Assembly: GCA_030649135.1 (NCBI GenBank)
Contig: JAUSGI010000008.1
Coordinates: forward strand, 96,001-160,000
Direction: 5' to 3'
Length of the DNA stretch: 64,000 bases
Source of the DNA: a bacterium
GTDB taxonomy: Bacteria > Patescibacteriota > Minisyncoccia > Phycocordibacterales > Zambryskibacteraceae
Shown here: in pieces, positions 1-64,000 of the stretch
Position numbering within the stretch: position 1 is the stretch's first letter
How the letters are laid out: each line of letters starts with the position of its first letter
Position numbers and translations under genes: made by a program
The notes under the pieces: generated by a model
Told to the model about the DNA's origin: nothing
The model's input: only the letters and a program-made list of their open reading frames with translations
The model's database searches: none

Positions 1-398
1 AATCCAGCCGGAAGTTCCAAGACGTATTGGACTACTTGATTGGGATAGAAAATTTGTGGAAAAGTATCCGGCGATACTTCCTTGTTTATATCAACAACAC
101 GAAAATTATTATCAATCCAGACGATATCAATGGCAAAACGCATATCTTTCATCCAAAAGCCGTCTTGAACCGGATTACCAAATATAAAAAGCATACCCGT
201 TCCTGCCGGAAGCGTTTTCCTACCCGACAAACCCTTGGCGCGCGTTTGCGGGGTATCAACTACCTCAACTTGTATGCTGGTATCGTTTATTTTTATAATT
301 TTTGTCTGGCTTTCGGGAACTACTGGGCGGCTGAAGAACAGAAAAACTGACCCGAGTATAATGAGGAGTCCCAAGACAAGAAAGAAGAAATTCTTCAT
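1..398 (-). CDS. DUF192 (COG1430) family protein. The start codon is at 398 and the C-terminus is cut by the window edge.
   Basis: Hand translation of the minus strand gives MKNFFFLVLGLLIILGSVFLF...RAKGLSGRKTLPAGTGMLFIFGNPVQDGFWMKDMRFAIDIVWIDNNFRVVDI. This is the typical DUF192 signature (GLM-R, GMLF, FWMKN, LDI-F). It is not in the ORF track because it runs off the window. Confidence 0.75.
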   Translation of the reverse strand, partial: MKNFFFLVLGLLIILGSVFLFFSRPVVPESQTKIIKINDTSIQVEVVDTPQTRAKGLSGRKTLPAGTGMLFIFGNPVQDGFWMKDMRFAIDIVWIDNNFRVVDINKEVSPDTFPQIFYPNQVVQYVLELPAG

Positions 399-412
399 CT
401 TTTTATTATAAC

Positions 413-440
413 AAACCCCGCCAGAGGCGGGGTTTGTTCA
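413..440 (-). terminator. GC hairpin (aaaCCCCGCCagaGGCGGGGttt) downstream of the RRM gene
   Basis: Perfect 7-10 bp inverted repeat 20 nt after the minus-strand stop at 461, with A/T-rich flanks. Confidence 0.55.
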
Positions 441-460
441 CTAACTGCTTTCGCAGTTAA

Positions 461-742
461 TTACATAGGTCGACGATCGCGAGGAGCGCGAGGCTCTAGC
501 GGGCGAGCAACATTGACAGTCAACTTTCTACCTTCGTAGTCTTGACCATTGTACATGTTAATCGCTGCTTGAGCTTCATCATCATTTGACATCTCGACGA
601 ATCCGAAACCTTTGCTTCTGCCGGTCATGCGATCAATAATAATTGATGCAGAGGAGACAGCTCCAGCCTTTGCGAACAAGTCGCTAAGGGCTGCTTCTGT
701 CGTGGAATAAGGAATCCCACCGACGTATAGCTTTGTTGCCAT
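461..742 (-). CDS. RRM-type RNA-binding protein (RNP-1/RNP-2)
   Basis: KLYVGGIPY (RNP-2) and KGFGFVEM (RNP-1). The start is taken at MATKLYV, not at the upstream Met of the 103-aa ORF. Confidence 0.85.
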   Translation of the reverse strand: MATKLYVGGIPYSTTEAALSDLFAKAGAVSSASIIIDRMTGRSKGFGFVEMSNDDEAQAAINMYNGQDYEGRKLTVNVARPLEPRAPRDRRPM

Positions 743-854
743 TTTATTTGTGCCGACATTTAAGTTAAGCATGTAAGTGTCGGACCGATCTCATCTCGCG
801 CTCTCTCTCGGATAAACCTCAAGTAACCTCTCAACGAGAACCTTACATTGCTTG

Positions 855-883
855 ATTATAGCATATAGTCCTAATTTGTGCAA
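855..883 (-). promoter_or_regulatory. sigma70-like promoter (TTGCAC-N17-TATAAT) for the RRM gene, with an ~80-nt leader
   Basis: Reverse complement reads TTGCAC aaattaggactatatgc TATAAT. The position is consistent with the downstream gene. Confidence 0.45.
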
Positions 884-890
884 ACTTGCT

Positions 891-1097
891 TTAACCATCC
901 TTTCTTTTAAACCAACCCTTTAATTTATCCCATAGTAAGACTCTAAGTCCCAATAACTCTAAACCTACGAGCAAAAGAAAGCCTACCGGTGTAAAAGGGG
1001 TGATTACGGACAGCAAGCCGATAATGACCAACACCACACCGGTAACTTTTCTGACCTTGGGATTATCAGTCCAAATTTTTTTAAAATATTCTTTCAC
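891..1097 (-). CDS. small hydrophobic membrane protein (hypothetical)
   Basis: 68-aa ORF with one long TM segment (VTGVVLVIIGLLSVITPFTPVGFLLLVGLELLGL). Confidence 0.45.
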   Translation of the reverse strand: MKEYFKKIWTDNPKVRKVTGVVLVIIGLLSVITPFTPVGFLLLVGLELLGLRVLLWDKLKGWFKRKDG

Positions 1098-1358
1098 TTA
1101 AAGTGGACAAACCGTATCCCCCCTCTGACATTTATCGTAATACTCCTGTGTCACGCAATTTAGAGGGACCCCATAATTTACACAACCCGCCGGACATTTT
1201 CCATTGGCATCCGGGTCAACATTACATTGACTATTATCTACAGCGGGCGGCGTCAGATAAACTGCGTTTTGTTTGGTGTAAACAAAATAAGAACCTGCTC
1301 CGATAACCACAATGGCAGCTATGATAAGGGCTATATTTATAAATCCTTTTTGGTGCAT
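1098..1358 (-). CDS. small secreted or membrane-anchored Cys-rich protein with a pilin-like N-terminal leader (MHQKGFINI + TM)
   Basis: The N-terminus MHQKGFINIALIIAAIVVIGAGSYF is almost identical to that of the Hint-domain protein at 54617. Seven Cys lie in the C-terminal 45 aa. Confidence 0.6.
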   Translation of the reverse strand: MHQKGFINIALIIAAIVVIGAGSYFVYTKQNAVYLTPPAVDNSQCNVDPDANGKCPAGCVNYGVPLNCVTQEYYDKCQRGDTVCPL

Positions 1359-1390
1359 ATTGTTCTCTCAATTATACCACGATTCCCAAC

Positions 1391-1478
1391 TGGCGGAGGC
1401 GGAGAGAGTCGAACTCTCGAGGGCTTGCGCCCTACACGCTTTCCAAGCGTGCGCACTAGACCACTATGCGACGCCTCC
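1391..1478 (-). tRNA. tRNA-Ser(GGA), type II, CCA encoded
   Basis: Hand-folded: acceptor GGAGGCG/CGCCTCC, anticodon stem CACGC/GCGTG, loop TTGGAAA, long variable arm TAGGGCGCAAGCCCTC, T-loop TTCGACT, discriminator G + CCA. Confidence 0.88.
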
Positions 1479-1537
1479 GTGATTGAAGCATACTAACCCA
1501 ATTTCCGCCTTTTTAAAATCTCCACCCATATTTTTTC

Positions 1538-2368
1538 TTACCACCGACCACTCGCTCCCCCGCCACCGGACATTCCCCCGCCGAAACCACCGAAGCCACC
1601 GGAGTGGCCACCTCCCCTGCCTCCGCCAATCCACCATGGCGGTACTCCGCCCCGCGTGACCGCATTTTTGTAAGCTCGAGAAACCAGAAAGTCGAAAACC
1701 AATCCGACCAAAATGCTTAAGCCAATGAACAAAACGCCGGATAAAAATATAAATCCCAGAACGCCTCCTATGATACCACCCGCCCACCACGACTTTGACC
1801 TACCTAAAATTGAGGCAAAGTAAATTAAGATAAAGATAGCGTAAGGAAAAAAGTTTGACCAATTCTCACCGCCGGATTCTACCCCAGAAGGTAATTCCTC
1901 ACCTCCTATAAGTCCGATAATGATGTTAATAGCATCATTGATACCGCCATCATAATTGCCCGCCCGAAATGCCGGTACAATAATCTCTCTGATGATTCTT
2001 CCGCTGTCGATGTCCGTAACTACCGACTCCAATCCGTAACCGACTTCTATACGCACCTCTTTATCCTCGAGAGATACCAGAAGAAGCAGGCCGTTATCTT
2101 CCTTTTCCTTACCGATTTTCCATTCTTGAAACAGTTTTTCCGCGTAAGTCTCGATAGTCTCGTCTTCGAGCTTAGGGATAGTGACTACCGTAATTTCATT
2201 ACTGGTATCTTCTGCAAACTGCGTCAATCTCTGATTGAGACTCGAAATAGTTTCCGGTTTGAGAACTTTCGCAAAATCATTGACAAATCCCATCGGCTGG
2301 CCGGGAGAAATATAGCCCAGGACAATAGCCGGAAATATCAAAGAGAAAACGAGAGCAGACCACCTCAT
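1538..2368 (-). CDS. TPM-domain protein (TLP18.3/Psb32/MOLO-1 family; COG1512) with C-terminal TM and Gly-rich tail
   Basis: Signal/TM then GFVNDFAKVL...ITVVTIPKL...VRIEVGYGLE pattern, followed by TM helices and a GGxGGxGG tail. Confidence 0.8.
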   Translation of the reverse strand: MRWSALVFSLIFPAIVLGYISPGQPMGFVNDFAKVLKPETISSLNQRLTQFAEDTSNEITVVTIPKLEDETIETYAEKLFQEWKIGKEKEDNGLLLLVSLEDKEVRIEVGYGLESVVTDIDSGRIIREIIVPAFRAGNYDGGINDAINIIIGLIGGEELPSGVESGGENWSNFFPYAIFILIYFASILGRSKSWWAGGIIGGVLGFIFLSGVLFIGLSILVGLVFDFLVSRAYKNAVTRGGVPPWWIGGGRGGGHSGGFGGFGGGMSGGGGASGRW

Positions 2369-2371
2369 CGC

Positions 2372-2929
2372 TTATTCGAGATTTACTGTAGGAGATGTCT
2401 CGGCCCCACTAGCTGATTCGAAGTATGAACGTTCACCAAAACCAAGCAATCCCGCCAGAATATTCTTAGGAAATCTTTTTACGGAGATATTATAGTCACG
2501 AATCATGTCGTTGAAGCGGATGCGTTCCACCGAGATACGGTTCTCCGTACCTTCAAGCTGGGTCATCAGGTCTCGCACATTGGAGGAAGACTGTAATTGC
2601 GGATAGTTCTCCATCACTACGAGGAGTCTCGCGAAAGCATTTTCGACTTGGCTCGCAGCGAGGGCCTTATCATTGGCGGAAGTAGCGCCGGCGTAGCGAG
2701 TGCGGGCTTCGGCAATATCACCGAAAATCTTTTGCTCTTGAGTTAAGATGCCTTTAACCGAATTTACCAAGTTAGGGATAAGGTCAAATCGTCTCTGATA
2801 CTGTGTTTCCACTTTGGCCCACTGGGCGTCGGCCGCTTCGTTCAATGAAATCAGGCCGTTATAACCAGAAAATCCCCAAATGACGAGAAGAACGAGCACT
2901 CCTATAATTGCCAAAACGCTTTTGTTCAT
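2372..2929 (-). CDS. lemA: LemA family protein
   Basis: TM + WAKVETQYQRRFDLIPNLVNSVKG motif. The start is set at MNKSVLAII, because the upstream part of the ORF overlaps the groEL 3' end. Confidence 0.85.
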   Translation of the reverse strand: MNKSVLAIIGVLVLLVIWGFSGYNGLISLNEAADAQWAKVETQYQRRFDLIPNLVNSVKGILTQEQKIFGDIAEARTRYAGATSANDKALAASQVENAFARLLVVMENYPQLQSSSNVRDLMTQLEGTENRISVERIRFNDMIRDYNISVKRFPKNILAGLLGFGERSYFESASGAETSPTVNLE

Positions 2930-2963
2930 ATCTTTTTGGTTAGTTACCAAATTGTAAACTAAT

Positions 2964-4628
<1,665 letters not shown>

Positions 4629-5009
4629 TTATTTAATGACTGCTAAAATATTGTCTTCTTTCAAGAGATAAAGTTCCTCGCCGCCCTGTTCAACTTCGTC
4701 ATATCCGTATTTGGAAAAGATGACAACGTCGCCAACCTTAAGACGCACCGGTACCAATTTTCCCTCGATCCATTTCCCCTCCCCGACGGCTAAAACTTTA
4801 CCTTGAGCCGATTTCTCTTTGGTCACGGATTCAGGGAGAATAAAATTGAGTGGAGACTTTTTACCTTGAGCTTGCCCCGCCACGGCGGGGCGCAGTCGAA
4901 TCTCTTCTTCGGTAAAAGGACGAACCAGAACTCTGTCCCCAAAAGGCTTGATCTGGGCTTTTGCTTGCCCGGAGTTTTTGCGAGGGGTTTTTGTATTTTT
5001 CTTTTTCAT
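4629..5009 (-). CDS. groS: co-chaperonin GroES (Cpn10) with a ~20-aa basic N-terminal extension
   Basis: IKPFGDRVLVRP...GKVLAVGEGK...VKVGDVVIFSKYG, immediately upstream of groEL. Confidence 0.9.
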   Translation of the reverse strand: MKKKNTKTPRKNSGQAKAQIKPFGDRVLVRPFTEEEIRLRPAVAGQAQGKKSPLNFILPESVTKEKSAQGKVLAVGEGKWIEGKLVPVRLKVGDVVIFSKYGYDEVEQGGEELYLLKEDNILAVIK

Positions 5010-5020
5010 ATTGCCCGCAC

Positions 5021-5048
5021 ATTATATTCAAAAAAATCATAAAGTCAA
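5021..5048 (-). promoter_or_regulatory. consensus sigma70 promoter (TTGACT-N16-TATAAT) upstream of groES
   Basis: Reverse complement: TTGACT ttatgatttttttgaa TATAAT. Confidence 0.5.
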
Positions 5049-5127
5049 ATTAAATGGTTTGCGTGGCTGGTTTAAATTGTGCTAGTATAACCCGGTACAG
5101 GCCCCTCGACCTTACTCGGGGTAAACA

Positions 5128-5355
5128 ATGGCCCAGATTCTTCCCTACATTCAGATTCTTTTGAGCATCCTTCTTATAGGAGGAGTGCTCCTCCAGCGCT
5201 CGGAAGCCAGCCTCGGTTCCGCCTTTGGAGGGGACAGTGCGATAGGAGGTCGTTTCATGCGACGTGGATTTGAAAAAATTCTTTTCAACGCTACGGTAGT
5301 AGTGGCTATCCTTTTCGCCCTTTCCGCTTTTGCCAGTCTTTTCCTCGACCGGTAA
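5128..5355 (+). CDS. secG: preprotein translocase subunit SecG
   Basis: ILLSILLIGGVLLQRSEASLGSAFGG; two TM, 75 aa. Confidence 0.8.
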   Translation: MAQILPYIQILLSILLIGGVLLQRSEASLGSAFGGDSAIGGRFMRRGFEKILFNATVVVAILFALSAFASLFLDR

Positions 5356-5361
5356 GTAACA

Positions 5362-7119
5362 ATGAATTATAAAGAATTGCAAGTGCTTCTCTTGAAGCGC
5401 TTCAGTATGCCCAAGGAACGTTTAGTACGCGGAATTCTGCGTTCTTTCTCCATAGCGGAAAAGGCGGTGTTCTTTTTCTTAGTCTCGGTCTTTGTATTTT
5501 CCGGCACCACTCTCCTATGGAAAGTGAGCAGTACCTATCTCGTCGAAGTACCTACCGAAGGCGGCACCCTGACGGAAGGCGTAGTCGGTAATCCGCGCTT
5601 TATTAACCCGGTGCTGGCTATATCGGAAGCTGACAAGAATTTGGTAGCTCTGCTTTACTCCGGCTTGGTACGCGTCACCCCGGAAGGCCAGACGGAAAAT
5701 GATTTGGCGGAAAAAGTGGAAATTTCAAATAATCGCCTAGTTTATACGGTTCAAATTCACCAAGATGCCCATTTCCATGACGGTACGCCAGTGACGGCTG
5801 ACGATGTAATTTTTACTATCCAGAAAATTATTGACCCGAGTATTAAAAGTCCCAGAAGGGGCAATTGGGATGGGGTTGAGGTCGAGAAAATCGACGACAG
5901 AACCGTCTCGTTTACTCTAAGACAGGCATACACTCCCTTCATCTACAACTTGGCGGTAGGCATCTTGCCCAAACATATTTGGAAAAATGTTTCCCCCGAC
6001 GAGTTTTCCTTTAGTCAGTTTAATACTCTTCCCGTCGGTTCCGGACCGTATCAGGTTGAAAGTGTCGAGAGAAATTCCGGTGGCATACCCAATTTATACA
6101 AATTAATCCCCTTTGAGAACACGCCCGGTAAAACACCCTTTATCAAAAATCTAGTGTTCAGATTTTATCCTAGCGAAGCCGAATTGATTATGGCCCATAA
6201 CACAAATGCGGTAGAAAGCCTTAGCGGTATCTCGCCAGAGAGAGTACAGGAGCTCGAAATAAACGATTCCCGCATTGTTTCCTCCGCTCTACCTCGCGTT
6301 TTTGCCGTCTTTTTCAACCAAAGTAAATCCAAGGCGCTTTTAAATAGAGAGGTGCGCCAAGCGCTTGACCTTGCCAGTCCCAAGGAAGAAATAGTCGAAA
6401 AAATTTTCGACGGCTACGCTACCGTTATCGACGGCCCAATGCCCGCCGGCATATACTCTTGGACCAATACCGACAAGAACAGACCTCCACTTGACCAGAG
6501 ATTAGAGACAGCGCAAGCATTACTTGCCAAAGCAGGTTGGAAAATGAACACGGAGACGGAAGTGCTTGAAAAGAAATCCGCTTCTGGTACAATGACCTTG
6601 TCGTTTGCAATCTCTACCGGTGATGCCCCCGAACTTCAACAGGTAGCGAATGAGCTCGTTGCTCAATGGGGAAAACTCGGCGCCAAGGTCAATGTTCTCG
6701 TCTTCGAGACTGGTGACCTTAACCAAAACGTCATACGCCCGAGAAACTTCGACGCCCTTCTCTTCGGTGAGGTAGTAAGCAGAGATGCCGACCTGTATCC
6801 ATTCTGGCATTCTTCTCAGAGAGCCGACCCCGGGCTCAATATCGCTCTCTATGCCAATAGTCGGGCCGACAAGGAACTCGACAATGCCCGAAGTGCAAGT
6901 AACCCGCAAGCGGCGGAAGAAAGTTACAAGGCCTTCACGAAAGAGTTGGAGGCCGATATGCCGGCAGTCTTCCTCTATACGCCAAGTTTCCTTTATGTCG
7001 TACCGGAAAAAATAGCGGCCTTGAGTCTAAACTCTCTGACGGTTGCTCAAGATAGATTCCTGGGTATTAGAGAATGGTATATCGAAACAGATAAAGTTTG
7101 GAAAATATTCGTTAACTAA
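5362..7119 (+). CDS. ABC transporter substrate-binding protein, family 5 (peptide/nickel type), N-terminal TM anchor
   Basis: Length and SBP_bac_5-like segments (GSGPY..., the EYAGTAPELQQV-like motif and others) after a TM anchor. Confidence 0.7.
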   Translation: MNYKELQVLLLKRFSMPKERLVRGILRSFSIAEKAVFFFLVSVFVFSGTTLLWKVSSTYLVEVPTEGGTLTEGVVGNPRFINPVLAISEADKNLVALLYSGLVRVTPEGQTENDLAEKVEISNNRLVYTVQIHQDAHFHDGTPVTADDVIFTIQKIIDPSIKSPRRGNWDGVEVEKIDDRTVSFTLRQAYTPFIYNLAVGILPKHIWKNVSPDEFSFSQFNTLPVGSGPYQVESVERNSGGIPNLYKLIPFENTPGKTPFIKNLVFRFYPSEAELIMAHNTNAVESLSGISPERVQELEINDSRIVSSALPRVFAVFFNQSKSKALLNREVRQALDLASPKEEIVEKIFDGYATVIDGPMPAGIYSWTNTDKNRPPLDQRLETAQALLAKAGWKMNTETEVLEKKSASGTMTLSFAISTGDAPELQQVANELVAQWGKLGAKVNVLVFETGDLNQNVIRPRNFDALLFGEVVSRDADLYPFWHSSQRADPGLNIALYANSRADKELDNARSASNPQAAEESYKAFTKELEADMPAVFLYTPSFLYVVPEKIAALSLNSLTVAQDRFLGIREWYIETDKVWKIFVN

Positions 7120-7132
7120 AATTTAAGGAAAC

Positions 7133-8905
7133 ATGCTTAATACATTTACGAGTGGTCTGCGCCACAAAAATATTCATAGGAGATCTAACGCACCCATGGT
7201 GGCGAAAAAGCCTCATGACATCATTCCGACATTGGGAGAGAGCATTAGAATCATCCCGCTCGGCGGGGTGGAAGAAATCGGCAGAAACATGACCGTCATA
7301 GAATACGGCGAAGATATCATAGTCATTGATGCTGGCATTAAGTTTACCGACTATGAGACGCCAGGGGTCGACTATATCCTGCCTAATATTAAATATCTCG
7401 AGGAACGCAAGGACCACATCCGCGCCTTGGTGATTACTCACGGGCACCTCGACCACATCGGCTCCATCCCCTACGTCATTGACCGCCTTGGTAATCCGCC
7501 AATCTATACCCGTGAGTTTGGGGCCCTATTGATTCAGAAGAGGCAGGTGGAATTTCCCCACCTGGCGCCGCTTGATATCAGGATTGTCGAAGCCAACGAC
7601 ACTTCCATCCCGTTAACCGCCAATCTCAAGGTGCGCTTTTTCGGTGTTACCCACTCTATTCCGGATTCCACCGGTGTCATCATCGAGACCCCTTACGGCG
7701 ACATCGTCAATACCGGAGACGTGCGTATAGAGAACGAAAATGGCGTACCGGACCAGAGGGAAATAGAGCATTACAAAATGTTCAAGGACCGCAATATTCT
7801 GCTCTTTTGTATGGACTCGACAAACATCGAACAACCGGGCTTCTCGCTATCGGAAACTTTTATTTTGAAAAACATAGACGGGATTGTGGCCGCCGCGCCC
7901 GGCCGGATTATCTTAGCCACCTTTGCTACCCAAGTGGAGAGGGTGATTGAGTTTATCAAGATGGCCCAGCACTATTCGAGAAAAGTGATTATTGAAGGCC
8001 GCAGTATGAAAACAAATGTCGAGATTATCAAACATCTTAATCTCGTCGAAACCAGCCATATCATTCCGATTGAAGATACTACGAAGTATCCTCCCAACAA
8101 GATTATGATTATCACCACCGGCGCCCAAGGCGAAGAATTCTCCGCTCTGATGCGCATGTCCAACAAGACCCACAAATTTGTCCGTCTGGAACGTTCCGAC
8201 ACCATTGTGCTCTCTTCTTCCGCTATTCCCGGTAATGAACGCGCTATTTCCAAGCTGAAAGATAATCTCTATCGTCATGATTCAAAAATTATCACTTATC
8301 TTGATTCGGACGTGCACACCTCGGGCCACGGTAGGCGCGGTGAATTGGAGTGGTTACACAAGCAAATGCCGTACAAATATTTTATGCCGGTGCATGGCAA
8401 CCACTACAGACTAAAGATGCACGCCGAACTAGCCGCGAGACTCGGCTGTCCGCGCGAAAACATTATCGTGCCGGACAACGGCAGTATTCTCGAAATTCAA
8501 GACAAAGGCGCTAAGTTTGTTAAATTACGGGAGAAAGCGCCCTCGGAAGATATGGTGGTTGAGGGTCTTTCTATCGGAGATATTTCTGACGTAGTAATCC
8601 GAGACAGAAAAATGTTGGCGGAAGACGGTATTTTCGTAGTTATAGCCCTGGTGAACACGCGCACGGGCTATCTCAAAAAATCACCGGACATTATCGCCAG
8701 AGGTTTCGTCTACCTGCGGGAATCGCAGGAATTGCTTTCCGAAGCGCGGGGCATCATTAAGCGCTCCATCGAAGGCACCACCGTGGGTATGAATCCGATT
8801 AATTTTGATTACGCCAAGAACGCAGTCACCGAGGATGTCTCCCGGTTTCTCTTCCAACGCACAGCCAAAAAACCGATAGTTATTCCGGTCATCTTAGGAG
8901 TATGA
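7133..8905 (+). CDS. rnj: ribonuclease J (beta-CASP metallo-beta-lactamase RNase)
   Basis: IIPLGGVEEIGRNMTVIEYGEDIIVIDAG and HGHLDHIG motif. The true start may be the internal MVAKK (about 7196). Confidence 0.9.
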   Translation: MLNTFTSGLRHKNIHRRSNAPMVAKKPHDIIPTLGESIRIIPLGGVEEIGRNMTVIEYGEDIIVIDAGIKFTDYETPGVDYILPNIKYLEERKDHIRALVITHGHLDHIGSIPYVIDRLGNPPIYTREFGALLIQKRQVEFPHLAPLDIRIVEANDTSIPLTANLKVRFFGVTHSIPDSTGVIIETPYGDIVNTGDVRIENENGVPDQREIEHYKMFKDRNILLFCMDSTNIEQPGFSLSETFILKNIDGIVAAAPGRIILATFATQVERVIEFIKMAQHYSRKVIIEGRSMKTNVEIIKHLNLVETSHIIPIEDTTKYPPNKIMIITTGAQGEEFSALMRMSNKTHKFVRLERSDTIVLSSSAIPGNERAISKLKDNLYRHDSKIITYLDSDVHTSGHGRRGELEWLHKQMPYKYFMPVHGNHYRLKMHAELAARLGCPRENIIVPDNGSILEIQDKGAKFVKLREKAPSEDMVVEGLSIGDISDVVIRDRKMLAEDGIFVVIALVNTRTGYLKKSPDIIARGFVYLRESQELLSEARGIIKRSIEGTTVGMNPINFDYAKNAVTEDVSRFLFQRTAKKPIVIPVILGV

Positions 8906-10053
8906 TGCGATTCATACCGGTTTTCGCGGCCAGCCTCTTTCTCTCCGTACACTTTGGCAGTACCCTTTACTTCCATTCTTCTTTCTTAAACGATTACTTC
9001 AAACCTAATGTCGTCAGTTTTCTCTTTCTCCTTGGAGCCCTCGGTAATATTTTTCTTTTTTTATTTGCTCCTAAGTTGATTCAACGATTCGGCAAGCGTC
9101 CTCTGCTCTTTTTTTCCCTCGTCCTAACCGCCGCCAGTACGTTTATTTTCGCTTTAACTATCACCCGACCAGTGATTATTTTTGCTTTTATCGTCTACAG
9201 TAGTTTCCTGCCCATGGTTTATTACTGCCTTGATGTTTTCCTGGAAGAACTATCGACAAATGCCAAGACGGGGGAAATCCGGGGTATTTATCTTACTGTA
9301 TTTAATGCCGGCATAGTCGTGGGACCGCTTATTCTGGCGATCTTGGCGCAAGAGGGCCCGCCTACTAAATTTCTGTATTTAGTGGCGGGTCTGTTGTTAA
9401 TACCGCCGGCGATACTAGCGCTTTTTTCTTTCAAATCTCAACAGCCTAAAGCGCACAGCCCCTACCACCATTCCCTGCGATTGCCATTCGGCGATTGGTG
9501 GCATTCCAAAAACATTCAACGCGTTACTTTAGCCAGACTAACACTCGAATTGTTCTTCGCCTTTATGGTTATCTATGTTCCAATTTATCTCCATACTGGG
9601 CTTGGTTTCGCGTGGTCAGAACTTGGTATTATTTTCACCGTTATGCTTCTGCCTTTTGTGCTGTTCGAGTGGCCAGCAGGCGAACTTGCCGACCGTCTCC
9701 TGGGGGAAAAAGAGATTATGAGTGCCGGTTTTTTCATTACTGGCATATCTCTGCTCATCATGCCTTTTATAGGGAAAGTATTTTGGGCATGGATGGCTAT
9801 CCTTTTTATCTCAAGAGTTGGAGCGAGTCTAATCGAGGCGATGACCGAAAGTTATTTCTTTAAACATATCAACGCGCGTGATACCGGTCTGATAAGCATT
9901 TTTCGCTTAACCCGTGCGTCCGGTTTCGTTTTGGGCGCCATAGTCGCCACTCTGACTTTAAATTTTTTCTCGTTCGATAAAATTTTTTTTGCTCTGGCGG
10001 TGATAGTCTTCTTCGGTCTCAAACAAAGTTTGTCTCTCAGAGATACGCGGTAG
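8902..10053 (+). CDS. MFS-type transporter (12 TM predicted)
   Basis: Polytopic hydrophobic 383-aa ORF with the GKRPLLF loop typical of MFS. Confidence 0.6.
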   Translation: MMRFIPVFAASLFLSVHFGSTLYFHSSFLNDYFKPNVVSFLFLLGALGNIFLFLFAPKLIQRFGKRPLLFFSLVLTAASTFIFALTITRPVIIFAFIVYSSFLPMVYYCLDVFLEELSTNAKTGEIRGIYLTVFNAGIVVGPLILAILAQEGPPTKFLYLVAGLLLIPPAILALFSFKSQQPKAHSPYHHSLRLPFGDWWHSKNIQRVTLARLTLELFFAFMVIYVPIYLHTGLGFAWSELGIIFTVMLLPFVLFEWPAGELADRLLGEKEIMSAGFFITGISLLIMPFIGKVFWAWMAILFISRVGASLIEAMTESYFFKHINARDTGLISIFRLTRASGFVLGAIVATLTLNFFSFDKIFFALAVIVFFGLKQSLSLRDTR

Positions 10054-10054
10054 A

Positions 10055-10096
10055 AAAATTTATAAAAAAATAGGACCCGCCAAGTAGGCCGGGTCC
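10055..10096 (-). terminator. rho-independent terminator of the 62-aa island gene
   Basis: On the minus strand, hairpin GGACCCGGCC-tactt-GGCGGGTCC is followed by TATTTTTTTATAAATTTTT. Confidence 0.7.
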
Positions 10097-10133
10097 TGTG
10101 GCAGTTTGGGGAGGTCTGCCAACCTTTACTTCT

Positions 10134-10322
10134 CTACTCGGCGGGTCGGAACTTACGACGAGGCCGACTTTGTTTCAGGTCTTCGTCACACCCTACCATC
10201 TCCCTTTCTATCACATCCTGGTCAGAGAGGTCTTCATCCTCCGACCCATGCATCAGTCCAAAACCCTTAAGGAGTCGAATTTCCTTACTCGAAGGATCTA
10301 CGCCTGTCTTTCTCTTTTTCAT
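10134..10322 (-). CDS. hypothetical small acidic protein (62 aa), island gene 4
   Basis: Perfect SD (tAAGGAGcccagATG), own terminator, no recognisable domain. Confidence 0.55.
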   Translation of the reverse strand: MKKRKTGVDPSSKEIRLLKGFGLMHGSEDEDLSDQDVIEREMVGCDEDLKQSRPRRKFRPAE

Positions 10323-10445
10323 CTGGGCTCCTTATGTCCTGCTTCCCTTTCGATTATGTTCAGGGTGAAGGCTTACAGACACTAACGCTCTGTCCTTTAG
10401 AGTGGCATGAACAAGCTAGTTTGTCAATTAGTTGTAATCGTTGTA

Positions 10446-10478
10446 TAGAAAAAGGACCCTCCATGCTGGCAGGGTCCC
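10446..10478 (-). terminator. rho-independent terminator of the 76-aa island gene
   Basis: On the minus strand, hairpin GGACCCT-gccagcatgg-AGGGTCC is followed by TTTTTC. It is homologous to the hairpin at 11444-11480. Confidence 0.7.
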
Positions 10479-10555
10479 GTTGTGAGTTGAGGCCGTGTCC
10501 TCAACTCGTTTGTACTTAGGCGTGACATCGGCACGCATTGGGATCTGAAACTCTG

Positions 10556-10786
10556 CTAGTCCCCGATCGCCCCACTTCGTGAGAACGGGCGAGAGACGCC
10601 CGGTAACACCCGGGACGGATCCATCCCGAGGCGCTGCCTCAGCCACGCGACCCACTCCGGATAGCTCGGAGTGAGAAGCACGACGACCTCGTCGTAGGTC
10701 GGCGTGTCCCCAAGCACGTCGCACACGGCTGGCAAAAGAAGCCGGCGTGTTTCCTTGTCGAGTCTCCGACCCGATGCGTCATTCAT
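10556..10786 (-). CDS. hypothetical protein (76 aa), island gene 3, high GC
   Basis: SD GAGGAGaaggcaATG. The protein sequence MNDASGRRLDKETRRLLLPAVCDVLGDTPTYDEV... has no recognisable domain. GC3 is high. Confidence 0.55.
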   Translation of the reverse strand: MNDASGRRLDKETRRLLLPAVCDVLGDTPTYDEVVVLLTPSYPEWVAWLRQRLGMDPSRVLPGVSRPFSRSGAIGD

Positions 10787-11019
10787 TGCCTTCTCCTCAT
10801 CGCGCTTTGCGCGACTTTAAACATTTAGCAGTGCGTCCTCTTGCGAGGCCTATACGCACTGCGGTTCAGCCCCCTCTGTGCGGGGAATCGATACTTGATT
10901 ATATTTTCTTTCTCAAAGAACTAACTGTTTCGCCCTTTCGGACTCATCAGCGCAGATACACATCTGCGAACAGCGGGAAGTTTTGCTGAGATACTTCCCG
11001 AAACTCTGGGTTTGCACGG

Positions 11020-11340
11020 TTACCCCTTCTTCTTCTTGCTACCGGCACCCATGCCAGCGGCCATCCGGCGCTGCTCCTCCGCGCGCTCGCTCCGGTGGGC
11101 GAGGTAGCGCTTGTGCGCCGCCTCACGGATGGAGGCCGAGAACTCGGTCTCCTTCCGACGCCGCTCGGACAGCATGCGCCTGGCGCACGCCAGGCGTGGC
11201 CGCCAGAAATCGGAGGTCGCGAGTTGCTTGTCGAGCTCGACCGCGGCGATATCCGCCGCAACGGTCGAAGTGGCGACCTGCACCGGCAGGGTGCAGGCCA
11301 GAAACTCTATCACTCGGCCAATGGAGCGTGTCGCATTCAT
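11020..11340 (-). CDS. hypothetical Arg/Lys-rich protein (106 aa), island gene 2, high GC
   Basis: SD tAAGGAGaacgccATG, consensus promoter upstream, ends ...AGMGAGSKKKKG. GC is about 70%. Confidence 0.6.
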   Translation of the reverse strand: MNATRSIGRVIEFLACTLPVQVATSTVAADIAAVELDKQLATSDFWRPRLACARRMLSERRRKETEFSASIREAAHKRYLAHRSERAEEQRRMAAGMGAGSKKKKG

Positions 11341-11401
11341 GGCGTTCTCCTTATCGTGCCTCCCCTTCGTCTATACTTAGGGTGAGGACTTTCTAGCTAC
11401 A

Positions 11402-11430
11402 ATGATAGCATAATACAACTTATTTGTCAA
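11402..11430 (-). promoter_or_regulatory. consensus sigma70 promoter TTGACA-N17-TATCAT for island gene 2
   Basis: Reverse complement: TTGACA aataagttgtattatgc TATCAT, about 55 nt upstream of the SD. Confidence 0.55.
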
Positions 11431-11443
11431 TGGCTTTAAATAG

Positions 11444-11480
11444 TTAAAAGTAAAAGGGCCCTCCGTGTAGGCAGGGCCCA
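11444..11480 (-). terminator. rho-independent terminator of island gene 1
   Basis: On the minus strand: GGGCCCT-gcctacacgg-AGGGCCC followed by TTTTACTTTT. Confidence 0.65.
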
Positions 11481-11498
11481 GTCGAAACGCCACCTAGT

Positions 11499-11894
11499 CT
11501 AGTAACTGGTGGGGAAAGCAGATGTCAGCGCCTCCCCCTGGTCGCTTGCCGGGTTGGGGTTGAACCAAACCCGAGAGATGGACCCATGGCCGATGTGATA
11601 CACGCCGGCCAGAGTACATGAGCCATCCCGCTGTGCGGGGTGATGTACGAACACCCCGAAACGCAGACGGGCCAGCGCGGCCGCGATGCAGAACGGCACA
11701 TCCGCGACGGCATAGACGAAGCCATCGCCATGCTCGCGGACGTAGTCCGCGAGCCCATCCGTGGTGACGAACACCGTGGGGTCCTTCACGATCTCCACGT
11801 AAACACCGTGGAGAGTTCGCATCGCCCGCCGCTGTGTGGGCGACATGTCGTAACGCGATAACCAATAAATCCTCCCGATGTAAATTCTGTTCAT
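11499..11894 (-). CDS. hypothetical protein (131 aa), island gene 1, high GC
   Basis: Start MNRIYIGRIYW... preceded by GGGGGAaccATG. No recognisable family. Has its own promoter and terminator. Confidence 0.55.
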   Translation of the reverse strand: MNRIYIGRIYWLSRYDMSPTQRRAMRTLHGVYVEIVKDPTVFVTTDGLADYVREHGDGFVYAVADVPFCIAAALARLRFGVFVHHPAQRDGSCTLAGVYHIGHGSISRVWFNPNPASDQGEALTSAFPTSY

Positions 11895-11959
11895 GGTTCC
11901 CCCACTCTGCCTCCCATTTCTCGGAGGGCTATAGGTAATACAACCTTGGTCTGCTCTCA

Positions 11960-11988
11960 CTAATAGCACAGCACAATTCTCTTGTCAA
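11960..11988 (-). promoter_or_regulatory. sigma70-like promoter TTGACA-N17-TATTAG for island gene 1
   Basis: Reverse complement: TTGACA agagaattgtgctgtgc TATTAG. Confidence 0.45.
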
Positions 11989-12002
11989 CAGCGTCCATAA
12001 AT

Positions 12003-12437
12003 CTAATACACATTTAGGAGTTTGAAAATTGGAGCAAGGAACGGGTCGAAATGAGTACCGTAGACGGTGGCGCCGAAGAGTCCGCCGGCAACCACAATAA
12101 AAAATAGTCCGATAATAGCCAAGGGAATTATGATGACTGGCAAGAGCATTTTAGACCATCTAACGTAAGCCAGAGAAATAATGCCGAAGATAGTGGCAGT
12201 GATAAGAATAAAAATTTTATACATGGTTACCAGAGGACTATCCCCCGCCAAATTAGCGCTCATGTAAGCGGTGACAACCGTAGCAATAGCGCCCAGCTCA
12301 CCGACTACGAGCAAAGTTCCTTTGATAGGGAGCCAGTGCGGAGAGTCCAATAATTTTTTGAAACGCATTAGTTCAAAAACAGTATAAGTTGTCAAAAATG
12401 CTATGGGGTAGTGTATCACCAGTGGATGAATGTCCAT
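12003..12437 (-). CDS. polytopic membrane protein (hypothetical)
   Basis: 144 aa with 4 TM segments, directly downstream of pyrG on the same strand (pyrG 12439-14088 lies upstream of it). Confidence 0.5.
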   Translation of the reverse strand: MDIHPLVIHYPIAFLTTYTVFELMRFKKLLDSPHWLPIKGTLLVVGELGAIATVVTAYMSANLAGDSPLVTMYKIFILITATIFGIISLAYVRWSKMLLPVIIIPLAIIGLFFIVVAGGLFGATVYGTHFDPFLAPIFKLLNVY

Positions 12438-12438
12438 T

Positions 12439-14088
12439 TTATTTCTTATTTTTTATTATAGCTTTTATAAAAGCCGTGAAAAGAGGGTGGGGGGAAAGAG
12501 GTCGCGCTTTGAACTCCGGATGAAATTGCGTTGAGAGATAAAATGGGTGAGCATTTTTAGACAATTCAGCTATTTCGCAAAGTCTCCCGTCTGGAGACAT
12601 GCCGGAGAAAATCATGCCTGCCTTATTAAGTCTTTCAATATAAGCAGGATTAACTTCAAAACGATGCCTGTGTCTCTCGGAAATTTTATTTGTCGCGTAG
12701 GCCTTGTGGGCAAGAGTCTTTGGTTTAAGAACCGCCGGCCAAGCACCCAGGCGCATGGTGCCGCCAAGTTTACCGTCTTTAATTTTATCTTTCTGCTCTT
12801 CCATGACATCTATCACCGGGTATTTGGTTTCTTTATCTACTTCCGTAGTGTGTGCACCCTTGAGACCGGCCACATGCCGTGCGTACTCCACTACCGCCAG
12901 TTGCATACCGTAACAAAGCCCGAGATACGGAATCTTCTTTTCCCTCACAAACTTAATTGCGCTGATAATGCCCTCCACGCCGTTGGAACCAAAACCACCC
13001 GGCACTATCACTCCATCGTAATTTTTAAGTTCACTTACTTTGCGTTTACCCGTCTCGTATTCTTTGGCATTTATCCAGACTAGTTTAGGCTTCACGCTTT
13101 GCCAATAGGCAGAGAATTTGACAGCTTCTATAACCGACACGTAGGCATCGGAGAGCACAAAGTCTCCGGTGTCGAAATATTTACCTACTACCGCAACCCT
13201 CACTTCCCTCTTGGCGGACTTGGTTTTAGAAACAAATTTTTTCCAGGCGACTAAATCCTTTTTGCGTGGTTTGAGACCGAAGTGGCCGAGAATCCTTTGA
13301 CTTAACCCGTCCCGTTCAAAATTTATCGGCACATCATAAATACTTTCGATATCCGGCGCTGCAATGATATCCTCACTCGACACGCCCGTGGCCAGAGCGA
13401 TTTTCTCCTTCCGCTTCTGGTCAATCGACACCTCGCTTCTTGCGATAATCATGTCCGGTTGGATACCGTAGGAATTGAGTTGGCGGATAGCATTTTGGGT
13501 AAGTTTGGTTTTCATCTCGCCGAGCTTGCCCGGCACAGGAAGATAAGAGACCATCACGAACATAACGTTTCTTGGTTCTCGAATTTTCATTAGGCGGGCT
13601 GCTTCGAGAAAAATGGCATTCTGATATTCGCCGACCGTACCGCCGATTTCGAGTACGGTAATATCCGCATTAGTTTTAGAAACTGAATGATGAATACGAT
13701 TGAATATCTCTTCCGTTACGTGATAGACCGGTTCCACACACTTGCCGTTGTATCCAAGAGCGCGCTCTTTATCTATAACATGTTTAAGAATCATGCCATT
13801 GGTCAGATAATTTTCCGAAGGCATATCGGCATTGAGGAAACGTTCGTAATTGCCCATATCCTGGTCAGTCTCAAGACCGGAATCCAGCACAAAGACTTCT
13901 CCATGTTCGACCGGATTCATGGTGCCGGCATCGACATTTAAATAAGGGTCAGCCTTGATCAGACTGACCGAGAAACCTTTTGACTGGAGAATGGCGCCAA
14001 TAGAGGAGGTGGCGATACCTTTGCCGACTCCCGACATTACTCCGCCCACGACAAAGATATATTTATACCGACCTTCCTTTTTTCTCAT
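12439..14088 (-). CDS. pyrG: CTP synthase
   Basis: KYIFVVGGVMSGVGKGIA N-terminus plus a GATase domain with GLCYGMQ. Confidence 0.97.
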   Translation of the reverse strand: MRKKEGRYKYIFVVGGVMSGVGKGIATSSIGAILQSKGFSVSLIKADPYLNVDAGTMNPVEHGEVFVLDSGLETDQDMGNYERFLNADMPSENYLTNGMILKHVIDKERALGYNGKCVEPVYHVTEEIFNRIHHSVSKTNADITVLEIGGTVGEYQNAIFLEAARLMKIREPRNVMFVMVSYLPVPGKLGEMKTKLTQNAIRQLNSYGIQPDMIIARSEVSIDQKRKEKIALATGVSSEDIIAAPDIESIYDVPINFERDGLSQRILGHFGLKPRKKDLVAWKKFVSKTKSAKREVRVAVVGKYFDTGDFVLSDAYVSVIEAVKFSAYWQSVKPKLVWINAKEYETGKRKVSELKNYDGVIVPGGFGSNGVEGIISAIKFVREKKIPYLGLCYGMQLAVVEYARHVAGLKGAHTTEVDKETKYPVIDVMEEQKDKIKDGKLGGTMRLGAWPAVLKPKTLAHKAYATNKISERHRHRFEVNPAYIERLNKAGMIFSGMSPDGRLCEIAELSKNAHPFYLSTQFHPEFKARPLSPHPLFTAFIKAIIKNKK

Positions 14089-14114
14089 TCAGATGATTCT
14101 ATCACACTCAATAT

Positions 14115-14321
14115 CTAAGACATTTTGGGGATAATAAAGATGGCCAAAATGTATGCGACAAGTCCCGGTACCACCCCGCTGAATATAACTACGAGGAGCC
14201 AAACTAGGCGTAATGGCACTGGGTCAATGCCGAAGTACTCCCCCAGTCCTCCACAGATACCGGCAAAAACCTTGTTGGTATTACTGCGATATAATTTCTT
14301 GGTTTCCATATTGGTTTCCAT
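14115..14321 (-). CDS. PspC-domain membrane protein
   Basis: KKLYRSNTNKVFAGICGGLGEYFGIDPVPLRLVWLL then one TM. The start is set at METNMETKK, because the upstream part of the ORF reads through tRNA-like sequence. Confidence 0.7.
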   Translation of the reverse strand: METNMETKKLYRSNTNKVFAGICGGLGEYFGIDPVPLRLVWLLVVIFSGVVPGLVAYILAIFIIPKMS

Positions 14322-14360
14322 ATTGGAATTATAACAGATTTCAGGTATCGTATGAACTAT

Positions 14361-14381
14361 TGCGGGATCGTCTAATGGTAG
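14361..14381 (+). pseudogene. 21-nt fragment identical to the 5' end (acceptor + D-arm) of tRNA-Gln(TTG)
   Basis: TGCGGGATCGTCTAATGGTAG equals nt 1-21 of the intact tRNA-Gln(TTG) at 25213-25286. Confidence 0.7.
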
Positions 14382-14408
14382 CCTGCCCGCCATCGCTGGG
14401 AGTTGAGC

Positions 14409-14479
14409 TGGGAGATCGTCTAATGGTAGGACACCTCCCTCTGAAGGAGGTTATCTTGGTTCGAGTCCAAGTCTCCCAG
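14409..14479 (+). tRNA. tRNA-Gln(CTG), no encoded CCA
   Basis: Acceptor TGGGAGA/TCTCCCA (U1-A72 as in bacterial tRNA-Gln), anticodon stem CCTCC/GGAGG, loop CTCTGAA, T-loop TTCGAGT, discriminator G. Confidence 0.82.
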
Positions 14480-14483
14480 CTCA

Positions 14484-14575
14484 GGCCCTAGCAGGCGGGG
14501 ACATCGCCATCCCTGCCCCGCCGTGGCGGGGTGAAAAGGCGAGCATCTTGCTTGTCCCGGCCAGCCGGGCGGGAG
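14484..14575 (+). repeat. GC-rich palindromic spacer containing internal tRNA-Gln(TTG) fragments (GGACATCGCC, AAGGCGAG, CATCTTG) and hairpins CCCCGCCGTGGCGGGG and CCCGGCCAGCCGGG
   Basis: Direct comparison with the intact tRNA-Gln(TTG); see findings. Confidence 0.5.
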
Positions 14576-14597
14576 TCGAGTCCAAGTCCCGCAGCCA
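14576..14597 (+). pseudogene. 22-nt fragment matching the T-loop through the 3' end of tRNA-Gln(TTG), including CCA
   Basis: TCGAGTCCAAGTCCCGCAGCCA versus TCGAATCCAAGTCCCGCAGCCA in the intact gene. Its acceptor half is complementary to the fragment at 14361. Confidence 0.7.
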
Positions 14598-14645
14598 GGT
14601 TTGCTATAACTAAGCGCATGAACAAATGTGCTACAATAAGAACAT

Positions 14646-15536
14646 ATGAACAAAATAATCATTGCGCTGGCTGTAATCATGATTGCTGGTTTGGGTGTTT
14701 ACTTTATAAACAAGAGTCCTACAAAGGTAGTAAATCCTCCCGAAAGCCAGAATACTACTGCTACCACTACGCCCATAGCGAAAGAAGAAAATCCAAGCGA
14801 ATCGATTATCGGTAAATCGGTCGAGAATCGCGACATCATCGCCTACCACTACGGCACCGGTGAGACGGAACTATTGTTTATTGGCGGGATACATGGCGGA
14901 TATTCGTGGAATACGGCACTGGTCGCATTTGAGTTGATGGACTATCTCAAGGCAAGCCCCAATATCATTCCCAAGAATATAAAAGTGACGGTCATTCCGG
15001 TACTGAACCCGGACGGTTTGAATAAAGTTGTCGGCACTGCTGGTCGCTTTACCCCATCGGATGTGCCGTCGCCAATATCCGCCACGGTGGCTGGTCGCTT
15101 TAACGCCAATACCGTTGACCTTAATCGTAACTTCGACTGTGACTGGAAAGCTTCAGGCACATGGCAAAGCAAAACCGTCAGCGGCGGAAGCAGGGCTTTC
15201 TCCGAACCCGAAACCCGGGCAATCAAAAGCTACGTAGAATTAAACAAACCAGACGCAGTCGTGACCTGGTATAGTGCCGCAGGGGGTGTCTATGCCTCCG
15301 AGTGCGGTAAGGGCATTTCCGCCGAAACCCGGGCTATCACAAAAGAATTTGCCGATACCTCCGGCTATCCTGCTTTTGATGATTTCGACTTCTATGAGGT
15401 AACGGGCGACATGGTCAATTGGTTTGCCAAGAATAATATCCCAGCCATCAGCGTGCTTCTCACGAACCACACAGACACCGAATGGACAAAAAATCAGAAA
15501 GGCATCCAGGCTCTCCTCAAGTATTACGTCAAATAA
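14646..15536 (+). CDS. M14-family zinc carboxypeptidase-like protein (membrane-anchored), paralogue 1
   Basis: TM anchor, then GGIHGGYSWNTALVAFELMDYL and NRNFDCDWK motifs. Confidence 0.72.
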   Translation: MNKIIIALAVIMIAGLGVYFINKSPTKVVNPPESQNTTATTTPIAKEENPSESIIGKSVENRDIIAYHYGTGETELLFIGGIHGGYSWNTALVAFELMDYLKASPNIIPKNIKVTVIPVLNPDGLNKVVGTAGRFTPSDVPSPISATVAGRFNANTVDLNRNFDCDWKASGTWQSKTVSGGSRAFSEPETRAIKSYVELNKPDAVVTWYSAAGGVYASECGKGISAETRAITKEFADTSGYPAFDDFDFYEVTGDMVNWFAKNNIPAISVLLTNHTDTEWTKNQKGIQALLKYYVK

Positions 15537-16405
15537 TGCCCAGGAAGGTTATTGTTCCGGTTGTCATTGTCATCTTGGGTATTGGTGCGTTTGTGCTGTT
15601 TAATTTTTACGGAAAATCTAGAGAAGCGCCATCGATAGTAGACTTAGAGCCCAAGTGGCCCCAATTCGAAGTCATCGGCCAATCCGTCGAGGGGCGCAAA
15701 ATTGAAAGTTATACATATGGAGACGGAGATAAATATGTGCTGTTCGTGGGTGGCATCCACGGGGGTTACGAGTGGAACAGTGTACTCCTCGCTTATCAAT
15801 TCATCGACTACTTGGCGGCCAATCCTACTACCGTACCCCCCAATTTAACTATCGCAGTAATACCTTCGGCTAATCCTGACGGAGTCTATAGAGTGGTAAG
15901 CAAAGAAGGTCGTTTTACCAGCACCGATGTTTCTACCGACAAAGAAACCCTGGCCTCGGGACGTTTTAATGCGCACAAGGTAGACCTTAATCGCAACTTT
16001 GACTGCAATTGGAAACCGACAAGCCTGTGGCGAGAGAAGACCGTGAGTGCCGGCTCCGAGCCATTCTCCGAGCCGGAAGCAATGGCACTGCGAACATTTG
16101 TTTTAGAAAACAAACCGGATGCCGTTATCTTTTGGCATAGTCAATCCAACGCTGTGTACGCATCAGAGTGCCAGTCAGGTATTCTTCCGGAAACACTTGA
16201 TATCATGAACGCCTACTCGCGTGCGTCAGGATACCAGGCGGTCAAGTCATTTGACAGTTACGATGTCACAGGCGACTCTGAAGGGTGGCTCGCTTCTATC
16301 GGTATCCCGTCCATTACGGTCGAGCTTAAAGACCACGAGAACATAGAGTGGGAGAAGAACCTAGCCGGTATCAAAGCTATACTCGGATACTATTTGACAA
16401 AATAA
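15536..16405 (+). CDS. M14-family zinc carboxypeptidase-like protein, paralogue 2 (tandem duplicate)
   Basis: GGIHGGYEWNSVLLAYQFIDYL and NRNFDCNWK. The start codon overlaps the upstream stop (TAATG). Confidence 0.72.
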   Translation: MPRKVIVPVVIVILGIGAFVLFNFYGKSREAPSIVDLEPKWPQFEVIGQSVEGRKIESYTYGDGDKYVLFVGGIHGGYEWNSVLLAYQFIDYLAANPTTVPPNLTIAVIPSANPDGVYRVVSKEGRFTSTDVSTDKETLASGRFNAHKVDLNRNFDCNWKPTSLWREKTVSAGSEPFSEPEAMALRTFVLENKPDAVIFWHSQSNAVYASECQSGILPETLDIMNAYSRASGYQAVKSFDSYDVTGDSEGWLASIGIPSITVELKDHENIEWEKNLAGIKAILGYYLTK

Positions 16406-16453
16406 GCGAGGTGCGATATACTAGAGCGGTAAATCAGTACTCACAGGTTTCGT

Positions 16454-17686
16454 TTGGAGATTATCTCTATTACGCAGACGCAAGTCTATAAACCTCACGA
16501 GCGAGGTTTATCTTATATGCAAAATGGAAATCGCGGCTTTAGGCCGCAAAATAGAGGACGTATAGGCAAGTGGCCCCAGAAGGCCTTTTCTGACGTGTCG
16601 AAGTTTATAAATAAGGATATTATCAACCTTGAGACGGAGCACTTCGCGCCGGAACATTCTTTCGCCGATTTCAAATTCCAAGAAATATTGAATCAAAATA
16701 TCAAAGCGAAGGGCTACATCACTCTTACGCCTATTCAGGATAAGGCCATCCCCTATGTTATGGCCGGCAAAGATATTGTCGGTATCGCCAATACCGGTAC
16801 CGGTAAGACGGCCGCTTTCCTTATCCCACTTATCAATAAAATTATTCTCGACTCCCGAGAGAAGGTCCTGATTGTGGTACCCACCCGTGAGCTGGCGCAC
16901 CAGATAGACGAGGAGCTACGAGTTTTTGCCAAAAACTCAAACCTTTTTTCCGTGCTCTGTATTGGCGGTGTCGGTATGGGTAAACAGATTAGAGAACTCT
17001 ATCAGAGACACCATTTTGTCATCGGCACACCCGGGCGTTTGAAAGACCTCATGGAACAGAAAGTACTTGACCTCTCCGGATTCAAGACTATCGTCCTTGA
17101 TGAGGCTGACAGAATGCTCGATATGGGCTTTATTCGTGATATGCGTTTTATGATGTCAAAAATGCCCAAAGAGAGGCACACGCTCTTCTTCTCCGCCACT
17201 TTATCGCCGGAGATTGAGAAACTTATTCATGAATTCCTACGCGAACCGGTGCGTATCTCGGTGAAAACTCAAGATACTCCCAAGAATGTACACCAAGATG
17301 TGGTGAGAATTCCGAAAGATAAAACCAAACTGGATATCCTTCACAATCTTCTTACGCAAGTGGAGTTTAGTAAGGTGCTCATCTTCGGCCGTACTAAACA
17401 CGGAGTAGAGAAGCTTGCCCATGAGTTAGGAAAGCGAGGTTTCAAAGCCGAATCTATCCACGGCAACAAGAGTCAACCACAAAGACAGCGAGCGCTGGAG
17501 CTCTTCAAGCACGACCACGCCCAAGTGCTTACCGCGACCGATGTGGCCGCACGTGGTCTCGACATTTCCGATGTGACACATGTCATCAACTTTGATTTGC
17601 CGGCTACCTATGACGACTACGTCCATCGTATCGGCCGTACCGGCCGCGGTAGTAAGTCAGGCAAGGCCCTCACATTTATCGAGTAA
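16454..17686 (+). CDS. DEAD-box ATP-dependent RNA helicase
   Basis: Q-motif, ANTGTGKT, DEAD, SAT and HRIGRTGR motifs. The precise start is uncertain (possibly the Met at about 16517). Confidence 0.9.
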   Translation: MEIISITQTQVYKPHERGLSYMQNGNRGFRPQNRGRIGKWPQKAFSDVSKFINKDIINLETEHFAPEHSFADFKFQEILNQNIKAKGYITLTPIQDKAIPYVMAGKDIVGIANTGTGKTAAFLIPLINKIILDSREKVLIVVPTRELAHQIDEELRVFAKNSNLFSVLCIGGVGMGKQIRELYQRHHFVIGTPGRLKDLMEQKVLDLSGFKTIVLDEADRMLDMGFIRDMRFMMSKMPKERHTLFFSATLSPEIEKLIHEFLREPVRISVKTQDTPKNVHQDVVRIPKDKTKLDILHNLLTQVEFSKVLIFGRTKHGVEKLAHELGKRGFKAESIHGNKSQPQRQRALELFKHDHAQVLTATDVAARGLDISDVTHVINFDLPATYDDYVHRIGRTGRGSKSGKALTFIE

Positions 17687-17687
17687 A

Positions 17688-18104
17688 CTAACGTACAGTC
17701 AGAGTACCAACCATACCCATAGCGCGATGATTGCCGATTGAGCAGTAGTATTGGAAAGAGCCAGTCTTATCGGCGACAAAGGTAATCGTTTGTTCTTCTC
17801 CGACTTTAAGGGTACGGGTGGCGACACCAAATTCGTCTATCTTTAAGTCGTGAGTGCCGTTCACGTTCTTAACGGTAATTTTAACAGTATCTCCTTTATT
17901 GACCACCAAGGTCGTAGGAGTAAATGAGAAAGGAACCGCCTCGATATTAAATTCCTTAACTCCGATTAAGTTAGTTTGTACCTCCTCTTCCAGCACTTTT
18001 TCTTCCACTACTGCCGTTGGCGCAATACTTTTACTTTTGAAAAGTAGGAAACCGCCAACAATCAGGACAACAACAATGACAACTGAAATTATTTTATTAT
18101 TCAT
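17688..18104 (-). CDS. cupredoxin-like (type-1 blue copper) protein with N-terminal TM anchor
   Basis: His (NGTHDL) and Cys-x2-His-x-Met ligand set in YYCSIGNHRAMGM at the C-terminus; single TM at the N-terminus. Confidence 0.6.
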   Translation of the reverse strand: MNNKIISVVIVVVLIVGGFLLFKSKSIAPTAVVEEKVLEEEVQTNLIGVKEFNIEAVPFSFTPTTLVVNKGDTVKITVKNVNGTHDLKIDEFGVATRTLKVGEEQTITFVADKTGSFQYYCSIGNHRAMGMVGTLTVR

Positions 18105-18115
18105 GATACTTTAAA

Positions 18116-19057
18116 TTATACCTTCAAGTACTTTCTAATGGCAAGAGCGCTCGAGAGCGCGCCGATAGACACTCCGGAAACCATAATGATGGAAGCAATC
18201 TCCAGGAAGTGGCGAAAATAATAAGAGAAGATATTGAAGCCTACAAAGAAACTTTCGGTAGTACTGCCAAGCCAGTAAGTAAGGGGTAAAAGGATTAGCA
18301 GAGTCAAGAGGCCTGCCACCACTCCGTAAATAATGCCAACCACCACGAACGGTCCCCTGATGTAGGTGGTCGAGGCACCCACCAAGCGCATGACACTTAT
18401 CTCATCCCGAGCGAGGTAGATGGTCAGACGAATGGTATTGAAGGCAATCAGCACGGAAATAATGGCCAGAAAGAGCGTCAAGGCGAAACCGAGCCGGTCA
18501 GCGGAGGAAATAATTTGTGTCAGTTTGTCTATGGCCACTTTGTTCTGAAAGTAATTAACTCGGTCAATAATAGGCACACCGCCGGAGGCAAGCGCGCTCC
18601 CACTCTCCAGAAACTCGGCTACGGAAGCGTACTGGGCTGGGTCCCTGGCTCTGACATTAAGAACCGCCCCCAGCGGATTTTCACCCAGCTCATTAAGAGC
18701 GGAAAGAATGGGCTGGTCACTTGCGTGTCTCTCTTTGAAGGCAGTGAGCGCCTCCTCGCGCGAAACATAAGTGACCAAAAAGACTTCGGAGAGAGATTCA
18801 ATGGTATGTTTAATATTTAAAATATCCTCTTCTTTGGCCGAAGTGACAAAAGTGACGTTAATATCAATCTTATTTTTCAATTCGGCCAGAGTAGTATCGA
18901 GAATGGCGCTGGAGAAAGAAATGAGACCAATAACCAAAAGTGTAACCATCATCACCAAAACGGAGGCGAGAGTAACCGTGCCGTCTCTCCAGAAGTTGAA
19001 AAATCCGGTGCGTAGGATTCTCTTTAATTTTGTCCAAAACATTTGCTTTTTCGTCAT
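18116..19057 (-). CDS. ftsX: cell-division ABC transporter permease FtsX
   Basis: FtsX N-terminal FWTKLKRILRTGFFNFWRDG plus 4 TM. Overlaps ftsE by 4 nt. Confidence 0.85.
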   Translation of the reverse strand: MTKKQMFWTKLKRILRTGFFNFWRDGTVTLASVLVMMVTLLVIGLISFSSAILDTTLAELKNKIDINVTFVTSAKEEDILNIKHTIESLSEVFLVTYVSREEALTAFKERHASDQPILSALNELGENPLGAVLNVRARDPAQYASVAEFLESGSALASGGVPIIDRVNYFQNKVAIDKLTQIISSADRLGFALTLFLAIISVLIAFNTIRLTIYLARDEISVMRLVGASTTYIRGPFVVVGIIYGVVAGLLTLLILLPLTYWLGSTTESFFVGFNIFSYYFRHFLEIASIIMVSGVSIGALSSALAIRKYLKV

Positions 19058-19734
19058 ACGAAATATTTGCCGGCTTTTTCATCGCGGACAATCTTGCCTC
19101 GATTCATGGCCACGACGCGCTTCTTCAACAAATCAATTATACCTTTATTGTGCGTGGCGAGTATGACGGTGGTGCCAAGATCGTTAATCTTTTTTAATAT
19201 CTGCACTATGTCGTAGGTATTGGCTGGGTCAAGATTGCCTGTCGGCTCATCGGCAATAATGATATCCGGTTCGTTGACCAAGGCGCGGGCAATAGCTACT
19301 CGCTGCTTCTCACCGCCCGAGAGTTCGCGCGGAAAATTCCAAATCTTCGGCATCAAGTCTACCAATTCAAGAACATGGGGAACATCCGACTCTATCTCAC
19401 TATCCGTTCGACCAGCTGCTTCCATGGTGAAGGCGATATTCTCGTAGACGGTCTTATTGGGCAGAAGCCGAAAATCTTGGAAAACCATGCCCACTTTTCT
19501 GCGAAAGGCATCAATTTCTTTCTTGTTGAGAGTGTGGATATTGGTAGATTCGTAATACACGGAACCTTCGGTCGGCTTTTCTTCCGCGAGAAAAAGTTTC
19601 AAGAGTGTGGTTTTGCCGGCACCGGATGGTCCGACGATAGAGATAAATTCCTCCGGCTCGATTGAGAGCGTTACCTCCTCCAGAGCTATGGAATTATCGG
19701 GATAAATTTTAGACACACGGTCAAAAACAATCAT
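19054..19734 (-). CDS. ftsE: cell-division ATP-binding protein FtsE
   Basis: [27 protein letters not shown], Walker B; 226 aa. Confidence 0.92.
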
Positions 19735-19796
19735 GTCTCTCTATTCTATCATGCGACTATCCGCCCAACAAGATAAAATATGCTATATTATCAACA

Positions 19797-20384
19797 ATGA
19801 AGGGACGAATTATCGTTATAATTGCTGTTTGCGCCGCTGGGATAATATTTTTTATTAGCACTTACCCATCGAAAACCGTGCGGTCTTTCCCGAACCCTGA
19901 TTTACCCCTTGTCTCCCCTGTGCTCTCTGCTCCGCCCATAGACATACTATCCGGTAATGACCCGCTATTGGCTACCCGAGCATGGATGACCTTCCAGAAC
20001 TATCTGGAATTTGCCCGCACTCATAATCTACCAGGGATAAAAAGTTTGTCTCATCAAATTTCCGACACATGTAATGACCCTGTAAAAGAGCAGAGGTGTT
20101 TCGCTCTGATGGACAGCGTGTACATTATGGCTAGTAAACTAAAGATGGACGAATTCAAACATATCCAAGCAGACCGACGCCAGATTATGATGTTTACAGA
20201 TGGACCGATAGTGGCAATTCTTTATTTCACCAGAGATGAAAGCCTTACTCCCAAGATGCTCGGCCTTAGGTTTTGTTTCGAAGAGACAACGACACCGGGA
20301 AGATGTGTCGAGGCTGATCCCAAACTGCGCGACCAGGATGGCAACGGCTGGTGGGACAACGTTGAATCACTTTTCTACCGTTAG
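19797..20384 (+). CDS. hypothetical membrane-anchored protein
   Basis: N-terminal TM; no recognisable domain. Confidence 0.4.
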   Translation: MKGRIIVIIAVCAAGIIFFISTYPSKTVRSFPNPDLPLVSPVLSAPPIDILSGNDPLLATRAWMTFQNYLEFARTHNLPGIKSLSHQISDTCNDPVKEQRCFALMDSVYIMASKLKMDEFKHIQADRRQIMMFTDGPIVAILYFTRDESLTPKMLGLRFCFEETTTPGRCVEADPKLRDQDGNGWWDNVESLFYR

Positions 20385-20398
20385 TTCAAATACGCTTC

Positions 20399-20824
20399 CT
20401 AGGACCTGTCGGTACTTTTCAATGCCAAGAGAGCCAACACCAGAATATAAACAATGTGTTCGTCAAGCAGAGGATGGTTGGCAGGCGGGAAAGCGGCCAA
20501 ATACATTAACAAGAACATAAGACTGCCGGCAAGTGCTCCCCAGACAACCTTCCTATTAAGTAATAGGGTAAGTCCCACGGAGAGAAGTCCCAGCATAAAG
20601 AGCCAATCAACCACGGGCATCCCGGAGAGACCCTTGAAAAATTCCGCCAAAGGCCCACGGGTGGCATTCATTAAGAATCCAGAAGTGGGCGAACCGCCGT
20701 TAATCCAAGCTTTTTCGCTTGTGGTGGCAAAGCCGAGTCCGAACAACTTATCGACAAACGCCCAAAGGAAAATTAGACCCATTGATAAACGTAGCGCGAG
20801 CCAAACAATTTTTTTCTTCTTCAT
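20399..20824 (-). CDS. DoxX-family membrane protein
   Basis: LSMGLIFLWAFVDKLFG motif and 4 TM. Confidence 0.55.
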   Translation of the reverse strand: MKKKKIVWLALRLSMGLIFLWAFVDKLFGLGFATTSEKAWINGGSPTSGFLMNATRGPLAEFFKGLSGMPVVDWLFMLGLLSVGLTLLLNRKVVWGALAGSLMFLLMYLAAFPPANHPLLDEHIVYILVLALLALKSTDRS

Positions 20825-20865
20825 ATGCGCTTATTATAACATGTGATAAAATGTAATATCATATT

Positions 20866-21282
20866 ATGTGGATAGGTTACGCTTTATTGTCAGCTATCTT
20901 TGCGGCCGCGGTCGCTATTCTTGCTAAAATCGGCCTGAAAAATGTTGACTCGACTCTGGCAACCACTATCAGAGCTGTGGTTATGGCGCTTTTTCTCCTC
21001 GGTGCCGCTCTTGTATTGCAGAAATTCTCGCTCATCAAAACTGTCGGCAATCAAACTCTGACTTTTATTGTCTTTTCCGGCGTGGCCGGAGCTCTCTCCT
21101 GGCTCTTTTACTTCCTCGCTCTTAAATACGGTCCGGCTACCGGTGTAGCCGCTTTAGATAGACTAAGTGTCGTCTTTGTCGTCATTCTCGCCGCCATATT
21201 TCTCGGTGAAGCTCTAACCTTTAAATCCGTCACCGGTCTAGTATTACTTGTCCTCGGAGCCCTTCTCCTCGTCTGGAAGTGA
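20866..21282 (+). CDS. EamA-like small membrane transporter (DMT superfamily half-size)
   Basis: 4 TM, ALLSAIFAAAVAILAKIGL N-terminus typical of EamA/DUF6. Confidence 0.5.
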   Translation: MWIGYALLSAIFAAAVAILAKIGLKNVDSTLATTIRAVVMALFLLGAALVLQKFSLIKTVGNQTLTFIVFSGVAGALSWLFYFLALKYGPATGVAALDRLSVVFVVILAAIFLGEALTFKSVTGLVLLVLGALLLVWK

Positions 21283-21289
21283 AAAAGTC

Positions 21290-21574
21290 CTACTTATCCA
21301 ACTTTTTATAAAGAGTACCGGTAAAAATAAGGATTACAAGACCAATTAAAAATAAATACCACGGGTTATTCTCGAATATCAATACGCTTCTGATAATCCC
21401 TTTCACCCCTTCAGAGACTGCAACAGCGCCGAAAAGTGCAAGCAGAGCAAAGGTGAGCGGATACCTTTTAAAAACAGATTGACCCTTCTTCCCCGCCATA
21501 TTATTTACCTCCTCAGTCAGTTTCTCTAAATCTTTCAGTAAGTCAAGCTGACTACGCGGTTCTGATTCGTTCAT
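21290..21574 (-). CDS. hypothetical small membrane protein
   Basis: 2 TM, 94 aa. Confidence 0.4.
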   Translation of the reverse strand: MNESEPRSQLDLLKDLEKLTEEVNNMAGKKGQSVFKRYPLTFALLALFGAVAVSEGVKGIIRSVLIFENNPWYLFLIGLVILIFTGTLYKKLDK

Positions 21575-21608
21575 GGGTATATTCTAACAGAGTTTAGATT
21601 TCATACAC

Positions 21609-22178
21609 TCATTGCATCTCCAACACGGCTTCTAGAGCTGATGGTAGACTGCTTACTCCGTCACTGCCGCTAAAATGCCCCTTGTTGTGTTCTACGATTA
21701 TCTTGGCCCCGGCCTTTTCTTTCCAGGATTCCTGATTTTCCGCTAAAACAAAAGGGTCATTATCTGAAAAGATAGCAACCGCTTTGTTTACCACTCTTTT
21801 TACTTTCTCATCGTTGCGTGGCGTATTGACCCATGGTCCGGCAATTCTTTCTTCCTCTTCAGTCTCCAGATTACGAAGATTGTAAAACCCAGCTACGAAT
21901 ACAGCCCCGCCAATTTTAACTCCTTCCGGCAAAGTTTCGAGATACCTGATAATGGCCTGGCAGCCGATACTATGTCCAATAAAAAATGTATTGATATCGG
22001 CTGTTCCCACTAAGTTACTCAAAAATGGAATCCATGTTTCTATCTTTGGTTCTGACGGGTCTGGCATTGCTGGCACAAAAACTTCGAAACCTCTGGCTTC
22101 TAGTTCTTTCTTCAACCACGGAAACCAGCATTCTTCGGGATGACCATCCCAACCGTGAATTATGTAGACTCTTTTCAT
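21609..22178 (-). CDS. alpha/beta hydrolase (RBBP9/YdeN-like serine hydrolase)
   Basis: VYIIHGW..., GHSIGC nucleophile elbow; start set at MKRVYIIHGW. Confidence 0.6.
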   Translation of the reverse strand: MKRVYIIHGWDGHPEECWFPWLKKELEARGFEVFVPAMPDPSEPKIETWIPFLSNLVGTADINTFFIGHSIGCQAIIRYLETLPEGVKIGGAVFVAGFYNLRNLETEEEERIAGPWVNTPRNDEKVKRVVNKAVAIFSDNDPFVLAENQESWKEKAGAKIIVEHNKGHFSGSDGVSSLPSALEAVLEMQ

Positions 22179-22183
22179 ATAAA

Positions 22184-22744
22184 TTACTTTTGGGCGCTCA
22201 TAATAAAACACGGCGGAATATTACGAAGTTCAAATTGAGTATTAACGGCATCTTTATTAAAGTATTTATTCAGTAGGCCAAGCATTAGCGGAGAATACTG
22301 GTGAAAGACGATAAATTTACCGGTACTCTTGAGCATTGCGAATGTATCACCCACTATTTTTTCCCGCTCAAGAGACTTCAAGATGGAAAAGGGGATGCTG
22401 GAAACTACTAAATCGATAGTGGCCTCGTTCCTGCGGCTTAATTCTCGGGAGGCTTCTTGGGCTGTTCCTTTGATAATTTTCAGTCGGGAATCTTCTATAT
22501 TTTTTAAAACTTTCAAAAACTTTGGATTCGTTTCCACCACGATAAGCTCTCCATCTTCCGGCATTCTTTTCAGTATCTCCATTGTCAGCACCCCGTCCCC
22601 GGGGCCATATTCTACTACCCGGCGCAGTGCCCTACCGTCAAACTGGCGCACCACAGCGTTCACCACATATTTAGAACTACGCGTTAGCGCGCCGATTTGA
22701 CTGTCCAGGAAAGCGACCTTGAAAAAATTTAATTGTTCCAGCAT
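22184..22744 (-). CDS. class I SAM-dependent methyltransferase
   Basis: VVEYGPGDGVLT (motif I), ELIVVETNP. Confidence 0.55.
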   Translation of the reverse strand: MLEQLNFFKVAFLDSQIGALTRSSKYVVNAVVRQFDGRALRRVVEYGPGDGVLTMEILKRMPEDGELIVVETNPKFLKVLKNIEDSRLKIIKGTAQEASRELSRRNEATIDLVVSSIPFSILKSLEREKIVGDTFAMLKSTGKFIVFHQYSPLMLGLLNKYFNKDAVNTQFELRNIPPCFIMSAQK

Positions 22745-22748
22745 GTTG

Positions 22749-23324
22749 TCAGACTACGCGGAGGAGGAAAAGTAGTATTTCTTTCCCCAGAAAGATATAG
22801 ACCGCGCAAGTTATCCCTTCTCCAATAAATACCCCCAGCAGAAACTTTTTTTTATCTATCTTCAGCGAACCGCAAACATAGCATATGACATCGGTGGGCG
22901 TGAATGGAAGCATACTCCAAAGGATAACGATTGGCAATTCATTTTTCTCGATTACCGACTTTAATTTGGCTATCTGTGTGGGATATTTGCGTTCGAAAAA
23001 TTCGCTTAAGTGGAGAAATTCAGAGAAGTAATAGACAACGATGGAAGATACCATAATGCCAACTAGGGTTAGGATAAAAAGCGGCTTTAAGGGCAGGAAT
23101 AAAAGTCCCAGTATTATTAAATAGGTTACCGGAATCAGAGTAAAACCGCGTAGGCATCCTAATACTAAATAAACCCAGTAACGTACATAAAGGGGTGCAT
23201 CCACTACTCTGGTTATCTGCTCCACGATGAATCCTCTCTGGAAAAAATACAAATAAAACGCCGCAATAATTACGAGAAGCCATATATCTCTAGCGACGAG
23301 CTTTGTTTGGGAGTGAGTTTCCAA
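22749..23324 (-). CDS. DedA/TVP38-like membrane protein
   Basis: Polytopic membrane protein of the right size and hydropathy; weak motif support. Confidence 0.4.
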   Translation of the reverse strand: METHSQTKLVARDIWLLVIIAAFYLYFFQRGFIVEQITRVVDAPLYVRYWVYLVLGCLRGFTLIPVTYLIILGLLFLPLKPLFILTLVGIMVSSIVVYYFSEFLHLSEFFERKYPTQIAKLKSVIEKNELPIVILWSMLPFTPTDVICYVCGSLKIDKKKFLLGVFIGEGITCAVYIFLGKEILLFLLRVV

Positions 23325-23371
23325 GAGTTTTGCTAGTAGTAATTCCTAAATCTTCATTTTTTATCTTACCA

Positions 23372-23608
23372 TCAGGTGCGAACTTGTTCTTGAATCCTTT
23401 TTAGGTTTTGCGAAGCCTCATTGTATCGTTCCTCAACAGTATCGTGTAACCAAGCTGATGAAATCTCTTGATTATTACCACCCGATTCTTTAACTAGACC
23501 CGCAACTTCTGCCAAGTGAAAAATGTATGGTGTTTTTGCTTCGTCATTGCGCACATGGTCCTTGTGTGCGTGCGATGCGAATTCTTTTGCTTTTGTAATT
23601 ATGTCCAT
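23372..23608 (-). pseudogene. HD-domain fragment resembling the Rel/SpoT hydrolase N-terminus (78 aa, likely truncated)
   Basis: AKEFASHAHKDHVRNDEAKTPYIFHLAEVAGLV...AWLHDTVEE parallels the Rel N-terminus at 37.4 kb. It is too short for a complete HD fold. Confidence 0.4.
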
Positions 23609-23646
23609 ATTTTTGATGTTTCTTAGAGTCCGAACCTGTCTCTACA

Positions 23647-24378
23647 CTAGAGATCTACTCGGTGTAATCCTTTTTTCTTTATTAGACTGCCTAGAAAGAT
23701 GCAATTGCGGCCATGCTTCCCGTTGACGAATATTTCATCGCACTCACATTCACCAAGAACACCTTTAAAGTACTCGTAGTCCATCTCTTTGGGCGCAAAG
23801 ATTACAATATCATTCGTTATAAACTCTTTGATATCAGAAATCAATTTAGCTAAGTCAGGATTTACTAGAGACCTTTTTTCTGCCGAATAGTTTGGATATT
23901 TCTCAGGGTACCAGTAAGGAATATCGTAAATAACAATATCCGCAGCAATACTTTTGAGTAAATCGGTATCAGTCACATCTCCCAAAACTAATTTAACTTT
24001 TTCAAGCAGACCTGCTTTTTCTAAATTTTCTCGACATGCTTCCAATACTTTTTTATCTATATCGACACCAATAGCTCCCTTGAACACTGGTGCTAAACGT
24101 TCAAGTGTAACACCAACCGCACAGCAGAGTTCGAGTAAAATCTTATTCGTATTGCCAATGCGTTCTCCAAGCCATTTTGCAGCCGTAGGATTGTTGGATA
24201 GGTAGAGAGATAATGCATCACCAGCGATATCTTCCCGGTATCCTCTTTTTTGTATGAGTAAACTACGAACGTTATCGTACATAATCTCTATTTTAACAGA
24301 TTTAGGCTTCAACAATAGACACCTGCGATTTTTGACAATTTCAAATTTTTTAAGAGATTTTCCCGAAGAAGTCCTCAA
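23647..24378 (-). CDS. SAM-dependent methyltransferase (RNA methylase-like)
   Basis: GVDIDKKVLEACRENLE..., VIYDIPYW; class I MTase fold. The start may be the internal MYDNV. Confidence 0.5.
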   Translation of the reverse strand: MRTSSGKSLKKFEIVKNRRCLLLKPKSVKIEIMYDNVRSLLIQKRGYREDIAGDALSLYLSNNPTAAKWLGERIGNTNKILLELCCAVGVTLERLAPVFKGAIGVDIDKKVLEACRENLEKAGLLEKVKLVLGDVTDTDLLKSIAADIVIYDIPYWYPEKYPNYSAEKRSLVNPDLAKLISDIKEFITNDIVIFAPKEMDYEYFKGVLGECECDEIFVNGKHGRNCIFLGSLIKKKGLHRVDL

Positions 24379-25210
24379 GTCCCTGATGATTCATTGTATC
24401 GTCATAACCCTGCTGGATCGTCTGAGACAAACAGTTAAACCTGGTGTCTATTCTGAAAATTGGTAAGTTCTTCTTTGGCTGAATTACAGCAATGTTTTTC
24501 TTCTGGCGTATTTTCTCAATAAGATTGGGTATTTGCTCGTAGTGAGCGGGCATGCTCCAAATCGCTTCCTGTAGTGCAGTTGTTTCATCGCGTATGAGAA
24601 GCCAGCGTAAAATTTTACGGAAGAAAAACATTTTAGGCAACGGCATAGGCGGTCTTGTAAGAACTATCAGGATATTATCTTCATCAAAAACTCTTTCTAG
24701 CCCAGAAACACTACCAATAGTGCCGTCATAGTAACACCGGCCCCCAAAACAAACCTTTCCTTCAGAAAAATAAGGAACGGCACAGCTTGATCTTAATAGT
24801 TCATAAAAATTTATTGGATCATCTTTCGAGAAAAAAACAGAAGTTCCAGTTTCAGCATCGGTAACGCCAATTTCTAATTTAGTTGGGTTACTCTTAAATG
24901 CGGGAAGATTTAATGGATATCGCTTTTGAAGCATTTCATCGATAAGAAAATTAATGTTCATGACACGTTTACCGATGGGGAATTTCCAGGGAGTAACAAA
25001 TTTACCAGATCTTACTAAGTCCTCCCAAATCGGTTGGATGAGATTCTCCTGGCCGCTGACAAGATACGAATATACTGCTGCTGCACCTGAGCTTGCTACA
25101 ATACGATGGAGTTTTTTAAAGCCGTATCTCTTCCCAAGTGCGGACACGACTCCAGCATGATAGGCAGTAATCATTCCGCCGCCCTGCCCAATGATACAAA
25201 ATTGATTCAT
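24350..25210 (-). CDS. patatin-like phospholipase
   Basis: GQGGGM oxyanion loop, ASSGAA (GxSxG) and the DG(T) catalytic dyad motif. Confidence 0.8.
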   Translation of the reverse strand: MNQFCIIGQGGGMITAYHAGVVSALGKRYGFKKLHRIVASSGAAAVYSYLVSGQENLIQPIWEDLVRSGKFVTPWKFPIGKRVMNINFLIDEMLQKRYPLNLPAFKSNPTKLEIGVTDAETGTSVFFSKDDPINFYELLRSSCAVPYFSEGKVCFGGRCYYDGTIGSVSGLERVFDEDNILIVLTRPPMPLPKMFFFRKILRWLLIRDETTALQEAIWSMPAHYEQIPNLIEKIRQKKNIAVIQPKKNLPIFRIDTRFNCLSQTIQQGYDDTMNHQGLEDFFGKIS

Positions 25211-25212
25211 TT

Positions 25213-25286
25213 TGGCTGCGGGACTTGGATTCGAACCAAGATACTCGCCTTCAAAGGGCGATGTCCTACCATTAGACGATCCCGCA
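25213..25286 (-). tRNA. tRNA-Gln(TTG), CCA encoded
   Basis: TGCGGGA.../...TCCCGCAGCCA, anticodon stem TCGCC/GGCGA, loop CTTTGAA. Confidence 0.88.
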
Positions 25287-25335
25287 ATAGGTCCAATTTA
25301 TCAAAATTCTATCCCTTTCGCCACCTCCATAAAAT

Positions 25336-25605
25336 CTATTCTAGTGTTCTCAAGAACTTAAGAATAGATTTGCCATCATCAGTTAAAGCATGGCGCACAC
25401 TATTATTATCATTCCTTTTCATCACAATACCAGAAAGCGCTAACCGCCGGATATGATCTGCCCCTGTTTTGTAATTTATTATCAACATGTCAGATATCTC
25501 CGTGACTGACAACTCGGGAGATTTGGCTAATAACTCCATTATTTCTATCCTTCTATGGTTTGAAAACCCTCTAACTAATTTTTGCAGTTGTTTAGGTTTT
25601 CTCAT
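25336..25605 (-). CDS. ArsR/SmtB-family HTH transcriptional regulator
   Basis: HRRIEIMELLAKSPELSVTEISDML winged-helix signature. Confidence 0.7.
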   Translation of the reverse strand: MRKPKQLQKLVRGFSNHRRIEIMELLAKSPELSVTEISDMLIINYKTGADHIRRLALSGIVMKRNDNNSVRHALTDDGKSILKFLRTLE

Positions 25606-25637
25606 TCTATACTGGTGTTCTTGAGAACATAAGAATG

Positions 25638-26681
25638 CTATTTGACAGTGTCGGCGAGAGCAAGCTCGAGAGCCAGTTCTGGGATACTGGTGCGGCCGGA
25701 GTCTTCGTAAGCAGTAATGAAGCGCAGGAGAACGTCGGCAGTTAGGTCAGTCCCAGCTTTGTCTCTAAGGGTTTGCAAAAACTTAAAGTCATCTTCACTA
25801 ACTTCTCCGGCAATATATTCGTCCATACCTGCTTTGAGCCGCAGGAGAAAGAGGAAACGCAGGCGCTCGAGAATAAGTTTGGCGAAAAGTTTCATCTCGG
25901 CATTGGCTCCGGCGGCGCTCTGGATTGCTTTCATCCCCTTTTCTAAATCTTTTTCGACAATCGATTCGAGAATCTGGCGCACCAGCTCCGCTTTCGGCGC
26001 ACCAGTTACTTGTTCTATCTCCTCTCTGGTTATCTTCTTACTTTTGGTAGAAGAAAGCACTTTTTCCAAAATCCCATGCGCATCGCGGAAAGAGCCGTCA
26101 CCCAGTAGCGCCACCAGTTCCGCCGCGGCCGGCTCAAGCGCTGCGCCCTCCTTTTTCGCCACCGAGAGTGCGAAATCTTTGAGCGTCGCTTGATTGGGTT
26201 GTTTGAACGAAAAAGTTTGGCAACGAGAAATCACCGTCTCCGGCACTTTCTCAAGTTCGGTGGTAGCTAAGATGAAGACCACATGCGCCGGTGGTTCCTC
26301 AAGAGTCTTTAGAAACGCGTTCCAGGCATCTTTGGTAAGCATGTGCACTTCGTCGATAATGTAGACCTTATATTTGGACTCGAATGGCAAAGTATTGACC
26401 GATTCCCGAATCTCCCGCACGTCGTCGATACCACGGTTGGAAGCGGCGTCCATCTCGACGAGGTCATTGGCCGAGGTGCCAATTTCTCGCGACAAAATTC
26501 TCGCCATGGAAGTCTTGCCGGTACCTCGTGAGCCAGAGAAAAGGTAGGCATGGGAAATATTGCCGAGTTTGATTGCCCCTTCCAAAACTTTGACAATATG
26601 ACCCTGCCCGATAATATCTCCAAAGGTTTGGGGACGATATTTGCGGTAAAGCACTCCCCCGCTCTTCTCTCCTTTTTTCAT
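25638..26681 (-). CDS. dnaX: DNA polymerase III subunit gamma/tau (short form)
   Basis: HAYLFSGSRGTGKTSMARIL, IIDEVHML, SRCQ sensor. Confidence 0.9.
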   Translation of the reverse strand: MKKGEKSGGVLYRKYRPQTFGDIIGQGHIVKVLEGAIKLGNISHAYLFSGSRGTGKTSMARILSREIGTSANDLVEMDAASNRGIDDVREIRESVNTLPFESKYKVYIIDEVHMLTKDAWNAFLKTLEEPPAHVVFILATTELEKVPETVISRCQTFSFKQPNQATLKDFALSVAKKEGAALEPAAAELVALLGDGSFRDAHGILEKVLSSTKSKKITREEIEQVTGAPKAELVRQILESIVEKDLEKGMKAIQSAAGANAEMKLFAKLILERLRFLFLLRLKAGMDEYIAGEVSEDDFKFLQTLRDKAGTDLTADVLLRFITAYEDSGRTSIPELALELALADTVK

Positions 26682-27661
26682 GAACGTAGTATATCAGATA
26701 CTATTTTGTTAACCTCGTTTGCGTTGTTCGTTTCCATAAGTTTGGCGCGTAAATCCCCTGCTTTATCAAAGCCCGTAACGTAGGCCTTAAAATGTTTCTT
26801 CATCACAGAAAAGTTTTTGTACCCACCGAGCAGTTCTTCAAATAACTTTGTGTGCTCAACCAGCACCCGCAGTTTTTCTTCGGTTGCCGGAACATATCCT
26901 TCCACAAATAGCCACGGGTTTCCGAAAATGGCCCGGCCGAGCATGACACCATCACAGCCCGTCTCTTCGACTCTCATCCTTGCTTCTTTCAAATCTTTAA
27001 CATCCCCATTACCCAAAATTAAAGTGTCTTTACCACTTGCATCACGAATCTCGACTGCCAGTTTGACAAACTCCCAACGAGCGGGCACCTTCGACATTTC
27101 TTTCCTGGTACGAGCATGAATGGTAACCATCGCCACTCCCTCTTTAAGCATTTCTGACAGCCAGCTCTCCAGGTCAGGACGACTGTACCCTATACGAGTT
27201 TTGACCGAGACAGGTAGTGTGCTAGCCCCTTCTTTAGCCGCCCTTACAAGCTCCCGAGCCAGCACCACGTTCTTCATAAGTGATGCGCCGGCACCTTGTT
27301 TCTCGATACTTTTGTCCGGACAACCCATATTTATATCGACACCATCAAAGCCAAGCTCCTTTGCGAGCTCGGCGGCTTTTTTCATATGTTCCGGAGAGGA
27401 GGTAAAGAATTGCGCCACGATTGGCCGCTCCGCTTCGCTATATTCCAGATTCTTCAAAAGTTTCTTTTTCCCCTCTTCCGGCGCAAGTGCCAAGCCGTCG
27501 GCAGAAGTAAATTCTGTCCACATCACGGCGGGTTTACCCCGCCCACCTAGGCGGGGCGAGCCGTACTTAGCGATTATTCTGCGAAAAGCGGCATCCGTAA
27601 CATCCGCCATGGGAGCGAGGACGAAAACAGGTTTTTCTATTTTCTGCCAGAAATTATCCAT
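26678..27661 (-). CDS. tRNA-dihydrouridine synthase
   Basis: VLAPMADVTDAAFR..., GVDINMGCP, TIHARTR motifs. Confidence 0.9.
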   Translation of the reverse strand: MDNFWQKIEKPVFVLAPMADVTDAAFRRIIAKYGSPRLGGRGKPAVMWTEFTSADGLALAPEEGKKKLLKNLEYSEAERPIVAQFFTSSPEHMKKAAELAKELGFDGVDINMGCPDKSIEKQGAGASLMKNVVLARELVRAAKEGASTLPVSVKTRIGYSRPDLESWLSEMLKEGVAMVTIHARTRKEMSKVPARWEFVKLAVEIRDASGKDTLILGNGDVKDLKEARMRVEETGCDGVMLGRAIFGNPWLFVEGYVPATEEKLRVLVEHTKLFEELLGGYKNFSVMKKHFKAYVTGFDKAGDLRAKLMETNNANEVNKIVSDILRS

Positions 27662-30002
27662 TCACGTCCTTTTCCGTCAATTCTATTTCCGAGCCTGAAG
27701 TAATTTCACCGGATATCATCTTCTTGGCAATAACCTGTTCAACAGTCTCCTGTATGGCGCGATTAAGCGGCCGGGCACCGAACTTCGGGTCCATACCTTT
27801 TTTGGTTAGAAATGATATCAAAGAGTCGCTGATTTTAAGAGTGATGCCTTGTTTCTTCAGACGTAAGGTGAGGTGGGACAATAAGCGTTTAGACACCTCA
27901 CGTAAAGATGCTTCGTCGAGGGGATGGAATAGTATCACGCCGTCAAAGCGATTCAATAACTCCGGTTTGAAAATTCCCTTGGCGATTATCTCATTAATAA
28001 TCGTTTCGCGCGCCAGGGAAAGGTCCTTACCGGACTTGACGTATTCAAAGATGAGGTCACTCCCAGCGTTGGAGGTGGCGACAATGATGACATTTCTGGC
28101 ACTCACCTTTTCGCCCCGCATGTCCGAAAAGATTCCCTCATCTATAATCTGGAGAAATAAGTCCAGTACTTTCGAATCTGTTTTTTCAAATTCATCAAGC
28201 AAAAGAACGCCATACGGGTTCTCACGAAGCAAAGTAGTAAGCGTCCCCGGCGTCTTGGACTCAAATGAGCCTATCAATCTGTTTAACGAGTCCGGAGCAT
28301 TATATTCGGACATGTCGAGACGAAGTAATTTGGATGCTTGGCCGAAAAAGACTTCCCCCAAAGCTTTAGCCGTTTCCGTTTTACCAACTCCGGTAGGGCC
28401 GATAAACAGAAAAGAGCCGGCGGGTCTTAACGGATTGCCTATGCCGGAGCGGGCGCGTCTGACAGCGTCGCTCACCGCCTTAATCGCATCATCTTGACCC
28501 ACAATCCTCTCCTTGAGAATAATCTCAAGATTCAAGAGCTTGTCTTTCTCTTCCGGTTTGACAAAACCGGTTGGTATGCCGGTTTTAGACTTGACCGCGG
28601 AGAGAATGTCTTCCTTATTCACTATCCCCCTTCCATCTTGGCTCACTTTCGCTGACGATGTCGCTATAAGATCCATGGCGCTGTCAGCAAGCGGTCTGTC
28701 CACAAAATATTGTTTGGATGCGGCCACAGCTTCAGAGAGCGCCGGGTAGGAAATCAAAATATTCATTTGTTTCTCCAAATGGTTGACCTCCGATTCAAGC
28801 ATTTGCACCAACGCGTCTTCATCGACCGGCAAGACATTTACTTTTTCAAAATGTTGTTTAATCTCGCCCAAGGGTTCGAGCAGACGCTGGTATTCCTCGG
28901 TATTGGAGACGCCCACAATCTGCATCTGCGACGAAGAGAGAAAGGGACTTAACAGGGCCAGCACAGAAACTCCGTAACTATTGCCCGCCGACAAAAAAGC
29001 GGCCATATTCGGTATGACGAATATGACATTACCGGCCCTTTCGGACTCTTGCAGCACCTTTATCAGTTCGCGTTCCAATATCTGACCATTACTTGCCGCC
29101 GCGGAAAGAGTGGAGATTTCAAAAACCCATATTTGTTTGTTGCTTAATGCGGCAGACACTTCGTCTTTCTCTATAAGTTTGTGGAGTTCCTCAAGCACTT
29201 CCATCTTCCCTACCCCGTCGTCACCGACAAGCAAAGCATTGGCTTCATGCGACCGGGACAGAGCAATTTCCAGAAGCTTGGCTTCTTCGATATGGTACCC
29301 TTCCTCACCCATTGAGTCGGAGATTATAAGTGGACGGGCATACTTCATCAGAGAAAATGATTTTCCATACGACCAATCCCGGCCTATGGGGTCTATTTTG
29401 AAAAGATTGTCTTTGCCCCACCATCTTTTTGATTTCAAGATATTAAATCTGACTGACGCGGTCCATGTCGCCGCTCCCAGAAATTCTTCCTCCGTAACGT
29501 GATGAGTGAGAATAAAGTTCTTGAATTCGATATCGGAAGTAAGCAATCCTCCTAGATATCCACGAAGGATGGAATGGCCTCTAGTTAACTTGAAAGAGGC
29601 CGATGTTACCTTAGACTTTCTGTTCGATAAAAAGTTCTTCTGGGATTCCTGGTCTATGCCACAACGCCAAAGTATTTCCCTTCCCAACTTGGCCGACATG
29701 AAGCCGTAAGTTAAATCGCCTTCCGGAGAACCGAAAACTATCAAGGCGAGCTCACAGGCAAATCTACCGGTATCTTTGGAACGCTTAAAATAAAGAGAGT
29801 AAAAGAAACAATCAAACAAAGAGAGTATGAGCCATAACGAGAAAAAGGCGAGACCAAGACCTATGGACCATATTGAAGTAATAGCGAATAATAAAATAAG
29901 GACGGTCTTCACAATACCGCGCGCACGTCGCGGTAAGGTTTGCTCAAGCAGATAAACCGGCTTCCAGGGGGTAAGTGTTTTCTTTAATGTTTCATAATGC
30001 AT
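27654..30002 (-). CDS. ClpA/ClpB-family double-AAA+ ATPase with N-terminal transmembrane segments and a degenerate first nucleotide-binding domain
   Basis: NBD2 is intact ([26 protein letters not shown], sensor). NBD1 has GDDGVGKM and no DE Walker B. Two to three TM helices lie at the N-terminus. Confidence 0.8.
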   Translation of the reverse strand: MHYETLKKTLTPWKPVYLLEQTLPRRARGIVKTVLILLFAITSIWSIGLGLAFFSLWLILSLFDCFFYSLYFKRSKDTGRFACELALIVFGSPEGDLTYGFMSAKLGREILWRCGIDQESQKNFLSNRKSKVTSASFKLTRGHSILRGYLGGLLTSDIEFKNFILTHHVTEEEFLGAATWTASVRFNILKSKRWWGKDNLFKIDPIGRDWSYGKSFSLMKYARPLIISDSMGEEGYHIEEAKLLEIALSRSHEANALLVGDDGVGKMEVLEELHKLIEKDEVSAALSNKQIWVFEISTLSAAASNGQILERELIKVLQESERAGNVIFVIPNMAAFLSAGNSYGVSVLALLSPFLSSSQMQIVGVSNTEEYQRLLEPLGEIKQHFEKVNVLPVDEDALVQMLESEVNHLEKQMNILISYPALSEAVAASKQYFVDRPLADSAMDLIATSSAKVSQDGRGIVNKEDILSAVKSKTGIPTGFVKPEEKDKLLNLEIILKERIVGQDDAIKAVSDAVRRARSGIGNPLRPAGSFLFIGPTGVGKTETAKALGEVFFGQASKLLRLDMSEYNAPDSLNRLIGSFESKTPGTLTTLLRENPYGVLLLDEFEKTDSKVLDLFLQIIDEGIFSDMRGEKVSARNVIIVATSNAGSDLIFEYVKSGKDLSLARETIINEIIAKGIFKPELLNRFDGVILFHPLDEASLREVSKRLLSHLTLRLKKQGITLKISDSLISFLTKKGMDPKFGARPLNRAIQETVEQVIAKKMISGEITSGSEIELTEKDVNG

Positions 30003-30008
30003 AAATCC

Positions 30009-30398
30009 TTAGATAAAGAGATTAATTGCGCCGAGAGAAAAAAGAAACAAAATGATAAGCGGCACGAGCGCCCATAAAACAAACGCTACAGGACCGGCGA
30101 TAACCAGCAGAAGCAAAACGAGCAACCCGGCCGTCATCACAAACGTTTTTAAGACAAATCCCACCATGCGCATCAGAGTATTAACCACCAAAGTTTCGAA
30201 AAAAACTTCGGGGTTAAGCCCTTTTTGATACTCTTCATCAAGCCGTCCAAATGGGGCAAACCAAGTTCTAAAGAGAAGTCCCAAGGAGAAAAAGTGACGG
30301 ACGAACAAAATAAGATTTTTCCAATTGTGAAGTAAATCTTTTAAGCCATCGGTATAATGCCACCTGGTGTAGAAAGGTAAGAGATAGAAGAAACCCAT
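30009..30398 (-). CDS. hypothetical membrane protein
   Basis: 129 aa, 3-4 TM. Confidence 0.4.
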   Translation of the reverse strand: MGFFYLLPFYTRWHYTDGLKDLLHNWKNLILFVRHFFSLGLLFRTWFAPFGRLDEEYQKGLNPEVFFETLVVNTLMRMVGFVLKTFVMTAGLLVLLLLVIAGPVAFVLWALVPLIILFLFSLGAINLFI

Positions 30399-30416
30399 GA
30401 CTTCTTAATTATACTA

Positions 30417-31232
30417 TTAATCTTTGAATTTGTAGAATACTTTATTTTCGGTACGCAAATCGAGGTAGCGTATCCTGTCGAAGAAATCACTTTGGGCTTT
30501 GATGGCGGGGTCGGAGAGAAACGCCTCCAAGTTCGAGCGGATAAGGACGAGATCGTCCTCCCTTCGCCATATAATCTGACCTCCCTCGGACAGCCCGAGC
30601 TTGTAGTCCTCGCTTCCGACTTCCATGGTCAAAGGTTGAATCTTGAGTGCCGCCAAATTTTCTATAAACTTTGAAAGTAATCGAAAATCTTGAATAGGAG
30701 TGAATCTTTTACCCACGGGACTCTCGGCCTGGTTAGGAGCAAGGTAGGCAAAGTAGACTCCATCCGAAAAGGAGGGCGCGGGAGCAAAAATGAATCCCTC
30801 TTCGTCCAGGAAAAAACATTCGGGAGTGCAGTAAAGGGCAAAAGGCATACGCTCGAGAACTGCTACGAGCAACTCCTGTTGTTCCCCTAAATCCAAATTA
30901 ACAGACTTGAACCTAGGAAATTCTCCAAGCAGATTTTCTCTGATGGCACGCCGCGGATAGATGAGAACATTGGCCCGGGGAATAAGCCAAAGATAGTAAC
31001 CTGCAAGCCCGCGTCTGACCGTTTGGATAATTTCTTCTTTATCAACCACATTCTCTCCCAAAATCGTGACATCGGTTATTTGAAAGCGTTCCAGACGAGA
31101 AAGATAGATTAGCCAAGAAAGAATGGACAGGAATCCAATAGAAAGCAGGGTAAGCCGGATAAGTCTCCTCCTTTTCTTCTTCTCATAGAATTCTCGCGAG
31201 TTAAGGACCCTGCCACTCGAAACAATTTTCAT
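30417..31232 (-). CDS. ftsQ: cell-division protein FtsQ/DivIB-like (POTRA)
   Basis: TM anchor followed by a POTRA-like segment (ITDVTILGENVVDKEEI), plus position next to a Mur ligase fragment. Confidence 0.55.
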   Translation of the reverse strand: MKIVSSGRVLNSREFYEKKKRRRLIRLTLLSIGFLSILSWLIYLSRLERFQITDVTILGENVVDKEEIIQTVRRGLAGYYLWLIPRANVLIYPRRAIRENLLGEFPRFKSVNLDLGEQQELLVAVLERMPFALYCTPECFFLDEEGFIFAPAPSFSDGVYFAYLAPNQAESPVGKRFTPIQDFRLLSKFIENLAALKIQPLTMEVGSEDYKLGLSEGGQIIWRREDDLVLIRSNLEAFLSDPAIKAQSDFFDRIRYLDLRTENKVFYKFKD

Positions 31233-31262
31233 AAGAGAAGTATAACAAATCCTTTAACAATT

Positions 31263-31844
31263 TTAGAAAAAAGAAATGTGATGAGGCCGATACATCGAGT
31301 ACTCAAGACAGAGAACCTCGTGTGATGGGTCCATGTAGTTGACTATCCAAGACGATAGATTGAGTGGGGTCAGACGCTTCGAATAAATGCGTCCGCACTC
31401 AAACCGTTTGGATAGAATGCTCTGGATCATGGCGGCGGTTGTCGTCTTACCGACACTTCCAGTAACTCCCACTACTAGTGGGTTGAGAATCGAAAGAACG
31501 TACTCCCGCAGTTGATTGATTGCGAGAAACACGTCGTGAACACGGATATATTTCAGGCCGTACATGTCGCCGTCGGAGACTCTGCCATCGACCACGAAGA
31601 CGATATTGCTTCTTTGTCGAAGTTTGGGGATATTTTTGGTACGATCAAACGCGTTGATGTACCAACCCTCTTCTTTCGGATTGTCTTTATAGACTACGAA
31701 GTAGAGTTCGTTTCCCTCTCTAACACCGCCTGTCTCAAACTCCCTGATGTAGGCGACGTTGAGTCTCATGAAAGATGTTCCGTCACTGACGTTGTGAACC
31801 TCTGCTTCCCAGATGGCTCTGATCGTCTCGATACTTATTTGCAC
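31263..31844 (-). pseudogene. Mur ligase (MurF-like) N-terminal fragment, truncated after the P-loop
   Basis: VVGVTGSVGKTTTAAM P-loop at residues about 135-150. The ORF stops about 45 aa later, where full Mur ligases continue another 250 aa or more. Confidence 0.55.
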
Positions 31845-31854
31845 TTTGTTCTCC

Positions 31855-32562
31855 CTAGGTCAGGTTGACGATGACTGAAACAAGCTCATCAGTGTGAGTG
31901 TTGGCGATATCGTGTCCGCCGCCCTCGATGACGTGGAGTTTGTGGTGGCTCTTGCGCGAAGCAAGAAAATCCTTTACCGACTCAAGCGGAGTAGCAGAAT
32001 CCTTCTCTCCGTAGATCAGGACGAGTTCGTCCGACACTTTCAGCAGGTCCTCTCTGAGATCGAGACCGACGATGTTGCGGTAGGTTTCTCTCATCACGGG
32101 ACTGGCCTTAGTGTAGTAGGGATTTCTCACCACGCTCGTAAGATAGAAGTCTCTGGCAAGTACAATGAGTCTTTCCGGCAGGATGGCTTTGAGCCAACCG
32201 ATCGAGACACTCTTTTTCTCGTACCGGCGAAGAATGGCTGGGGAGACGAGAAAGGTCTTGACTGTCTTGTTGCCCGAGACTGCCTTCCAGTGAAGCAAAA
32301 TCGCTCCGCCGAAAGAGTATCCGAGCACGATGTCCGGTTTCTCCCTCTGTATAACCCGATCTAAATACCGGCTAAAATCAGAAAGAACCCATGGGTGTTC
32401 TGGTTCTTTCTCCCCGCAGAATCCGGGAAGATTGAAGCGAACAACCTCAAAGTATGTCGAGAGTTCTTCCACGAAGCGTGAGCGATTGCTCCACGCATCC
32501 GTGCATCCAGACGATGTATAGTTATCGTGATTCCAACCGTGGACAAGGAGAATCTTTTTCAT
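31855..32562 (-). CDS. alpha/beta-hydrolase fold protein
   Basis: LLVHGW, GYSFGG nucleophile elbow, C-terminal His. Confidence 0.6.
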   Translation of the reverse strand: MKKILLVHGWNHDNYTSSGCTDAWSNRSRFVEELSTYFEVVRFNLPGFCGEKEPEHPWVLSDFSRYLDRVIQREKPDIVLGYSFGGAILLHWKAVSGNKTVKTFLVSPAILRRYEKKSVSIGWLKAILPERLIVLARDFYLTSVVRNPYYTKASPVMRETYRNIVGLDLREDLLKVSDELVLIYGEKDSATPLESVKDFLASRKSHHKLHVIEGGGHDIANTHTDELVSVIVNLT

Positions 32563-32654
32563 GTTTTCACCTTTCGTGGGTTTGTTGTTAAGGATCTGAT
32601 GTCTGCAGTGGACACTACATTAAATAAATACATTCGTCAAGATAGTGTTCTTTT

Positions 32655-33923
32655 TTATTTCCTTATTTCAGAGAGTCCGTTCATATAGGGCACCAGTACC
32701 TCGGGAATCCTGATGGAACCATCAGCCTGTTGAAAATTCTCAATCAGAGAAACCAGAATGCGCGGAGTGGGCGCAGCAGTGGCGTTGAGTGAGTGGGCGT
32801 ATTTAATTTTGCCGTCATCATCTTTATATCGAGTGTTGAATCTTCTGGTTTGGAAGTCATGATAGTACGATGCGCTGGCAATCTCTCTGTACCTGCCTTC
32901 TTTGGGCACCCAGAGTTCGGTATCATAAGATTTGACGTGAGCACCCTTGAGGTCGCCGGTACATATCGCTAGCTGTTGATACGGAATACCGAGTGACTCG
33001 ATAAACTCTTCCATATTTCTGTTTAGTTCTTCATGGAACTTCACGGACTCTTCGTGGCTTGCCTCACACAAAATAAGTTGTTCCAGTTTGAAAAACTCAT
33101 TGACCCGAATCAAACCTTTTACATCTTTTGAATAGCTGCCGGCTTCGCGGCGATAACACGGCGAAAACGCCAGATACCTCTTTGGCAACTCTGCCTTGTC
33201 GAGAATCTCTTCCGCATGATAGGCCATCATCGGCACTTCGGCCGTGCCGGCCAGATAATCACCGTCTTGAGTTTGATAAATGTCTTCGGCTCCTCCCGGC
33301 AAGTGACCGGTACCGTAGAAGAAATTTTTATGAACAATCGCTGGGGCAATGAATGGCGTAAAGTTTTTTCGCAGGAAGAAGTGTTGCGCATAATTCCAGA
33401 TTGCCCAAGAGAGCATGGCTCCAGCATTTTTCAAAAAGTAGCCCCGAAAGCCGTGCACCTTGACTCCCCTTTCAAAATCAACCATATCGAGTCCAATCAT
33501 GAGCTCGGTATGATCTTTAGGCTCAAAGTCGAACTTAGGCTTGTCACCCCAAGTTTTGATTACAACATTTTCTTCTTCGCTTGCGCCTTCGGGAACAGAA
33601 GCATCCGGCACGTTAGGGACAGAGAGCATCAGTCCCTGCCATTCATGCATCACTTCCTTTAATGCCTCTTCCTCTCGCCCAAGCTCTACCTTCAGCACTT
33701 TCATCTTTTCCAAAATATTGTCGCGTTCTTCGGAATTTGCCTTAACTATTGCGTTGTTAGCCACCTTCTGTTCAGCTCGCTTCTCTTCCACTTTGCCTAA
33801 GAGCTTTTTACGCTTGTCATCGACTGCGATAAGTCTATCGATATCGCATTCGATATGTTTCTTTTTAGCCGCGAGTTCGACTAGTTCTCTATTTTCCCTA
33901 ATAAACTTAATATCAAGCATAAT
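32655..33923 (-). CDS. serS: seryl-tRNA synthetase
   Basis: MLDIKFIRENRELV start, class II motifs; 423 aa. Confidence 0.95.
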   Translation of the reverse strand: MMLDIKFIRENRELVELAAKKKHIECDIDRLIAVDDKRKKLLGKVEEKRAEQKVANNAIVKANSEERDNILEKMKVLKVELGREEEALKEVMHEWQGLMLSVPNVPDASVPEGASEEENVVIKTWGDKPKFDFEPKDHTELMIGLDMVDFERGVKVHGFRGYFLKNAGAMLSWAIWNYAQHFFLRKNFTPFIAPAIVHKNFFYGTGHLPGGAEDIYQTQDGDYLAGTAEVPMMAYHAEEILDKAELPKRYLAFSPCYRREAGSYSKDVKGLIRVNEFFKLEQLILCEASHEESVKFHEELNRNMEEFIESLGIPYQQLAICTGDLKGAHVKSYDTELWVPKEGRYREIASASYYHDFQTRRFNTRYKDDDGKIKYAHSLNATAAPTPRILVSLIENFQQADGSIRIPEVLVPYMNGLSEIRK

Positions 33924-33942
33924 ACGATACAATATTATCATA

Positions 33943-34800
33943 ATGATTCGTGAACTTCTCCCACCTGATTTCCCCGCACTTCTCAAAGAAATTCCTGACG
34001 CCCCGCAACGGCTTCGTTACGAAGGCATGTTACCGAAAGATGGCAATAAGCTTTTGGCTGTCGTCGGTTCAAGAAAGTACTCGAGCTATGGCAGAGAATC
34101 ATGCGAGTCTATTATCTCCGGACTGTCCGGTTCTCCCATCACAATCGTCTCCGGCTTGGCACTCGGTATCGATTCTATAGCCCACCGCGCCGCTCTGCGC
34201 GCTGGCCTCCAGACTATCGCCATCCCGGGCTCCGGTCTTGATAGGAAAGTCTTACACCCCCACTCACATGTTAATCTCGCGGAAGAAATTATCGAAAATG
34301 GTGGCGGACTCATTTCGGAATACGACGATACGATGCCAAGTGGCGCGTGGGCCTTCCCAAGAAGAAACAGAATCATGGCTGGGATGTGCCACGCCACTAT
34401 CGTCATCGAAGCGGAGAAGCGTTCTGGGACTCTCATAACTTCACGGCTCGCCACAGAATATAACCGTGAAGTTGGTTGCGTTCCCGGCCCAATTGATTCT
34501 CCCACTTCCGATGGGCCGCATATGCTTATCCGCCTCGGCGCCGCACTCATCCGAGATGCCAATGATGTACTGGAACTTCTAGGACTCCAGAGAAAGGACG
34601 AGAACCTAACACTCGTAGATATAGAAGAGCTAAGTGATGAAGAGAAAATTTTTATAAAAATCTTAGAGGAACCATGTTCACGCGATGAACTTATCCGTAA
34701 ATCACAACTCGATATCGGCAACGCTAGCGCTACTTTGTCACTTCTGGAGATTAAGGGTTTAATTAGCGAAGAACTGGGTGAAGTACGAAAGACGTTTTAA
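33943..34800 (+). CDS. dprA: DNA-processing protein DprA/Smf
   Basis: LAVVGSRKYSSYG...IVSGLALGIDSIAHRAAL...GSGLD. Start at MIRELL. The 5' part of the 419-aa ORF is antisense to serS and is rejected. Confidence 0.85.
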   Translation: MIRELLPPDFPALLKEIPDAPQRLRYEGMLPKDGNKLLAVVGSRKYSSYGRESCESIISGLSGSPITIVSGLALGIDSIAHRAALRAGLQTIAIPGSGLDRKVLHPHSHVNLAEEIIENGGGLISEYDDTMPSGAWAFPRRNRIMAGMCHATIVIEAEKRSGTLITSRLATEYNREVGCVPGPIDSPTSDGPHMLIRLGAALIRDANDVLELLGLQRKDENLTLVDIEELSDEEKIFIKILEEPCSRDELIRKSQLDIGNASATLSLLEIKGLISEELGEVRKTF

Positions 34801-34823
34801 ATATTTCAATTCGCATATTTTCC

Positions 34824-34852
34824 TTGACATTATTGACACGATATGTTATGCT
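34824..34852 (+). promoter_or_regulatory. putative promoter TTGACA-N17-TATGCT upstream of the small GC-rich gene
   Basis: Sequence match only. Confidence 0.3.
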
Positions 34853-34870
34853 TCTCGCAGGAGGTGTGTT

Positions 34871-35098
34871 ATGGAGTCAATCATCACGGCCATCATGATT
34901 CTCCTTGTTGTGCTATGCACGATCCTCACATTCGACAGATGGCTGACTGCTATCCTGTCGGTCGGAGGACTCGCGCTCTACGTGGCCTCGTGGCCTGCCG
35001 AGAGCGTGTGGGGTAGCTGGCCAGCGATGCTGGTCTGGGCCGTCGGTATTCTAATGTGGTTCACAGCGGTCCGCATGTGCATGTCATCAACGGACTGA
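34871..35098 (+). CDS. hypothetical small membrane protein (75 aa), GC-richer than surroundings
   Basis: Perfect SD GGAGGTGtgttATG, two TM, own terminator. Confidence 0.55.
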   Translation: MESIITAIMILLVVLCTILTFDRWLTAILSVGGLALYVASWPAESVWGSWPAMLVWAVGILMWFTAVRMCMSSTD

Positions 35099-35112
35099 GC
35101 AGATTCCACTGC

Positions 35113-35150
35113 TCCCCGCCTCGTCGCAAGATTTGGCGGGTTTTCGTTTT
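35113..35150 (+). terminator. hairpin CCCCGCC...GGCGGG + TTTTCGTTTT
   Basis: Inverted repeat followed by a T-run, 15 nt after the stop. Confidence 0.5.
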
Positions 35151-35188
35151 ATAATTTGCAAATAAAAAGTTTCTGTAGTATTTGTTAG

Positions 35189-37396
35189 GTGATGCGTTTA
35201 CTTATAGTAGAGTCGCCGTCGAAAGCCAAGACTATCGAGAAATATCTTGGTAAAGATTTTCGCGTGGTCGCGTCCGTCGGGCATATTCGCGACCTTCCCA
35301 AATCAAATAAGGCGGCTATTGATGTACCGGGTGGCTTCATACCGCACTACGAAGTGGTGAAGGGAAAAGAAAGAGTGATTTCGGAAATTAAGTCATTGTC
35401 CAAAAAAGCCGACGAAGTCTTGCTCGCGACCGACCCAGACCGCGAAGGTGAGGCTATTGCTTGGCATGTCGAGCAGGCGGTTGGATTGAAGTCTCCGAAA
35501 CGTATTGTCTTCTATGAGATAACCAAAGAAGCCGTAGAAGAAGCGCTCGAACATCCCCGAGAAATTGACACCAACCTTCGGGAAGCACAGGAAGCAAGGA
35601 GGGTTTTGGACCGTTTGGTCGGCTATGACCTTTCCGGACTAATCTGGAAAAAGGTGCGTTACGGTCTGTCCGCCGGCAGAGTGCAATCCCCCGCTCTGCG
35701 CATCGTAATGGAGCGCGAGCGCGAAATACGCGCCTTTCTACCGGTCACTTTCTGGACTATTACTGCCAATCTCGAAGATAAATCTAAAAATAATCTGGTT
35801 TTCGTCTGTTCCCAAGAACCAAATAAAAAAGAGGATGTAGAAAATATCATTAATTCTGCCAAGGTCTCCCCTTGGCAAGTTACGGACATCAAGGAAACCA
35901 AAGTGGCGCGCGCTCCGCGCGCGCCCTTCATCACCTCGACCTTGCAACAGACAGCAAGTTCTCGCCTTGGCATGGCACCCTCTCGCTCTATGTACTTTGC
36001 CCAGAGACTTTACGAAGCCGGACACATTACTTATATGCGTACCGACTCCACCAATCTTGGTGGTGCGGCGCGCAAAGAAATAGAGGAGGTGGTGAAGAAA
36101 AAATACGGAGCGAATTATTTTGAATCGCACGTCTTTGCGAAAAAATCTAAAAACGCACAAGAAGCTCACGAAGCCATTCGGCCAACGCACATGAATGTAG
36201 AAACGGCTGGGGCGACAGATGGGGAGAAAAAACTTTACCAACTAATCTGGCAGAGAACCATCTCAAGCCAAATGAAACCGGCGGAAGTCATGCGGACCAA
36301 AGTCGTGGCCAACACAGAGGTTAAACCTCTGGGATTGGAGTCCGGAGGTTTAACCTCTGGGGAAATGCCGGACTTCTGGCTCAATGGCTCGCGCATTATC
36401 TTTGACGGCTGGCTTAAGGCCGACCCACGCTCGGCTAGTGAGGATATTATCTTGCCGAAAATCTTGACAGGCGACCCGCTCAAGCTCTTGAATATAAGCT
36501 CGGAAGAAAAGCTAACCGAACCGCCCGCTCGATATTCCGAAGCAGGATTAATTAAAGAACTTGAAAAACGCGGCATCGGCCGACCGTCGACCTATGCTTC
36601 CATTATCAAGACACTTGACGACCGTGGCTATGTGGAAAAAAGGGCTAAAGCCCTTTTCCCCACCGACACAGGTGAAGTGGTCAGCTCATTTCTCGAAGAG
36701 CATTTCCCTACCTATATCAGTGATTCCTTCACTGCGGAAATGGAGGACGAGCTGGACGACATCGCCAACGGTACGCGCACATATAAGAAAACTCTGGCTG
36801 ATTTTTATACGCCATTTTCAAAAGAAGTAAAAGAGCGAGATAAAGTCGCCAAAATCACTAACCTAGGCAAAGCGCCAGCGGACTTGAAGTGCCCCGTCTG
36901 CGGAGCTAACATGATTATCAAGCTCGGCAAGAGCGGTAAGTTCTTGTCCTGCGAGAAGTACCCGGAATGCCAAGGGGCACGCACCATGGAAGGCAAGGAG
37001 CTTGAAGGGCCTAAAGATACCGGAGAAATATGCCCTAAGTGCGGCAAGGGTAATCTGGTCACTCGGGAAGGCAAGTTCGGCATGTTCACGGCTTGTTCGC
37101 GTTTCCCCAAGTGCAAGTTTGTCAAAAAAGATGAGGAGCAAGAGAAAGCAAACTCCACCGGTGTAAAATGTCCCGTATGTAAAACTGGTTTTCTGTCGGA
37201 ACGGCGCGGCCGCTTCGGAATATTCTACAGCTGCTCAAACTATCCCGACTGTAAGTATGCCATCAATGCTAAGCCTACCGGTGAGACCTGCAAACTCTGT
37301 GGTAGTTTGATGATGGAAGGTACGAAAACTATTCCGGAGAGATGTTCAGATAAAAAATGTCCCAATCACAACCCACACAAAATCAATCAGACCTAG
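35189..37396 (+). CDS. topA: DNA topoisomerase I with C-terminal zinc ribbons
   Basis: MRLLIVESPSKAKTIEKYLG Toprim; catalytic Tyr region; 3 CxxC...CxxC ribbons. Confidence 0.97.
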   Translation: MMRLLIVESPSKAKTIEKYLGKDFRVVASVGHIRDLPKSNKAAIDVPGGFIPHYEVVKGKERVISEIKSLSKKADEVLLATDPDREGEAIAWHVEQAVGLKSPKRIVFYEITKEAVEEALEHPREIDTNLREAQEARRVLDRLVGYDLSGLIWKKVRYGLSAGRVQSPALRIVMEREREIRAFLPVTFWTITANLEDKSKNNLVFVCSQEPNKKEDVENIINSAKVSPWQVTDIKETKVARAPRAPFITSTLQQTASSRLGMAPSRSMYFAQRLYEAGHITYMRTDSTNLGGAARKEIEEVVKKKYGANYFESHVFAKKSKNAQEAHEAIRPTHMNVETAGATDGEKKLYQLIWQRTISSQMKPAEVMRTKVVANTEVKPLGLESGGLTSGEMPDFWLNGSRIIFDGWLKADPRSASEDIILPKILTGDPLKLLNISSEEKLTEPPARYSEAGLIKELEKRGIGRPSTYASIIKTLDDRGYVEKRAKALFPTDTGEVVSSFLEEHFPTYISDSFTAEMEDELDDIANGTRTYKKTLADFYTPFSKEVKERDKVAKITNLGKAPADLKCPVCGANMIIKLGKSGKFLSCEKYPECQGARTMEGKELEGPKDTGEICPKCGKGNLVTREGKFGMFTACSRFPKCKFVKKDEEQEKANSTGVKCPVCKTGFLSERRGRFGIFYSCSNYPDCKYAINAKPTGETCKLCGSLMMEGTKTIPERCSDKKCPNHNPHKINQT

Positions 37397-38901
37397 ACCC
37401 ACTCGCCAACATTATAAGGAGCATGGTCAACCCTTTGCCGGAAGACGTTGTCACCGTCAAGAAGGCCTTTACCTTCGCTCTCCGCGCTCACCAAGGGCAC
37501 GAGAGACTATCCGGGGAACCTTATTTAAAACATCTGTCCGAAACGGCACTGATACTGGCAGAGCTGGGCGCGGGAGGGCCAACGATTGCAGCTGGATTAC
37601 TTCACGATACGATAGAAGATGTTGGGGTTAAAAGAGAGGAAATTGTATCTGAATTTGGAGAAGAAGTCGCTTTCTTGGTTGACGGTGTTACCAAGCTCGG
37701 ACATCTTAAATATAAAGGTGTTAACCGACACAACGAGAGCTTGCGTAAATTATTCGTAGCCATGTCGGAAGATATCAGAGTGCTTCTCATCAAGCTCGCG
37801 GACCGCCTACATAATATGAGAACGCTCTCTCATGTGCCGAAAGAAAAACAAAAAAGGATAGCGGCGGAGACACTCGAAATCTACGCCCCCATCGCCTACC
37901 GACTGGGTATCAGAAAGATTAATCGCGAGCTTGAAGACTTATCCTTCCCTTACGTATATCCCAAGGAATACGAAGAGATGCGAAAAATGCTCAAAGAACG
38001 ACACTCGGATAGAGTAGAGAGTTTAGAAAAATTTTCACACTCTGTTCAGAAGGCGCTGGCCAAAGAAGGTTTAACCAAAGCCAAGACAGAGTATCGGGTA
38101 AAGGGACTCTATAGTCTATACAAAAAATATCTTAGATATGATAAAGACCTGGAAAAGATCTATGACGTGAGCGCCATGCGTATCCTAGTGGACTCTATAG
38201 CAGATTGTTATCGAGTGCTGGGAGTGATACATGGACGCTGGAGACCTTTACCGCGTCGTATCAAAGATTACATCGCTTTCCCCAAACCGAATGGCTATCA
38301 GGCCCTACATACAACTATCTTCATTGGAGACGGCAATATTGTGGAAGTCCAGATTAAAACTCACGAGATGTATCGGTATTCCGAATACGGTATCGCTTCC
38401 CACCTTTACTATAAAGAAAACGGTCGCAATAAAAATGTCTTGGCCTGGGTCTATGCCCTTTTGCCAAAATCTAAAAAAGCAAACGGCACAGGTACTGTTA
38501 AAAGTAAGGATGTGCCCAAATGGATATCGGAGTTGGCCACATATGAAGAGCCCTCCCAAAATCAACGGCTCTTCCGAGAAAGGCTCACAAGCGACTTTTT
38601 CAGCCAAAGAATATTTGTTTTCTCCCCGAAGGGCGACGTGGTGGACTTGCCTATTGACTCAACCCCCATCGACTTTGCCTATTCGATACATTCCGACATC
38701 GGAGACCGCATGACGGGCAGCAAAGTGAATGGCAAGTTGGTCTCACTTGACACCAAGCTTCACAATGGAGATATAGTTTTCATCATGACTAGCGAATCGG
38801 CTAAACCTAATCGCAAATGGCTTGAGATGACCAAAACCTCAATGGCTCGCCGCCATATCCGACATCAACTTGGGAAACTTAGGAAACCTGACCGCGCTTA
38901 G
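37357..38901 (+). CDS. rel: bifunctional (p)ppGpp synthetase/hydrolase, Rel/SpoT family, short form (HD + synthetase + TGS, no ACT)
   Basis: HD motif LLHDTIED, synthetase YQALHTTI..., TGS. The start may be the internal MVNPLPED (37423). Confidence 0.9.
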   Translation: MSQSQPTQNQSDLDPLANIIRSMVNPLPEDVVTVKKAFTFALRAHQGHERLSGEPYLKHLSETALILAELGAGGPTIAAGLLHDTIEDVGVKREEIVSEFGEEVAFLVDGVTKLGHLKYKGVNRHNESLRKLFVAMSEDIRVLLIKLADRLHNMRTLSHVPKEKQKRIAAETLEIYAPIAYRLGIRKINRELEDLSFPYVYPKEYEEMRKMLKERHSDRVESLEKFSHSVQKALAKEGLTKAKTEYRVKGLYSLYKKYLRYDKDLEKIYDVSAMRILVDSIADCYRVLGVIHGRWRPLPRRIKDYIAFPKPNGYQALHTTIFIGDGNIVEVQIKTHEMYRYSEYGIASHLYYKENGRNKNVLAWVYALLPKSKKANGTGTVKSKDVPKWISELATYEEPSQNQRLFRERLTSDFFSQRIFVFSPKGDVVDLPIDSTPIDFAYSIHSDIGDRMTGSKVNGKLVSLDTKLHNGDIVFIMTSESAKPNRKWLEMTKTSMARRHIRHQLGKLRKPDRA

Positions 38902-39860
38902 ATACTGAAATTGGCGACAGAATAGAGAGACTCGTCGTCTTCGGATTTTACTGGCTCGTCCTCTGCGAGAATTTTGTCCTCCTCTGTCAGAGCTGGAACG
39001 TCTGCTATAGACATGTTTACTTCATGTGAGTTTTTAAATTCTTTATCCACAATAATTCTTTCAAGTAGAGCTCGTAGGTCATCTTTATTGAAAAAGTCTA
39101 TCGTCACTCGCCCGCCTTCTTCCTTCTTTTCTATTCTCACTCGAGTACCCAATTTCTCTTTAAACAAGCCCTCGATATCTATAAGTTCTTGGTCGATCAA
39201 CTTGCGGGCACGCTCGACCGCAATGTGACGTGCGATACCTTCCGCCTCCCTGACGTTGAGTTTTTTGAAAATAATTTCTTTGAAAAGCGTTTCTTGCTCC
39301 TGTGGCCTGTCGGTAAGCATCATGAGTGGCCGGGTATGGCCCTCGCTAATCTTATTTTCCGATAGAGCGTTAATAATATATTCCGGCAAAGAAAGAATGC
39401 GCAGAGAGTTTGAGACAAACTCACGACTCTTCCCTACTTTCTTGCCGATCTCGTGATGCTTGAACTTAAATTCTTTCGACAGGCGGTCGAAAGCGCGGGC
39501 ACGGTCAACGGGACTAAGGTCCTCGCGCTGAATGTTTTCGATGATAGCGAGCTCAAGTTTCATTAGGTCAGTTTCCTCACCATCGCGAATGAGTACTGGT
39601 ACTTGCGCGAGGCCAGCTAGGCGAGCGGCGCGGAGGCGCCGCTCGCCGGCCACCAATTCATATTCCACACCAATCCCCCCCTCCTCCTTTTCCACTTCTT
39701 TACGCGTCACCACAAGAGCCTGAAGCACGCCATATTGGCGGATGGAATCCGCCAAACTCTTGAGCTGAACTTCATCGAAGTCACGGCGGGGCTGGTATGG
39801 GTTCGGCTTAATTTTATCCACCTCTATCCAGAAAATAGAGTCGTTATAGAATCGGGACAT
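38898..39860 (-). CDS. parB: ParB/Spo0J-like partition protein with C-terminal extension
   Basis: LVAGERRLRAARLAGL, LIENIQRE motifs. Confidence 0.85.
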   Translation of the reverse strand: MSRFYNDSIFWIEVDKIKPNPYQPRRDFDEVQLKSLADSIRQYGVLQALVVTRKEVEKEEGGIGVEYELVAGERRLRAARLAGLAQVPVLIRDGEETDLMKLELAIIENIQREDLSPVDRARAFDRLSKEFKFKHHEIGKKVGKSREFVSNSLRILSLPEYIINALSENKISEGHTRPLMMLTDRPQEQETLFKEIIFKKLNVREAEGIARHIAVERARKLIDQELIDIEGLFKEKLGTRVRIEKKEEGGRVTIDFFNKDDLRALLERIIVDKEFKNSHEVNMSIADVPALTEEDKILAEDEPVKSEDDESLYSVANFSI

Positions 39861-39903
39861 GCAAATATTATATCAAATGTTTTTATGCTATTCTATGGTA
39901 GAC

Positions 39904-39986
39904 GCTGGAGTGATGGAATGGCAGACATGCAGCACTCAAAATGCTGTGGGCGCAAGCCCGTGTGGGTTCAAGTCCCACCTCCAGCA
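39904..39986 (+). tRNA. tRNA-Leu(CAA), type II, no encoded CCA
   Basis: Acceptor GCTGGAG/CTCCAGC, anticodon stem CAGCA/TGCTG, loop CTCAAAA, variable arm TGGGCGCAAGCCCGTG, T-loop TTCAAGT, discriminator A. Confidence 0.85.
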
Positions 39987-39987
39987 C

Positions 39988-40566
39988 ATGCTAAATCTTA
40001 CCGATAAAACTTTGGTGGCATATGTTATTGGTATCGCTCTTGGCGATGGAAATCTTTCTAATCCGAATGGACGTGCAGTTAGATTAAGAATAACCTGTGA
40101 CTCTAAATATCCCTTTTTGATTTCTAAGATTGAACAGTCATTAAAGAAATTGGCCCCTAAAAATAAAGTCTCTCGAATCAATAGAGGAGATAATGCCATA
40201 GATGTCAGCTGCTATTCAAATCAATGGGAGCAATTACTCGGTTGGAAGGCCTACGGTGGCTCAAAAATAAGACAATCGGTTCGCATACCTAGTTGGATAT
40301 TTAGAAATAAAAAACTTTGTCAGGCTTGTTTGTGCGGACTATGGGAGACCGATGGTTCGGTTTACAAAGACAGAAAATATATAACAGCAAATTTTGTGAC
40401 TCAGATTCCAAGCCTCGCACAAGGTGTGGCGAAGATGATTCTTAAAACCCGCTACAAGGCTTCTATACAAAAATTGGTCTTATCTGATAACAGAGAAAAA
40501 TTTACTTTCAGAATTCATAGAAATGCTTCTCAGTTTATTAAAGAAATGTCTATAGAGAAAAGGTGA
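39988..40566 (+). CDS. LAGLIDADG-family homing endonuclease (double-motif)
   Basis: Two LAGLIDADG motifs: LVAYVIGIALGDGNL and LCGLWETDGSV. The ATG begins 1 nt after the tRNA-Leu discriminator. The upstream in-frame extension reads through the tRNA and is rejected. Confidence 0.85.
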   Translation: MLNLTDKTLVAYVIGIALGDGNLSNPNGRAVRLRITCDSKYPFLISKIEQSLKKLAPKNKVSRINRGDNAIDVSCYSNQWEQLLGWKAYGGSKIRQSVRIPSWIFRNKKLCQACLCGLWETDGSVYKDRKYITANFVTQIPSLAQGVAKMILKTRYKASIQKLVLSDNREKFTFRIHRNASQFIKEMSIEKR

Positions 40567-40704
40567 TACAGCAAGCGTCCATCATAGAATGTGGATTCTC
40601 TCTCCCGGCACCCATAATTGACTTCCTATCAGTGTGATATAAAATTCGTGTTAAACAGTACAAACGCGACTTATCAGATAGAACCAAGGGAGGAGGTGAA
40701 GGAC

Positions 40705-41094
40705 ATGACACCAGGCGATAAACTGCAGTTATGCCAGCAGGTTGGGGAGTGCCTCCGAAACTCTCCGGTAAAAGATTCTCTCACGAAGCGCTGGGAGAAT
40801 CAGCTCTTCGCGAGGCATCTAGAGTATCCGGAGCGAAGTCCCCAAATCTGCACGACGGTGCAGTTGGAAATCGGACCTACAACCGGCTGGTTTACACTTG
40901 AGCAGACGGGTGGTGGTTTCTTGGCGCACATCTGGGCGCCAGGCGCCCGAGAGTCCAAGGAGGTCGAGAAGGAGGCACGCGATCTCGGTGACCATCTGTT
41001 GTCGGTCCTTCCTGCCTCATGCGTTCGAGTCCGTTTTGCCAAACCGCACGAGTTCCTCTCTCGTAAAGGGTGGTCAATCCACAACGGCAACTAG
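40705..41094 (+). CDS. hypothetical protein (129 aa), GC-richer orphan
   Basis: Strong SD GGGAGGAGGTGaaggacATG, upstream TTGACT-N16-TAAAAT, strong terminator; no recognisable domain. Confidence 0.6.
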   Translation: MTPGDKLQLCQQVGECLRNSPVKDSLTKRWENQLFARHLEYPERSPQICTTVQLEIGPTTGWFTLEQTGGGFLAHIWAPGARESKEVEKEARDLGDHLLSVLPASCVRVRFAKPHEFLSRKGWSIHNGN

Positions 41095-41115
41095 GTATAG
41101 ACGGGCAATCATCCC

Positions 41116-41157
41116 GGGCCTCTCCGACACCGCTGTCGGAGAGGCCCTCTTCTTTTT
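41116..41157 (+). terminator. strong rho-independent terminator (14-bp stem + T-run)
   Basis: GGGCCTCTCCGACA-ccgc-TGTCGGAGAGGCCC followed by TCTTCTTTTTT. Confidence 0.85.
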
Positions 41158-41198
41158 TAAATTTATTTTCATAAATGGTTAGTTTTTACTGCATGTGC

Positions 41199-41228
41199 TT
41201 GACTTTTAGCATATATCTATTGTATAAT
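41199..41228 (+). promoter_or_regulatory. sigma70-like promoter TTGACT-N18-(TG)TATAAT
   Basis: Sequence match; 45 nt upstream of the SD AAGGAGGG. Confidence 0.45.
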
Positions 41229-41273
41229 CTAAGCAGAAAATAAAACGATCTTAGCCCAGGGCCCAAGGAGGGC

Positions 41274-41729
41274 ATGATGCACAAGTCACTAGTTTTCGCA
41301 TGGATATGTGTGATCTGTTGGTCATTCCTTCCGAATATTTTGGAACGGAAGCTGGATGGTTTCCACCCTGCGTCGATCCTCGTCCTCGTCTACTCCGTGA
41401 TGCTCTCGCTCGCCTTTGTACGACTGGGACACGTAAAGTACATGGGAGAGCCGGTGCACTTCCCGACGGGCATCTTCCTTACCATCGCTGTCGGTACTGC
41501 CTTCCTCTGGTTTGTGGGTGACTACTCGTATACCAGCGCATTCTTGAGCCAGGGTAGCCTGGTCGCGATCATGACTATTTTGGCTTTATCACCCATCGGT
41601 GCAACCCTCGTGAAGATGGTTTGGGCAGGGGAGCTCCCGAACCGTTATCACATCGTGGCGTATGTGGCAGTCCTCATAGCAATCTACTTCACGGCGAAAG
41701 GTAATACCATCGCCAACTCAGTCCCCTGA
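41274..41729 (+). CDS. hypothetical 4-TM membrane protein
   Basis: SD AAGGAGGGcATG; hydrophobic 151 aa. Confidence 0.55.
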   Translation: MMHKSLVFAWICVICWSFLPNILERKLDGFHPASILVLVYSVMLSLAFVRLGHVKYMGEPVHFPTGIFLTIAVGTAFLWFVGDYSYTSAFLSQGSLVAIMTILALSPIGATLVKMVWAGELPNRYHIVAYVAVLIAIYFTAKGNTIANSVP

Positions 41730-41841
41730 AATAGACATTGCGAGTTCAAGCCTCGCATGGGAAAGCTCAACACAGCTTACCGTGCGGGGCTTTCTTATTT
41801 TCATAACATACTCTGTATATTTGCAATGTATAATAAGATGA

Positions 41842-44553
41842 ATGGAAACCAAGTGGCATACACTAGAGCTTTCGGAAATATTTGAGATATTGAAGTCTAG
41901 TGAGCACGGACTCTCAAGCGTAGAGGCGGATCGGCGGCTTGACGAGAACGGACCGAATAAATTACCGGATTCGAAAGCAGATAGCATCGCGTTTATTTTC
42001 CTGCGCCAATTTCGAAGTCCCTTGATTTATATCCTCCTCGCGGCCGCCCTGACGGTTTTTGTCATGGGGGAAACAGTCAACAGTATCGTTATTATGGCGG
42101 TGCTTATTGTTAATGCAGTTATCGGCTCCATCCAGGAGGGACGGGCCCGCAGTACCATACTTGCCCTGAAGCAATTCGTGGAGACAAAAGCGGTTATTCT
42201 GCGAGACGGCAAAGAAGTGATTGCCCCCGATACGCAAGTAGTAGTCGGGGATATCATCTTACTCCAAGAGGGCGACAGAATAGCCGCCGATGCAAGGTTG
42301 ATAGTCGCCCGGAATCTAAAAATCGACGAATCCTCTTTGACCGGAGAGTCCGAGGCGGTGCACAAGACAAGTGACACTCTGGTCAAGCCAGACTTGGCGA
42401 TGATAGGGGAAAGCAATATGGTCTTCAAAGGCACCCACATTGTCCTGGGCAATGGCAAAGCAGTTGTGGTAAAAACCGGAGTGGAAACAGTCATCGGTAA
42501 AATTGCCAAAGAGGTTCTAACTATCGAGACAGAAATTCCACTTCAGACCAATATCCGTTATCTCTCCAGAATAATTATCGCAATTGCTATTGGCGTCAGC
42601 ACCGCCATCTTTATCCTTGGCAGCTTTTCCGGTCAATCTACACGAGAAATGTTTTCTCTTGTCGTTTCCATGCTCGTCTCCGTCATACCGGAAGACTTGC
42701 CTATTGCCATCACTATAATTTTAGCCGCCGGCGTCTGGAGAATGAGTAAGAGAAATGCTCTGGTCAAGCGCCTGCAGGCGGTCGAGGCGCTTGGAGAAGC
42801 CCGAGTCATCGCGGTAGATAAGACCGGCACTATTACCAAAAACGAGATGATGGTCCAGACTATCTATGTGGATGGTAAAACTTTCGAGGTCGGAGGCATC
42901 GGGTATGAACCTAAGGGAGATATCAAACTGGAAAATCGGATTATAGACCCGCCCAATCATCCGGAACTTTTGCTAGTCGGCAAAATGGCCGCTTTTTGCG
43001 CCAATGCTCGGGTCATGTTTCTGGAAAAGACCAAGGAGTGGAAAATCTCCGGCGATCCGACGGAAGCGGCCATGTTGGTAGTGGCAGAAAAACTTGGATT
43101 TAATAAAGATGATTTGGAACGTGAGTCCCCGCTCATATCGGAAATTCCTTTCGACTATAAATTGAAATATCACGTGACCGTTCACAAAGACAATAACCAA
43201 AACTTTACAACAATCGTGGGGGCGCCGGAAACTATCTTGGGAATCTCGAGCAAAGTCTGGCGTAACGGGCAGGCAGAGCAACTCTTACCGGAGGAGAAAG
43301 ATGAATTGGTATCCATTTTTTCCGGTATTTCGAAGAGGGGGCTTAGAGTTATCGCGCTTGCCTTAAGCCCACAGGTGTCAGAAAATGTTAATCAAACAGA
43401 TATTAAACATCTCACTTTTGTCGGGTTCTTGGGCCTAAAGGATGCCTTACGTCTGGAAGTTAAGGAAGCCACCAAACGCGCGATCTCGGCCGGCATCAGG
43501 GTGGTGATGATTACCGGTGACCACCAAAATACTGCGGAAACCATAGCGAAAGAAGCCGGTATCTACAGGACCGGTGATATCAGTTTGACGGGCGCAGAAA
43601 TTGATAATCTGTCGGATACCATGCTTAAAGAGCGCCTGACCAAAACTTCTGTCTTTGCCAGAGTAACGCCGGAGCACAAGCTCCGCATTATCAATGCCTA
43701 CAAATCGAGAGGAGAGATTGTCGCGATGACGGGTGACGGAGTAAACGACGCGCCGTCTCTAGTGGCGGCAGACCTCGGAGTGGCGATGGGCAGAGTCGGC
43801 ACCGAGGTGGCCAAAGAAGCTTCCGATATCATACTCTTGGACGATAACTTCGGCAGTATCATTTCCGCCATTGAGGAGGGCAGGAGTATTTATAAAACTA
43901 TTAAAAAAGTTGTTCTATATCTATTATCCACCAGTCTCGGAGAGATTTTTGTTATTGCCGGAGCCATCATCGTTGGGCTCCCCCTACCGCTTTTGCCAAC
44001 ACAAATTATCTGGCTGAACTTCGTCACTGACGGATTTTTCACCTTGGCGCTCGCCATGGAACCGAGGGAGGAGGGACTATTGCGCGGCAATTTTGAGAAG
44101 CCGAAAAAATATTTGGTTGATGCCCTCATGGGACGGCGGATGATTGTCATGGCGCTCCCGATGACGATAGCGACGCTCGTGCTGTTTCAAAATTACTTCA
44201 ATACTGACTTGGCAAAAGCCTGGACAATTTCCCTCACCCTCCTGGCAGTATTCCAATGGTTCAATGCTTGGAATTGCCGCTCCGAGAGCGAGTCTATCTT
44301 CCAGACTAACCCCTTTGAAAATAAGTTCATGGTATTTGCCACCTTGGCGGCCTTTTCCTTCCAGTTGCTGGCTGTTTATAATCCCCTGTTCCAAAAATTC
44401 TTACATACTGCGCCGCTTGCGCTTTCCGACTGGTTGGTTATCATTGCCCTTGCTACTTCTATTGTCTTGGTGGAAGAAGTTAGAAAATTTTTATGGCGCA
44501 ACAAAAAGTCCTCGTTATCCTTGGCCCTACCGCTTCAGGCAAGTCAGATTTAG
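41842..44553 (+). CDS. P-type cation-transporting ATPase (Ca2+/Mg2+ type IIA/IIIB-like)
   Basis: DKTGTITKN phosphorylation motif, TGDGVNDAP, TGES; 10 TM; 903 aa. Confidence 0.95.
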   Translation: METKWHTLELSEIFEILKSSEHGLSSVEADRRLDENGPNKLPDSKADSIAFIFLRQFRSPLIYILLAAALTVFVMGETVNSIVIMAVLIVNAVIGSIQEGRARSTILALKQFVETKAVILRDGKEVIAPDTQVVVGDIILLQEGDRIAADARLIVARNLKIDESSLTGESEAVHKTSDTLVKPDLAMIGESNMVFKGTHIVLGNGKAVVVKTGVETVIGKIAKEVLTIETEIPLQTNIRYLSRIIIAIAIGVSTAIFILGSFSGQSTREMFSLVVSMLVSVIPEDLPIAITIILAAGVWRMSKRNALVKRLQAVEALGEARVIAVDKTGTITKNEMMVQTIYVDGKTFEVGGIGYEPKGDIKLENRIIDPPNHPELLLVGKMAAFCANARVMFLEKTKEWKISGDPTEAAMLVVAEKLGFNKDDLERESPLISEIPFDYKLKYHVTVHKDNNQNFTTIVGAPETILGISSKVWRNGQAEQLLPEEKDELVSIFSGISKRGLRVIALALSPQVSENVNQTDIKHLTFVGFLGLKDALRLEVKEATKRAISAGIRVVMITGDHQNTAETIAKEAGIYRTGDISLTGAEIDNLSDTMLKERLTKTSVFARVTPEHKLRIINAYKSRGEIVAMTGDGVNDAPSLVAADLGVAMGRVGTEVAKEASDIILLDDNFGSIISAIEEGRSIYKTIKKVVLYLLSTSLGEIFVIAGAIIVGLPLPLLPTQIIWLNFVTDGFFTLALAMEPREEGLLRGNFEKPKKYLVDALMGRRMIVMALPMTIATLVLFQNYFNTDLAKAWTISLTLLAVFQWFNAWNCRSESESIFQTNPFENKFMVFATLAAFSFQLLAVYNPLFQKFLHTAPLALSDWLVIIALATSIVLVEEVRKFLWRNKKSSLSLALPLQASQI

Positions 44554-45383
44554 CCGTTCGATTAGCCAAGAGATTCGGGGGAGAAATAATCTCTGCCGAT
44601 TCGCGACAAGTATATAAGGGTCTTGATATCGGCACCGGCAAGATTACCAAGCAGGAAATGCGGGGAGTCCCCCATCATCTGCTGGATGTGGTAAATCCTC
44701 GAAAACAATTCTCGGCATCGAAATACAAAAAACTAGCTGATGAAAAAGTACGATATATCGCACAAAAGCATAAGTTACCCATTGTGGTAGGAGGGACGGG
44801 GTTTTATATTGATGCCTTGACAGGCAGAGCTAATTTTCCGGAGGTGGGACCCAATCTTCTATTACGCAAGAAGCTGGAGAAAAAAACTGCGTCTGAACTT
44901 TTCCGAATGTTAAATAAAAAGGACCCCCGGAGAGCTGGAGCAATTGATTTGAGAAATAAAGTACGTGTGATACGGGCATTGGAAATTGTCGAGGCTCTGG
45001 GCAAGGTGCCCCAAGCTAGCCCCAAGCCCCTAGAACCTAGCCCCTTTATCTACATCGGCCTCAAACCGGATAATCTTGACGGGAGAATTCATAAGAGACT
45101 AATAGAGAGGCTTGATGGGATGATTCGCGAGGGCAAAAAACTCCACACTCAAGGACTCACCTACAAGCGCATGCACCAGCTCGGGCTGGAATATAGATAT
45201 GTTGGTATGTACCTACAAGGCAAGCTCTCACGGGAAGAAATGGTTGATAAGTTATATATTGAAATAAAACGTTACGCCAAGCGCCAAATGACTTGGTTCA
45301 AACGCAATAAAAAGATTAGGTGGTTTAAACCGGAGGAATACAAAAAGATAGAAAGATTAGTAAATGTTCAGCTAAACACCTAA
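44493..45383 (+). CDS. miaA: tRNA dimethylallyltransferase
   Basis: VLVILGPTASGKSDLAVRLA..., ISADSRQVYKGLDIGT. Confidence 0.9.
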   Translation: MAQQKVLVILGPTASGKSDLAVRLAKRFGGEIISADSRQVYKGLDIGTGKITKQEMRGVPHHLLDVVNPRKQFSASKYKKLADEKVRYIAQKHKLPIVVGGTGFYIDALTGRANFPEVGPNLLLRKKLEKKTASELFRMLNKKDPRRAGAIDLRNKVRVIRALEIVEALGKVPQASPKPLEPSPFIYIGLKPDNLDGRIHKRLIERLDGMIREGKKLHTQGLTYKRMHQLGLEYRYVGMYLQGKLSREEMVDKLYIEIKRYAKRQMTWFKRNKKIRWFKPEEYKKIERLVNVQLNT

Positions 45384-45776
45384 AAACTTTCGAATTTCAG
45401 CTATGGCTAGCATGTCATGGTCAATCATCTGGAGATTTCCTAAATCATCAAACTTCCGCCAACTCTTGCCTTGACCCTCATGCTGTATAAGCGGCTGTGA
45501 AGAATCGTATTCCTCAACAAAAACGTACTTGATATTTTCATCTTCCTTCCAATTAAATTTCTGAACTAACACCCGAACTGGCTTAGATACTTTATATTCT
45601 AGTTCTTCAAAAATTTCTCGCTCTAAAGCCGCCTCTGGAGTTTCCCCTTTCTCTATCCCTCCCCCAAAGAAACCCCAGTAGTTAGGAAGTCTTTTCGCAT
45701 CCTCGTCTCTATGTTGAAGAAGGATTTCCTTATCCTTATTGTATAAGGCCAATACTGAAATATTTCTTACTGCCAT
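45372..45776 (-). CDS. NUDIX hydrolase
   Basis: Nudix box GGGIEKGETPEAALEREIFEELE. Confidence 0.8.
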   Translation of the reverse strand: MAVRNISVLALYNKDKEILLQHRDEDAKRLPNYWGFFGGGIEKGETPEAALEREIFEELEYKVSKPVRVLVQKFNWKEDENIKYVFVEEYDSSQPLIQHEGQGKSWRKFDDLGNLQMIDHDMLAIAEIRKFLGV

Positions 45777-45779
45777 ATG

Positions 45780-45850
45780 CGGGCGATCGAGGAATCGAAC
45801 CTCGGATAGCAGATTTGGAGGCCGCAGTTATACCACTTAACTAATCGCCC
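45780..45850 (-). tRNA. tRNA-Trp(CCA), no encoded CCA
   Basis: Acceptor GGGCGAT/ATCGCCC, D-stem GTTA/TAAC, loop CTCCAAA, T-loop TTCGATT, discriminator G. One mismatch at the base of the anticodon stem. Confidence 0.75.
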
Positions 45851-45873
45851 TTCGAGGGCTATATTAGCACAGA

Positions 45874-46047
45874 CTAAGCTTTCTTCTCCTTATAAACCGT
45901 GTGTTTGCGGACGATGGGGTTATATTTTTTAAACTCGAGTTTACGCTCTACGGATTTGCGATTTTTGCGAGAATAATAGGTGTGGCCTTTGCCGGCACCC
46001 TTTTCGTCCCCTACCGAGACTAGCTTGATGAGATGATTCTGCGACAT
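45874..46047 (-). CDS. rpmG: 50S ribosomal protein L33
   Basis: Hand translation: MSQNHLIKLVSVGDEKGAGKGHTYYSRKNRKSVERKLEFKKYNPIVRKHTVYKEKKA. It is 57 aa, below the ORF-track cutoff. The rpmG/tRNA-Trp adjacency is classic. Confidence 0.85.
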   Translation of the reverse strand: MSQNHLIKLVSVGDEKGAGKGHTYYSRKNRKSVERKLEFKKYNPIVRKHTVYKEKKA

Positions 46048-46230
46048 ACTAGACGGCTATTCGGCAATATAAACCTCTGACCCTTCTTTGGCTGGTTGAC
46101 AGCCACAGAAAGCTTGTCGTACCAGTGCATCACCTTGCCAATCGGATTGTCTTTTGACATGACAATATATGTTACACCATTTATTAGATTTTGCAACTGT
46201 CTATAGTGACGATTATGGTATACTTGTAGA

Positions 46231-46515
46231 ATGCTTACTCCTCAATATTTTGTTCGTGGTTTGACACTGGGTATCGGACTAATCTATCTGATCATTGGGA
46301 TAGCGAGTTTGCCGTTTACTCTTATGGCAGTAGATCCCTCGCCGGATGGTTGGCCGGCTTTTCGTCCGTCAGTTCATCCAATAATACTAGTGCTATTCAC
46401 ATTGTCATTTATTTCAGCTTCAATAATCTTAATCAGACCGAGTTCCCCATCTAGACTTCGTCGGATATCTTTCTATCTCCCGTTAATAATTACTATCCTG
46501 ATGTTATGGAAATAA
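46231..46515 (+). CDS. hypothetical small membrane protein
   Basis: 94 aa, 3 TM. Confidence 0.4.
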   Translation: MLTPQYFVRGLTLGIGLIYLIIGIASLPFTLMAVDPSPDGWPAFRPSVHPIILVLFTLSFISASIILIRPSSPSRLRRISFYLPLIITILMLWK

Positions 46516-46684
46516 CTTTGGACCAGCTAGCTTGCCTTAGGCAGATTTTTTAATTAACTTAAAAACAAAAGACGCCCACCCCGCCTCCAGCACGATGCTG
46601 AGGGGAAATGAACGAAATCAATATAAAAGTAATTAGTGTGCCTGGCCGGGGTCTCTCGCGACTCTTCCAGATTCGTCCCTTTAA

Positions 46685-47104
46685 CTATGCCTCCGGAGTC
46701 TTGATTGGTACTGGTAAGCCAAACTTTCTGTGATAGTCGAGGTCTTCAGCTTCGTAATCGAAAGTTAACTCTTCTCCTTCCGGAATATCATGGGCGGCAA
46801 TATCAGAATAAATTCCATTTTCTAGAGAACCATTTGTAATGTTTGGTTCTTTCGAGTGATTGACAAATCGAGCATCATCAAAACATAGAATGTAAATGTC
46901 TGGCTTTTCTTTATCAATATAAGAATAGTTTAGAATTTGCTCGCGACTATATTCAGAGAGGGCAACTAGATCTTCTTTCTTCAACTCTAAATCAAGGCCT
47001 GGAGTAAACTTCCAAGTAGGCGTGCCCTTTTTGACGAACTCCGCAGCAAATAATCCAATACCGTTAATTTTACTTGGACCAATTCTTGTTTTAACGAGTA
47101 GCAT
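46685..47104 (-). CDS. SET-domain protein (putative lysine methyltransferase)
   Basis: GIGLFAAEFVKKG, ARFVNHSKEPN (the NHSC-type motif) and C-terminal Y. Start at MLLVK, because the upstream in-frame extension reads through tRNA-Tyr. Confidence 0.72.
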   Translation of the reverse strand: MLLVKTRIGPSKINGIGLFAAEFVKKGTPTWKFTPGLDLELKKEDLVALSEYSREQILNYSYIDKEKPDIYILCFDDARFVNHSKEPNITNGSLENGIYSDIAAHDIPEGEELTFDYEAEDLDYHRKFGLPVPIKTPEA

Positions 47105-47120
47105 ATAACATATTTTATAC

Positions 47121-47207
47121 TGGTGCGCCGGGCAGGATTCGAACCTGCGTAGACCAAAGGTCGAGGGATTTACAGTCCCTTGCGATTGACCGCTCCGCCA
47201 CCGACGC
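47121..47207 (-). tRNA. tRNA-Tyr(GTA), type II, CCA encoded
   Basis: Acceptor GCGTCGG/CCGGCGC, anticodon stem AGGGA/TCCCT, loop CTGTAAA, long variable arm, T-loop TTCGAAT, A + CCA. Confidence 0.85.
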
Positions 47208-47215
47208 AATAACCA

Positions 47216-47455
47216 TCAATTTATCAGTTTTTTCAAACCATTGCCACCTTTGTAAGATTTGATCTTCTTTTCTCTCTCAAAAGCTTCTTGTTGTCCCTCG
47301 AACAATTCCAAATGGACTATTTCCCACGGACAGCCAAGTTTTGTAGATAAATTTTGACCTTTATTATGTTCCTTCAGCCTCCTTTTATAATTATTTGAGC
47401 ACCCTATATAATATTTTCTATTCTTTTTGCTCTGAAGAATATATACATGCCACAT
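47216..47455 (-). CDS. GIY-YIG nuclease-superfamily protein (YhbQ/UPF0213-like)
   Basis: HVYILQS...KYYIGCSNNYKRRLKEHNKG matches the GIY-(x10)-YIG and R/E motifs. It ends 8 nt before tRNA-Tyr. Confidence 0.75.
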   Translation of the reverse strand: MWHVYILQSKKNRKYYIGCSNNYKRRLKEHNKGQNLSTKLGCPWEIVHLELFEGQQEAFEREKKIKSYKGGNGLKKLIN

Positions 47456-47471
47456 GTCCGTGCGATTGATT

Positions 47472-47523
47472 CCGCCCCGCCTCGGCGGGGCAAGCTCCGC
47501 CTTTACCCCGCTGTGGCGGGGAC
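47472..47523. repeat. pair of GC-rich palindromes (CCCCGCCtcGGCGGGG, CCCCGCtgtGGCGGGG); member of a recurring element family
   Basis: Shares extended similarity (TACCCCGCT..., GGCGGGGCAAG) with 54349-54391 and 14484-14533. Confidence 0.45.
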
Positions 47524-47575
47524 CGACACGATGGGGCTATTCTAATCGAAATCTGACGGACTTGCAAAAATACTT

Positions 47576-50251
47576 CTATTTCAGCGCAGGTTCTCTGCTT
47601 GATACAACTGTACTCACATGACCCGAGCGTTTGCTCCTCTTAATATCGAAAGTAAATTGGCCATCTTTCACATCAACCGAAACCGTACCACCGGAAAGCA
47701 CTTTATTGGATATCATCATGGAAGCCACCGGGTTCAGAATTTTTTCCTGAATCAGACGCTTCAGGGGTCTTGCTCCGTACTGTGGATTATAACCTTCTGC
47801 GGCCAAGAGTTCCGACACCGACTCCATGACCGAAAGGTTGATTTCCTTTTCTGCGAGACGCTTCTTAATGATATCGATTTGGATATTAACAATTTCTTTG
47901 ATTGCCTCCTTGGAGAGTATGTCGAAGATAATAATATCGTCAAGACGGTTGAGAAATTCCGGTCGGAAATGCTCTTTGAGGGTCGAGAGCACTTTCTCTT
48001 TAACACCCTCGTAAGTTTCCTTCTCGCCACTGTTGAAGCCGATGGATTGCATCTTGTCTATGTATTGGGCACCAATGTTTGAGGTCATGATGATGACCGT
48101 GTTTTTGAAATTAATAACCCTACCCTTGGCATCGGTCAGACGACCATTATCGAGGATTTGCAATAAAATGTTAAACACCTCCGGATGCGCCTTCTCAATC
48201 TCATCGAAAAGGATGACCGAATATGGCCTGTGTCGCACAGACTCGGCAAAACTGGAACCTTCTTCGAAGCCGACGTATCCCGGTGGCGCGCCAATCAGTT
48301 TGGAGACGGAATGCTTTTCCATAAACTCCGACATATCTACGCGGATGAGTGCCCGTTCATCGTCAAACATAAATTCCGCCAAGGCCTTAGTCAGCTCGGT
48401 CTTACCCACCCCAGTCGGACCAAGAAAGATGAAAGAACCGATAGGACGATTGGGGTCGGAGATACCGGCGCGCGAACGCTTGACGGTGTCAGCAATCTTT
48501 TTGACTGCCTCGCCTTGACCGACAATACGCTTCTTGAGGAATTCTTCCATTCGGGAAAGTTTGGCCGCTTCTTCTTCAAGCATTCTGGAAACCGGGATAC
48601 CGGTCCACCGACTGACTACCAGCGCGATATCGGGTGCGGTAATTTCTTCTTTCAGAATGCTCCTGGAACTTTGAAGTTTTTTCAGACGCTTGGCTTTGGC
48701 TTCTAATTCTTTCTCCAGACCCGGTATCTGGCCGTATCGAAGTTCCGCCGCGCGGGAAAGGTCGGCGCGTGCCTCCGCCGCTTCGGCCTCAAGTCGCAGA
48801 GTTCCCAGAGTTTTTTTAATCTCCTTGATTTCCCCTACCGTTTCTTTCTCATTTTTCCACTTCAACTCTATCTCCGAAGTCTTCTCGCGCAAATCGGCAA
48901 TATCTTTGTCAATAACTTTCAGTCGTGCTTTCACTTTAGGGTTCCCGGACTCTTTCTTAAGTGCTTCCTTCTCGATATCTAACTTCATAATCTTGGAGTG
49001 GGCATCCTGAAGCACCGGCGGCATATTCTCGAGAGAAATTTTGAGAAACGAAGATGCCTCGTCTATAAGGTCTACCGCTTTATCCGGCAAAAACCTGTCA
49101 GTGATATAACGCGAAGAGAGATTAACGGCTGCTTGGATAGAATCATCGGTAATACGCACCCCATGATAGAGTTCGTACCTTTCTTTCAATCCACGCAAGA
49201 TGGTCACGGCATCATCGATAGAAGGTTCCTGAACATAAACGGGCTGGAAACGGCGGGTCAAAGCCGGGTCTTTCTCGATATGTTTCTGATATTCACGCAG
49301 AGTTGTGGCACCAATAGCCCGTAGTTCCCCTCGAGCGAGTGAAGGTTTGAGCATATTGGAGGCATCCATAGCCCCTTCCGCGGCACCGGCGCCGACGATG
49401 GTATGAATTTCATCTATAAACAGAACAATTTTGCCTTCCGATTTTTCGATTTCTTTAATGATATTTTTGAGCCGCTCTTCAAATTCGCCGCGGTACTTGG
49501 TGCCGGCAATCAAGAGTCCGATATCGAGAGACACCAATTCCTTATCCCGCAGAGATTCCGGGACGTTGCCGCTTGCCATGCGTAGTGCCAGTCCTTCGGC
49601 AATGGCAGTCTTACCGACGCCCGCTTCACCGATGAGAATCGGATTATTTTTGGTACGGCGGGAAAGAATTTGGATAATGCGCGAGATTTCATCATCGCGA
49701 CCAATAACCGGGTCGAGTTTATTTGCCTTGGCAAGCATGGTTAGGGAACGGGTGTATTTGGAAAGAGATTTATATTTCTTCGATTCTTTCGGCTCGGTGG
49801 GGCTGGTCTTTTTCAGTTCCTCAAGCACCTTTAGAATTGTTTGTCTGTCGATTTTAAATTTTAAAAGAAGTTCACGCGCTTCTCCCGGAACATCGAGTAC
49901 CGCGATAAATAGATGCTCGGTGGAAACAAATTCATCTCCCAGAGATTGGGCCACCTTGTTACTCGACTCGATAGTATGAGCCAGTTCCGGGGTGAGATAA
50001 ATCTGGTAGGAGGGCGAGATGGTCTGACTAGTCTCGGAATTTTCTATGGTATCGAGCACCGAATCGGTCAGGAGAATGGTATCGACATCCATCTTGTCCA
50101 AAATAGAAATGGCCATGCTCTCCTCCTGTAGCAAAAGAGCAGCCAAAAGATGCATGGGGTTGACGTGATTCTGGCCACGCTCAATAGCCAGCTCATGGGC
50201 CTTCCTTATAACCTCTTTTGCCTTAGTGGTGAAGTGGGCAAATGGCTGCAT
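47576..50251 (-). CDS. clpB: chaperone ClpB
   Basis: Two intact AAA+ modules, middle coiled-coil, 891 aa. Confidence 0.97.
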
Positions 50252-50256
50252 TGGCG

Positions 50257-51228
50257 CTATTTTACCACGGACGTGGCAATTCTACAAAATATTTTGGCGG
50301 CTCGCCTCACATCACTTGCGGTTGTGAAGCGGCCGAAAGAGAAACGCACCGGAGTATCGGGTGGTTCGGGCTTGTAAGAGTTACAGGCGGGACCGGCGGA
50401 GACCATGACACCCTGCCGATCGAGGGCAAGCACCAGATATTCAGGGAGAATGCCCGGCACGAAAACATGCACGATATTGGGCAGGCTCCGAGTGACAAGC
50501 GCCTGAGGCAGGGAACGCTCAATAGCTTCCACAAATCCGGCACTTAATGATTCCAGACGTATGCGCTCCGCTTCTCTATCGCGTACGGCAATCTCAAGCG
50601 CCTTAGCGAAACCTGCAATCAGCGGCACAGGAAGCGTTCCTTGAGGTGGTATAGCGAGTTTTACTCCTTTCCTTACGACCAAGGCGCCGATGCCTTTGGG
50701 CCCATAAAGCTTGGCTGAATCAAGCGTGAGGATATCACAGGCAAGAACTTCAAGCCCGACGGGGAAATAATTCGCAGTCTGCGAGGCATCAACATGAAGA
50801 AGCGGATATTCGGAATTGTTCTTTTTCCTTTCTTCGCGAATCGCGCGACCCCGTTTATTATCAGTCGTAATACTTGAGACAAGAGTAATCTCCGGACCGC
50901 CAATATCTTTTGCTGCTTCAAAGACAGACGGATGGCTCTCGGCATCAATGACAATCTGTCCCGGCTTTACACCACGAATTGCCAAGACATTGGACTCCGT
51001 CCCACCGGAGGTGAAGATGACCGACTCTTTTCCAACCCCCAGTATCTTCGCGATATTGGCGCGACAATATTCAACTGCTTCTTTGACTCTCTCGCCTTCT
51101 TCGTATATCGCCGAAGAATTGTAGAAATCTTTAGACCAATATTGCTCCATCACACGTCTCACTTCCGGCAAGACCGGGGTAGCGGAAGCATAGTCAAGAA
51201 AAATCCTTTTTGGTTTAAACCAATTCAT
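50257..51228 (-). CDS. class V aminotransferase / cysteine desulfurase-like protein (short)
   Basis: IFLDYASATPV, TSGGTESN, DSAKLYGPKG. 323 aa, shorter than IscS. Confidence 0.75.
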   Translation of the reverse strand: MNWFKPKRIFLDYASATPVLPEVRRVMEQYWSKDFYNSSAIYEEGERVKEAVEYCRANIAKILGVGKESVIFTSGGTESNVLAIRGVKPGQIVIDAESHPSVFEAAKDIGGPEITLVSSITTDNKRGRAIREERKKNNSEYPLLHVDASQTANYFPVGLEVLACDILTLDSAKLYGPKGIGALVVRKGVKLAIPPQGTLPVPLIAGFAKALEIAVRDREAERIRLESLSAGFVEAIERSLPQALVTRSLPNIVHVFVPGILPEYLVLALDRQGVMVSAGPACNSYKPEPPDTPVRFSFGRFTTASDVRRAAKIFCRIATSVVK

Positions 51229-51291
51229 CCCGCCATTCTATAGATACAAAGTGTTTTTGCAACATATTTGTGATAAGGTTATAACCTAATT

Positions 51292-52800
51292 ATGGCTAAA
51301 CTAGAACCCAAAAAAGATAAAGACTCTCGCCCACCGGTGGTGGCCATTTTGGGGCACATCGACCACGGCAAGTCGACTCTTATTGACTACATCAGAAAAA
51401 CTAACGTGACAGGCTCGGAAGCGGGAGGCATCACTCAACACACAAGTGCTTATGAGGTTACCCACACTTCAAAAGACGGCCGAAGCAGGCGTATTACTTT
51501 TCTTGACACTCCCGGACACGAAGCTTTCTCGAGCATTCGCACCCGTTGCGCCAATGTAGCCGACATCGCTGCGCTCATCGTAAGCGCGGAAGACGGAGTT
51601 AAACCCCAAACTCTGGAAGTGTTCAAACATATCAAGGAGTGCGCCTTGCCTTACATGGTGGTTATTACCAAGATTGATAAGCCTTCAGCCAATGTCTTGC
51701 GCACCAAACAAAATCTGGCGGAAAACGAAATTTATGTTGAAGGCTATGGTGGCGACACACCGGTAGTGGAACTGTCTGCGACAACAGGTCAAGGGGTGGA
51801 CGAATTCTTGGACATGATTGGTTTGATGACAGAACTCGAAGAAAAAACGGCCGACCGAGACGCGCTCGGCTCCGGGGTGATTATCGAGAGCCGGTGCGAC
51901 GCCAAAAGAGGCATTACCGCGGTGGGTATTATCAAGGATGGCACGGTGCGCCCGGGTCTATTTGCCGCTACTTTAGGAACCATTGCCCCGATACGCTTCC
52001 TCCTCGATGCGGAAGAAAATGCGGTGGATGAACTCTCCTTCTCAAGTCCGGTACAAATTGTTGGTTGGGACAAAATGCCAACCATCGGAGAAGAGTTCAA
52101 AACATTTCTAAAGAAAGAAGACGCACTCGCCTATGCCGAAAAAAGAAAAAGTGAATCGGTTGAAAGCAAATCGGAACCAAAAGTGATGGAGGGCATGTCT
52201 ATCTTGCCTCTAATCATCAAGGCGGATACTGCCGGAAGTCTCGAAGTTATCAAGAGCGAACTTGGCAAACTCACCCGAGAAAGAATAACACCGAAAGTCG
52301 TTCTATCAAGCGTGGGAAGTGTGAACGAAAATGACGTCAAATCGGCGCTGGCCACAGCCGGTGCCGTGATTATCGGCTTCAATGCCAAAGTAGATTCGCA
52401 GGCTATGGCTCTGGCGGAACGTTCCGGTATTACAATACTCGGCTTCAACATTATTTATGAATTGACAGATAAAGTGAAGGAACTACTTACTGAAAAAGAA
52501 CCGAGAATAGAAGTGGAAGAAATAATGGGTACCGTCAAAGTGTTAAAATTGTTCGGTATCACCAAAGGTAAGCAGGTTATCGGCGGGCGAGTGCTCTCTG
52601 GTCAACTTAAACGCGGTGCCATTGTGAAAATCATCAGGCGTGAAGCGGAAATAGGTACCGGCAGGGTGAAGGAGCTCCAACAGTCTAAGATTACGACCGA
52701 TACCGTGAGCGAAGGCACTGAATTCGGCGCCATGATTGAATCCAAGATAGAAGTGGCACCCGGCGACGTACTTAATGCGGTAGTTATGGTTACCAAATGA
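51292..52800 (+). CDS. infB: translation initiation factor IF-2 (short, G-domain onward)
   Basis: [31 protein letters not shown]. Confidence 0.95.
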
Positions 52801-53117
52801 GAGAAATCAAAAAGGAAAAGATAGGAGCAATGATTCACCGTCTGGCGGCGGAATTTGTGCGAGACGAAGCAAGTGGCGCATCGCTTCTGACTATTACCCG
52901 CGTTGAGCTTTCCCCAACCGGCAAAGAAGCAAAAATATTTTTTACCACCCTTCCCGAAAGCGAGGAGGATACGGCTTTGAAATTTTTAATAAGAAAAACT
53001 CCGGAGTTTAAAAGATACGTGAGAGACGAATCCCGCATTGGTTTAATACCCCATATCGATTTCAAAATAGACTACGGCGAACGCAACCGCCAGAGACTGG
53101 ACGAGTTAAGTAAGTAG
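52797..53117 (+). CDS. rbfA: ribosome-binding factor A
   Basis: RLAAEFVRDE...LLTITRVELSPTGKEAKIFFT; overlaps the infB stop. Confidence 0.85.
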   Translation: MREIKKEKIGAMIHRLAAEFVRDEASGASLLTITRVELSPTGKEAKIFFTTLPESEEDTALKFLIRKTPEFKRYVRDESRIGLIPHIDFKIDYGERNRQRLDELSK

Positions 53118-54008
53118 ATATTTCAACAGAGCCATTCTGATTGTCACTCCATATTTGGCTTGTTTGAAGTAAACTGCCTTGGGAGACTTATCAACCTCAA
53201 GGAGAATCTCGTCTACTCTTGGCAGTGGGTGCATAATAATCGACTTGGCTTTCATTCGAGCCACTAATTCAGCATCTATTCGGTAACACCCTTTGAATTT
53301 TTTATAATCCTTTTCACTCTTAAATCGCTCCTTTTGAATCCGCGTCTGGTACAGAACATCAACTTTGGGGATAATTGATTCCCAATCTTCAATTTCTTGA
53401 TATGGAATACCGTGTTTATTTAAATAAGCTTTAATATCTTCTCCCACTCGAAGAGCTTTGGGCGATACGAAAAATATTGTGATATTTTGGAACTTTCCCA
53501 ATAGATACGCCAGCGAGCGAATAGTCCGGCCATGCTTTAGGTCTCCGACCATGGCTATGCTAATGCCGTCAATTCTGCCGAGCTCTTTTTTAATCGTGTA
53601 AAGGTCCAGAAGTGCCTGCGTTGGATGTTGTCCAGTCCCATCACCCGCGTTAATTATAGGAACACGGGAAACTCGGGCGGCGCGTTCCGAAGCTCCATTT
53701 TCGTAATGACGAAGCACTATAACATCAGCATAATTACTGATGACTCTGACGGAGTCCTCGAGAGTCTCACCTTTCACGGCCGAAGAAAATTTATCGGCGT
53801 TGTCGGTGGTAATGACGCTGCCGCCCAGTCGCAACATGGCTGATTCAAAAGAAAACCGAGTTCTGGTACTTGGTTCGTAAAAGAGCGAGGCCATGATCTT
53901 GCCTCGTAAGGAATTCTCGGTTTTCTTTTCTAACCCATCCGCAATCGAGAAAATTTTATTAATGAACCTTTTATCAAACTGTTGAGATTTGACGATATGA
54001 TTCATCAA
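53106..54008 (-). CDS. pyrB: aspartate carbamoyltransferase catalytic subunit
   Basis: STRTR, HPTQ, HPLP motifs; 300 aa. HPLP points to ATCase rather than OTCase. Confidence 0.8.
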   Translation of the reverse strand: MMNHIVKSQQFDKRFINKIFSIADGLEKKTENSLRGKIMASLFYEPSTRTRFSFESAMLRLGGSVITTDNADKFSSAVKGETLEDSVRVISNYADVIVLRHYENGASERAARVSRVPIINAGDGTGQHPTQALLDLYTIKKELGRIDGISIAMVGDLKHGRTIRSLAYLLGKFQNITIFFVSPKALRVGEDIKAYLNKHGIPYQEIEDWESIIPKVDVLYQTRIQKERFKSEKDYKKFKGCYRIDAELVARMKAKSIIMHPLPRVDEILLEVDKSPKAVYFKQAKYGVTIRMALLKYLLT

Positions 54009-54041
54009 TAGGCTATTATAACCTACCCATAGTTAATATAG

Positions 54042-54112
54042 TGCGAGATGCGAGAATCGAACTCGCGCCCGATGCTTGGGAAGCACCAGTTCTGCCACTA
54101 AACTAATCTCGC
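54042..54112 (-). tRNA. tRNA-Gly(CCC)
   Basis: GCGAGAT.../ATCTCGC, D-stem GTTT/GAAC, anticodon stem GGTGC/GCATC, loop TTCCCAA. Confidence 0.8.
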
Positions 54113-54113
54113 A

Positions 54114-54200
54114 TGGTGCCCGGGGTGGGCATCGAACCCACACGACCTTGCGGTCACGAAATTTTAAGTCTCGCGCGTATACCAATTCCGCCACCCGGGC
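54114..54200 (-). tRNA. tRNA-Leu(TAA), type II, CCA encoded
   Basis: GCCCGGG/CCCGGGC, loop CTTAAAA, long variable arm, A + CCA. Confidence 0.82.
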
Positions 54201-54275
54201 TGGAGGCGTAGGCGGGAATCGAACCCGCGCATATCGGTTTTGCAGACCGCCGCGTTTCCACTTCGCCACTACGCC
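54201..54275 (-). tRNA. tRNA-Cys(GCA), CCA encoded
   Basis: GGCGTAG/CTACGCC, loop CTGCAAA, discriminator U + CCA. Directly abuts tRNA-Leu. Confidence 0.72.
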
Positions 54276-54348
54276 ATTGTCCAGCTAACTAACTTTTATA
54301 CATTATCATAATTGATAAATCATTGCTTTTTTGAAATACTGTACTCTT

Positions 54349-54391
54349 ATACCCCGCTTCACCCCGCCATGGCGGGGCGAGACGGGGCAAG
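54349..54391. repeat. GC-rich palindromic element (CCCCGCCATGGCGGGG) in the divergent tRNA promoter/leader region
   Basis: Family member; see 47472-47523. Confidence 0.45.
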
Positions 54392-54464
54392 CGCGCCTAT
54401 AGCTCAGCTGGTAGAGCAGATCCCTCTTAAGGATAAGGTCGCAGGTTCGATCCCTGCTGGGCGC
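54392..54464 (+). tRNA. tRNA-Lys(CTT)
   Basis: GCGCCTA TAGCTCAGCTGGTAGAGCA, loop CTCTTAA, variable AGGTC, T-loop TTCGATC. Confidence 0.85.
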
Positions 54465-54466
54465 AC

Positions 54467-54547
54467 TGGGCGGGTGGTGAAATGGTAGACACGCCAGTTT
54501 TAGGAACTGGTGCCGCAAGGCATGGAGGTTCAAGTCCTCTCCCGCCC
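54467..54547 (+). tRNA. tRNA-Leu(TAG), type II
   Basis: GGGCGGG/CCCGCCC, anticodon stem CCAGT/ACTGG, loop TTTAGGA, long variable arm. Confidence 0.8.
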
Positions 54548-54616
54548 ACAACAACATCTTTCCTTTTCTTCGATTTTTTGCTAAAATCAGCGATATAGTT
54601 AATCTAACAAAATAAT

Positions 54617-55555
54617 ATGAATCACCAAAAAGGGTTTATCAATATAGTGTATACGGTAGTAGTAGTTGCTCTGCTTATTGGAGCGGGAGCATACCTTACC
54701 ATCCGACAAATCAATAAACCGTATATTTCCCCTACCGCCACCACTACTCCTCCAGGCGCCACCACTACTCCTCCTACTCCACCGCCACCACCCGCACCAG
54801 GAGTTTGTACTGCCGATGTCAAACAATGTCCTAACGGCACTTACGTAAGCCGAAGTGGTCCTAATTGCACCTTCGCCGCTTGTCCATCTTCTTTGCCACA
54901 ACCACAATTCCAGCTCATCTCTATGCGTGAAGGAGAACGGGAAAGTTCGTTCCTGCTGGAAAGAATTTATACAGACCGCGTGACTGGTCTTAATTTCGGA
55001 GAATATCCGGTAGCGATGGAACAGGGCAATCCAGTCACTTTGCGTCTCGGTGAAGTCGTAAGCAACGGTTGTACTGTCACACTCACGCTTACCAAAATTG
55101 AAGGAAATGTCGCTACGTTTAGCAAGAAAACAGATTCCAGTCAGATTTGCCCGATTTGTCTTGCTCGCAATACGTTAATCGATACTCCTTCTGGTACAAT
55201 TCCCGTACAAGATTTGGAAAAAGGCATGGCTATTTGGACTCTAAACCGATTAGGCGAGCGTATCTCCGCTATTGTCGTAGAAACTACGAGAACTCCTGTA
55301 CCCCCGACCCATCAAGTGATTCATCTTGTTCTTAATGATGGCCGAGAAGTATTCGTATCCGGAGGACACCCAGTTACCAATGGGCAAAAAGTACAAGACC
55401 TCTTGGTCGGTGAAGTTTATGACGGCTCTTATGTATCGAGTGTAGAATCTATCCCCTACCGCGAGCAGGCTACATATGATGTCTTACCATCAGGCGAGAC
55501 CGGGTTCTATTGGGCTAACGGCATCTTACTTGACAGCACACTGAATCATAAGTGA
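54617..55555 (+). CDS. secreted/membrane-anchored protein with pilin-like leader (MNHQKGFINI + TM), Pro/Thr linker, Cys-rich module and C-terminal Hint (Hedgehog/intein-like) domain
   Basis: Hint block A: CLARNTLIDTPSGTIPVQDLEKG. Hint block B/G: VFVSGGHPV and TYDVLPSGETGFYWANGILLDST. The leader is shared with the 1098-1358 product. Confidence 0.7.
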   Translation: MNHQKGFINIVYTVVVVALLIGAGAYLTIRQINKPYISPTATTTPPGATTTPPTPPPPPAPGVCTADVKQCPNGTYVSRSGPNCTFAACPSSLPQPQFQLISMREGERESSFLLERIYTDRVTGLNFGEYPVAMEQGNPVTLRLGEVVSNGCTVTLTLTKIEGNVATFSKKTDSSQICPICLARNTLIDTPSGTIPVQDLEKGMAIWTLNRLGERISAIVVETTRTPVPPTHQVIHLVLNDGREVFVSGGHPVTNGQKVQDLLVGEVYDGSYVSSVESIPYREQATYDVLPSGETGFYWANGILLDSTLNHK

Positions 55556-57474
55556 AGCAAGAAGAAAATAATATACTTGAAGGGATTGTACGCGTCACAG
55601 GTTCGGGTGTCGGCTATTTCCCTGTGCCAAATGCCGAAAATGACTTGGAAATCCAGCCGGAGAATCTAAGCGGCGCTCTGAATAGAGACAGGGTCAAAGT
55701 CGAGTCACTTCACACGGAAATCCTTGGCAGAATGCAGGCCAAAGTGGTGGATATCATAGAGCGCCATAAAACAGCCTTTGTGGGCACTCTGGAGAAGGCC
55801 GACGAGGGATTTTTCCTCGTGCCGGACGACAAGCGTATGTATCGGGATATTTTCGTACCAGAAGATAAAGTGCTGAAGGCCAAAGAGGGGGACAAAGTCC
55901 AAGTCAGATTGACCTTGTGGCCCGATACATCAAAGAGTCCGAAGGGAGAAGTGATTCGGGTGATAGGCCGAGCCGGTGAACACAATGCCGAAATGCTCGG
56001 TATTGTTTATGAGAGCGGGTTTGAAGTTGACTTCCCTGCCGAAGTGGAGCAAGAAGCCCAAGCATGGAAAGAAAAATACAAACAAGAAGATATGCTCAAA
56101 GACCGTAAGGACTTCCGGGAAACCACTACCTTTACCATTGACCCCGCAGATGCCAAGGACTTCGACGATGCTCTATCTTTTAAAATACTGCCAAACGGTG
56201 GCTGCGAGATTGGTATTCACATTGCGGATGTTTCTCATTTCGTAGTGGAAAAGACCGAACTCGATCGCGAGGCGCGCAACCGAGGCACTTCCATTTATCT
56301 CGTAGACCGTACTATCCCAATGCTTCCGGAAATACTTTCCAATGACCTCTGCTCCCTTAATGCCAATGAACCCAAATATGCTTTCTCGGCCGTCTTTGTG
56401 ATAGATAAAGAAGCCAAAGTCAAAGAACGCTGGTTCGGTAAAACACTCATCAAATCCGATAAGCGCTTCACCTACGAAGAAGCCCAAGAAATTATGGACC
56501 AGGATAAGGGAATATTTGCCGAAGAGCTTAAAACTTTGAATGCGCTCGCCAAAAAACTTCGTGAAGAGAGATTTAGAAATGGCGCCATTGATTTTGAAAC
56601 CGATGAAGTGAAGTTTGAACTTGACGATTTGGGCAAACCCATCCGAGTGTACAAGAAGGCGCGTAAAGATACCCAAAAACTCATAGAAGAATTCATGCTG
56701 TTGGCTAATCGCGAGGTAGCCACCCATATGCATACCGCTAATGATAAGAACAGCCGTGCCGCCTTCGTCTACCGCATTCACGATGCGCCGGACAGAGAAA
56801 AAATTGTGAACCTTGCCACTTTTGTCAAAGCTCTTGGCTTCGAGCTCAAGAATAAAGATGGAGAAACTACCGGTAGCGACATCGCCCGGATGTTAAGTTC
56901 GGTGGGTGGCACTCCCGCGGAAATGCTTATAAAAACTGCCGCTATCAGGTCAATGTCGAAAGCCATATATTCCACTTCCAACATCGGCCATTTTGGACTC
57001 GCTTTCGAATACTACACTCACTTCACCTCGCCTATCCGCCGTTACCCCGACTTAATGGTTCACCGCCTGCTCCTACGCTTCTTATTGAATGGTAAAATCG
57101 AGCAAGACGAAATTATCAAATATCAAAGACTCTGTGATGACTCAAGCGAGCGCGAGCTCGAGGCGGCAGAAGCGGAACGAGCTTCTATCAAATACAAACA
57201 GGTTGAATATATGCAGGAACATATCGGTGAAGAGTTTGACGCTATAGTCTCCGGCGTTTCGGAATGGGGCATTTATGTCGAAGAGATTAATACCAAGGCG
57301 GAAGGTATGGTCAAACTACGCGACATGAAAGATGATTTCTATGAGCTGAATGAGAAACTTTATGCCATCGTGGGCAAAAAAACCGGCAAGAAATATTCCC
57401 TAGGCGATAAAATCCGAGTCAAACTCGTCGCCTCCGACCCAGAAAGAAAGACTTTAGACTTCCAGTTTGTTTAA
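55552..57474 (+). CDS. rnr: ribonuclease R (RNB family 3'-5' exoribonuclease) with S1 domain
   Basis: RNB catalytic motifs (DPADAKDFDDALS) and C-terminal S1; 640 aa. Confidence 0.93.
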   Translation: MKQEENNILEGIVRVTGSGVGYFPVPNAENDLEIQPENLSGALNRDRVKVESLHTEILGRMQAKVVDIIERHKTAFVGTLEKADEGFFLVPDDKRMYRDIFVPEDKVLKAKEGDKVQVRLTLWPDTSKSPKGEVIRVIGRAGEHNAEMLGIVYESGFEVDFPAEVEQEAQAWKEKYKQEDMLKDRKDFRETTTFTIDPADAKDFDDALSFKILPNGGCEIGIHIADVSHFVVEKTELDREARNRGTSIYLVDRTIPMLPEILSNDLCSLNANEPKYAFSAVFVIDKEAKVKERWFGKTLIKSDKRFTYEEAQEIMDQDKGIFAEELKTLNALAKKLREERFRNGAIDFETDEVKFELDDLGKPIRVYKKARKDTQKLIEEFMLLANREVATHMHTANDKNSRAAFVYRIHDAPDREKIVNLATFVKALGFELKNKDGETTGSDIARMLSSVGGTPAEMLIKTAAIRSMSKAIYSTSNIGHFGLAFEYYTHFTSPIRRYPDLMVHRLLLRFLLNGKIEQDEIIKYQRLCDDSSERELEAAEAERASIKYKQVEYMQEHIGEEFDAIVSGVSEWGIYVEEINTKAEGMVKLRDMKDDFYELNEKLYAIVGKKTGKKYSLGDKIRVKLVASDPERKTLDFQFV

Positions 57475-57477
57475 ATA

Positions 57478-64000: not shown

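Follow-up and report, generated by a model that had tools for sequence, protein, structure and literature searches.

A variable islet of probably exchanged, moron-like small-gene cassettes with a candidate hammerhead ribozyme in a groundwater bacterium of probable CPR affiliation

Introduction

The locus described here raises the question of how a variable islet of about 1.9 kb, holding four small minus-strand open reading frames (ORFs) whose products have no assigned function, came to lie between two housekeeping genes on the chromosome of a groundwater bacterium that has not been cultured and that, going by database labels, probably belongs to the Candidate Phyla Radiation (CPR), a group whose genomes are small and in which the acquisition and expression of accessory genes are little understood. 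An earlier note on the 64-kb stretch of DNA analyzed (hereafter the window) had described four monocistronic orphan genes of foreign composition, which it read as accessory cargo; the observation proves largely real, though overstated. The islet probably represents a hypervariable set of horizontally exchanged, moron-like cassettes, in which ORF2 and ORF3 would be transcribed together and then separated by a ribozyme.

Composition and integrity of the islet

The islet (Table 1) is positioned 3' of the CTP-synthase/membrane-protein operon and in convergent orientation to the MFS gene, in a neighborhood of GroES/EL, a solute-binding protein, RNase J, MFS, CTP synthase, a tRNA, and peptidases. 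Among the ten neighboring ORFs scanned (~8 kb on each side), no match to integrase, transposase, or recombinase families was found.

Table 1. Features of the islet, in the order of minus-strand transcription (positions in the window)
Feature	Position	Strand	Description
Variable islet, whole	10054..12002	(-)	From MFS transporter stop (10053) to DUF2231-like membrane protein stop (12003)
ORF1 promoter	11960..11988	(-)	TTGACA (11988-11983), N17, TATTAG (11965-11960); shared type TTGACW..RTGCTAYYA
ORF1	11499..11894	(-)	131 aa from ATG; 156 aa from GTG 11969; 60% GC, GC3 0.74; orphan
ORF1 terminator	11447..11480	(-)	GGGCCCTGCCTACACGGAGGGCCC then TTTT; shared terminator family
ORF2 promoter	11402..11430	(-)	TTGACA-N17-TATCAT, extended -10 TG; 11/12 consensus matches
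ORF2 5'-UTR hairpin	11358..11389	(-)	CCUCACCCU..AUAGA..GGGGAGG; directly 5' of AAGGAG SD; paralogue of ORF4 UTR
ORF2	11020..11340	(-)	106 aa, 67% GC, GC3 0.83, pI 10.6; small helical, basic-tailed family with motifs ATSTxAxDI, FWRPRLxCARRML, GxGxKKKQ
ORF2 3' hairpin	10975..10999	(-)	GGGAAGU-N11-ACUUCCC; abuts hammerhead stem III; predicted structure
Type III hammerhead ribozyme motif	10922..10976	(-)	Rfam RF00008; predicted cleavage after U10969 (10969/10968)
ORF3 leader	10787..10893	(-)	P1 UUCCCCGCACAGAGGGG (10871-10889), variable hairpin P2, P3 CGCGC-AAA-GCGCG, then GAGGAG SD
ORF3	10556..10786	(-)	76 aa, 64% GC, GC3 0.75; unannotated in GenBank record
ORF3 3' double hairpin	10446..10502	(-)	GAGGACACGGCCTCAACTCAC (10482-10502), then terminator GGGACCCTGCCAGCATGGAGGGTCC + TTTTT
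ORF4 promoter-like site	10396..10427	(-)	TTGACA perfect (10427-10422), degenerate -10 CACTCT
ORF4	10134..10322	(-)	62 aa, highly charged, 50% GC, GC3 0.51 (host-like); orphan
ORF4 terminator	10069..10093	(-)	CCCGGCCTACTTGGCGGGTCCTATT..; 15 nt from MFS stop

In 240-nt windows, the islet forms the strongest GC rise of the whole stretch, with a maximum of 0.71; outside it the mean is 0.466 (sd 0.045) and the maximum, which falls on a tRNA, is 0.633. The earlier claim of an island of about 60-70% GC holds for the coding sequences (CDSs) of ORF1 (0.60), ORF2 (0.67), and ORF3 (0.64), but not for ORF4 (0.50) or the five spacers, whose GC of 0.46-0.50 is host-like; the flanking genes, put at about 40-48%, measure 0.41-0.50. 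Codon usage divides in the same way, since GC3 is high in ORF1-3 (0.74-0.83, or 3.6-4.9 sd above 43 native ORFs at 0.50 +/- 0.07, the top two of which reach 0.62-0.67) and ordinary in ORF4. In ORF1-3, GC1 and GC2 are shifted as well, and the order GC3 > GC1 > GC2 appears in the named frames only, which supports these reading frames.

All four ORFs of the earlier description (131, 106, 76, and 62 aa) are present, as are the near-consensus promoters of ORF1 and ORF2 and the terminators of hairpin plus T-run 3' of ORF1, ORF3, and ORF4. A canonical Shine-Dalgarno (SD) sequence 5-7 nt from the ATG, ascribed to every gene, is found in ORF2 (AAGGAG), ORF3 (GAGGAG), and ORF4 (AAGGAG), at 5-6 nt in each case, but not in ORF1, where it is weak (GGGGGA/GGGAGG only). 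Orphan status applies to ORF1 and ORF4 and partly to ORF3, but not to ORF2, which belongs to a conserved family. Because ORF1, ORF3, and ORF4 lack homologues, the evidence that they are genes comes from their codon-position composition and their SD/ATG context; the single-sequence AF2 model of ORF1 is unreliable (pLDDT 47.5). A chimeric assembly, a concern raised with the original observation, is unlikely, as a Logan contig assembled independently from SRR13727527 shows 100% identity over both islet junctions.

A shared scaffold around unrelated genes

In a sister species (L002 = L010 = L011), whose MFS and CTP synthase are 63% and 89% identical to those of the window, the same junction between the MFS and membrane-protein genes carries small, high-GC genes of 102 and 92 aa instead of ORF1-4, with an MFS-adjacent terminator in the same position as that of ORF4. 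The reading of the block as accessory cargo of foreign composition, and not as core metabolism, is supported, and ORF2 and part of ORF3 recur in a high-GC island of another genome. No islet-free (empty) junction was found among the related genomes compared, so that insertion as such is deduced from differing content.

The cassettes have in common a scaffold composed of an extended -10 sigma70-type promoter (TTGACW..TGCTAYYA), a hairpin leader with a strong SD, and a terminator (..CCCTGCC..GGAGGGNCCTTTT). The promoter type is common to ORF1, ORF2, L002_102, L008_96, and L009_36, the terminator to ORF1, ORF3, ORF4, and the same three cassettes of other genomes, and the long leader to ORF3, L002_102, L008_96, and L019_278. 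The ORF3-type leaders of L002, L008, and L019 precede unrelated CDSs, and the ORF3 3' double hairpin is 85-91% identical to cassette 3' ends in L002, L008, and L009, while no CDS-to-CDS similarity was detected among the scaffold cassettes. Within the window, the scaffold motifs are confined to the islet, and both sites of the promoter pattern TTGACW..RTGCTAYYA lie there. Other groundwater genomes carry the same scaffold at a further locus, downstream of ftsH. Its promoters, leaders, and terminators are of low GC and are common to the groundwater genomes compared; the sharing is seen in a small number of different genomes, namely that of the window, one sister species, and two or three further contigs. 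The product of the L009 cassette is a basic-tailed membrane peptide of 36 aa that resembles a type I toxin. The ORF3-type structured leader and a second repeated intergenic RNA element, found in related modules (see below), are absent from Rfam.

The ORF2 family and a related module in a distant genome

ORF2 belongs to an unnamed protein family, defined in this analysis by an N-terminal helical module (A[TS]STxAxDI), F/YWRPRLxCARRML, a long helix, and a basic tail (RxxRAxENRxxAxxGxGxKKKQ), all of which it displays. Six homologues share 50-71% identity with it, the alignment of seven sequences contains 34 invariant columns, and a profile search recovered 14 cluster representatives among 1.84 billion proteins. 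The sole taxonomically named carrier is a Candidatus Sungbacteria MAG, the rest being unclassified MAGs or metagenomic contigs. The AF2 model of ORF2 is all-helical (pLDDT 87.5); with its long basic C-terminal helix and tail, the protein might conceivably bind nucleic acid, although this is a low-confidence guess. Between homologues, about 50% of third codon positions are identical versus 65-77% of positions 1 and 2, and 23-31 codons differ only synonymously, which indicates constraint at the protein level. Third positions are near saturation, yet GC3 is still about 0.8 in low-GC genomes, for which simple old transfer followed by amelioration is an inadequate account.

The Sungbacteria-like genome L019 contains a 2.3-kb high-GC island (0.55-0.72 against a background of 0.42-0.49) that comprises a DUF6234 membrane protein, an ORF2 homologue, an ORF3-type leader, and a 278-aa gene, in a neighborhood unrelated to that of the window. 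The final 17 aa of ORF3 correspond to the C-terminal end of the 278-aa protein (MLPGVSRPFSRRGGIGD in L019; VLPGVSRPFSRSGAIGD in ORF3), and ORF1 shows borderline similarity (z 4.1) to its residues 115-172. The possibility that the four ORFs are pieces of one known gene is touched only marginally, by the 17 residues of ORF3. Related modules carry a conserved double-hairpin element (GCUUCAACUGAAYYC ... GUUCURAGAAG) at the place equivalent to that of the hammerhead motif described below.

A candidate hammerhead ribozyme between ORF2 and ORF3

The interval between ORF2 and ORF3 contains a type III hammerhead motif that scores 37.5 bits against RF00008 (E 6e-6 in a 2.2-kb search), below the gathering score of 48.5, and that is absent from a scan at the gathering threshold; no other Rfam family was found in the islet. 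According to the cmscan alignment and the sequence, the catalytic core is complete, with CUGAUGA, GAA, A15.1-U16.1, and U10969 as H17. Stem I has 7 Watson-Crick bp and a GUGU loop, stem II has 4 bp (G-C, U-G, C-G, C-G) and a GAAA loop, and stem III, the open end of the type III motif, has 5 bp including one G-U. The core-adjacent pairs 1.1-2.1 (C-G) and 10.1-11.1 (G-C) are free of mispairs, in agreement with the criterion of Perreault 2011. The cleavage triplet is the less common GUU, the minimum-free-energy fold of the spacer pairs stem III alternatively, and the motif was seen in one genome only. A narrow full-text literature search found no paper on hammerhead ribozymes in the CPR.

The two hairpins without a T-run that had been noticed after gene 2 correspond to the ORF2 3' hairpin and hammerhead stem I, followed by the three-hairpin leader of ORF3. 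The description of four monocistronic genes is not supported, as ORF3 has no consensus promoter and a hammerhead motif, rather than a terminator, separates it from ORF2. Because ORF3 lacks a consensus promoter of its own, ORF2 and ORF3 probably form a single transcript cut by the candidate ribozyme, which would serve instead of a terminator/promoter pair.

In bacteria, hammerheads are known on the flanks of individual genes or small gene blocks in DNA gained by horizontal transfer (prophages), where they are believed to divide long transcripts into mRNAs of gene length (Perreault et al. 2011, PMC3088659; RF00008). The islet motif resembles them in its canonical core and three stems and in its position between two small, function-unassigned genes in acquired DNA, and its predicted cleavage would likewise give gene-length mRNAs. 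Unlike the prophage examples, it is single rather than clustered, has no adjoining integrase, is of type III with minimal loops, and falls below the gathering score; in contrast to known bacterial cases, it also holds the place of a longer conserved spacer in a related module.

Comparison with known cassette systems

A close structural parallel is the phage moron, a concept of Hendrix and Juhala reviewed by Cumby, Davidson and Maxwell in 2012 (PMC3594210), with which the islet shares single-gene units having their own promoter and terminator, deviant GC, and variable, perhaps extra, DNA between conserved genes. The resemblance differs from unit to unit. ORF1 has both promoter and terminator, as has ORF4 with its weak -10 element, whereas ORF2 has only a promoter and ORF3 only a terminator. 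GC deviates in ORF1-3 (0.60-0.67, GC3 z 3.6-4.9), and ORF4 does not differ. As for extra DNA at a conserved position, the sister junction holds different cassettes and no empty site was found. Unlike phage morons, the islet resides in a housekeeping region of the chromosome rather than among phage genes, and, unlike in the moron concept, its units share homologous promoters, leaders, and terminators with one another and with cassettes at another locus.

Integron gene-cassette arrays are similar in their tandem, unrelated small ORFs, conserved structured 3' elements, and content that varies between relatives. However, no IntI is encoded by the ten neighboring ORFs (~8 kb on each side), the islet has intrinsic terminators ending in T-runs where integrons have attC sites, and consensus promoters are carried, whereas integron cassettes are promoterless. 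In mycoplasma vsp/vlp-type loci, a conserved promoter and 5' UTR precede divergent CDSs in a tandem cluster, and these CDSs are recognizable paralogues with shared signal peptides and repeats. The islet CDSs, in contrast, have no detectable similarity to one another, and their base composition differs from that of the flanks.

Alternative explanations

Derivation from a phage, either as true morons or as a decayed prophage of which only lysogenic-conversion-type units were left after delivery by a temperate phage, is unlikely, though the least unlikely of the rival readings. The layout agrees with how morons are defined (a promoter and a terminator of their own, GC unlike that of the neighbors, extra DNA relative to relatives; PMC3594210), and prophage contexts are where bacterial hammerheads concentrate (PMC3088659). 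On the other hand, no phage gene, integrase, or att-like repeat occurs in or near the islet, and no match was obtained in PHROGs, in a tblastn search of 50,697 phage genomes, among BFVD folds, or in IMG/VR, the last searched with the ORF2 family, the 278-aa protein, the terminator, the leader, and the hammerhead. Sampling of phages from these lineages is poor, which makes this absence weak evidence. Neither the phage-derived nor the anti-defense or toxin/immunity reading suggested in the earlier note gains direct support from these collections or from PADLOC. A conflict system (toxin/immunity, type I toxin-antitoxin, defense, or anti-defense), which is a functional claim compatible with the structural explanation, appears improbable. 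Small genes with strong promoters, grouped in variable islets, are characteristic of such systems, the toxin-like L009 peptide sits in the same scaffold, and structured 5' leaders are present; yet ORF1-4, L002_102, and L002_92 gave no PADLOC match at E <= 1, no product matched Pfam or NCBIfam, no toxin or antitoxin fold was recognizable, type I toxins differ from ORF1-3, which are soluble and 76-131 aa long, and the sole conserved gene pairing is that of ORF2 with the leader-bearing gene.

It is also rather unlikely that the ORFs are native, fast-evolving, lineage-specific genes whose GC and GC3 are kept by selection (e.g., for expression or mRNA stability) and whose scaffold arose by local tandem duplication. 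Host-like spacers, scaffold elements that are paralogous inside the islet, the GC3 enrichment of some native genes, and the persistence of high GC3 in ORF2 homologues despite near-saturated synonymous sites all agree with such an origin. Duplication is nevertheless hard to reconcile with CDSs devoid of detectable similarity between non-coding flanks that are 85-95% identical; GC1 and GC2 are shifted as well as GC3, the scaffold also recurs downstream of ftsH in other genomes, and ORF2 with the leader occurs in a distant genome in an unrelated neighborhood. Transfer from a high-GC actinobacterial host to a symbiont, another suggestion of the earlier note, is very improbable: high GC and the 'Saccharibacteria' label of the sister MAG are all that point to it, whereas searches of 5.8 billion and 1.84 billion proteins yielded no actinobacterial relative of ORF1-3, none of the ORF2 relatives (the Candidatus Sungbacteria MAG and unclassified MAGs or contigs) is labelled actinobacterial, and low-GC promoters, leaders, and terminators common to groundwater genomes travel with the CDSs. 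An artefact, be it a chimeric assembly or a GC-rich non-coding RNA misread as ORFs, is largely refuted and scarcely credible. GC-rich DNA does leave many frames open over long distances (over ORF2 and ORF1, five to six ORFs of 70-137 aa overlap), but the Logan contig is identical over both junctions, an islet of this kind occupies the same place in the sister species, the codon-position gradient is limited to the named frames, ORF2 is conserved as a protein, and Rfam contains no matching RNA family besides the hammerhead.

Proposed history and mechanism

The preferred reading, that of exchanged moron-like cassettes, may be developed as follows. The islet would be made up of single-gene expression cassettes with a common, lineage-specific scaffold and unrelated CDSs. 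At least its ORF2-leader-ORF3 part probably derives from a high-GC module that is more complete in the Sungbacteria-type genome, and a type III hammerhead would have replaced the ~300-nt spacer of this module in the window. The ORF2 promoter would drive ORF2 and ORF3 together, and cleavage after U10969 would leave the ORF2 mRNA with a 2',3'-cyclic-phosphate 3' end capped by the adjoining hairpin (10975..10999), while the ORF3 mRNA would start at a 5'-OH, ahead of its structured leader. The two messages could thereby take separate fates without a terminator/promoter pair. Because no integrase or transposase lies nearby, we infer that homologous recombination via the conserved scaffold sequences accounts for the gain, loss, and exchange of cassettes.

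A bolder version, which is unlikely, holds that the scaffold constitutes an undescribed, integrase-independent cassette 'socket' system of groundwater CPR bacteria. In such a system, unrelated GC-rich ORFs would be swapped via their conserved non-coding ends, their expression would be governed by a new, conserved cis-regulatory leader RNA (P1 UUCCCCGCAYAGAGGGG, variable P2, and P3), and RNA-processing elements (the hammerhead in the window, the double-hairpin in related modules) would punctuate the transcripts.

Significance

The ORF2 family is rare, small, and confidently folding, and its GC3 stays near 0.8 whichever genome hosts it. The locus itself appears to be a recombination hot spot at which unrelated small genes are placed in a reusable expression scaffold. 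If the scaffold indeed mediates exchange, it would offer a simple route of accessory-gene turnover that needs no integrase; if it does not, the locus would still illustrate clearly that moron-like islets occur outside prophages.

Composition and integrity of the islet

The stretch between the MFS transporter gene and the DUF2231-like membrane-protein gene is best supported as a hypervariable accessory islet of moron-like expression cassettes. The high-GC island described in an earlier note is real and is more structured than that note had recognized. Its four minus-strand ORFs are present at the positions first reported (see table), and the accompanying rise in GC is the largest within the window; it is uneven, however, being confined to the coding sequences (CDSs) of ORF1-3 and excluding ORF4 and the spacers. 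In 240-nt windows the islet peaks at a GC of 0.71; elsewhere in the window the mean is 0.466 (sd 0.045) and the highest value, 0.633, falls on a tRNA. The CDSs of ORF1 to ORF4 have GC contents of 0.60, 0.67, 0.64 and 0.50, and the five spacers are host-like (0.46-0.50). Relative to 43 native ORFs with lengths of 150 aa or more (GC3 0.50 ± 0.068, maximum 0.67), ORF1, ORF2 and ORF3 are outliers (GC3 of 0.74, 0.83 and 0.75; 3.6-4.9 sd), whereas ORF4 is ordinary (0.1 sd). All three outliers follow the order GC3 > GC1 > GC2, a pattern that marks coding sequence in GC-rich genes and is missing from competing overlapping ORFs. That the GC-rich segments represent non-coding RNA is largely excluded by this codon-position pattern and by the lack of Rfam matches there. 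A chimeric assembly is largely excluded as well: a 6,863-nt Logan assembly contig (L001, SRR13727527) is 100% identical to the window across both islet junctions, so that both recur in an assembly separate from that of the MAG. In the GenBank record, ORF3 is apparently unannotated, with ORF4 and ORF2 carrying consecutive locus tags (Q7R69_03065/_03070) and protein accessions (MDO8590228/29).

Location of features in the window and in the contigs compared
Feature	Location	Strand	Remark
Islet	10054-12002	minus
ORF1	11499-11894	minus	131 aa
ORF2	11020-11340	minus	106 aa
ORF3	10556-10786	minus	76 aa
ORF4	10134-10322	minus	62 aa
Segment identical to L001	7080-13942
Last codons of ORF4	10134-10147
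3' arm of ORF4 terminator	10074-10087
Hammerhead motif	10922-10976	minus	type III
Hairpin	10975-10999	minus	adjoins hammerhead stem III
Three-hairpin leader	window 10787-10893; L002:9546-9641; L008:4867-4966; L019:1925-2022
102-aa ORF	L002, MFS/membrane-protein junction		63% GC
92-aa ORF	L002:9832-10110	minus	54% GC
Second cassette locus	L008:1606-2012; L009:3142-3546		downstream of ftsH
36-aa peptide	L009:7070-7180	minus
486-aa fusion	L007:7672-9132
Membrane protein, 131 aa	L019 island, position 1		DUF6234, E 3e-6
ORF2 homologue	L019 island, position 2
Spacer, 430 nt	L019 island, position 3		contains 7-codon uORF
7-codon uORF	L019:1619-1654
Same long leader	L019 island, position 4		78% identical to L008 and L002 leaders
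278-aa ORF	L019 island, position 5
Punctuation element	L019:1826-1925, 2866-2965; L018:1-75, 505-625; L016:300-400; L006:6550-6617

The near-consensus promoters of ORF1 (TTGACA-N17-TATTAG) and ORF2 (TTGACA-N17-TATCAT) were confirmed, each with an upstream TG; ORF4 has a perfect -35 and a poor -10, and neither element was found upstream of ORF3. A canonical Shine-Dalgarno (SD) sequence, claimed for all four genes, precedes the ATG of ORF2, ORF3 and ORF4 (AAGGAG or GAGGAG at 5-6 nt) but not that of ORF1, whose SD region holds only a G-run. The hairpins with T-runs 3' of ORF1, ORF3 and ORF4 were likewise recovered. ORF2 lacks a terminator, and the two hairpins without a T-run described behind it correspond to the hairpin that adjoins stem III of a hammerhead motif and to stem I of that motif. 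Of the 14 bases that close the ORF4 coding sequence, 13 are complementary to the 3' arm of the ORF4 terminator, an alternative pairing that could compete with terminator formation.

A variable junction and a shared cassette scaffold

When the MFS protein was used to scan GTDB species genomes, one close relative emerged, the sister species L002 (same sequence as JGI contigs L010 and L011), with protein identities to the window of 63% (MFS), 85% (RNase J), 89% (CTP synthase) and 75% (membrane protein). Its MFS/membrane-protein junction, of ~1 kb, carries two different small genes on the same strand, and this junction is therefore a variable spot. In the more distant relatives L003-L005, RNase J still adjoins MFS, with no match to the membrane protein or CTP synthase; no empty site was seen at the junction among the relatives compared. 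The 92-aa product in the sister species possesses an HxxxCxxC motif, as in zinc-binding anti-sigma factors, and a hydrophobic N-terminal segment, and has no Pfam match.

The 102-aa gene of the sister species is flanked by a leader (beginning GATTCCCCGCATAGAGAGGACTGGA, followed by two hairpins and an SD) and a 3' double hairpin/terminator, both of which have homologous counterparts at ORF3; these non-coding segments are 85-87% identical over the matching parts, whereas the proteins are unrelated. The terminator core CCCTGCCnnCAnGGAGGGnCCTTTT also lies 3' of ORF1, a diverged copy follows ORF4, and ORF2 and ORF4 have paralogous short leaders. Within the 64-kb window, the scaffold motifs are restricted to the islet. 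Five contigs matched the terminator 25-mer pattern in a JGI/ENA metagenome scan, two of them being the sister species. In L008 (Hainich groundwater) and L009/L012 (JGI metagenome contigs) the scaffold occupies a different locus downstream of ftsH, with the tmRNA gene on the opposite side of ftsH in L008 and L009. In the L008 cassette, a 96-aa ORF of 62% GC lies between a promoter (TTGACT..ATGCTACTA) with the same long leader and a copy of the same terminator; in that of L009, a TTGACA-N17-TATCAT promoter and the same double hairpin frame a 36-aa membrane peptide. The peptide, hydrophobic and basic-tailed (MEICYTFTWWNLLSFAGGFVGAVILKTLRSRRRYRT), is reminiscent of a type I toxin. Ahead of the L008 cassette promoter lies a solo terminator-like remnant (GGCCCTACTTAGGGCTCTTTT), suggesting that an adjacent cassette has been lost. 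In an all-against-all comparison, similarity was limited to promoter/leader and terminator and did not extend into the CDSs. Paralogy among the cassette CDSs was accordingly rejected, the exceptions being the C-terminus of ORF3 and a borderline similarity of ORF1 to a 278-aa protein.

The ORF2 family and its related module

No match to Pfam, PHROGs, NCBIfam or PADLOC was obtained for ORF1-4 or the relatives' cassette proteins; DUF6234, in a membrane protein of the Logan contig L019, is the sole significant domain among the proteins scanned. The proposed orphan status of the four genes holds for ORF1 and ORF4, in part for ORF3, and not for ORF2. ORF1 and ORF3 found only themselves among 5.8 billion proteins; ORF2 has six homologues (50-71% identity) from MAGs or metagenome contigs, one labelled Candidatus Sungbacteria. 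A profile search of 1.84 billion cluster representatives delimits a family of only 14 members, featuring an N-terminal helical module (with 2-3 repeats in some members), an invariant FWRPRLxCARRML motif, and a long helix with a basic tail (GxGxKKKQ) at its end. In comparisons with the six homologues, identity is 65-77% at codon positions 1 and 2 and about 50% at position 3, with 23-31 synonymous-only codon differences; ORF2 is therefore a protein under purifying selection. Its AlphaFold model is confident and all-helical (pLDDT 87.5), and Foldseek searches of PDB (best E 2.3) and BFVD (best E 1.5) returned nothing significant. The single-sequence model of ORF1 was too poor for a fold search.

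The ORF2 homologue in L019, identical in L020-22 and the Sungbacteria contig L006, lies inside a 2.3-kb island of 0.55-0.72 GC within flanking DNA of 0.42-0.49. The last 17 residues of the 278-aa ORF match the end of ORF3 (82% protein, 81% DNA; E 3e-7; z 10 versus shuffles), so the ORF2-leader-ORF3 linkage is inherited, with ORF3 apparently a truncated or recombinant descendant of the 278-aa gene. The similarity of ORF1 to the 278-aa protein, over residues 115-172 of the latter (E 0.011, z 4.1, equalled by 1 of 300 shuffles), is borderline and was not relied on, and the 278-aa protein has no match among PDB sequences. Right after the ORF2-homologue stop in L019, as well as in L006, L013 and L016, a seven-codon uORF (MLATGMA, MLPLVMA or MLATNME) with its own SD AAAGGAGG precedes a conserved structured stretch, CTTGGCC..GGGGAAG..CCAAG. 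This arrangement, absent from the window, resembles an attenuator-type device positioned ahead of the leader and the 278-aa gene.

In contig L007, whose own genes have 0.60-0.70 GC, the ORF2 homologue adjoins a tRNA behind a consensus promoter; high-GC lineages with the ORF2 family thus exist. Directly downstream, beside the tRNA, a low-GC island (0.41-0.51) encodes a 486-aa protein in which a LexA DNA-binding domain is fused to an S24 peptidase and an N6/N4 DNA methyltransferase. ORF2 homologues are about 0.68-0.70 GC throughout, in hosts of 0.42-0.62, with synonymous sites near saturation, which implies that they either arrived repeatedly and recently from a GC-rich reservoir or are under compositional selection.

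RNA elements

An Rfam scan of the region identified a type III hammerhead ribozyme motif between ORF2 and ORF3 (37.5 bits, below the gathering threshold of 48.5; E 6e-6). The aligned core is complete (CUGAUGA, GAA, A15.1-U16.1, H17 = U), with GUU as the triplet and minimal loops, and stems I (7 bp), II (4 bp, closed by GAAA) and III (5 bp) have canonical core-adjacent pairs; an intact core, three stems and such pairs are the acceptance criteria of Perreault et al. 2011 (PMC3088659). After predicted cleavage, the ORF2 RNA would be left with the hairpin adjoining stem III as its 3' cap, and the next three hairpins past stem I constitute the ORF3 leader. The putative ribozyme most plausibly splits a dicistronic ORF2-ORF3 transcript, as has been proposed for bacterial hammerheads flanking genes in acquired DNA (PMC3088659). 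It occupies the place of the long spacer of L019, and no hammerhead was found near ORF2 homologues in L002 or L006-L022.

The conserved three-hairpin leader precedes four different CDSs and comprises P1 (UUCCCCGCAYAGAGGGG), a sequence-variable P2 and P3 (CGCG-CAAAG-CGCG), followed by the SD. It is absent from Rfam and may be a new cis-regulatory RNA. Covariation lends the leader no support: across the four distinct sequences, P1 and P3 are conserved and mostly invariant, and P2 is unalignable.

Between small GC-rich genes of the related modules, a repeated intergenic 'punctuation' element consists of a long GC-rich hairpin and, immediately after it, a second hairpin whose closing stem (GCUUC/GAAGC) is conserved, whose inner stem varies, and which contains an AACU/UGA internal loop. 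Its folding z-scores range from -2.2 to -6.3, and it has no Rfam match. At the corresponding position in the window stands the hammerhead, between CCCGCU and GUUAGUUCUUUGAGAAAG. The 24 IMG/VR matches to a 17-mer of the element were dismissed as phage-borne copies, all lacking its remainder and their number lying within chance (~50 estimated).

Origin of the cassettes

The cassettes are likened to phage morons by the definition in PMC3594210, an analogy that makes a phage origin plausible. Direct support for the phage-derived genes suggested earlier is nevertheless nil: tblastn of ORF1-3 against INPHARED gave no match; IMG/VR yielded no ORF2 family member, 278-aa protein, leader, exact hammerhead or either of two terminator patterns; and neither PHROGs (cassette products) nor BFVD (ORF2 fold) offered a phage counterpart. 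Transfer from Actinobacteria, also raised as a source of the high-GC genes, is unsupported by the protein searches with ORF1-3 and by the ORF2 profile search. A toxin/immunity or anti-defence function would place the products among conflict systems, but no PADLOC model matched them.

Under the moron-like cassette reading, cassettes would have been exchanged among related groundwater genomes, and part of the islet probably descends from a high-GC module shared with a Sungbacteria-type genome. No integrase or transposase was found near the islet, nor any convincing att-like flanking repeat, and we therefore infer exchange by homologous recombination via the conserved non-coding ends. The key inferences (ribozyme activity, exchange mechanism and leader function) draw on a handful of genomes. 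As a genomic islet of moron-like cassettes, the locus is of a known kind; the hammerhead, the conserved leader and the repeated intergenic element of the related modules are its three unusual features, and these are worth follow-up.

Follow-up and report, generated by a model that had tools for sequence, protein, structure and literature searches.

A tRNA-Gln gene probably replaced by a tRNA-Gln cassette lodged inside it in a Patescibacteria genome

Described systems of interrupted and invaded tRNA genes

In archaea, multi-intron tRNA genes carry insertions in the D-loop, the anticodon loop and the T-arm. The same three regions are interrupted at a tRNA-Gln locus in the genome of an ultra-small bacterium of the Patescibacteria, located in a 64,000-nt stretch of DNA that was analysed as a whole and is referred to here as the window. 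The locus also shares with the multi-intron and split tRNAs of Thermoproteales, Nanoarchaeum and Caldivirga the GC-rich complementary sequences that flank the pieces. It differs from these archaeal genes in that it has no bulge-helix-bulge (BHB) motif, yields no canonical tRNA on excision and belongs to a bacterial host, and the evidence points to decay rather than splicing. Within Patescibacteria, unusual introns have been reported in both tRNA and rRNA genes (PMC13011429, PMC11270868). The tRNA introns of this phylum, which likewise interrupt tRNA genes and are overlooked by standard annotation tools, are self-splicing ribozymes located in the anticodon loop of tRNA-Asn and tRNA-Asp. The inserts in the window, in contrast, are 20-118 nt long and free of ribozymes, and they include one that is a tRNA gene in its own right.

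Other described systems resemble the locus in the elements involved. The GIY-YIG gene SegB of phage T4 lies among or beside tRNA genes, and the spread of SegB-type genes is tied to the inheritance or duplication of the tRNA region, with partial tRNA duplications as by-products (PMC2330249, PMC13096335), as appears to be the case here. Unlike the T4 system, the tRNA-Gln locus of the window holds no nuclease gene, and the corresponding Patescibacteria proteins are predicted to be only about 80 aa long with a catalytic domain only; moreover, the unit is embedded in a resident tRNA gene, for which it supplies a whole substitute tRNA, and it occurs in a cellular genome rather than a phage. Integrative elements that target tRNA genes also restore a functional tRNA and leave partial copies behind, but the window locus has no integrase, its D-loop breakpoint leaves a 5' fragment too, and its insert is only 118 nt long and supplies a whole tRNA instead of a 3' end. 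Rickettsia palindromic elements (RPE) and REP sequences are, like the palindromes described below, short repeats that proliferate in a lineage and invade RNA genes. Those of the window are much shorter (~20-26 nt), nearly pure G+C in a 47% GC genome, built on a specific core (CTTG-CCCCGCC-N2-4-GGCGGGG) and strikingly concentrated in dead tRNA fragments, and no RAYT-like transposase was noticed among the genes of the window. The searchable literature yielded group I introns in Patescibacteria tRNAs, rRNA insertions in CPR bacteria, T4 SegB and RPEs, and in it we found no description of nested tRNA genes, or of GIY-YIG genes with tRNA fragments, in Patescibacteria.

Layout of the tRNA-Gln locus

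Four collinear pieces of a tRNA-Gln gene lie within 237 nt (window positions 14361-14597) in the order of the tRNA, and an intact tRNA-Gln(CTG) (14409-14479) sits inside the D-loop of this outer gene. The initial annotation had recognised the pieces by comparison with an intact tRNA-Gln(TTG) gene elsewhere in the window, and inspection of the sequence located them where it had placed them. In BLAST searches against the window, nt 1-21 of tRNA-Gln(TTG) matched 14361-14381 (100%, E = 8e-7) and nt 53-74 matched 14576-14597 (21/22, E = 5e-5); the two middle pieces, GGACATCGCC at 14499-14508 (10/10) and AAGGCGAGCATCTTG at 14536-14550 (14/15), gave E values of 3.1 and 0.78, respectively, when taken alone. 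The complementary terminal acceptor halves (TGCGGGA and TCCCGCA) and the two palindromes, CCCCGCCGTGGCGGGG at 14516-14531 and CCCGGCCAGCCGGG at 14556-14569, were recovered as that annotation had described them. So was the complete inner tRNA-Gln(CTG), which was called at 14409-14479/80 by ARAGORN and, over its full length, by the Rfam tRNA model (63.4 bits, E = 1.7e-13). The features are as follows:

14361..14381, + strand: 5' piece of the outer gene (nt 1-21: acceptor 5' strand, D-stem 5' strand, D-loop)
14382..14391, + strand: left arm of a GC palindrome, CCTGCCCGCC, bounding the D-loop insertion and pairing with 14494-14499 in the predicted fold
14392..14408, + strand: cassette leader, ATCGCTGGGAGTTGAGC, an inverted repeat of the trailer whose predicted pairing with it lengthens the inner acceptor stem
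14409..14479, + strand: inner tRNA-Gln(CTG), acceptor TGGGAGA/TCTCCCA, no encoded CCA (ARAGORN; Rfam tRNA model)
14480..14493, + strand: cassette trailer, CTCAGGCCCTAGCA, pairing with the leader (fold, inverted repeat)
14494..14499, + strand: right palindrome arm, GGCGGG, bounding the D-loop insertion (fold)
14500..14508, + strand: second piece of the outer gene, (G)GACATCGCC (D-stem 3' strand, nt 26, anticodon-stem 5' strand)
14509..14535, + strand: disrupted anticodon loop, with remnants ATC ... TGAA and a 20-nt GC palindrome, compared with the loop CTCTGAA of the relative L203
14536..14550, + strand: third piece of the outer gene, AAGGCGAGCATCTTG (anticodon-stem 3' strand, variable loop, 4/5 T-stem 5' bases)
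14551..14575, + strand: 25-nt T-arm hairpin insertion, CTTG-TCCCG-N10-CGGGA-G (from the sequence)
14576..14597, + strand: 3' piece of the outer gene (remaining T-loop, T-stem 3' strand, acceptor 3' strand, discriminator, CCA)
25213..25286, - strand: intact tRNA-Gln(TTG), the comparator of the initial annotation, a separate normal gene (ARAGORN; Rfam 65 bits)

The junction of the right palindrome arm with the second outer piece is ambiguous by 1 nt. The anticodon-loop insert reads CCTG-CCCCGCC-GT-GGCGGGG and is placed between C34 and T35, and the outer gene lacks G53 and T54 at the 25-nt hairpin. With an anticodon loop of 33 nt and a D-loop enlarged by 118 nt, the outer gene is called by neither ARAGORN nor Rfam; the inner tRNA-Gln(CTG) is presumably the functional gene.

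Resident gene, incoming cassette and their relatives in Patescibacteria

By gene order and sequence comparison, the outer gene is the resident tRNA-Gln(CTG) of the interval between pyrG and the DEAD helicase. The initial annotation had regarded it as a duplicate of the tRNA-Gln(TTG) at 25213, a reading that we rejected because relatives carry an intact CTG gene at the syntenic position. The genomes L203 and L206-L209 agree in the order groES ... pyrG ... tRNA-Gln ... DEAD helicase, with pyrG 87% and the DEAD helicase 86% identical between window and syntenic relatives, and in each of them a single intact tRNA-Gln(CTG) separates the pyrG side from the DEAD-helicase side. This gene, TGCGGGATCGTCTAATGGCAGGACATCGCCCTCTGAAGGCGAGTATCTTGGTTCGAGTCCAAGTCCCGCAG, contains 4/4 outer pieces and a T-loop G that is absent from the TTG gene, and in L203 it is free of palindromes. 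Compared with L203, the outer 5' piece matches at 20/21 positions, the second piece is identical, the third has AAGGCGAGTATCTTGG as its counterpart, and the 3' piece is identical at all 19/19 comparable bases (up to the discriminator, L203 having no encoded CCA). In intact TGCGGGA-type tRNA-Gln(CTG) genes, all comparable outer bases match except for a T-to-C change in GAGCATC, the syntenic copy of L203 additionally having C for T in the D-loop. The single T-loop substitution reported in the initial annotation is present; together with the residual C...TG around the anticodon hairpin, it marks the outer gene as CTG type and not as a TTG copy. The initial annotation would have taken plain tRNA-Gln(CTG) genes with unrelated flanks in relatives as a sign of chance fragment matches; plain genes exist, yet the matches are not due to chance. 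Upstream of 14361, the flank 'atttcaggtatcgta...ctaT' is homologous to that of a plain tRNA-Gln in the closest relative, L001 (pyrG 89% identical), and it is between these two flanks only that the alignment leads us to claim upstream homology.

The D-loop insertion, between nt 21 and 22, consists of a 17-nt leader, a different allele of tRNA-Gln(CTG) and a 14-nt trailer, bounded by the arms CCTGCCCGCC and GGCGGG. Inner and resident alleles differ by two acceptor base-pair swaps and in the whole anticodon stem. The same cassette is found in two other genomes: in L156, whose pyrG is only 63% identical to that of the window, the leader is identical, and in L146, where the gene context is another, it has one change. 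The trailer is kept in both, one pair in L146 being changed on both sides from G-C to A-T, while closer relatives carry other alleles (acceptor TGCCGAT in L001, TGCGGGA in L203). Because leader and trailer are common to a distant genome and to another context, the cassette is, as judged from these alignments, foreign and no local paralogue. The earlier picture of a tRNA pseudogene colonised by palindromes and a nested paralogue is therefore essentially supported, except that the outer gene is not a TTG duplicate and the inner one is not a local paralogue. In two scans of viral contigs the cassette had no match and the junction motif three chance matches, 0 of them with a tRNA.

We consider it probable that three insertions put the resident tRNA-Gln(CTG) out of action and that one of the three took over its function. 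The locus would be transcribed from the promoter of the resident gene as one precursor of ~240 nt, from which RNase P and 3' processing would free the inner tRNA at the tip of the long leader/trailer helix, the outer pieces being discarded as leader and trailer. A consensus promoter scan of the + strand found nothing; GTAT[CT][GCT]T was rejected as a conserved promoter motif, as it lies upstream of tRNA-Gln in only 16/133 loci. The cassette may be one of a set of mobile tRNA-replacement units of Patescibacteria that invade resident tRNA genes in the D-arm region and come with a functioning copy of their own; at other loci such units carry a small GIY-YIG nuclease gene, of which the window copy would be a nuclease-less derivative. 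The cassette may have entered the loop of a palindrome that was already in place, or it may have had inverted ends of its own and been inserted in one step.

The short GC palindromes may be selfish repeats of the REP/RPE type that accumulate in dead tRNA pieces. CCCGCC-N2-12-GGCGGG has 6 matches in 64 kb against 0.08 expected (6-7 when copies of the palindrome type are counted), and all-GC hairpins number 15 in the window against 1.1 in shuffles; outside the window, only 10 further such hairpins were found in 1.39 Mb of other genomes, with the L081 copy (same locus) excluded. A CTTG/CCTG flank is common to the palindrome copies. We also tried to treat them as parts of one longer repeat, and rejected this, since the flanks cannot be aligned past the CTTG...YRRAR ends. 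A copy in groES forms an in-frame insertion of ~24 nt (8 codons), which is decayed in L203 and L206; its limitation to the closest GroES homologues, together with the absence of palindromes from the L203 tRNA-Gln, is evidence that the palindromes were inserted. Interruption by palindromes of this type is not confined to the tRNA-Gln locus: L093 carries the same anticodon-loop palindrome insertion in the same flanks, and a tRNA-Tyr fragment of the window is similarly interrupted. An insertion homologous to the 25-nt hairpin, CTTGTCCCGCTACGCATAGCGGGAG, lies at position 53/54 of an outer tRNA in L109. Arms of the form CYTGCCC(C)GCC ... GGCGGGG also bound the D-loop insertions of L147, L109, L175 and L189, the right-arm homologue in the first three being GGCGGGGTGAAGT.

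The tRNA-Tyr region of the window comprises three features:

47456..47529, - strand: tRNA-Tyr 5' fragment (~nt 1-31) with two CCCCGCC palindromes inside, identified against the tRNA-Tyr at 47121-47207
47216..47455, - strand: 79-aa GIY-YIG protein, catalytic domain only (Pfam PF01541, E = 3.8e-16; hmmsearch)
47121..47207, - strand: intact tRNA-Tyr(GTA), 8 nt downstream of the GIY-YIG gene (ARAGORN; Rfam)

The GIY-YIG gene is placed between the tRNA-Tyr fragment, directly upstream, and the intact tRNA-Tyr. Among 35 GIY-YIG ORFs in 1.45 Mb, 13-14 end at most 35 nt upstream of a same-strand tRNA, including the window tRNA-Tyr and a tRNA-Thr; in Pfam, GIY-YIG proteins of 78-82 aa showed a catalytic domain only and no DNA-binding domain. 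In L109, a D-loop insertion with the same palindrome arms carries both a GIY-YIG gene and a tRNA. At the tRNA-Gln locus, no GIY-YIG ORF was found in 14100-14650, and neither a transposase nor an integrase was found in or adjoining the locus, its neighbours being PspC and two M14 peptidases; a nuclease link for this locus is suggested by the homologous architectures elsewhere. Complementary outer acceptor halves also mark the nested or flanked tRNA-Gln loci of L104 (TGCCAGA/TCTGGCA), L167 (TGCCGGG/CCCGGCA), L189/L117, L147, L109 and L062, a complete genome (CP174359). The outer 3' part and the inner tRNA share an identical stretch of 44-55 nt in L147 and in L062; such identity calls for a duplication or gene conversion in the recent past and would be compatible with selection as well. 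On these comparisons, tRNA-gene scars like that of the tRNA-Gln locus recur widely in Patescibacteria, often with a small GIY-YIG gene.

More tentatively, the locus could have been left behind by mobile tRNA-replacement cassettes that form an undescribed class in Patescibacteria, a proposal about which we are more doubtful than confident. The unit would comprise a complete tRNA within a leader/trailer inverted repeat, often an ~80-aa GIY-YIG gene, and GC palindrome ends; it would lodge in the D-arm or anticodon-stem part of a resident tRNA gene of the same identity, kill this gene and supply a variant allele. If so, tRNA alleles would turn over rapidly between close relatives. The acceptor variants of tRNA-Gln comprise TGCGGGA, TGGGAGA, TGCCGAT and TGCCAGA, three of them at the window's locus among close relatives, and such variants might stem from an arms race in which nucleases attack the tRNA or its gene. 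The locus would represent a tRNA gene replacement caught midway in a genome-reduced bacterium, with the dead resident still recognisable and the incoming copy inside it. Small selfish elements, namely GIY-YIG genes and GC palindromes, probably have hot spots in the tRNA genes of Patescibacteria, which may explain why tRNA-Gln alleles differ between genomes with 87-89% identical housekeeping proteins. For annotation, hairpin-bearing tRNA-like fragments near tRNA genes in these genomes are best read as scars, not as split or intron-bearing genes, and the small GIY-YIG proteins offer a concrete experimental target as candidate cutters of tRNA genes that lack the element.

Other explanations of the nested layout

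The outer pieces might be kept for use at the RNA level, their GC-rich helices providing a precursor scaffold for the processing, stability or dosage of the inner tRNA, or a tRNA-like decoy; we consider this unlikely. The 237 nt do fold far better than shuffles (-120.5 vs -97.2 kcal/mol, z = -4.6), and the outer pieces have kept a high GC content and good pairing. Pairing of leader with trailer is also widespread around tRNA-Gln and varies by double changes: a helix extension of at least 5 bp is present in 17/135 tRNA-Gln loci versus 1/76 other tRNAs, and in these loci 95% of cells are paired and 14/19 pairs are changed on both sides, although the first five pairs were a selection criterion in these statistics and palindromic DNA repeats give an equal pairing signal without RNA function. 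The outer acceptor halves are complementary in every nested locus, but this is expected from splitting any gene with a paired stem. Architectures vary widely among loci, and the same cassette occurs in L146, where the outer pieces have decayed, and in L156, where they are absent. The decay comprises GC-to-AT changes in the 5' piece, the palindrome arm and the 3' junction of L146 around a conserved cassette, and evidence of decay or loss comes from these two genomes only.

A tandem duplication of the local tRNA-Gln, followed by deletion and decay that left 5' and 3' remnants on either side of a survivor, would dispense with a mobile cassette; it seems to us improbable. Partial tRNA-Gln copies often lie downstream of an intact gene, 23/113 loci scoring at least 26 against 0 in shuffles (tRNA-Thr is an unclean control for such flanking fragments, its genes being tandem paralogues), and some are identical to the adjoining gene (L147, L133, L062), as a recent event would predict. 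At the window locus, however, the 5' remnant stops at nt 21 and the 3' part resumes at nt 21/22, which an insertion predicts and independent deletions do not. Against a local origin, too, the inner gene is set apart from the outer one by its acceptor swaps and anticodon stem, it matches, flanks included, cassettes elsewhere, one of them in a distantly related genome, and syntenic relatives carry a single gene.

The initial annotation had also considered a multiply interrupted precursor. On this account the outer gene would be spliced by an archaeal-type or unknown mechanism, or lose its inserts without rejoining of the ends and so form a split tRNA, and provide a second functional tRNA-Gln, which we regard as very improbable. 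The insertion positions resemble those of multi-intron archaeal tRNAs, removal of 14382-14499 restores the D-arm exactly, and Patescibacteria are known for unusual introns in tRNA and rRNA genes (PMC13011429, PMC11270868). Nevertheless, an excision test over 1,176,120 boundary combinations gave an ARAGORN call in only 5,377 (0.46%), with inconsistent anticodons (Gly, Phe, Leu, Trp, Gln and undetermined). The outer gene is short of G53 and T54, its anticodon is split, and the anticodon of the product would duplicate that of the inner tRNA. A custom hBHBh' scan of 14340-14620 found no bulge-helix-bulge at the junctions, and one off-junction motif against 2.8 in shuffles. At 118, 20-24 and 25 nt, none of the inserts comes near the length of a group I or II ribozyme, and no Rfam model of a group I or II intron matched 14200-14750 at E values up to 10. 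Only the tRNA and chance hits appeared in that interval, among them weak matches to CRISPR-DR10, SpF41 and mir-750, which were rejected, and at gathering thresholds the whole window and 20 related loci gave tRNAs only. The decay in L146 and the absence of outer pieces in L156 also count against splicing. Since no excision restores a proper tRNA, no BHB or intron matches and AT decay is seen in L146, the outer gene, judged by its sequence, is most likely a dead remnant that now forms the leader and trailer of the inner tRNA.

The 3' two thirds of the locus (14453 onwards, 145 nt) are identical in the Logan contig L081 from run SRR13727527, an assembly that was built separately and may or may not be independent of the window's data; the 5' junction is present in one assembly only. 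In an exact-protein look-up for a second assembly with this junction, pyrG and three possible PspC starts were not on record, and the only matches were the M14 peptidase (L081) and GroES (L202), both from SRR13727527. An assembly chimera of strains with different tRNA-Gln alleles is scarcely credible: the window does come from a metagenome-assembled genome, repeats of 13-20 nt are common to both alleles, and contigs of relatives often break at tRNA-Gln (L002, L081, L209), but these repeats are below the usual assembly k-mer length, the junction sequences (CCTGCCCGCC, GGCGGG and the two hairpins) are foreign to both alleles, the 3' 145 nt are reproduced in the separately built Logan assembly, and the same nested layout is found in several unrelated metagenomes and in the complete genome L062.

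An interrupted tRNA-Gln gene beside pyrG

The interval 14361-14597 contains a tRNA-Gln gene (the outer gene) in four collinear pieces, as the initial annotation had claimed, together with both GC palindromes that it described and a complete tRNA-Gln(CTG) (the inner tRNA) nested between outer nt 21 and 22, which was called by ARAGORN and scored 63.4 bits with the Rfam tRNA model.

Components of the tRNA-Gln locus, compared with the intact tRNA-Gln(TTG) gene at 25213-25286 (-)
First 21 nt of 14361-14597: outer piece 1; 100% identical to nt 1-21 of the TTG gene (BLAST E = 8e-7)
14409-14479: inner tRNA-Gln(CTG), intact, within the outer D-loop
14499-14508: outer piece 2; GGACATCGCC
14536-14550: outer piece 3; AAGGCGAGCATCTTG
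14576-14597: outer piece 4, the final 22 nt; 21/22 against the TTG gene (E = 5e-5)

The 237-nt locus has a predicted folding energy of -120.5 kcal/mol, with a z-score of -4.6 relative to dinucleotide-shuffled sequences; the outer acceptor halves are paired, and the inner tRNA sits at the tip of a long helix. The Logan assembly of run SRR13727527, built separately from data that are possibly not independent of those behind the window, reproduces the sequence from 14453 onwards. The locus is flanked by a PspC-domain gene (-) on one side and two M14 peptidase genes on the other; pyrG, 270 nt away, has matches only in metagenome-assembled genomes of Patescibacteria (Paceibacteria/Parcubacteria), and the GC content of the window is 47%. 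The 5′ end of the PspC gene carries an exact 12-nt tandem duplication at 14300-14323 (TGGTTTCCATAT twice), which doubles its N-terminal residues (METN-METK).

Homologues of the window GroES led to five contigs (L203 and L206-L209; L-numbers denote loci or contigs from other genomes) that share its gene order: groEL/groES, SecG, SBP, RNase J, MFS, a 144-aa protein, pyrG, tRNA-Gln and a DEAD-box helicase. Their PyrG and helicase are 87% and 86% identical to those of the window, and exactly one intact tRNA-Gln(CTG), TGCGGGATCGTCTAATGGCAGGACATCGCCCTCTGAAGGCGAGTATCTTGGTTCGAGTCCAAGTCCCGCAG, lies between the two. All outer pieces are contained in this L203-type gene, including the T-loop G; the T-loop “substitution” noted initially is a difference from the TTG gene that matches the base of the syntenic tRNA-Gln(CTG). 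The 25-nt stretch preceding 14361 (atttcaggtatcgtatgaactaT) also has a homologue in the flank upstream of a plain tRNA-Gln(CTG) in L001 (attttcaggtattgtaccttctaT), whose pyrG is 89% identical to that of the window. Because the syntenic intact gene holds every piece and the upstream flank is homologous to L001, the outer gene is the resident tRNA-Gln(CTG) of the pyrG/helicase interval, and the same observations rule out its proposed origin as a TTG duplicate. Relative to the intact orthologue, the window gene is interrupted by an additional 118 nt at the nt 21/22 boundary, by a 20-nt palindrome that splits C34/T35 of the anticodon and is accompanied by small loop changes, and by a 25-nt hairpin that replaces G53 and T54.

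The other reading offered initially, a multiply interrupted precursor from which the insertions are spliced, fared poorly. When the three insertions were cut at all boundary combinations within a few nucleotides of the junctions, only 0.46% of the 1,176,120 constructs received any tRNA call from ARAGORN, and the anticodons of these calls disagreed (Gly, Phe, Leu, Trp and Gln). A scan for the archaeal bulge-helix-bulge motif gave a single hit, fewer than in shuffled sequence, and not at a junction. The Rfam search of the locus returned nothing significant besides tRNA, and a group I or II ribozyme would require far longer insertions. The product of splicing would, moreover, only repeat the anticodon of the inner tRNA, and on these sequence grounds splicing of the outer gene is very unlikely.

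The inner tRNA cassette and the GC palindromes

Two base pairs of the acceptor stem are swapped between the inner and resident genes (TGGGAGA/TCTCCCA and TGCGGGA/TCCCGCA, respectively), and their anticodon stems differ throughout. A 17-nt leader, ATCGCTGGGAGTTGAGC, precedes the inner tRNA and pairs with the 14-nt trailer behind it, CTCAGGCCCTAGCA, lengthening the acceptor stem. The same two flanks enclose tRNA-Gln(CTG) in L156, also adjacent to a pyrG that is only 63% identical, and in L146, beside unrelated genes. At the locus itself, closer relatives carry TGCCGAT (L001), TGCGGGA (L203) or a hybrid (L002). Since the leader and trailer occur in L156 and L146 while closer relatives hold other alleles, the distribution fits horizontal spread of the cassette rather than local duplication. 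The outer pieces are missing in L156; in L146 they are recognisable, with a palindrome arm, but have decayed from GC to AT, whereas the cassette is conserved, with one leader/trailer pair changed on both sides. The outer pieces thus appear dispensable, because they are decayed in the one and absent from the other. The initial reading of a dead tRNA gene with palindromes and a nested tRNA is supported overall, except that the outer gene is not a TTG duplicate and the inner gene is a foreign cassette.

pyrG is 85-89% identical across L001, L002, L203 and the window, yet the acceptor stems TGCCGAT, TGGGAGA and TGCGGGA all occur at the pyrG-adjacent tRNA-Gln(CTG). The L002 and L203 tRNAs differ only by swaps of acceptor base pairs 3-70 and 5-68, a pattern suggestive of allele turnover or gene conversion.

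A repeat with the core CTTG-CCCCGCC-N2-4-GGCGGGG, of which the anticodon insertion (CCTG-CCCCGCC-GT-GGCGGGG-TGAA) is one copy, is present 6-7 times in the window against 0.08 expected and is uncommon across 1.39 Mb of other Patescibacteria loci. All-GC hairpins number 15 in the window, compared with about 1 in shuffles. The D-loop insertion is likewise bounded by arms of the repeat type, CCTGCCCGCC ... GGCGGG. The copy in groES (groES 4629-5009, -; palindrome 4874-4891, region 4871-4895) is in frame and adds about eight residues (RL-RPAVAG) to the mobile loop; these residues are confined to the closest GroES homologues, and the palindrome is present in L203 and L206 in decayed form with an inverted loop (GT vs AC). 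Two overlapping hairpins of the family lie at 27527-27556 within the dihydrouridine synthase gene dus (26678-27661, -), and a tRNA-Tyr fragment is split by two copies of the repeat. The T-arm hairpin, CTTG-TCCCG-N10-CGGGA-G, is distinct in sequence from the CCCCGCC repeat and homologous to an insertion at 53/54 of the L109 outer tRNA. Judged from these copies, the palindromes behave as REP- or RPE-like selfish repeats, and those in the outer gene were evidently acquired after the window and L203 lineages split, because the intact L203 tRNA-Gln has none. Between tRNA-Cys (-) and tRNA-Lys (+), a nested hairpin of the same family (54358-54392; CCCCG-cttca-CCCCGCC-ATGG-CGGGG-cgaga-CGGGG) stops 16 nt upstream of tRNA-Lys.

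Recurrence at other tRNA loci and GIY-YIG genes

A metagenome scan with the shared T-arm/acceptor sequence returned 120 loci. Each tRNA-Gln at 113 loci was aligned to its own flanks, with shuffled flanks as the control: a significant 5′ fragment was found upstream in 9/113 and a 3′ fragment downstream in 23/113, both underestimates owing to hairpin insertions, against 0 for each in shuffled flanks. Fully nested arrangements with complementary outer acceptor halves were found in L104 (TGCCAGA/TCTGGCA), L167 (TGCCGGG/CCCGGCA), L189/L117, L147, L109 and the complete genome L062 (CP174359). The D-loop insertions of L147, L109, L175 and L189 share the bounding arms of the window insertion (CTTGCCCCGCC ... 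GGCGGGGTGAAGT), and that of L109 contains a GIY-YIG gene (Pfam PF01541) and a tRNA. In L147 the upstream region at about -150 to -60 relative to the inner tRNA contains, in succession, two 5′ remnants of the same tRNA-Gln: one is reduced to a hairpin of the acceptor alone, and the other has a 20-nt hairpin in its D-stem. Such a series suggests repeated rounds of invasion at this locus.

In a second arrangement, a 5′ tRNA fragment, usually interrupted by a GC hairpin, leads directly into the ATG of a GIY-YIG gene of about 80 aa, with an intact tRNA at or over the gene end.

Loci with the second arrangement
tRNA-Gln: L004, L019, L099, L106, L111, L112, L115, L154, L179
tRNA-Thr: L115
tRNA-Tyr, window (-): fragment 47456-47529; GIY-YIG gene 47216-47455; tRNA 47121-47207

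The tRNA-Tyr fragment of the window reads GTGTCGGT[ccccgccacagcggggtaaa]GGCGGAGC[ttgccccgccgaggcggggc]GGAATCAATCGCAC and runs into GGAC-ATG, where a 79-aa GIY-YIG gene begins; the intact tRNA-Tyr comes after this gene. Across 1.45 Mb, 13-14 of 35 GIY-YIG ORFs end at most 35 nt upstream of a same-strand tRNA. In L106, L112, L154 and L179 the GIY-YIG frame enters the downstream tRNA-Gln and stops at the D-loop TAA (GTC-TAA), so the nuclease gene is fused to the tRNA 5′ end without a spacer; its ATG is preceded by GGTAGGAC of the upstream fragment, which could act as a Shine-Dalgarno-like sequence.

A leader/trailer helix of at least 5 bp flanks 17/135 tRNA-Gln genes, compared with 1/76 other tRNAs. 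In these 17 loci, 95% of cells were paired and 14/19 pairs had changes on both sides, although the innermost five pairs were the selection criterion and inverted DNA repeats would yield the same signal.

Proposed history and neighbouring elements

We consider a dead resident tRNA-Gln gene with a replacement cassette the probable explanation. Sequence comparison shows a resident gene broken by three insertions, one of them an apparently working tRNA-Gln(CTG) allele present also in other genomes, one distant, and two of them hairpin repeats, one multicopy in this genome. Only 27 GC-rich nt lie between the 5′ piece and the inner tRNA, so the precursor would arise from the resident promoter. The inner tRNA would be freed from the helix tip by RNase P and 3′ processing, CCA would be added afterwards because the gene encodes none, and the outer RNA would be thrown away. 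The cassette may be a nuclease-less relative of GIY-YIG-plus-tRNA units that would invade resident tRNA genes while supplying a replacement. Palindromes would build up in the dead pieces, where they may either be tolerated or break homology between repeated tRNA segments.

On this reading, the locus records damage to a tRNA gene by selfish elements, combined with its replacement. The wider Patescibacteria pattern resembles T4 SegB-type free-standing GIY-YIG homing endonucleases in placing a nuclease gene among tRNA genes, whereas the window tRNA-Gln locus has none. As with RPE/REP repeats, the palindromes are short and selfish, but no transposase was identified for them; as with tRNA-targeting integrative elements, a tRNA gene serves as the insertion site, but no integrase lies at the locus. 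The likeness to archaeal multi-intron or split tRNAs is limited to superficial layout, as the locus fails the bulge-helix-bulge and excision tests. For Patescibacteria, the searchable literature described neither nested tRNA genes nor fusions of GIY-YIG genes to tRNA fragments interrupted by hairpins; the locus offers an entry point to this wider pattern of tRNA scars and GIY-YIG genes.

Hairpin arrays with GAGCGAAGCGA-type loops (a GCGAAGC mini-hairpin with possible tandem G-A pairs) were observed in L186, downstream of tRNA-Gln, and in L004, L097, L083, L076, L123, L167 and L201. GTACTGA(G/A)GCCAG modules recur around tRNA-Gln genes and within tRNA fragments in the same set of loci; neither arrays nor modules had an Rfam match. 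A conserved element of about 100 nt, containing ...CTATTCCGA...GCATACCTGCTGAGAGCAGTATTCAAGACAAAAAA and ending in a terminator hairpin, lies about 20-130 nt downstream of tRNA-Gln in L019, L111, L169, L170, L171, L180, L184 and L192; it matched no Rfam family and may be a small RNA not yet described.

What the first reader, a model, noticed from the sequence alone, without database searches (positions are those of the whole stretch)
27654..30002. Membrane-anchored ClpA/B-like double-AAA+ ATPase with a dead first ATPase domain
In addition to a canonical clpB at 47576-50251, this 782-aa protein has 2-3 N-terminal TM helices replacing the Clp N-domain. Its NBD1 has a Walker A Lys but GDDGVGKM (Thr/Ser replaced by Met) and no DE Walker B. 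Its NBD2 is fully intact ([14 protein letters not shown], sensor-2). A membrane-tethered unfoldase or disaggregase with one pseudo-ATPase ring is unusual. It could act in membrane-protein quality control or as an adaptor for a membrane protease.
Basis: partly seen in the sequence, partly recalled or inferred. Interest (0 to 1): 0.5.

Follow-up and report, generated by a model that had tools for sequence, protein, structure and literature searches.

The report
Membrane Clp-like ATPase with small partner
This gene and the small membrane-protein gene just upstream form a conserved, undescribed pair in Patescibacteria: a membrane-anchored Clp/Hsp100-type ATPase with a dead first ring, a live second ring, and no canonical substrate-gripping, ClpP-docking or DnaK-coupling elements.

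Summary
The ORF is real: window 27654-30002, minus strand, 782 aa. NBD1 has GDDGVGKM and no Walker B DE. The NBD2 catalytic residues are intact. A fully canonical ClpB lies at 47576-50251.

Two corrections:
- The two N-terminal TM helices precede, rather than replace, a strongly diverged Clp_N-like helical domain (aa 82-192).
- NBD2 is not fully intact. Its GYVG pore loop is deleted, and the NBD1 pore-loop Tyr is also gone.

There is no M-domain and no ClpP-binding tripeptide.

All of this holds family-wide. More than 150 representatives at 50% identity have 0/150 intact NBD1 sites, 148/148 intact NBD2 catalytic residues and 0/150 GYVG.

It lies immediately upstream in 11 of 11 independent loci and is fused to the ATPase N-terminus in three homologues.

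My reading is a Patescibacteria-specific two-component membrane AAA+ machine. It has one active ring and is independent of ClpP and DnaK. It more likely remodels a membrane partner than threads polypeptides. Function is inferred, not shown.

A probable orthologous pair in Southlakia epibionticum is dispensable, with a late growth-defect call in Tn-seq. I found no literature on the family.

The parts
27654..30002 (-). [quoted passage not shown]
   Evidence: ORF list and translation. Pfam AAA_2, ClpB_D2-small and a weak AAA_lid_9. Accession from the cluster look-up.
29784..29930 (-). Two-helix transmembrane hairpin (aa 25-73), preceded by a conserved N-terminal helix (aa 1-24, nt 29931-30002)
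   Evidence: Hydropathy in 21/21 homologues. AF2 helices H25-45 and H47-73/78, pLDDT about 90.
29427..29759 (-). Diverged Clp_N-like helical domain (aa 82-192)
29337..29426 (-). Family-specific Trp-rich motif RWW..(E/D)NL.(R/K)I.GIG(K/R)DW(A/S)YG..Y.L..Y (aa 193-222), between the N-domain and NBD1. Part of it is low-confidence in the models.
   Evidence: W195 145/150, L200 143/150, G213 142/150, L218 141/150. Mean pairwise identity 0.43 against 0.23-0.31 for its neighbours. pLDDT below 50 at aa 204-214.
28629..29285 (-). NBD1 (D1) pseudo-ATPase module with lid (aa 240-458). Walker A remnant GDDGVGKM at nt 29202-29225. Walker B position VIFVIPN at nt 29007-29027.
   Evidence: Alignment to ClpC. 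AAA fold in the AF2 model. Family statistics.
27927..28505 (-). NBD2 (D2) active ATPase module (aa 500-692): K541, T542, D603, E604, N645, R685. Shortened non-canonical pore loop GSFESKTPG at nt 28245-28271.
   Evidence: Pfam AAA_2 7.9e-38. Catalytic residues 148/148 and G-Y-V deleted in 147-148/148. Loop statistics.
27678..27926 (-). D2-small domain with sensor-2 R744 (aa 693-775)
   Evidence: Pfam ClpB_D2-small 6e-22. R744 148/148.
30009..30398 (-). Partner gene: 129-aa membrane protein (MDO8590254.1, 'hypothetical'). It has a conserved WHY...FFS...TLFSPW.R...R.VG region followed by a C-terminal TM hairpin. Its stop codon lies 6 nt before the ATPase ATG, and an AAGGA overlaps that stop.
   Evidence: Adjacent in 11/11 loci. 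Fused to the ATPase in P0264, P0247 and P0033. Family alignment. No Pfam, NCBIfam, PADLOC or PDB match. Junction sequence.

Best explanation
The gene encodes the large subunit of a two-component membrane AAA+ machine specific to Patescibacteria (CPR).

Anatomy (shown):
- An N-terminal helix and a two-TM hairpin hold the protein on the cytoplasmic face of the membrane.
- A strongly diverged Clp_N-like domain and a conserved Trp-rich motif follow.
- NBD1 keeps the AAA fold but has lost Walker A, Walker B, sensor-1, the Arg fingers and the pore-loop Tyr. I read it as a structural spacer ring.
- NBD2 keeps every catalytic residue, including the trans-acting Arg finger. I infer that the protein forms a ring and hydrolyses ATP in NBD2 only.
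- The co-transcribed 129-aa membrane protein is an obligate partner.

Mechanism (inferred): the protein cannot dock ClpP because it has no IGF/LGF loop. It cannot be driven by DnaK because it has no M-domain. It also lacks the aromatic-hydrophobic-Gly pore loops that grip polypeptides in both rings, and the residual D2 loop is poorly conserved. I therefore think it does not work as a processive unfoldase. More likely, NBD2 nucleotide cycling drives a conformational change through NBD1, the Trp motif and the N-domain onto the membrane-embedded partner or a complex containing it. That would be assembly, disassembly or gating at the membrane, comparable to Torsin or to the Pex1/Pex6-Pex15 arrangement rather than to ClpB or ClpA.
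For: - Architecture and motifs.
- Family-wide statistics on 148-150 representatives at 50% identity:
  - NBD1 sites intact in 0/150.
  - NBD2 K/T/D/E/N/R/R in 148/148.
  - GYV deleted in 147-148/148.
  - Any aromatic in the residual loop in only 89/150.
  - ClpP tripeptide in 1/150.
  - No M-domain.
- Selection pattern: mean pairwise identity is 0.57 for NBD2 and 0.31 for NBD1, and the Trp motif at 0.43 is the best-conserved family-specific element.
- The canonical ClpB in the same window keeps every lost feature, so the losses are specific to this paralogue.
- The partner gene is immediately upstream, overlapping or at most about 50 nt away, in 11/11 independent loci with otherwise different neighbours.
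- The partner HMM hits the N-termini of three ATPase homologues, i.e. gene fusions, at E 1e-39, 6e-29 and 2e-17.
- The TM hairpin is found in all homologues.
- A probable orthologous pair in Southlakia epibionticum, SEML1_0701/0700, has the same gene arrangement and domain coordinates. Both genes get the same Tn-seq calls (NE, NE, GD) with parallel read decline (PMC10633639 Table S1/S2).
Against: - No experiment on this family was found, and the function is inferred from what is present and absent.
- A Phe or Tyr sits at loop position 580 in 82/150 members, including this protein (F580), so a weak non-canonical grip cannot be excluded.
- Hexamer formation and partner binding were not modelled, because no multimer prediction was available.
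- The topology of the partner's N-terminal region is unresolved: a borderline hydrophobic segment at aa 29-47 may or may not span the membrane.
- Membership of SEML1_0700 in the family is judged from its architecture only, not from sequence.
- Gene neighbourhoods outside the pair vary and give no pathway clue.
Confidence: 0.45

Rival explanations
1. This is the first reader's idea in sharpened form: a membrane-protein extractase or unfoldase. The hexamer sits under the membrane like FtsH or Msp1 and pulls membrane proteins or membrane-proximal aggregates through its pore. It would use the short NBD2 loop (GSF...) as a non-canonical grip, with the small protein acting as adaptor or substrate receptor.
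For: - The geometry fits: TM hairpin, then N-domain, then rings, which places the pore entrance against the membrane.
- NBD2 has a complete catalytic set including the Arg finger.
- Phe or Tyr at loop position 580 in 82/150 members.
- Clp N-domains are adaptor-binding modules in ClpA and ClpC (established knowledge), and a Clp_N-like fold is retained here.
Against: - The Ar-hydrophobic-Gly motif is absent in both rings in all members.
- Loop positions 579-585 are variable and 61/150 members have no aromatic there, which is unlike known threading AAA+ motors.
- There is no peptidase-docking loop and no M-domain.
Confidence: 0.3
2. A motor for moving something across or into the membrane through a channel formed by the small partner and the TM hairpins. 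The cargo could be protein, in the manner of Plasmodium HSP101-EXP2 (PTEX) or Bcs1, or another polymer.
For: - An obligate small membrane partner with a conserved TM hairpin (W109, P113).
- A ring would contribute 12 TM helices from the ATPase plus those of the partner (inference).
- The precedent of a ClpB-like ATPase docked on a membrane pore (established knowledge of PTEX).
Against: - HSP101 keeps its pore-loop tyrosines, whereas this family does not.
- The extracytoplasmic loop of the hairpin is 0-25 residues long and not conserved.
- There is no conserved cargo or secretion gene nearby.
- The probable Saccharibacteria orthologues are non-essential.
Confidence: 0.1
3. An accessory stress or defence ATPase, such as an anti-phage system component, rather than a housekeeping machine.
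For: - PADLOC models PDC-M37B (2.7e-33) and DolB (1.6e-32) match the protein.
- It is non-essential in Southlakia Tn-seq, if SEML1_0700 is an orthologue.
Against: - The PADLOC matches cover only the generic NBD2 region (aa 425-649), and the partner protein has no PADLOC hit.
- The pair sits among housekeeping genes (serS, dus, holB, infC, rplT) in different lineages.
- The pair was found in several differently named Patescibacteria lineages, and ATPase and partner keep the same arrangement in all 11 loci.
- The Southlakia gene is flagged 'core family' in Table S1.
Confidence: 0.07
4. A decaying ClpB/ClpC paralogue (pseudogene in progress), or a mis-called start codon that creates a spurious hydrophobic N-terminus.
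For: NBD1 is degenerate, and NCBIfam scores are far below the ClpA and ClpB cut-offs (362 vs 993; 402 vs 1232).
Against: - More than 150 full-length representatives at 50% identity score at least 790 bits.
- NBD2 catalytic residues are invariant.
- Family-specific motifs are conserved.
- The N-terminus aligns from Met1 in homologues.
- The start codon sits 6 nt after the partner's stop, with an AAGGA in front.
Confidence: 0.02

Closest known systems
ClpA / ClpC / ClpE (class-1 Clp/Hsp100 unfoldases that dock on ClpP)
   Same: - Two tandem AAA+ modules, with NBD2 of the AAA_2 type plus a D2-small domain.
- Best sequence and fold matches are to ClpC: phmmer 3.7e-98, Foldseek E 4.6e-45.
- ClpA aligns in one contiguous stretch, so there is no long M-domain.
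- A Clp_N-like N-domain.
   Different: - No IGL/LGF ClpP-docking loop (1/150).
- NBD1 is catalytically dead.
- Both Tyr pore loops are lost.
- An N-terminal TM hairpin is present.
- There is an obligate small membrane partner.
- The NCBIfam ClpA score is 362 against a cut-off of 993.
ClpB / Hsp104 disaggregases
   Same: NBD2 is 38% identical to the window's own ClpB over 341 aa. There is no ClpP loop.
   Different: - No coiled-coil M-domain: a 58-aa span against 180-186 aa.
- No functional NBD1.
- No KYR or GYVG pore loops.
- Membrane-anchored.
- A canonical ClpB coexists in the same window.
Pex1/Pex6 with Pex15/Pex26 (eukaryotic peroxisomal type-II AAA+)
   Same: It resembles this system in how it may work. 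Both have N-domains, a catalytically inactive D1 ring and an active D2 ring. Both are held at a membrane together with a small membrane protein (established knowledge).
   Different: - Not homologous at the family level: Pex1/Pex6 belong to the classic AAA clade, not Hsp100.
- Pex1/Pex6 D2 keeps aromatic pore loops and threads Pex5.
- The Pex1/Pex6 ATPase itself has no TM segment.
Torsin ATPases (with LAP1/LULL1)
   Same: An AAA+ related to Hsp100 NBD2, associated with a membrane, lacking aromatic pore-loop residues, and working with a membrane-protein cofactor (PMC5425593 and PMC5638581, listed, plus established knowledge). One family member gave a faint Pfam Torsin hit, E 0.054.
   Different: - Torsin has a single AAA module and lacks its own Arg finger, which LAP1 supplies. 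Here R685 is invariant.
- Here a pseudo-ATPase NBD1 is present in cis.
- Torsin is eukaryotic and sits in the ER lumen.
FtsH / Msp1 (membrane-anchored AAA+ extractases)
   Same: An N-terminal TM anchor places the ring directly under the membrane. FtsH also has two N-terminal TM helices.
   Different: - FtsH and Msp1 have a single AAA ring of the classic clade with a conserved aromatic pore loop.
- FtsH carries a protease domain.
- Neither has a dead extra ring or a Clp_N-like domain.

Membership tests
Clp/Hsp100 class-1 superfamily (double AAA+ with AAA_2-type NBD2) | NBD2 of Pfam AAA_2 type followed by the ClpB_D2-small domain | tested here: met
   PF07724 7.9e-38 (aa 526-687) and PF10431 6e-22 (aa 695-774).
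Clp/Hsp100 class-1 superfamily (double AAA+ with AAA_2-type NBD2) | A first AAA+ module (NBD1) with lid, homologous to ClpA/B/C D1 | tested here: met
   Aligns to ClpC D1, aa 241-453, 84 bits. AAA_lid_9 1.3e-7. Five-strand AAA fold in the AF2 model. The fold is kept but the catalytic residues are not.
ClpB (TIGR03346) | Score above the curated equivalog cut-off | tested here: not met
   402 bits against a cut-off of 1232.
ClpB (TIGR03346) | Long coiled-coil M-domain inserted in NBD1 | tested here: not met
   The D1-lid to D2 span is 58 aa in 120/150 members, against 180-186 aa in ClpB.
ClpB (TIGR03346) | Two active ATP sites and Tyr pore loops (KYR in D1, GYVG in D2) | tested here: not met
   D1 has K266 but M267, P331 and N332, and the Tyr position is N305. 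The D2 G-Y-V is deleted.
ClpA / ClpC / ClpE (ClpP-dependent unfoldases) | ClpP-docking [ILV]G[FL] loop between sensor-1 and the Arg-finger helix of NBD2 | tested here: not met
   The window protein reads SDLIFEYVKSGKDLSLARET. The motif occurs in 1/150 family members.
ClpA / ClpC / ClpE (ClpP-dependent unfoldases) | Score above the curated ClpA cut-off | tested here: not met
   TIGR02639 scores 362 against 993. NF008263 scores 292 against 1350.
ClpA / ClpC / ClpE (ClpP-dependent unfoldases) | Clp_N double-repeat N-domain | tested here: inconclusive
ClpA / ClpC / ClpE (ClpP-dependent unfoldases) | clpP present in the genome and physical association with ClpP | not testable with these tools
   No clpP among the window ORFs scanned.
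Torsin | Single AAA+ module that lacks its own Arg finger and depends on LAP1/LULL1 | tested here: not met
   Two modules are present, and R685 is invariant in 148/148.
New family proposed here (TM-hairpin Clp-like ATPase plus 129-aa partner) | Partner gene immediately upstream, or fused | tested here: met
   11/11 loci, plus 3 fusion proteins.
New family proposed here (TM-hairpin Clp-like ATPase plus 129-aa partner) | Physical complex between the ATPase and the partner, and ring formation | not testable with these tools
   No multimer prediction or experiment was available. Inferred from gene fusion and gene adjacency.

The most novel reading that the evidence does not exclude
This would be a bacterial Hsp100 lineage that has given up polypeptide threading altogether. 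It would be a phylum-wide, Torsin-like membrane remodeller in Patescibacteria. Its single active ring would act on its own small membrane partner, for example to assemble, disassemble or gate an envelope or cell-surface complex. That would be a new mode of action for the Clp/Hsp100 family and a lineage-defining piece of CPR cell biology.
Probability: 0.3. Interest if true: 0.8.

Novelty: new variant of a known kind. Interest (0 to 1): 0.62.

Why it matters
Clp/Hsp100 ATPases are the textbook threading machines. Their tyrosine pore loops, the ClpP loop and the M-domain define how they work.

This is a large, conserved family: more than 150 clusters at 50% identity, and hundreds of partner sequences. 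It has lost all three elements and one ATP site. It has gained a membrane anchor and an obligate small membrane subunit.

If the family is not a threading motor, it extends what this scaffold can do and gives a bacterial counterpart to the poorly understood Torsins. If it does thread, it shows that a much-reduced pore loop is enough.

In either case it assigns two 'dark-matter' genes of Patescibacteria to one functional unit. One is annotated as a Clp protease subunit, which is probably misleading. The other is annotated as hypothetical. The pair can be tested directly in the genetically tractable Southlakia epibionticum.

Tried and rejected
- **Word-index search with the N-terminal 245 aa.** It returned one fragment only and was uninformative. 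The exhaustive profile search was used instead.
- **Genome-collection scan with the partner alignment.** The back-translated pattern was too narrow: 3 loci, 2 of them already known. It gave no usable phyletic profile.
- **Profile of the N-terminal region against PDB sequences.** Only TM-composition noise.
- **Profile of the partner against PDB sequences.** No hits.
- **Is the ATPase's own N-terminal helix and hairpin a paralogue of the partner?** hhalign gave probability 33% and E 5e-4, against E 0.17 for a reversed control. I leave this open and do not claim it.
- **Pfam 8xMP (PF24838).** One of 28 N-termini hit it at 1.2e-7. No other member did, and the literature search for the name found nothing relevant. 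Not pursued.
- **PADLOC.** The hits cover only the generic NBD2, so membership of a defence system is rejected.
- **ClpI of Actinomycetota (PMC10149685).** Considered as a possible dead-D1 precedent. It has intact ATPase modules and an M-domain, so it is not comparable.
- **Literature searches** for membrane-anchored Clp/Hsp100, or for CPR Clp-like ATPases. Nothing found.
- **Sequence check of SEML1_0700.** Attempted through the paper's supplements. No sequence is held there.
Full report
**1. The observation**

The coordinates 27654-30002 delimit an ORF on the minus strand that starts with ATG and encodes 782 aa.
- Pfam finds AAA_2 (aa 526-687, 7.9e-38), ClpB_D2-small (aa 695-774, 6e-22) and a weak AAA_lid_9 (aa 395-458). 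It finds no AAA hit on the first module and no Clp_N.
- NCBIfam ClpB and ClpA models match far below their cut-offs: 402 vs 1232 and 362 vs 993.
- The best solved relatives are ClpC (3.7e-98), ClpB (2e-95) and ClpA (1.8e-76, one contiguous stretch).
NBD1 Walker A is GDDGVGKM against GEPGVGKT, and the Walker B strand reads NVIFVIPNM against NIILFIDEL.
- NBD2 has [16 protein letters not shown], sensor-1 N645, Arg finger R685 and sensor-2 R744.
- The second Clp gene at 47576-50251 is a fully canonical ClpB. It has Clp_N x2, KYRGEFE and GYVG pore loops, both Walker sets and a 186-aa M-domain span.

**2. Two corrections to the observation**

(a) The hydrophobic N-terminus is a hairpin of two helices, not two to three.
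- It spans aa ~27-45 and 47-72, with positive charges on both flanks.
- AlphaFold2 models it with pLDDT about 90, and it is present in all 21 aligned homologues.

(b) The hairpin does not replace the N-domain.
- Residues 82-192 form an eight-helix domain.
- Profile-profile comparison with canonical Clp_N gives one repeat at E 2e-4, probability 47%.
- Foldseek alone is not significant, and Pfam Clp_N is not detected in 28 members.
- I call this a strongly diverged Clp_N-like domain, with moderate confidence.

(c) NBD2 is intact only as an ATPase.
- The pore loop [13 protein letters not shown] of ClpB/ClpC is replaced by GSFESKTPG, four residues shorter and without G-Y-V.
- The NBD1 pore loop KYRGEFE reads SNGQILE.
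- There is no M-domain, and the ClpP-loop region (ClpC KYVGFN) reads EYVKSG.

**3. The features are family traits**

- A profile of 21 full-length homologues was searched against 1.84 billion cluster representatives. It returned more than 150 full-length proteins (median length 818 aa) scoring 790-1049 bits, with no fall-off within the 150 listed.
- Named sources are all Patescibacteria/CPR: Zambryskibacteria, Lloydbacteria, Minisyncoccia, Paceibacterota, a Saccharibacteria-labelled MAG and 'Patescibacteria group'.
- NBD1, in an alignment of the window protein with 149 representatives: GxxxxGK[ST] is intact in 2, Walker B DE in 6, and both in 0. The Walker A Lys itself is kept in only 54.
- NBD1, in a joint alignment with 30 canonical ClpB/ClpC proteins: the family has also lost the pore-loop Tyr (now D/T/N/E/S), sensor-1 and both Arg fingers.
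- NBD2, in the same joint alignment: K541, T542, D603, E604, N645, R685 and R744 are each 148/148, and G-Y-V of the pore loop is deleted in 147-148/148.
- The residual loop (aa 579-585) is variable. Phe or Tyr at position 580 occurs in 82/150 members, and any aromatic in 89/150.
- A ClpP-type tripeptide occurs in 1/150, and the D1-D2 span is 58 aa in 120/150.
- Mean pairwise identity is 0.57 for the NBD2 large domain, 0.31 for NBD1 and 0.23 for the N-domain and TM hairpin.
- A Trp-rich motif between the N-domain and NBD1, RWW..(E/D)NL.(R/K)I.GIG(K/R)DW(A/S)YG..Y.L..Y, reaches 0.43 with W195 at 145/150. It is partly low-confidence in the models, as expected for an interaction motif.

**4. The missed partner**

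- Immediately upstream (30009-30398, minus strand) lies a 129-aa ORF. Its stop codon is 6 nt before the ATPase ATG, and an AAGGA overlaps that stop.
- The ATPase stop overlaps the start of dus by 8 nt, and holB follows.
- A homologous 126-132-aa ORF abuts or overlaps the ATPase start in every locus examined. (In L013 the called upstream gene is 160 aa and touches the contig end.) Loci were reached either from distant ATPase homologues (L001, L003, L004, L011, L012, L013) or from distant small-protein homologues (L006, L008, L009, L010).
- That makes 11 of 11 independent loci including the window, while the other neighbours differ. Partner-HMM E-values run from 2.5e-22 to 2.3e-51 for the seven loci scored; L001, L003 and L004 were matched by alignment.
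- The small protein has 329 detected homologues, all unnamed. It has no Pfam, NCBIfam, PADLOC or PDB-sequence match.
- Its invariant residues are W13, H14, Y15, F37, R77, G80, W109 and P113. It ends in a TM hairpin.
- Its HMM also matches the N-termini of three ATPase-family proteins: P0264 at 1e-39, P0247 at 6e-29 and P0033 at 2e-17. In P0264 the small-protein module replaces the ATPase's own hairpin and most of the N-domain, and is followed directly by the Trp motif.
- Strict adjacency together with independent fusions is strong evidence that the two products act as one unit. The P0264 fusion also places the partner's C-terminus in the cytoplasm.

**5. How it most likely works**

Shown:
- The domain order.
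- The dead NBD1 site and the conserved NBD2 catalytic residues, including the trans-acting Arg finger.
- The absence of the ClpP loop, the M-domain and the canonical pore loops.
- The obligate genetic linkage to the partner.

Inferred:
- Ring formation, from the conserved Arg finger and from homology.
- ATP hydrolysis only in NBD2.
- NBD1 as a structural spacer ring, as with the inactive rings of NSF and Pex1/Pex6 (established knowledge).
- The pore entrance and N-domains facing the membrane, where the partner sits.

The elements that grip polypeptides are missing, and the residual loop is not under strong constraint. I therefore favour nucleotide-driven remodelling of the partner, or of a complex built on it, over processive threading, at about 0.45. 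A translocation-motor reading gets 0.1, a defence or accessory reading 0.07 and a pseudogene or artefact reading 0.02.

**6. The only experimental lead**

- In the Tn-seq study of the cultivated Saccharibacterium Southlakia epibionticum (PMC10633639), SEML1_0700 is an 860-aa 'AAA family ATPase'. It has AAA_2 at aa 544-706 and D2-small at aa 713-792, with no Clp_N.
- It is preceded by the overlapping 127-aa hypothetical gene SEML1_0701 (Table S2; Table S1).
- Both genes are called non-essential at T0 and T1 and 'growth defect' at T2. Normalised reads decline in parallel: 4124, 2517, 1638 and 258, 157, 51.
- The paper does not discuss these genes.
- I could not obtain the sequences. Orthology is therefore inferred from architecture and gene arrangement only.

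**7. Comparison with known systems and novelty**

- The protein is a member of the Clp/Hsp100 class-1 superfamily by homology.
- It fails the defining tests for ClpB (cut-off score, M-domain, two active sites, Tyr loops) and for ClpA/C/E (cut-off score, ClpP loop).
- Functionally, the nearest analogies are:
  - Pex1/Pex6-Pex15: a dead D1, an active D2 and a small membrane protein.
  - Torsin: an Hsp100-D2-like AAA+ at a membrane, without aromatic pore residues.
  - FtsH/Msp1: membrane-anchored geometry.
- ClpI of Actinomycetota, a recently described extra Clp class, keeps intact ATPase modules and an M-domain and is not comparable.
- No paper describing this family or its partner was found.
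- I rate it a new variant of a known kind. It is widespread and conserved, its current annotation is probably misleading, and its function is open.

**8. Limits**

- No multimer modelling was available.
- There is no genome-wide phyletic profile.
- The genome outside the 64-kb window was not examined for clpP, ftsH or lon.
- The topology of the partner's N-terminal region is unresolved.
- The N-domain assignment is moderate.
- The functional model rests on the presence and absence of motifs.

Noticed in passing
window 10100-11900 (hammerhead-like match at 10922-10976, minus strand): A GC-rich stretch (0.52-0.70 in most 200-nt windows, against about 0.46 background) has no ORF above 137 aa between 10054 and 11493 (overlapping 123- and 156-aa ORFs lie at 11494-11969) and no Rfam family at gathering score. 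It contains a full-length but sub-threshold Hammerhead_3 (RF00008) match: 37.5 bits against a gathering score of 48.5, E 6e-6 in a 2.2-kb search. It may be a structured non-coding RNA or a ribozyme-bearing element.
   Followed up: partly
window 30417-31232 (minus strand): A 271-aa ORF just upstream of the partner gene has an N-terminal TM segment and a faint FtsQ match (NF004039, E 0.014). It has no Pfam hit. A 277-aa counterpart sits in the same position, after serS, in locus L004. It is a probable diverged FtsQ/DivIB, linked to the pair only in the closer relatives.
   Followed up: partly
window 31263-31844 (minus strand): A 193-aa ORF matches only the N-terminal ~110 residues of MurF (TIGR01143 positions 31-139 of 418). 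It looks like a truncated Mur ligase or a stand-alone N-terminal fragment.
   Followed up: no
protein P0123 (homologue, 1191 aa): One family member carries an extra C-terminal AAA_2/AAA_5 plus D2-small module, giving three AAA+ modules in one chain.
   Followed up: no
alignment A5 (N-termini of ATPase family members): One of 28 N-terminal regions hits Pfam PF24838, '8xMP octameric membrane protein', at E 1.2e-7. None of the others does. It could be a composition effect or a hint about how the TM hairpin oligomerises.
   Followed up: partly
proteins P0030, P0032, P0205, P0222, P0245, P0247, P0269 (divergent subclade): A subclade keeps the Walker B DE in NBD1 (for example VIDEFH) together with an odd P-loop, GEPGTG(R/K)(K/R)(T/S), which has one extra residue. 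It still lacks GYVG and, in the two members whose loci were examined (P0030, P0032), still has the partner gene; P0247 carries the partner fused. It may represent an intermediate stage of NBD1 decay.
   Followed up: partly
window 54041-54549: A cluster of five tRNA genes lies on both strands: Gly-CCC, Leu-TAA and Cys-GCA on the minus strand, Lys-CTT and Leu-TAG on the plus strand. The window holds 11 tRNAs in all and is otherwise an ordinary housekeeping region with groEL, RNase J, pyrG, topA, relA/spoT, infB, RNase R, smc, rnc and nusB.
   Followed up: no

What the first reader, a model, noticed from the sequence alone, without database searches (positions are those of the whole stretch)
39904..40566. 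LAGLIDADG homing endonuclease ORF starts 1 nt after tRNA-Leu(CAA)
The HEG has both LAGLIDADG motifs intact, so it is probably active. Its ATG begins at 39988. The tRNA-Leu discriminator is at 39986 and the tRNA has no encoded CCA. There is no room for an SD or a promoter, so the HEG must be co-transcribed with the tRNA. 3' processing of the tRNA, RNase Z-like cleavage after the discriminator, would leave an essentially leaderless HEG mRNA (5'-C-AUG...). That couples a selfish endonuclease's expression to tRNA maturation. Freestanding HEGs beside tRNA genes are known in phage; here the arrangement sits between parB and a pair of GC-rich orphan genes, so the whole 39.9-41.8 kb stretch looks like an insertion hot spot.
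Basis: partly seen in the sequence, partly recalled or inferred. Interest (0 to 1): 0.6.

Follow-up and report, generated by a model that had tools for sequence, protein, structure and literature searches.

The report
Homing endonuclease gene flush against tRNA-Leu
A small, intact LAGLIDADG endonuclease gene starts one base after a leucine tRNA gene; it belongs to a large, apparently undescribed family in ultrasmall (Patescibacteria) bacteria that sits at this same tRNA in about a third of related genomes, and it probably depends on tRNA processing to be expressed.

Summary
tRNA-Leu(CAA) lies at 39904-39986, C39987 follows, and a 192-aa double-motif LAGLIDADG ORF runs 39988-40566 with both catalytic Asp intact.

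This arrangement is not peculiar to the window.
- About 90 Patescibacteria loci carry a homologue directly after tRNA-Leu(CAA). Leaders are mostly 1-12 nt and none has a Shine-Dalgarno motif.
- Among metagenome loci sharing one 40-nt tRNA core, 23 de-replicated clusters are occupied, 47 are empty and 1 holds only a remnant.
- A few copies are pseudogenes.

In the window's clade the ancestral order is parB<-|tRNA-Leu(CAA)->miaA. The endonuclease ORF lies exactly between tRNA and miaA, and its stop overlaps the miaA start. The window and its nearest relatives also carry a variable block plus a P-type ATPase (40.6-44.5 kb) before miaA.

At empty sites, miaA and other genes also start 0-3 nt after the tRNA. 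Two other tRNAs in this window do the same. The flush start is therefore a habit of the lineage that the endonuclease gene shares.

Expression as a near-leaderless mRNA released by tRNA 3' processing is the best reading, but it is inferred and not shown. The gene is under strong purifying selection (dN/dS 0.07) and is mostly inherited vertically, so whether it is selfish or domesticated stays open. I rate it a new variant of a known kind.

The parts
38898..39860 (-). parB, divergent upstream neighbour. It is a conserved synteny partner of the tRNA-HEG pair.
   Evidence: Pfam ParB_N, HTH_ParB and ParB_C. A ParB homologue lies upstream in 60 of 80 homologous loci.
39861..39903 (+). 43-nt parB/tRNA intergenic spacer. 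It, or the sequence just upstream, must hold the promoter that drives the tRNA and therefore the HEG.
   Evidence: The stretch CAAATGTTTTTATGCTATTCTATGGTAGAC is identical in the relative L186, where the surrounding DNA is 77% identical. The consensus scan found no sigma-70 match here. The promoter is therefore inferred, not located.
39904..39986 (+). tRNA-Leu(CAA). CCA is not encoded and the discriminator is A39986.
   Evidence: ARAGORN; Rfam RF00005 at 55.5 bits; sequence read.
39987..39987 (+). Single spacer base C between the discriminator and the ATG. It would be the whole leader after cleavage at the discriminator.
   Evidence: A 1-nt leader is the commonest class among homologous loci, 21 of 85.
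39988..40566 (+). Free-standing LAGLIDADG endonuclease gene. It is 192 aa, monomeric, double-motif and I-DmoI-like.
   Evidence: Pfam PF14528; 718 homologues; AlphaFold2 pLDDT 95.1; Foldseek hits to I-Tsp061I, PI-SceI and I-DmoI at E about 1e-9 to 1e-8; dN/dS 0.07 against L186.
40021..40056 (+). LAGLIDADG motif 1 (Y12-L23, YVIGIALGDGNL). The catalytic D20 is at 40045-40047.
   Evidence: G19, D20 and G21 are invariant in alignment A1. D20 ends helix 7-20 in the model.
40324..40359 (+). LAGLIDADG motif 2 (A113-S124, ACLCGLWETDGS). The catalytic D122 is at 40351-40353.
   Evidence: T121, D122 and G123 are invariant in alignment A1. D122 ends helix 108-122 in the model.
40579..40612 (+). Decayed 3' part (variable arm to 3' end) of a second, different tRNA-Leu(CAA) allele, 13 nt after the HEG stop. 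It marks the boundary of the variable region.
   Evidence: 16 of 16 bases match the tRNA 3' end in L043, and 33 nt align to the L051 tRNA; 1 of 200 shuffles reaches this score. It is conserved in L186, and window/L186 homology ends at 40611. A better-preserved copy opens L189.
39890..39906 (.). Left arm of a 17-nt inverted repeat (15 of 17 complementary) that brackets tRNA+HEG. The right arm is 40574-40590.
   Evidence: RNAduplex z=-4.2 in the window against a mean z of -0.14 over 62 homologous loci. It is window-specific and its meaning is unknown.
40574..40590 (.). Right arm of the bracketing inverted repeat. It overlaps the tRNA fragment.
40613..41841 (+). Lineage-variable segment. It holds a promoter-like site (40618-40645), a 129-aa narrow-family gene (40705-41094, strong GGAGG SD) and an EamA-like 151-aa gene (41274-41729).
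   Evidence: No homology to L186 over this stretch. L186 carries different small genes here. Promoter-like site; five homologues; Pfam.
41842..44553 (+). P-type cation ATPase. It is part of a block that separates the HEG from miaA in the window and in L186-L189, but not in L001, L002, L003, L055 or L122.
   Evidence: Pfam; synteny.
44493..45383 (+). miaA. It is the ancestral immediate downstream partner of tRNA-Leu(CAA).
   Evidence: TIGR00174 at 231.8 bits. miaA abuts the tRNA at empty sites and overlaps the HEG stop at occupied sites in the clade.

Best explanation
This is a free-standing, ORF-only LAGLIDADG homing-endonuclease gene of the compact monomeric I-DmoI type. It belongs to a large Patescibacteria family whose fixed genomic address is the 3' end of the tRNA-Leu(CAA) gene.

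The ancestral unit in this clade is promoter - tRNA-Leu(CAA) - miaA, and tRNA-Leu(CAA) is itself a MiaA substrate class. The endonuclease ORF was inserted exactly between the two. Its start lies flush with the tRNA and its stop overlaps the miaA start. In the window's sub-lineage, further DNA later accumulated between it and miaA.

The gene has no promoter or Shine-Dalgarno motif of its own. It is transcribed from the tRNA promoter. Endonucleolytic 3' maturation of the CCA-less tRNA, by RNase Z-type cleavage after A39986, releases an mRNA that begins C-AUG and is translated as a near-leaderless message. This resembles the mitochondrial tRNA punctuation scheme. The same scheme serves miaA and other genes at empty sites, and other tRNA-adjacent genes in this genome.

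The protein is most likely an active site-specific DNA endonuclease. Its target lies at or in the tRNA-Leu(CAA) locus, and its action explains the one-site distribution and the patchy occupancy.

Shown here: the anatomy, the family-wide site specificity, the presence/absence pattern, the exact insertion boundaries, purifying selection, and the lack of SD motifs.
Inferred: co-transcription, the cleavage position, leaderless translation, nuclease activity and the target.
For: Anatomy.

Family-wide linkage: tRNA-Leu(CAA) lies directly upstream on the same strand in about 67 of 80 species-representative loci. Most exceptions are contigs cut at the end.

Leaders in 90 loci:
- 1 nt in 21 loci, 2-5 nt in 24, 6-12 nt in 17.
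- 0 of 31 leaders of 8 nt or more contain an SD-like motif.
- By contrast, the next gene in the window has a GGAGG SD.

85% of the linked tRNAs lack an encoded CCA. Leaders are shorter in those (median 3 nt against 7 nt, p=0.015).

Presence/absence: 23 occupied, 47 empty and 1 remnant cluster.

Exact junctions: the empty allele in L185 reads GGCAC-CAA-ATGAAAAAG (miaA). Occupied alleles read GGCAC-ATG...(HEG)...A-TGA, overlapping the miaA ATG in L001, L002 and L122.

Decay products of the kind expected from a homing cycle:
- L055 has a frameshift, L028 and L070 have stops, and L113 is a 32-aa remnant.
- About 8 copies lack a start codon.

Activity and function:
- Catalytic Asp are invariant.
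- The fold is I-DmoI/I-Tsp061I-like.
- dN/dS is 0.07.

Generality of flush starts:
- miaA and other genes at empty sites.
- 8 of 92 other tRNAs against 2 of 211 controls, p=0.0015.
- A patatin gene and a NUDIX gene in the window.

No intron or other RNA family is detected at the locus.

Precedent: phage T4 SegB is a free-standing HEG in a tRNA cluster whose recognition site includes tRNA T-arm DNA (PMC2330249).
Against: There are no transcript or protein data. RNase Z was not seen in the 64 kb, only RNase J, which would attack a 5'-monophosphate message.

20 of 85 homologues start with TTG and 2 with GTG. Some leaders are 13-25 nt. Neither fits strict leaderless initiation as known from E. coli (own knowledge).

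Evidence for mobility is indirect:
- No occupied/empty pair is closer than about 75% flank identity, and no cluster at 95% identity or above is mixed.
- Where the HEG tree carries signal, it agrees with ParB in 93% of triplets.
- HEG G+C tracks host G+C (r=0.77).
- No relatives occur in viral contigs.
Together these fit long residence better than frequent transfer.

Identical tRNA sequences occur with and without the HEG. A target lying wholly inside the tRNA would therefore leave carriers unprotected. The target remains unknown.
Confidence: 0.62

Rival explanations
1. Domesticated LAGLIDADG protein. The family is no longer, or not mainly, a selfish homing element. It is kept in the tRNA-Leu(CAA)/miaA operon because it does something for the cell, such as DNA binding or cleavage linked to the nearby parAB/origin region, or a role tied to tRNA-Leu or MiaA.
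For: - dN/dS is 0.07, like the housekeeping neighbours.
- About 90% of copies are intact with invariant catalytic residues.
- Inheritance is mostly vertical where resolvable, 93% triplet agreement with ParB.
- G+C is ameliorated.
- The parB-tRNA-HEG-miaA synteny is conserved across many orders.
- The family is absent from viral contigs.
Against: - Only about a third of loci with the same tRNA carry it, and occupancy is nearly random on the ParB tree (36 of 58 nearest neighbours share state).
- Pseudogenes, a remnant and start-less copies exist, including the window's close relative L055.
- Catalytic Asp are retained, unlike the known domesticated relative WhiA (own knowledge).
- The HEG is systematically AT-richer than its host in 73 of 75 loci.
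- It lies next to tRNA-Leu(CAA) in four different orientations or orders (L014, L047/L052, L048). That fits a DNA address better than an operon role.
Confidence: 0.2
2. Same gene, different expression route. The HEG is translated from the unprocessed tRNA-mRNA precursor, or from a message cut elsewhere, by SD-independent initiation. Alternatively it is barely translated at all, which keeps a toxic nuclease low. tRNA 3' processing is then not what creates the translated mRNA.
For: - TTG and GTG starts occur in 22 of 85 copies, and leaders of 13-25 nt in 16 loci.
- Some tRNAs encode CCA, and in L186 the CCA overlaps the ATG (GCA-CC-ATG). Cutting after CCA there would destroy the start.
- In L047 the HEG lies between a TATAAT-like box and the tRNA. 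That means a primary leaderless or short-leader transcript, not a processed one.
Against: - In the precursor, the AUG sits 1 nt from a 7-bp acceptor helix, where a 30S subunit could not load without melting the tRNA (inference).
- The commonest leader is exactly 1 nt, and 85% of linked tRNAs lack CCA. That is the substrate class cut right after the discriminator by RNase Z in Bacillus (own knowledge).
- dN/dS of 0.07 shows the protein is made and matters.
Confidence: 0.15
3. The real protein is the 235-aa ORF from ATG 39859, or starts at GTG/ATG inside the tRNA D-arm. It would be translated through the tRNA sequence, so the flush ATG is only an internal Met.
For: The frame is open from 39859 through the tRNA. 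Several database gene calls carry such N-terminal extensions (P0003, P0004, P0006 and others).
Against: - The extensions are plain translations of tRNA-Leu(CAA) in different frames in different homologues.
- Stop codons lie between tRNA and start in L011, L018, L025 and L069.
- The Met column aligns across the family.
- ATG 39859 overlaps the parB start on the other strand.
Confidence: 0.02
4. The endonuclease is encoded in an intron or intein, or it is cargo of an integrase-type island.
For: - Patescibacteria carry many group I introns in tRNA and rRNA genes (PMC13011429, PMC11270868).
- Partial tRNA-Leu(CAA) copies flank some loci in the way att sites would.
Against: - The tRNA upstream is complete and uninterrupted.
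- No group I or II intron model matches, even at E up to 1.
- Only 13 nt of non-coding DNA follow the ORF before the tRNA fragment.
- No integrase lies in the locus.
- The protein has no intein or extein context.
Confidence: 0.01

Closest known systems
I-DmoI / I-Tsp061I (archaeal rRNA-intron LAGLIDADG endonucleases, monomeric, about 190-200 aa)
   Same: Same size, two LAGLIDADG motifs in one chain, same predicted fold (Foldseek E about 1e-9 to 1e-8, TM 0.6-0.7). The acidic residues sit at the ends of both motif helices.
   Different: Only 16-18% identity. The gene here is free-standing, not intron-encoded. It is bacterial (Patescibacteria). Its address is a tRNA gene end rather than an rRNA gene.
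Phage T4 SegB (free-standing homing endonuclease in the T4 tRNA gene cluster; PMC2330249)
   Same: A free-standing endonuclease gene set among tRNA genes. SegB's recognition site includes conserved tRNA T-arm DNA, and homing carries the flanking tRNA markers along. It is the closest functional analogue for a tRNA-locus-targeted HEG.
   Different: SegB is GIY-YIG, phage-borne, and has its own expression signals. The family here is LAGLIDADG, chromosomal, absent from viral contigs, tied to one specific tRNA, and flush with its 3' end.
LAGLIDADG genes in rRNA insertions of CPR/Patescibacteria (PMC11270868)
   Same: Same phylum, same enzyme superfamily, and conserved RNA genes used as the address. 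Long-term retention with patchy loss is also described there.
   Different: Those genes lie inside 16S/23S insertions, often group I introns, and are mostly single-domain LAGLIDADG_1 or _2. That paper does not mention tRNA-adjacent copies.
Mitochondrial tRNA punctuation with leaderless mRNAs (Ojala, Montoya & Attardi 1981; own knowledge, cited within PMC4633059)
   Same: The start codon lies at or within a few nt of the 3' end of an upstream tRNA, with no leader or SD. The mRNA 5' end is presumed to be made by tRNA excision.
   Different: Here it occurs in a free-living-type bacterial chromosome and only at some tRNAs. It is untested experimentally. SD-led genes coexist in the same genome.
WhiA (domesticated LAGLIDADG-derived transcription factor). 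JGI names several family members 'WhiA'.
   Same: Weak Pfam similarity to the WhiA LAGLIDADG-like domain (E=0.006, below threshold).
   Different: No WhiA N-terminal domain and no C-terminal HTH. The protein is 192 aa rather than about 310 aa, and the catalytic Asp are retained. It is not WhiA.

Membership tests
LAGLIDADG homing endonucleases (double-motif monomer) | Two LAGLIDADG motifs, each ending in a conserved acidic residue | tested here: met
   GDG (D20) and TDG (D122) are invariant in 30 homologues. Pfam PF14528 scores above its cut-off.
LAGLIDADG homing endonucleases (double-motif monomer) | Pseudo-dimeric alpha-beta-beta-alpha-beta-beta-alpha fold | tested here: met
   AlphaFold2 pLDDT 95.1 with the expected order of elements. 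Top PDB matches are all LAGLIDADG enzymes.
LAGLIDADG homing endonucleases (double-motif monomer) | Site-specific cleavage of a long DNA target | not testable with these tools
   Needs purified protein and empty-site DNA.
Homing (selfish) genetic element | One fixed genomic address, with occupied and empty alleles among relatives | tested here: met
   About 90 loci sit at tRNA-Leu(CAA). There are 23 occupied, 47 empty and 1 remnant cluster. Junctions are clean.
Homing (selfish) genetic element | Horizontal spread: gene tree in conflict with host tree, or polymorphism within a population | tested here: inconclusive
   Occupancy is patchy on the ParB tree (36 of 58). However, triplet agreement with ParB is 93% where the HEG is resolved, and no cluster at 95% identity or above is mixed.
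Homing (selfish) genetic element | Degenerate copies, as expected from an invasion-decay-loss cycle | tested here: met
   L055, L028, L070 and the L113 remnant; start-less copies.
Intron- or intein-encoded endonuclease | ORF embedded in a group I/II intron or an intein | tested here: not met
   No intron model matches at E up to 1. The tRNA is uninterrupted. There are no extein flanks.
SegB-type free-standing HEG in tRNA clusters | GIY-YIG catalytic domain, phage genome | tested here: not met
   The domain is LAGLIDADG. The context is chromosomal, and no relatives occur in viral contigs. The relationship is functional analogy only.
WhiA | WhiA N-terminal domain, degenerate LAGLIDADG core and C-terminal HTH | tested here: not met
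   Only a sub-threshold hit to the WhiA LAGLIDADG-like domain (17.1 bits against 23.2). No N-terminal domain or HTH, and the catalytic Asp are present.
tRNA-punctuated leaderless mRNA | Start codon within a few nt of the upstream tRNA 3' end, with no SD | tested here: met
   1-nt spacer in the window. 45 of 85 homologues have leaders of 5 nt or less, and 0 of 31 longer leaders carry an SD.
tRNA-punctuated leaderless mRNA | mRNA 5' end generated by tRNA 3' processing and translated as such | not testable with these tools
   Needs 5'-end mapping and ribosome profiling. RNase Z was not found in the 64-kb window.

The most novel reading that the evidence does not exclude
Two linked claims.

(1) Patescibacteria use tRNA 3' processing as a regular way to make leaderless mRNAs, a bacterial version of mitochondrial tRNA punctuation. 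A phylum-wide LAGLIDADG family has specialised on this by occupying the first position after tRNA-Leu(CAA), ahead of miaA.

(2) The endonuclease breaks the tRNA-Leu(CAA) gene itself. Repair then copies a replacement tRNA part together with the ORF. This would leave the displaced tRNA 3' pieces seen after the ORF, as in the window at 40579-40612. The element would thus restore the gene it cuts.
Probability: 0.3. Interest if true: 0.75.

Novelty: new variant of a known kind. Interest (0 to 1): 0.58.

Why it matters
Free-standing homing endonucleases are well known in phages and organelles. A chromosomal bacterial family with one tRNA gene end as its address, present in hundreds of Patescibacteria, was not found in the literature searched here.

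It offers three things:
- A natural set of compact (about 190 aa) monomeric LAGLIDADG enzymes. They have diverged to about 50% identity while staying at one highly conserved locus. That is useful for studying how specificity co-evolves with a target, and as engineering scaffolds.
- A concrete, testable case that bacteria with tiny genomes express genes by tRNA punctuation with leaderless translation. The case extends beyond the endonuclease to miaA, methyltransferase-like, patatin and NUDIX genes.
- A practical annotation point. Gene callers often extend these ORFs through the tRNA (222-235 aa calls) or name them 'WhiA'. Both are wrong.

Tried and rejected
- **Downstream RNA gene or intron.** I asked whether the G+C-rich stretch after the HEG hid an RNA gene or intron. 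Rfam found only tRNAs at gathering score. At E up to 1 it added only sub-threshold ctRNA-like and SmY hits.
- **Bracketing inverted repeat.** I tested the repeat at 39890-39906/40574-40590 as a family feature, either a processing stem or terminal inverted repeats. It is significant in the window only (z=-4.2) and absent across 62 loci (mean z=-0.14). Rejected as part of the mechanism.
- **Immunising tRNA allele.** No position separates HEG-linked from HEG-less tRNAs, and identical tRNAs occur in both states. Rejected.
- **Rampant horizontal transfer.** Raw triplet agreement with ParB is only 48%, but this comes from lack of signal in a short, saturated protein. Where the HEG is resolved, agreement is 93%. 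Not supported.
- **Within-species occupied/empty pairs.** None found. The best flank identity is 70-76%, and no cluster at 95% or above is mixed.
- **Phage origin.** No relative in IMG/VR.
- **Named families.** PDB sequence search and NCBIfam gave nothing for the HEG.
- **tRNA remnant against the window's own tRNA.** My first alignment of the downstream DNA to the window's own tRNA was not significant. The remnant appeared only when all tRNA-Leu(CAA) alleles were used.
- **Cleavage site from fragment end points.** The fragments start at tRNA positions 32, 37, 54, 58 and 65 onward. This is too few cases, and decay explains them equally well. Partial copies also occur at 5 of 63 HEG-less loci, so they are not specific to the HEG.
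Full report
**1. The observation**

ARAGORN and Rfam both find tRNA-Leu(CAA) on the + strand at 39904-39986. The sequence shows:
- acceptor GCTGGAG/CTCCAGC;
- discriminator A39986;
- one further base, C39987;
- then ATG at 39988.
No CCA is encoded.

The ORF 39988-40566 encodes 192 aa and matches Pfam LAGLIDADG_3 above its cut-off. It has two motifs, YVIGIALGDGNL (D20) and CLCGLWETDGS (D122). Both Asp are invariant in a 30-member alignment.

An AlphaFold2 model built on that alignment is very confident (pLDDT 95.1). It puts each Asp at the C-terminal end of a long helix. Its best PDB matches are I-Tsp061I, PI-SceI and I-DmoI. The protein is therefore a compact monomeric LAGLIDADG enzyme of the archaeal-intron/intein type.

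The reading frame is open upstream through the tRNA to ATG 39859. That extension is not real. In homologues the extra residues are simply the tRNA translated in different frames, and several loci have stop codons between tRNA and start.

**2. The arrangement is a family trait**

A protein search found 718 homologues, nearly all about 190 aa and labelled Patescibacteria/Parcubacteria. I fetched 80 loci from species-representative genomes.
- About 67 have tRNA-Leu(CAA) directly upstream on the same strand.
- Six are cut by the contig end.
- L047 and L052 have the gene directly upstream of the tRNA.
- L014 is convergent and L048 divergent with it.
- Four G+C-rich loci, probably not Patescibacteria, have no tRNA and ordinary leaders.

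Across 90 tRNA-linked loci, including metagenome loci, the distance from discriminator to start codon is:

| Leader length | Loci |
|---|---|
| 1 nt | 21 |
| 2-5 nt | 24 |
| 6-12 nt | 17 |
| 13-25 nt | 16 |

None of the 31 leaders of 8 nt or more holds a Shine-Dalgarno-like motif. The genome does use SD sites: the next gene in the window has GGGAGGAGG before its ATG.

Of 81 linked tRNAs, 69 lack an encoded CCA. Their leaders are shorter than those of the 12 that encode it (median 3 nt against 7 nt, p=0.015).

**3. Empty sites and exact boundaries**

I scanned metagenome contigs with a 40-nt core of this tRNA and obtained 105 loci. Among those with enough downstream sequence, 24 carry a full homologue flush with the tRNA, 58 carry none, and one (L113) keeps only a 32-residue remnant. 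After de-replication at 95% identity this becomes 23 occupied, 47 empty and 1 remnant cluster. No cluster is mixed.

In the window's own clade the gene order is topA - relA - parB(-) - tRNA-Leu(CAA) - HEG - miaA (L001, L002, L003, L055, L122). L185 is an HEG-less relative, with ParB 77% identical to the window's, and has tRNA - miaA.

The junctions are clean.
- The empty allele reads ...GGCAC CAA ATGAAAAAG... (miaA).
- Occupied alleles read ...GGCAC ATG...(HEG)...AAAA-TGA-A..., in which the HEG stop overlaps the miaA ATG.

The inserted unit is therefore essentially the ORF alone. miaA in the window is at 44493-45383 (TIGR00174).

**4. The flush start belongs to the locus and the lineage**

At empty sites several genes start close after the same tRNA:
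- miaA, 1-3 nt after it (L124, L129, L150, L174, L185);
- a DNA-methyltransferase-like gene, 3 nt (L127, L140, L151);
- a 75-aa gene, 0 nt (L125);
- a phosphoribosyltransferase-like gene, 1 nt (L178).

Over all other tRNAs in the fetched loci, 8 of 92 are followed by an ORF start within 6 nt. The control, the equivalent position on the divergent side, gives 2 of 211 (p=0.0015).

In this window:
- a patatin-like gene (24350-25210, -) starts 2 nt after tRNA-Gln(TTG);
- a NUDIX gene (45372-45776, -) starts 2 nt after tRNA-Trp;
- a SET-domain gene starts 16 nt after tRNA-Tyr.

**5. Resident or mobile?**

Evidence for long residence:
- The HEG is AT-richer than its flanks in 73 of 75 loci (mean -8.6 points), yet its G+C tracks the host's (r=0.77).
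- HEG identity plateaus near 53% once ParB identity falls below 70%, and rises to 65-72% for close hosts.
- For ParB-resolved triplets the HEG agrees in only 48%, against 82-99% for RelA, ParA, MiaA and TopA. When the HEG itself is resolved, agreement is 93%. The low raw figure reflects saturation, not clear transfer.
- Against the 85%-identical relative L186, dN/dS is 0.07. The neighbours give 0.04-0.05.
- No relatives were found in viral contigs.

Evidence for turnover:
- Occupancy is patchy on the ParB tree; 36 of 58 nearest neighbours share state.
- Decay products exist: L055 has a frameshift, L028 and L070 have stops, L113 is a remnant, and about eight copies have no start codon.

Taken together, this is an old, mostly vertically inherited gene under selection that has been repeatedly lost. 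Both a slow homing cycle and a dispensable domesticated gene fit that picture. I favour the homing element. The catalytic residues are invariant. The address is kept even when orientation changes. The insertion is ORF-only at one nucleotide-precise site.

**6. The region after the HEG**

The window and L186-L188 (Zambryskibacteria GCA_002772475.1) share a P-type ATPase between the HEG and miaA. They differ completely between the HEG and the ATPase.

Window/L186 homology stops at 40611. That is the 3' end of a decayed partial copy of a different tRNA-Leu(CAA) allele at 40579-40612. It matches another locus's tRNA end at 16 of 16 bases, and 1 of 200 shuffles reaches the score.

L189 carries an 88%-identical copy of the 129-aa gene. 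It opens with a better-preserved copy of this tRNA end, followed by the same promoter-like TTGACT-16-TAAAAT and the gene.

Same-strand partial tRNA-Leu(CAA) copies lie within 150 nt after the HEG stop in 10 of 92 loci. Controls give 1 of 92 on the reverse strand and 0 of 89 at 300-450 nt. Such copies also follow the tRNA in 5 of 63 HEG-less loci. 5' pieces occur upstream in L049 and L121.

These are footprints of repeated recombination into or at this tRNA gene. They do not identify the endonuclease's cut site, because identical tRNAs occur with and without the HEG.

**7. Mechanism**

Shown:
- no space for a promoter or an SD;
- a conserved upstream block shared with L186;
- flush starts across the family;
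- CCA-less tRNAs predominate.

Inferred:
- transcription from the tRNA promoter;
- endonucleolytic cleavage after the discriminator, which is RNase Z-type behaviour on CCA-less precursors as known from Bacillus (own knowledge);
- translation of a C-AUG message by the leaderless route.

Caveats:
- TTG and GTG starts in 22 of 85 copies;
- some leaders of 13-25 nt;
- CCA overlapping the ATG in L186;
- RNase J in the window (7133-8905), which would shorten the life of a 5'-monophosphate message;
- no RNase Z within the 64 kb.

**8. Comparison with what is known**

- The enzyme is a member of the LAGLIDADG family (motifs and fold tested and met).
- It is not intron- or intein-borne (tested, not met).
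- It is not WhiA, despite database names.
- The nearest functional analogue is phage T4 SegB, a GIY-YIG free-standing endonuclease in a tRNA cluster that recognises tRNA T-arm DNA (PMC2330249).
- The nearest expression analogue is mitochondrial tRNA punctuation.
- Papers on Patescibacteria tRNA introns (PMC13011429) and rRNA insertions (PMC11270868) do not describe this family.
- Searches for leaderless or tRNA-punctuated expression in this phylum found nothing.

**9. Verdict**

The arrangement is a new variant of known kinds: a free-standing HEG with tRNA-punctuated expression, rather than a new category.

Noticed in passing
window 40579-40612 (also L186 6597-6624; L189 1-30): A decayed 3' part of a second tRNA-Leu(CAA) allele lies 13 nt after the HEG stop. 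Homology between the window and its nearest relative ends exactly at the fragment's 3' end, and variable genes follow it.
   Followed up: partly
L114, L133, L069, L010 and others (after the HEG stop); L144/L176, L098/L163, L169 (HEG-less); L049, L121 (upstream 5' pieces): Same-strand partial copies of tRNA-Leu(CAA) recur next to the intact gene. They occur in 10 of 92 HEG+ and 5 of 63 HEG- loci, against 0-1 in controls. 3' pieces start at tRNA positions 32, 37, 54, 58 and 65 onward. 5' pieces end at positions 35 and 19. The cause is unresolved: recombination footprints, old att-like scars or break repair.
   Followed up: partly
window 39890-39906 and 40574-40590: A 17-nt inverted repeat (15 of 17 complementary) brackets tRNA+HEG. 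It is significant in the window (z=-4.2) but absent from 62 homologous loci. Its function is unknown.
   Followed up: yes
window 24350-25210 (-) after tRNA-Gln(TTG) 25213-25286; 45372-45776 (-) after tRNA-Trp 45779-45850; 46685-47104 (-) after tRNA-Tyr 47121-47207: A patatin-like gene and a NUDIX gene start 2 nt after a tRNA, and a SET-domain gene starts 16 nt after one. This suggests tRNA-punctuated expression is general in this genome.
   Followed up: partly
window 40705-41094; L189 119-508; L190 1526-1921: The 129-aa 'orphan' is a real, narrow family with 5 homologues at 62-100% identity. It has its own promoter-like site and a strong SD. In L190 it lies about 90 nt after tRNA-Pro(GGG), so it too tends to sit just after tRNA genes.
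   Followed up: partly
L189 4122-5771 (-): A large serine recombinase (Resolvase/Recombinase/Zn_ribbon_recom, 549 aa) abuts a shortened miaA. ARAGORN places tRNA-Trp at 4138-4211 in this relative, overlapping the recombinase call. This may be another mobile element at the neighbouring tRNA.
   Followed up: no
L186 5916-6003: In the 85%-identical relative the tRNA reads ...GCA-CC-ATG. An encoded CCA therefore shares its A with the HEG start codon. A cut after CCA would destroy the start, while a cut after the discriminator leaves a 2-nt leader.
   Followed up: no
L036, L062, L073, L075: Four G+C-rich loci, labelled proteobacterium, Terriglobales or 'bacterium', carry a family member with no tRNA nearby and an ordinary leader (AAGGAG in L062). 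The family therefore occasionally lives outside the tRNA address and perhaps outside Patescibacteria.
   Followed up: partly
window 44493-44553: The longest miaA ORF overlaps the end of the P-type ATPase ORF by 61 nt. The true miaA start was not examined.
   Followed up: no
window 7133-8905 (+): RNase J (beta-CASP and C-terminal domains). It is the only metallo-beta-lactamase-type RNase seen in the 64 kb, and no RNase Z was found there.
   Followed up: partly
database entries P0003, P0004, P0006, P0009, P0010, P0051, P0113: Public gene calls of 214-235 aa extend the HEG through the tRNA, and JGI names many members 'DNA-binding transcriptional regulator WhiA'. Both look like annotation errors.
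   Followed up: yes
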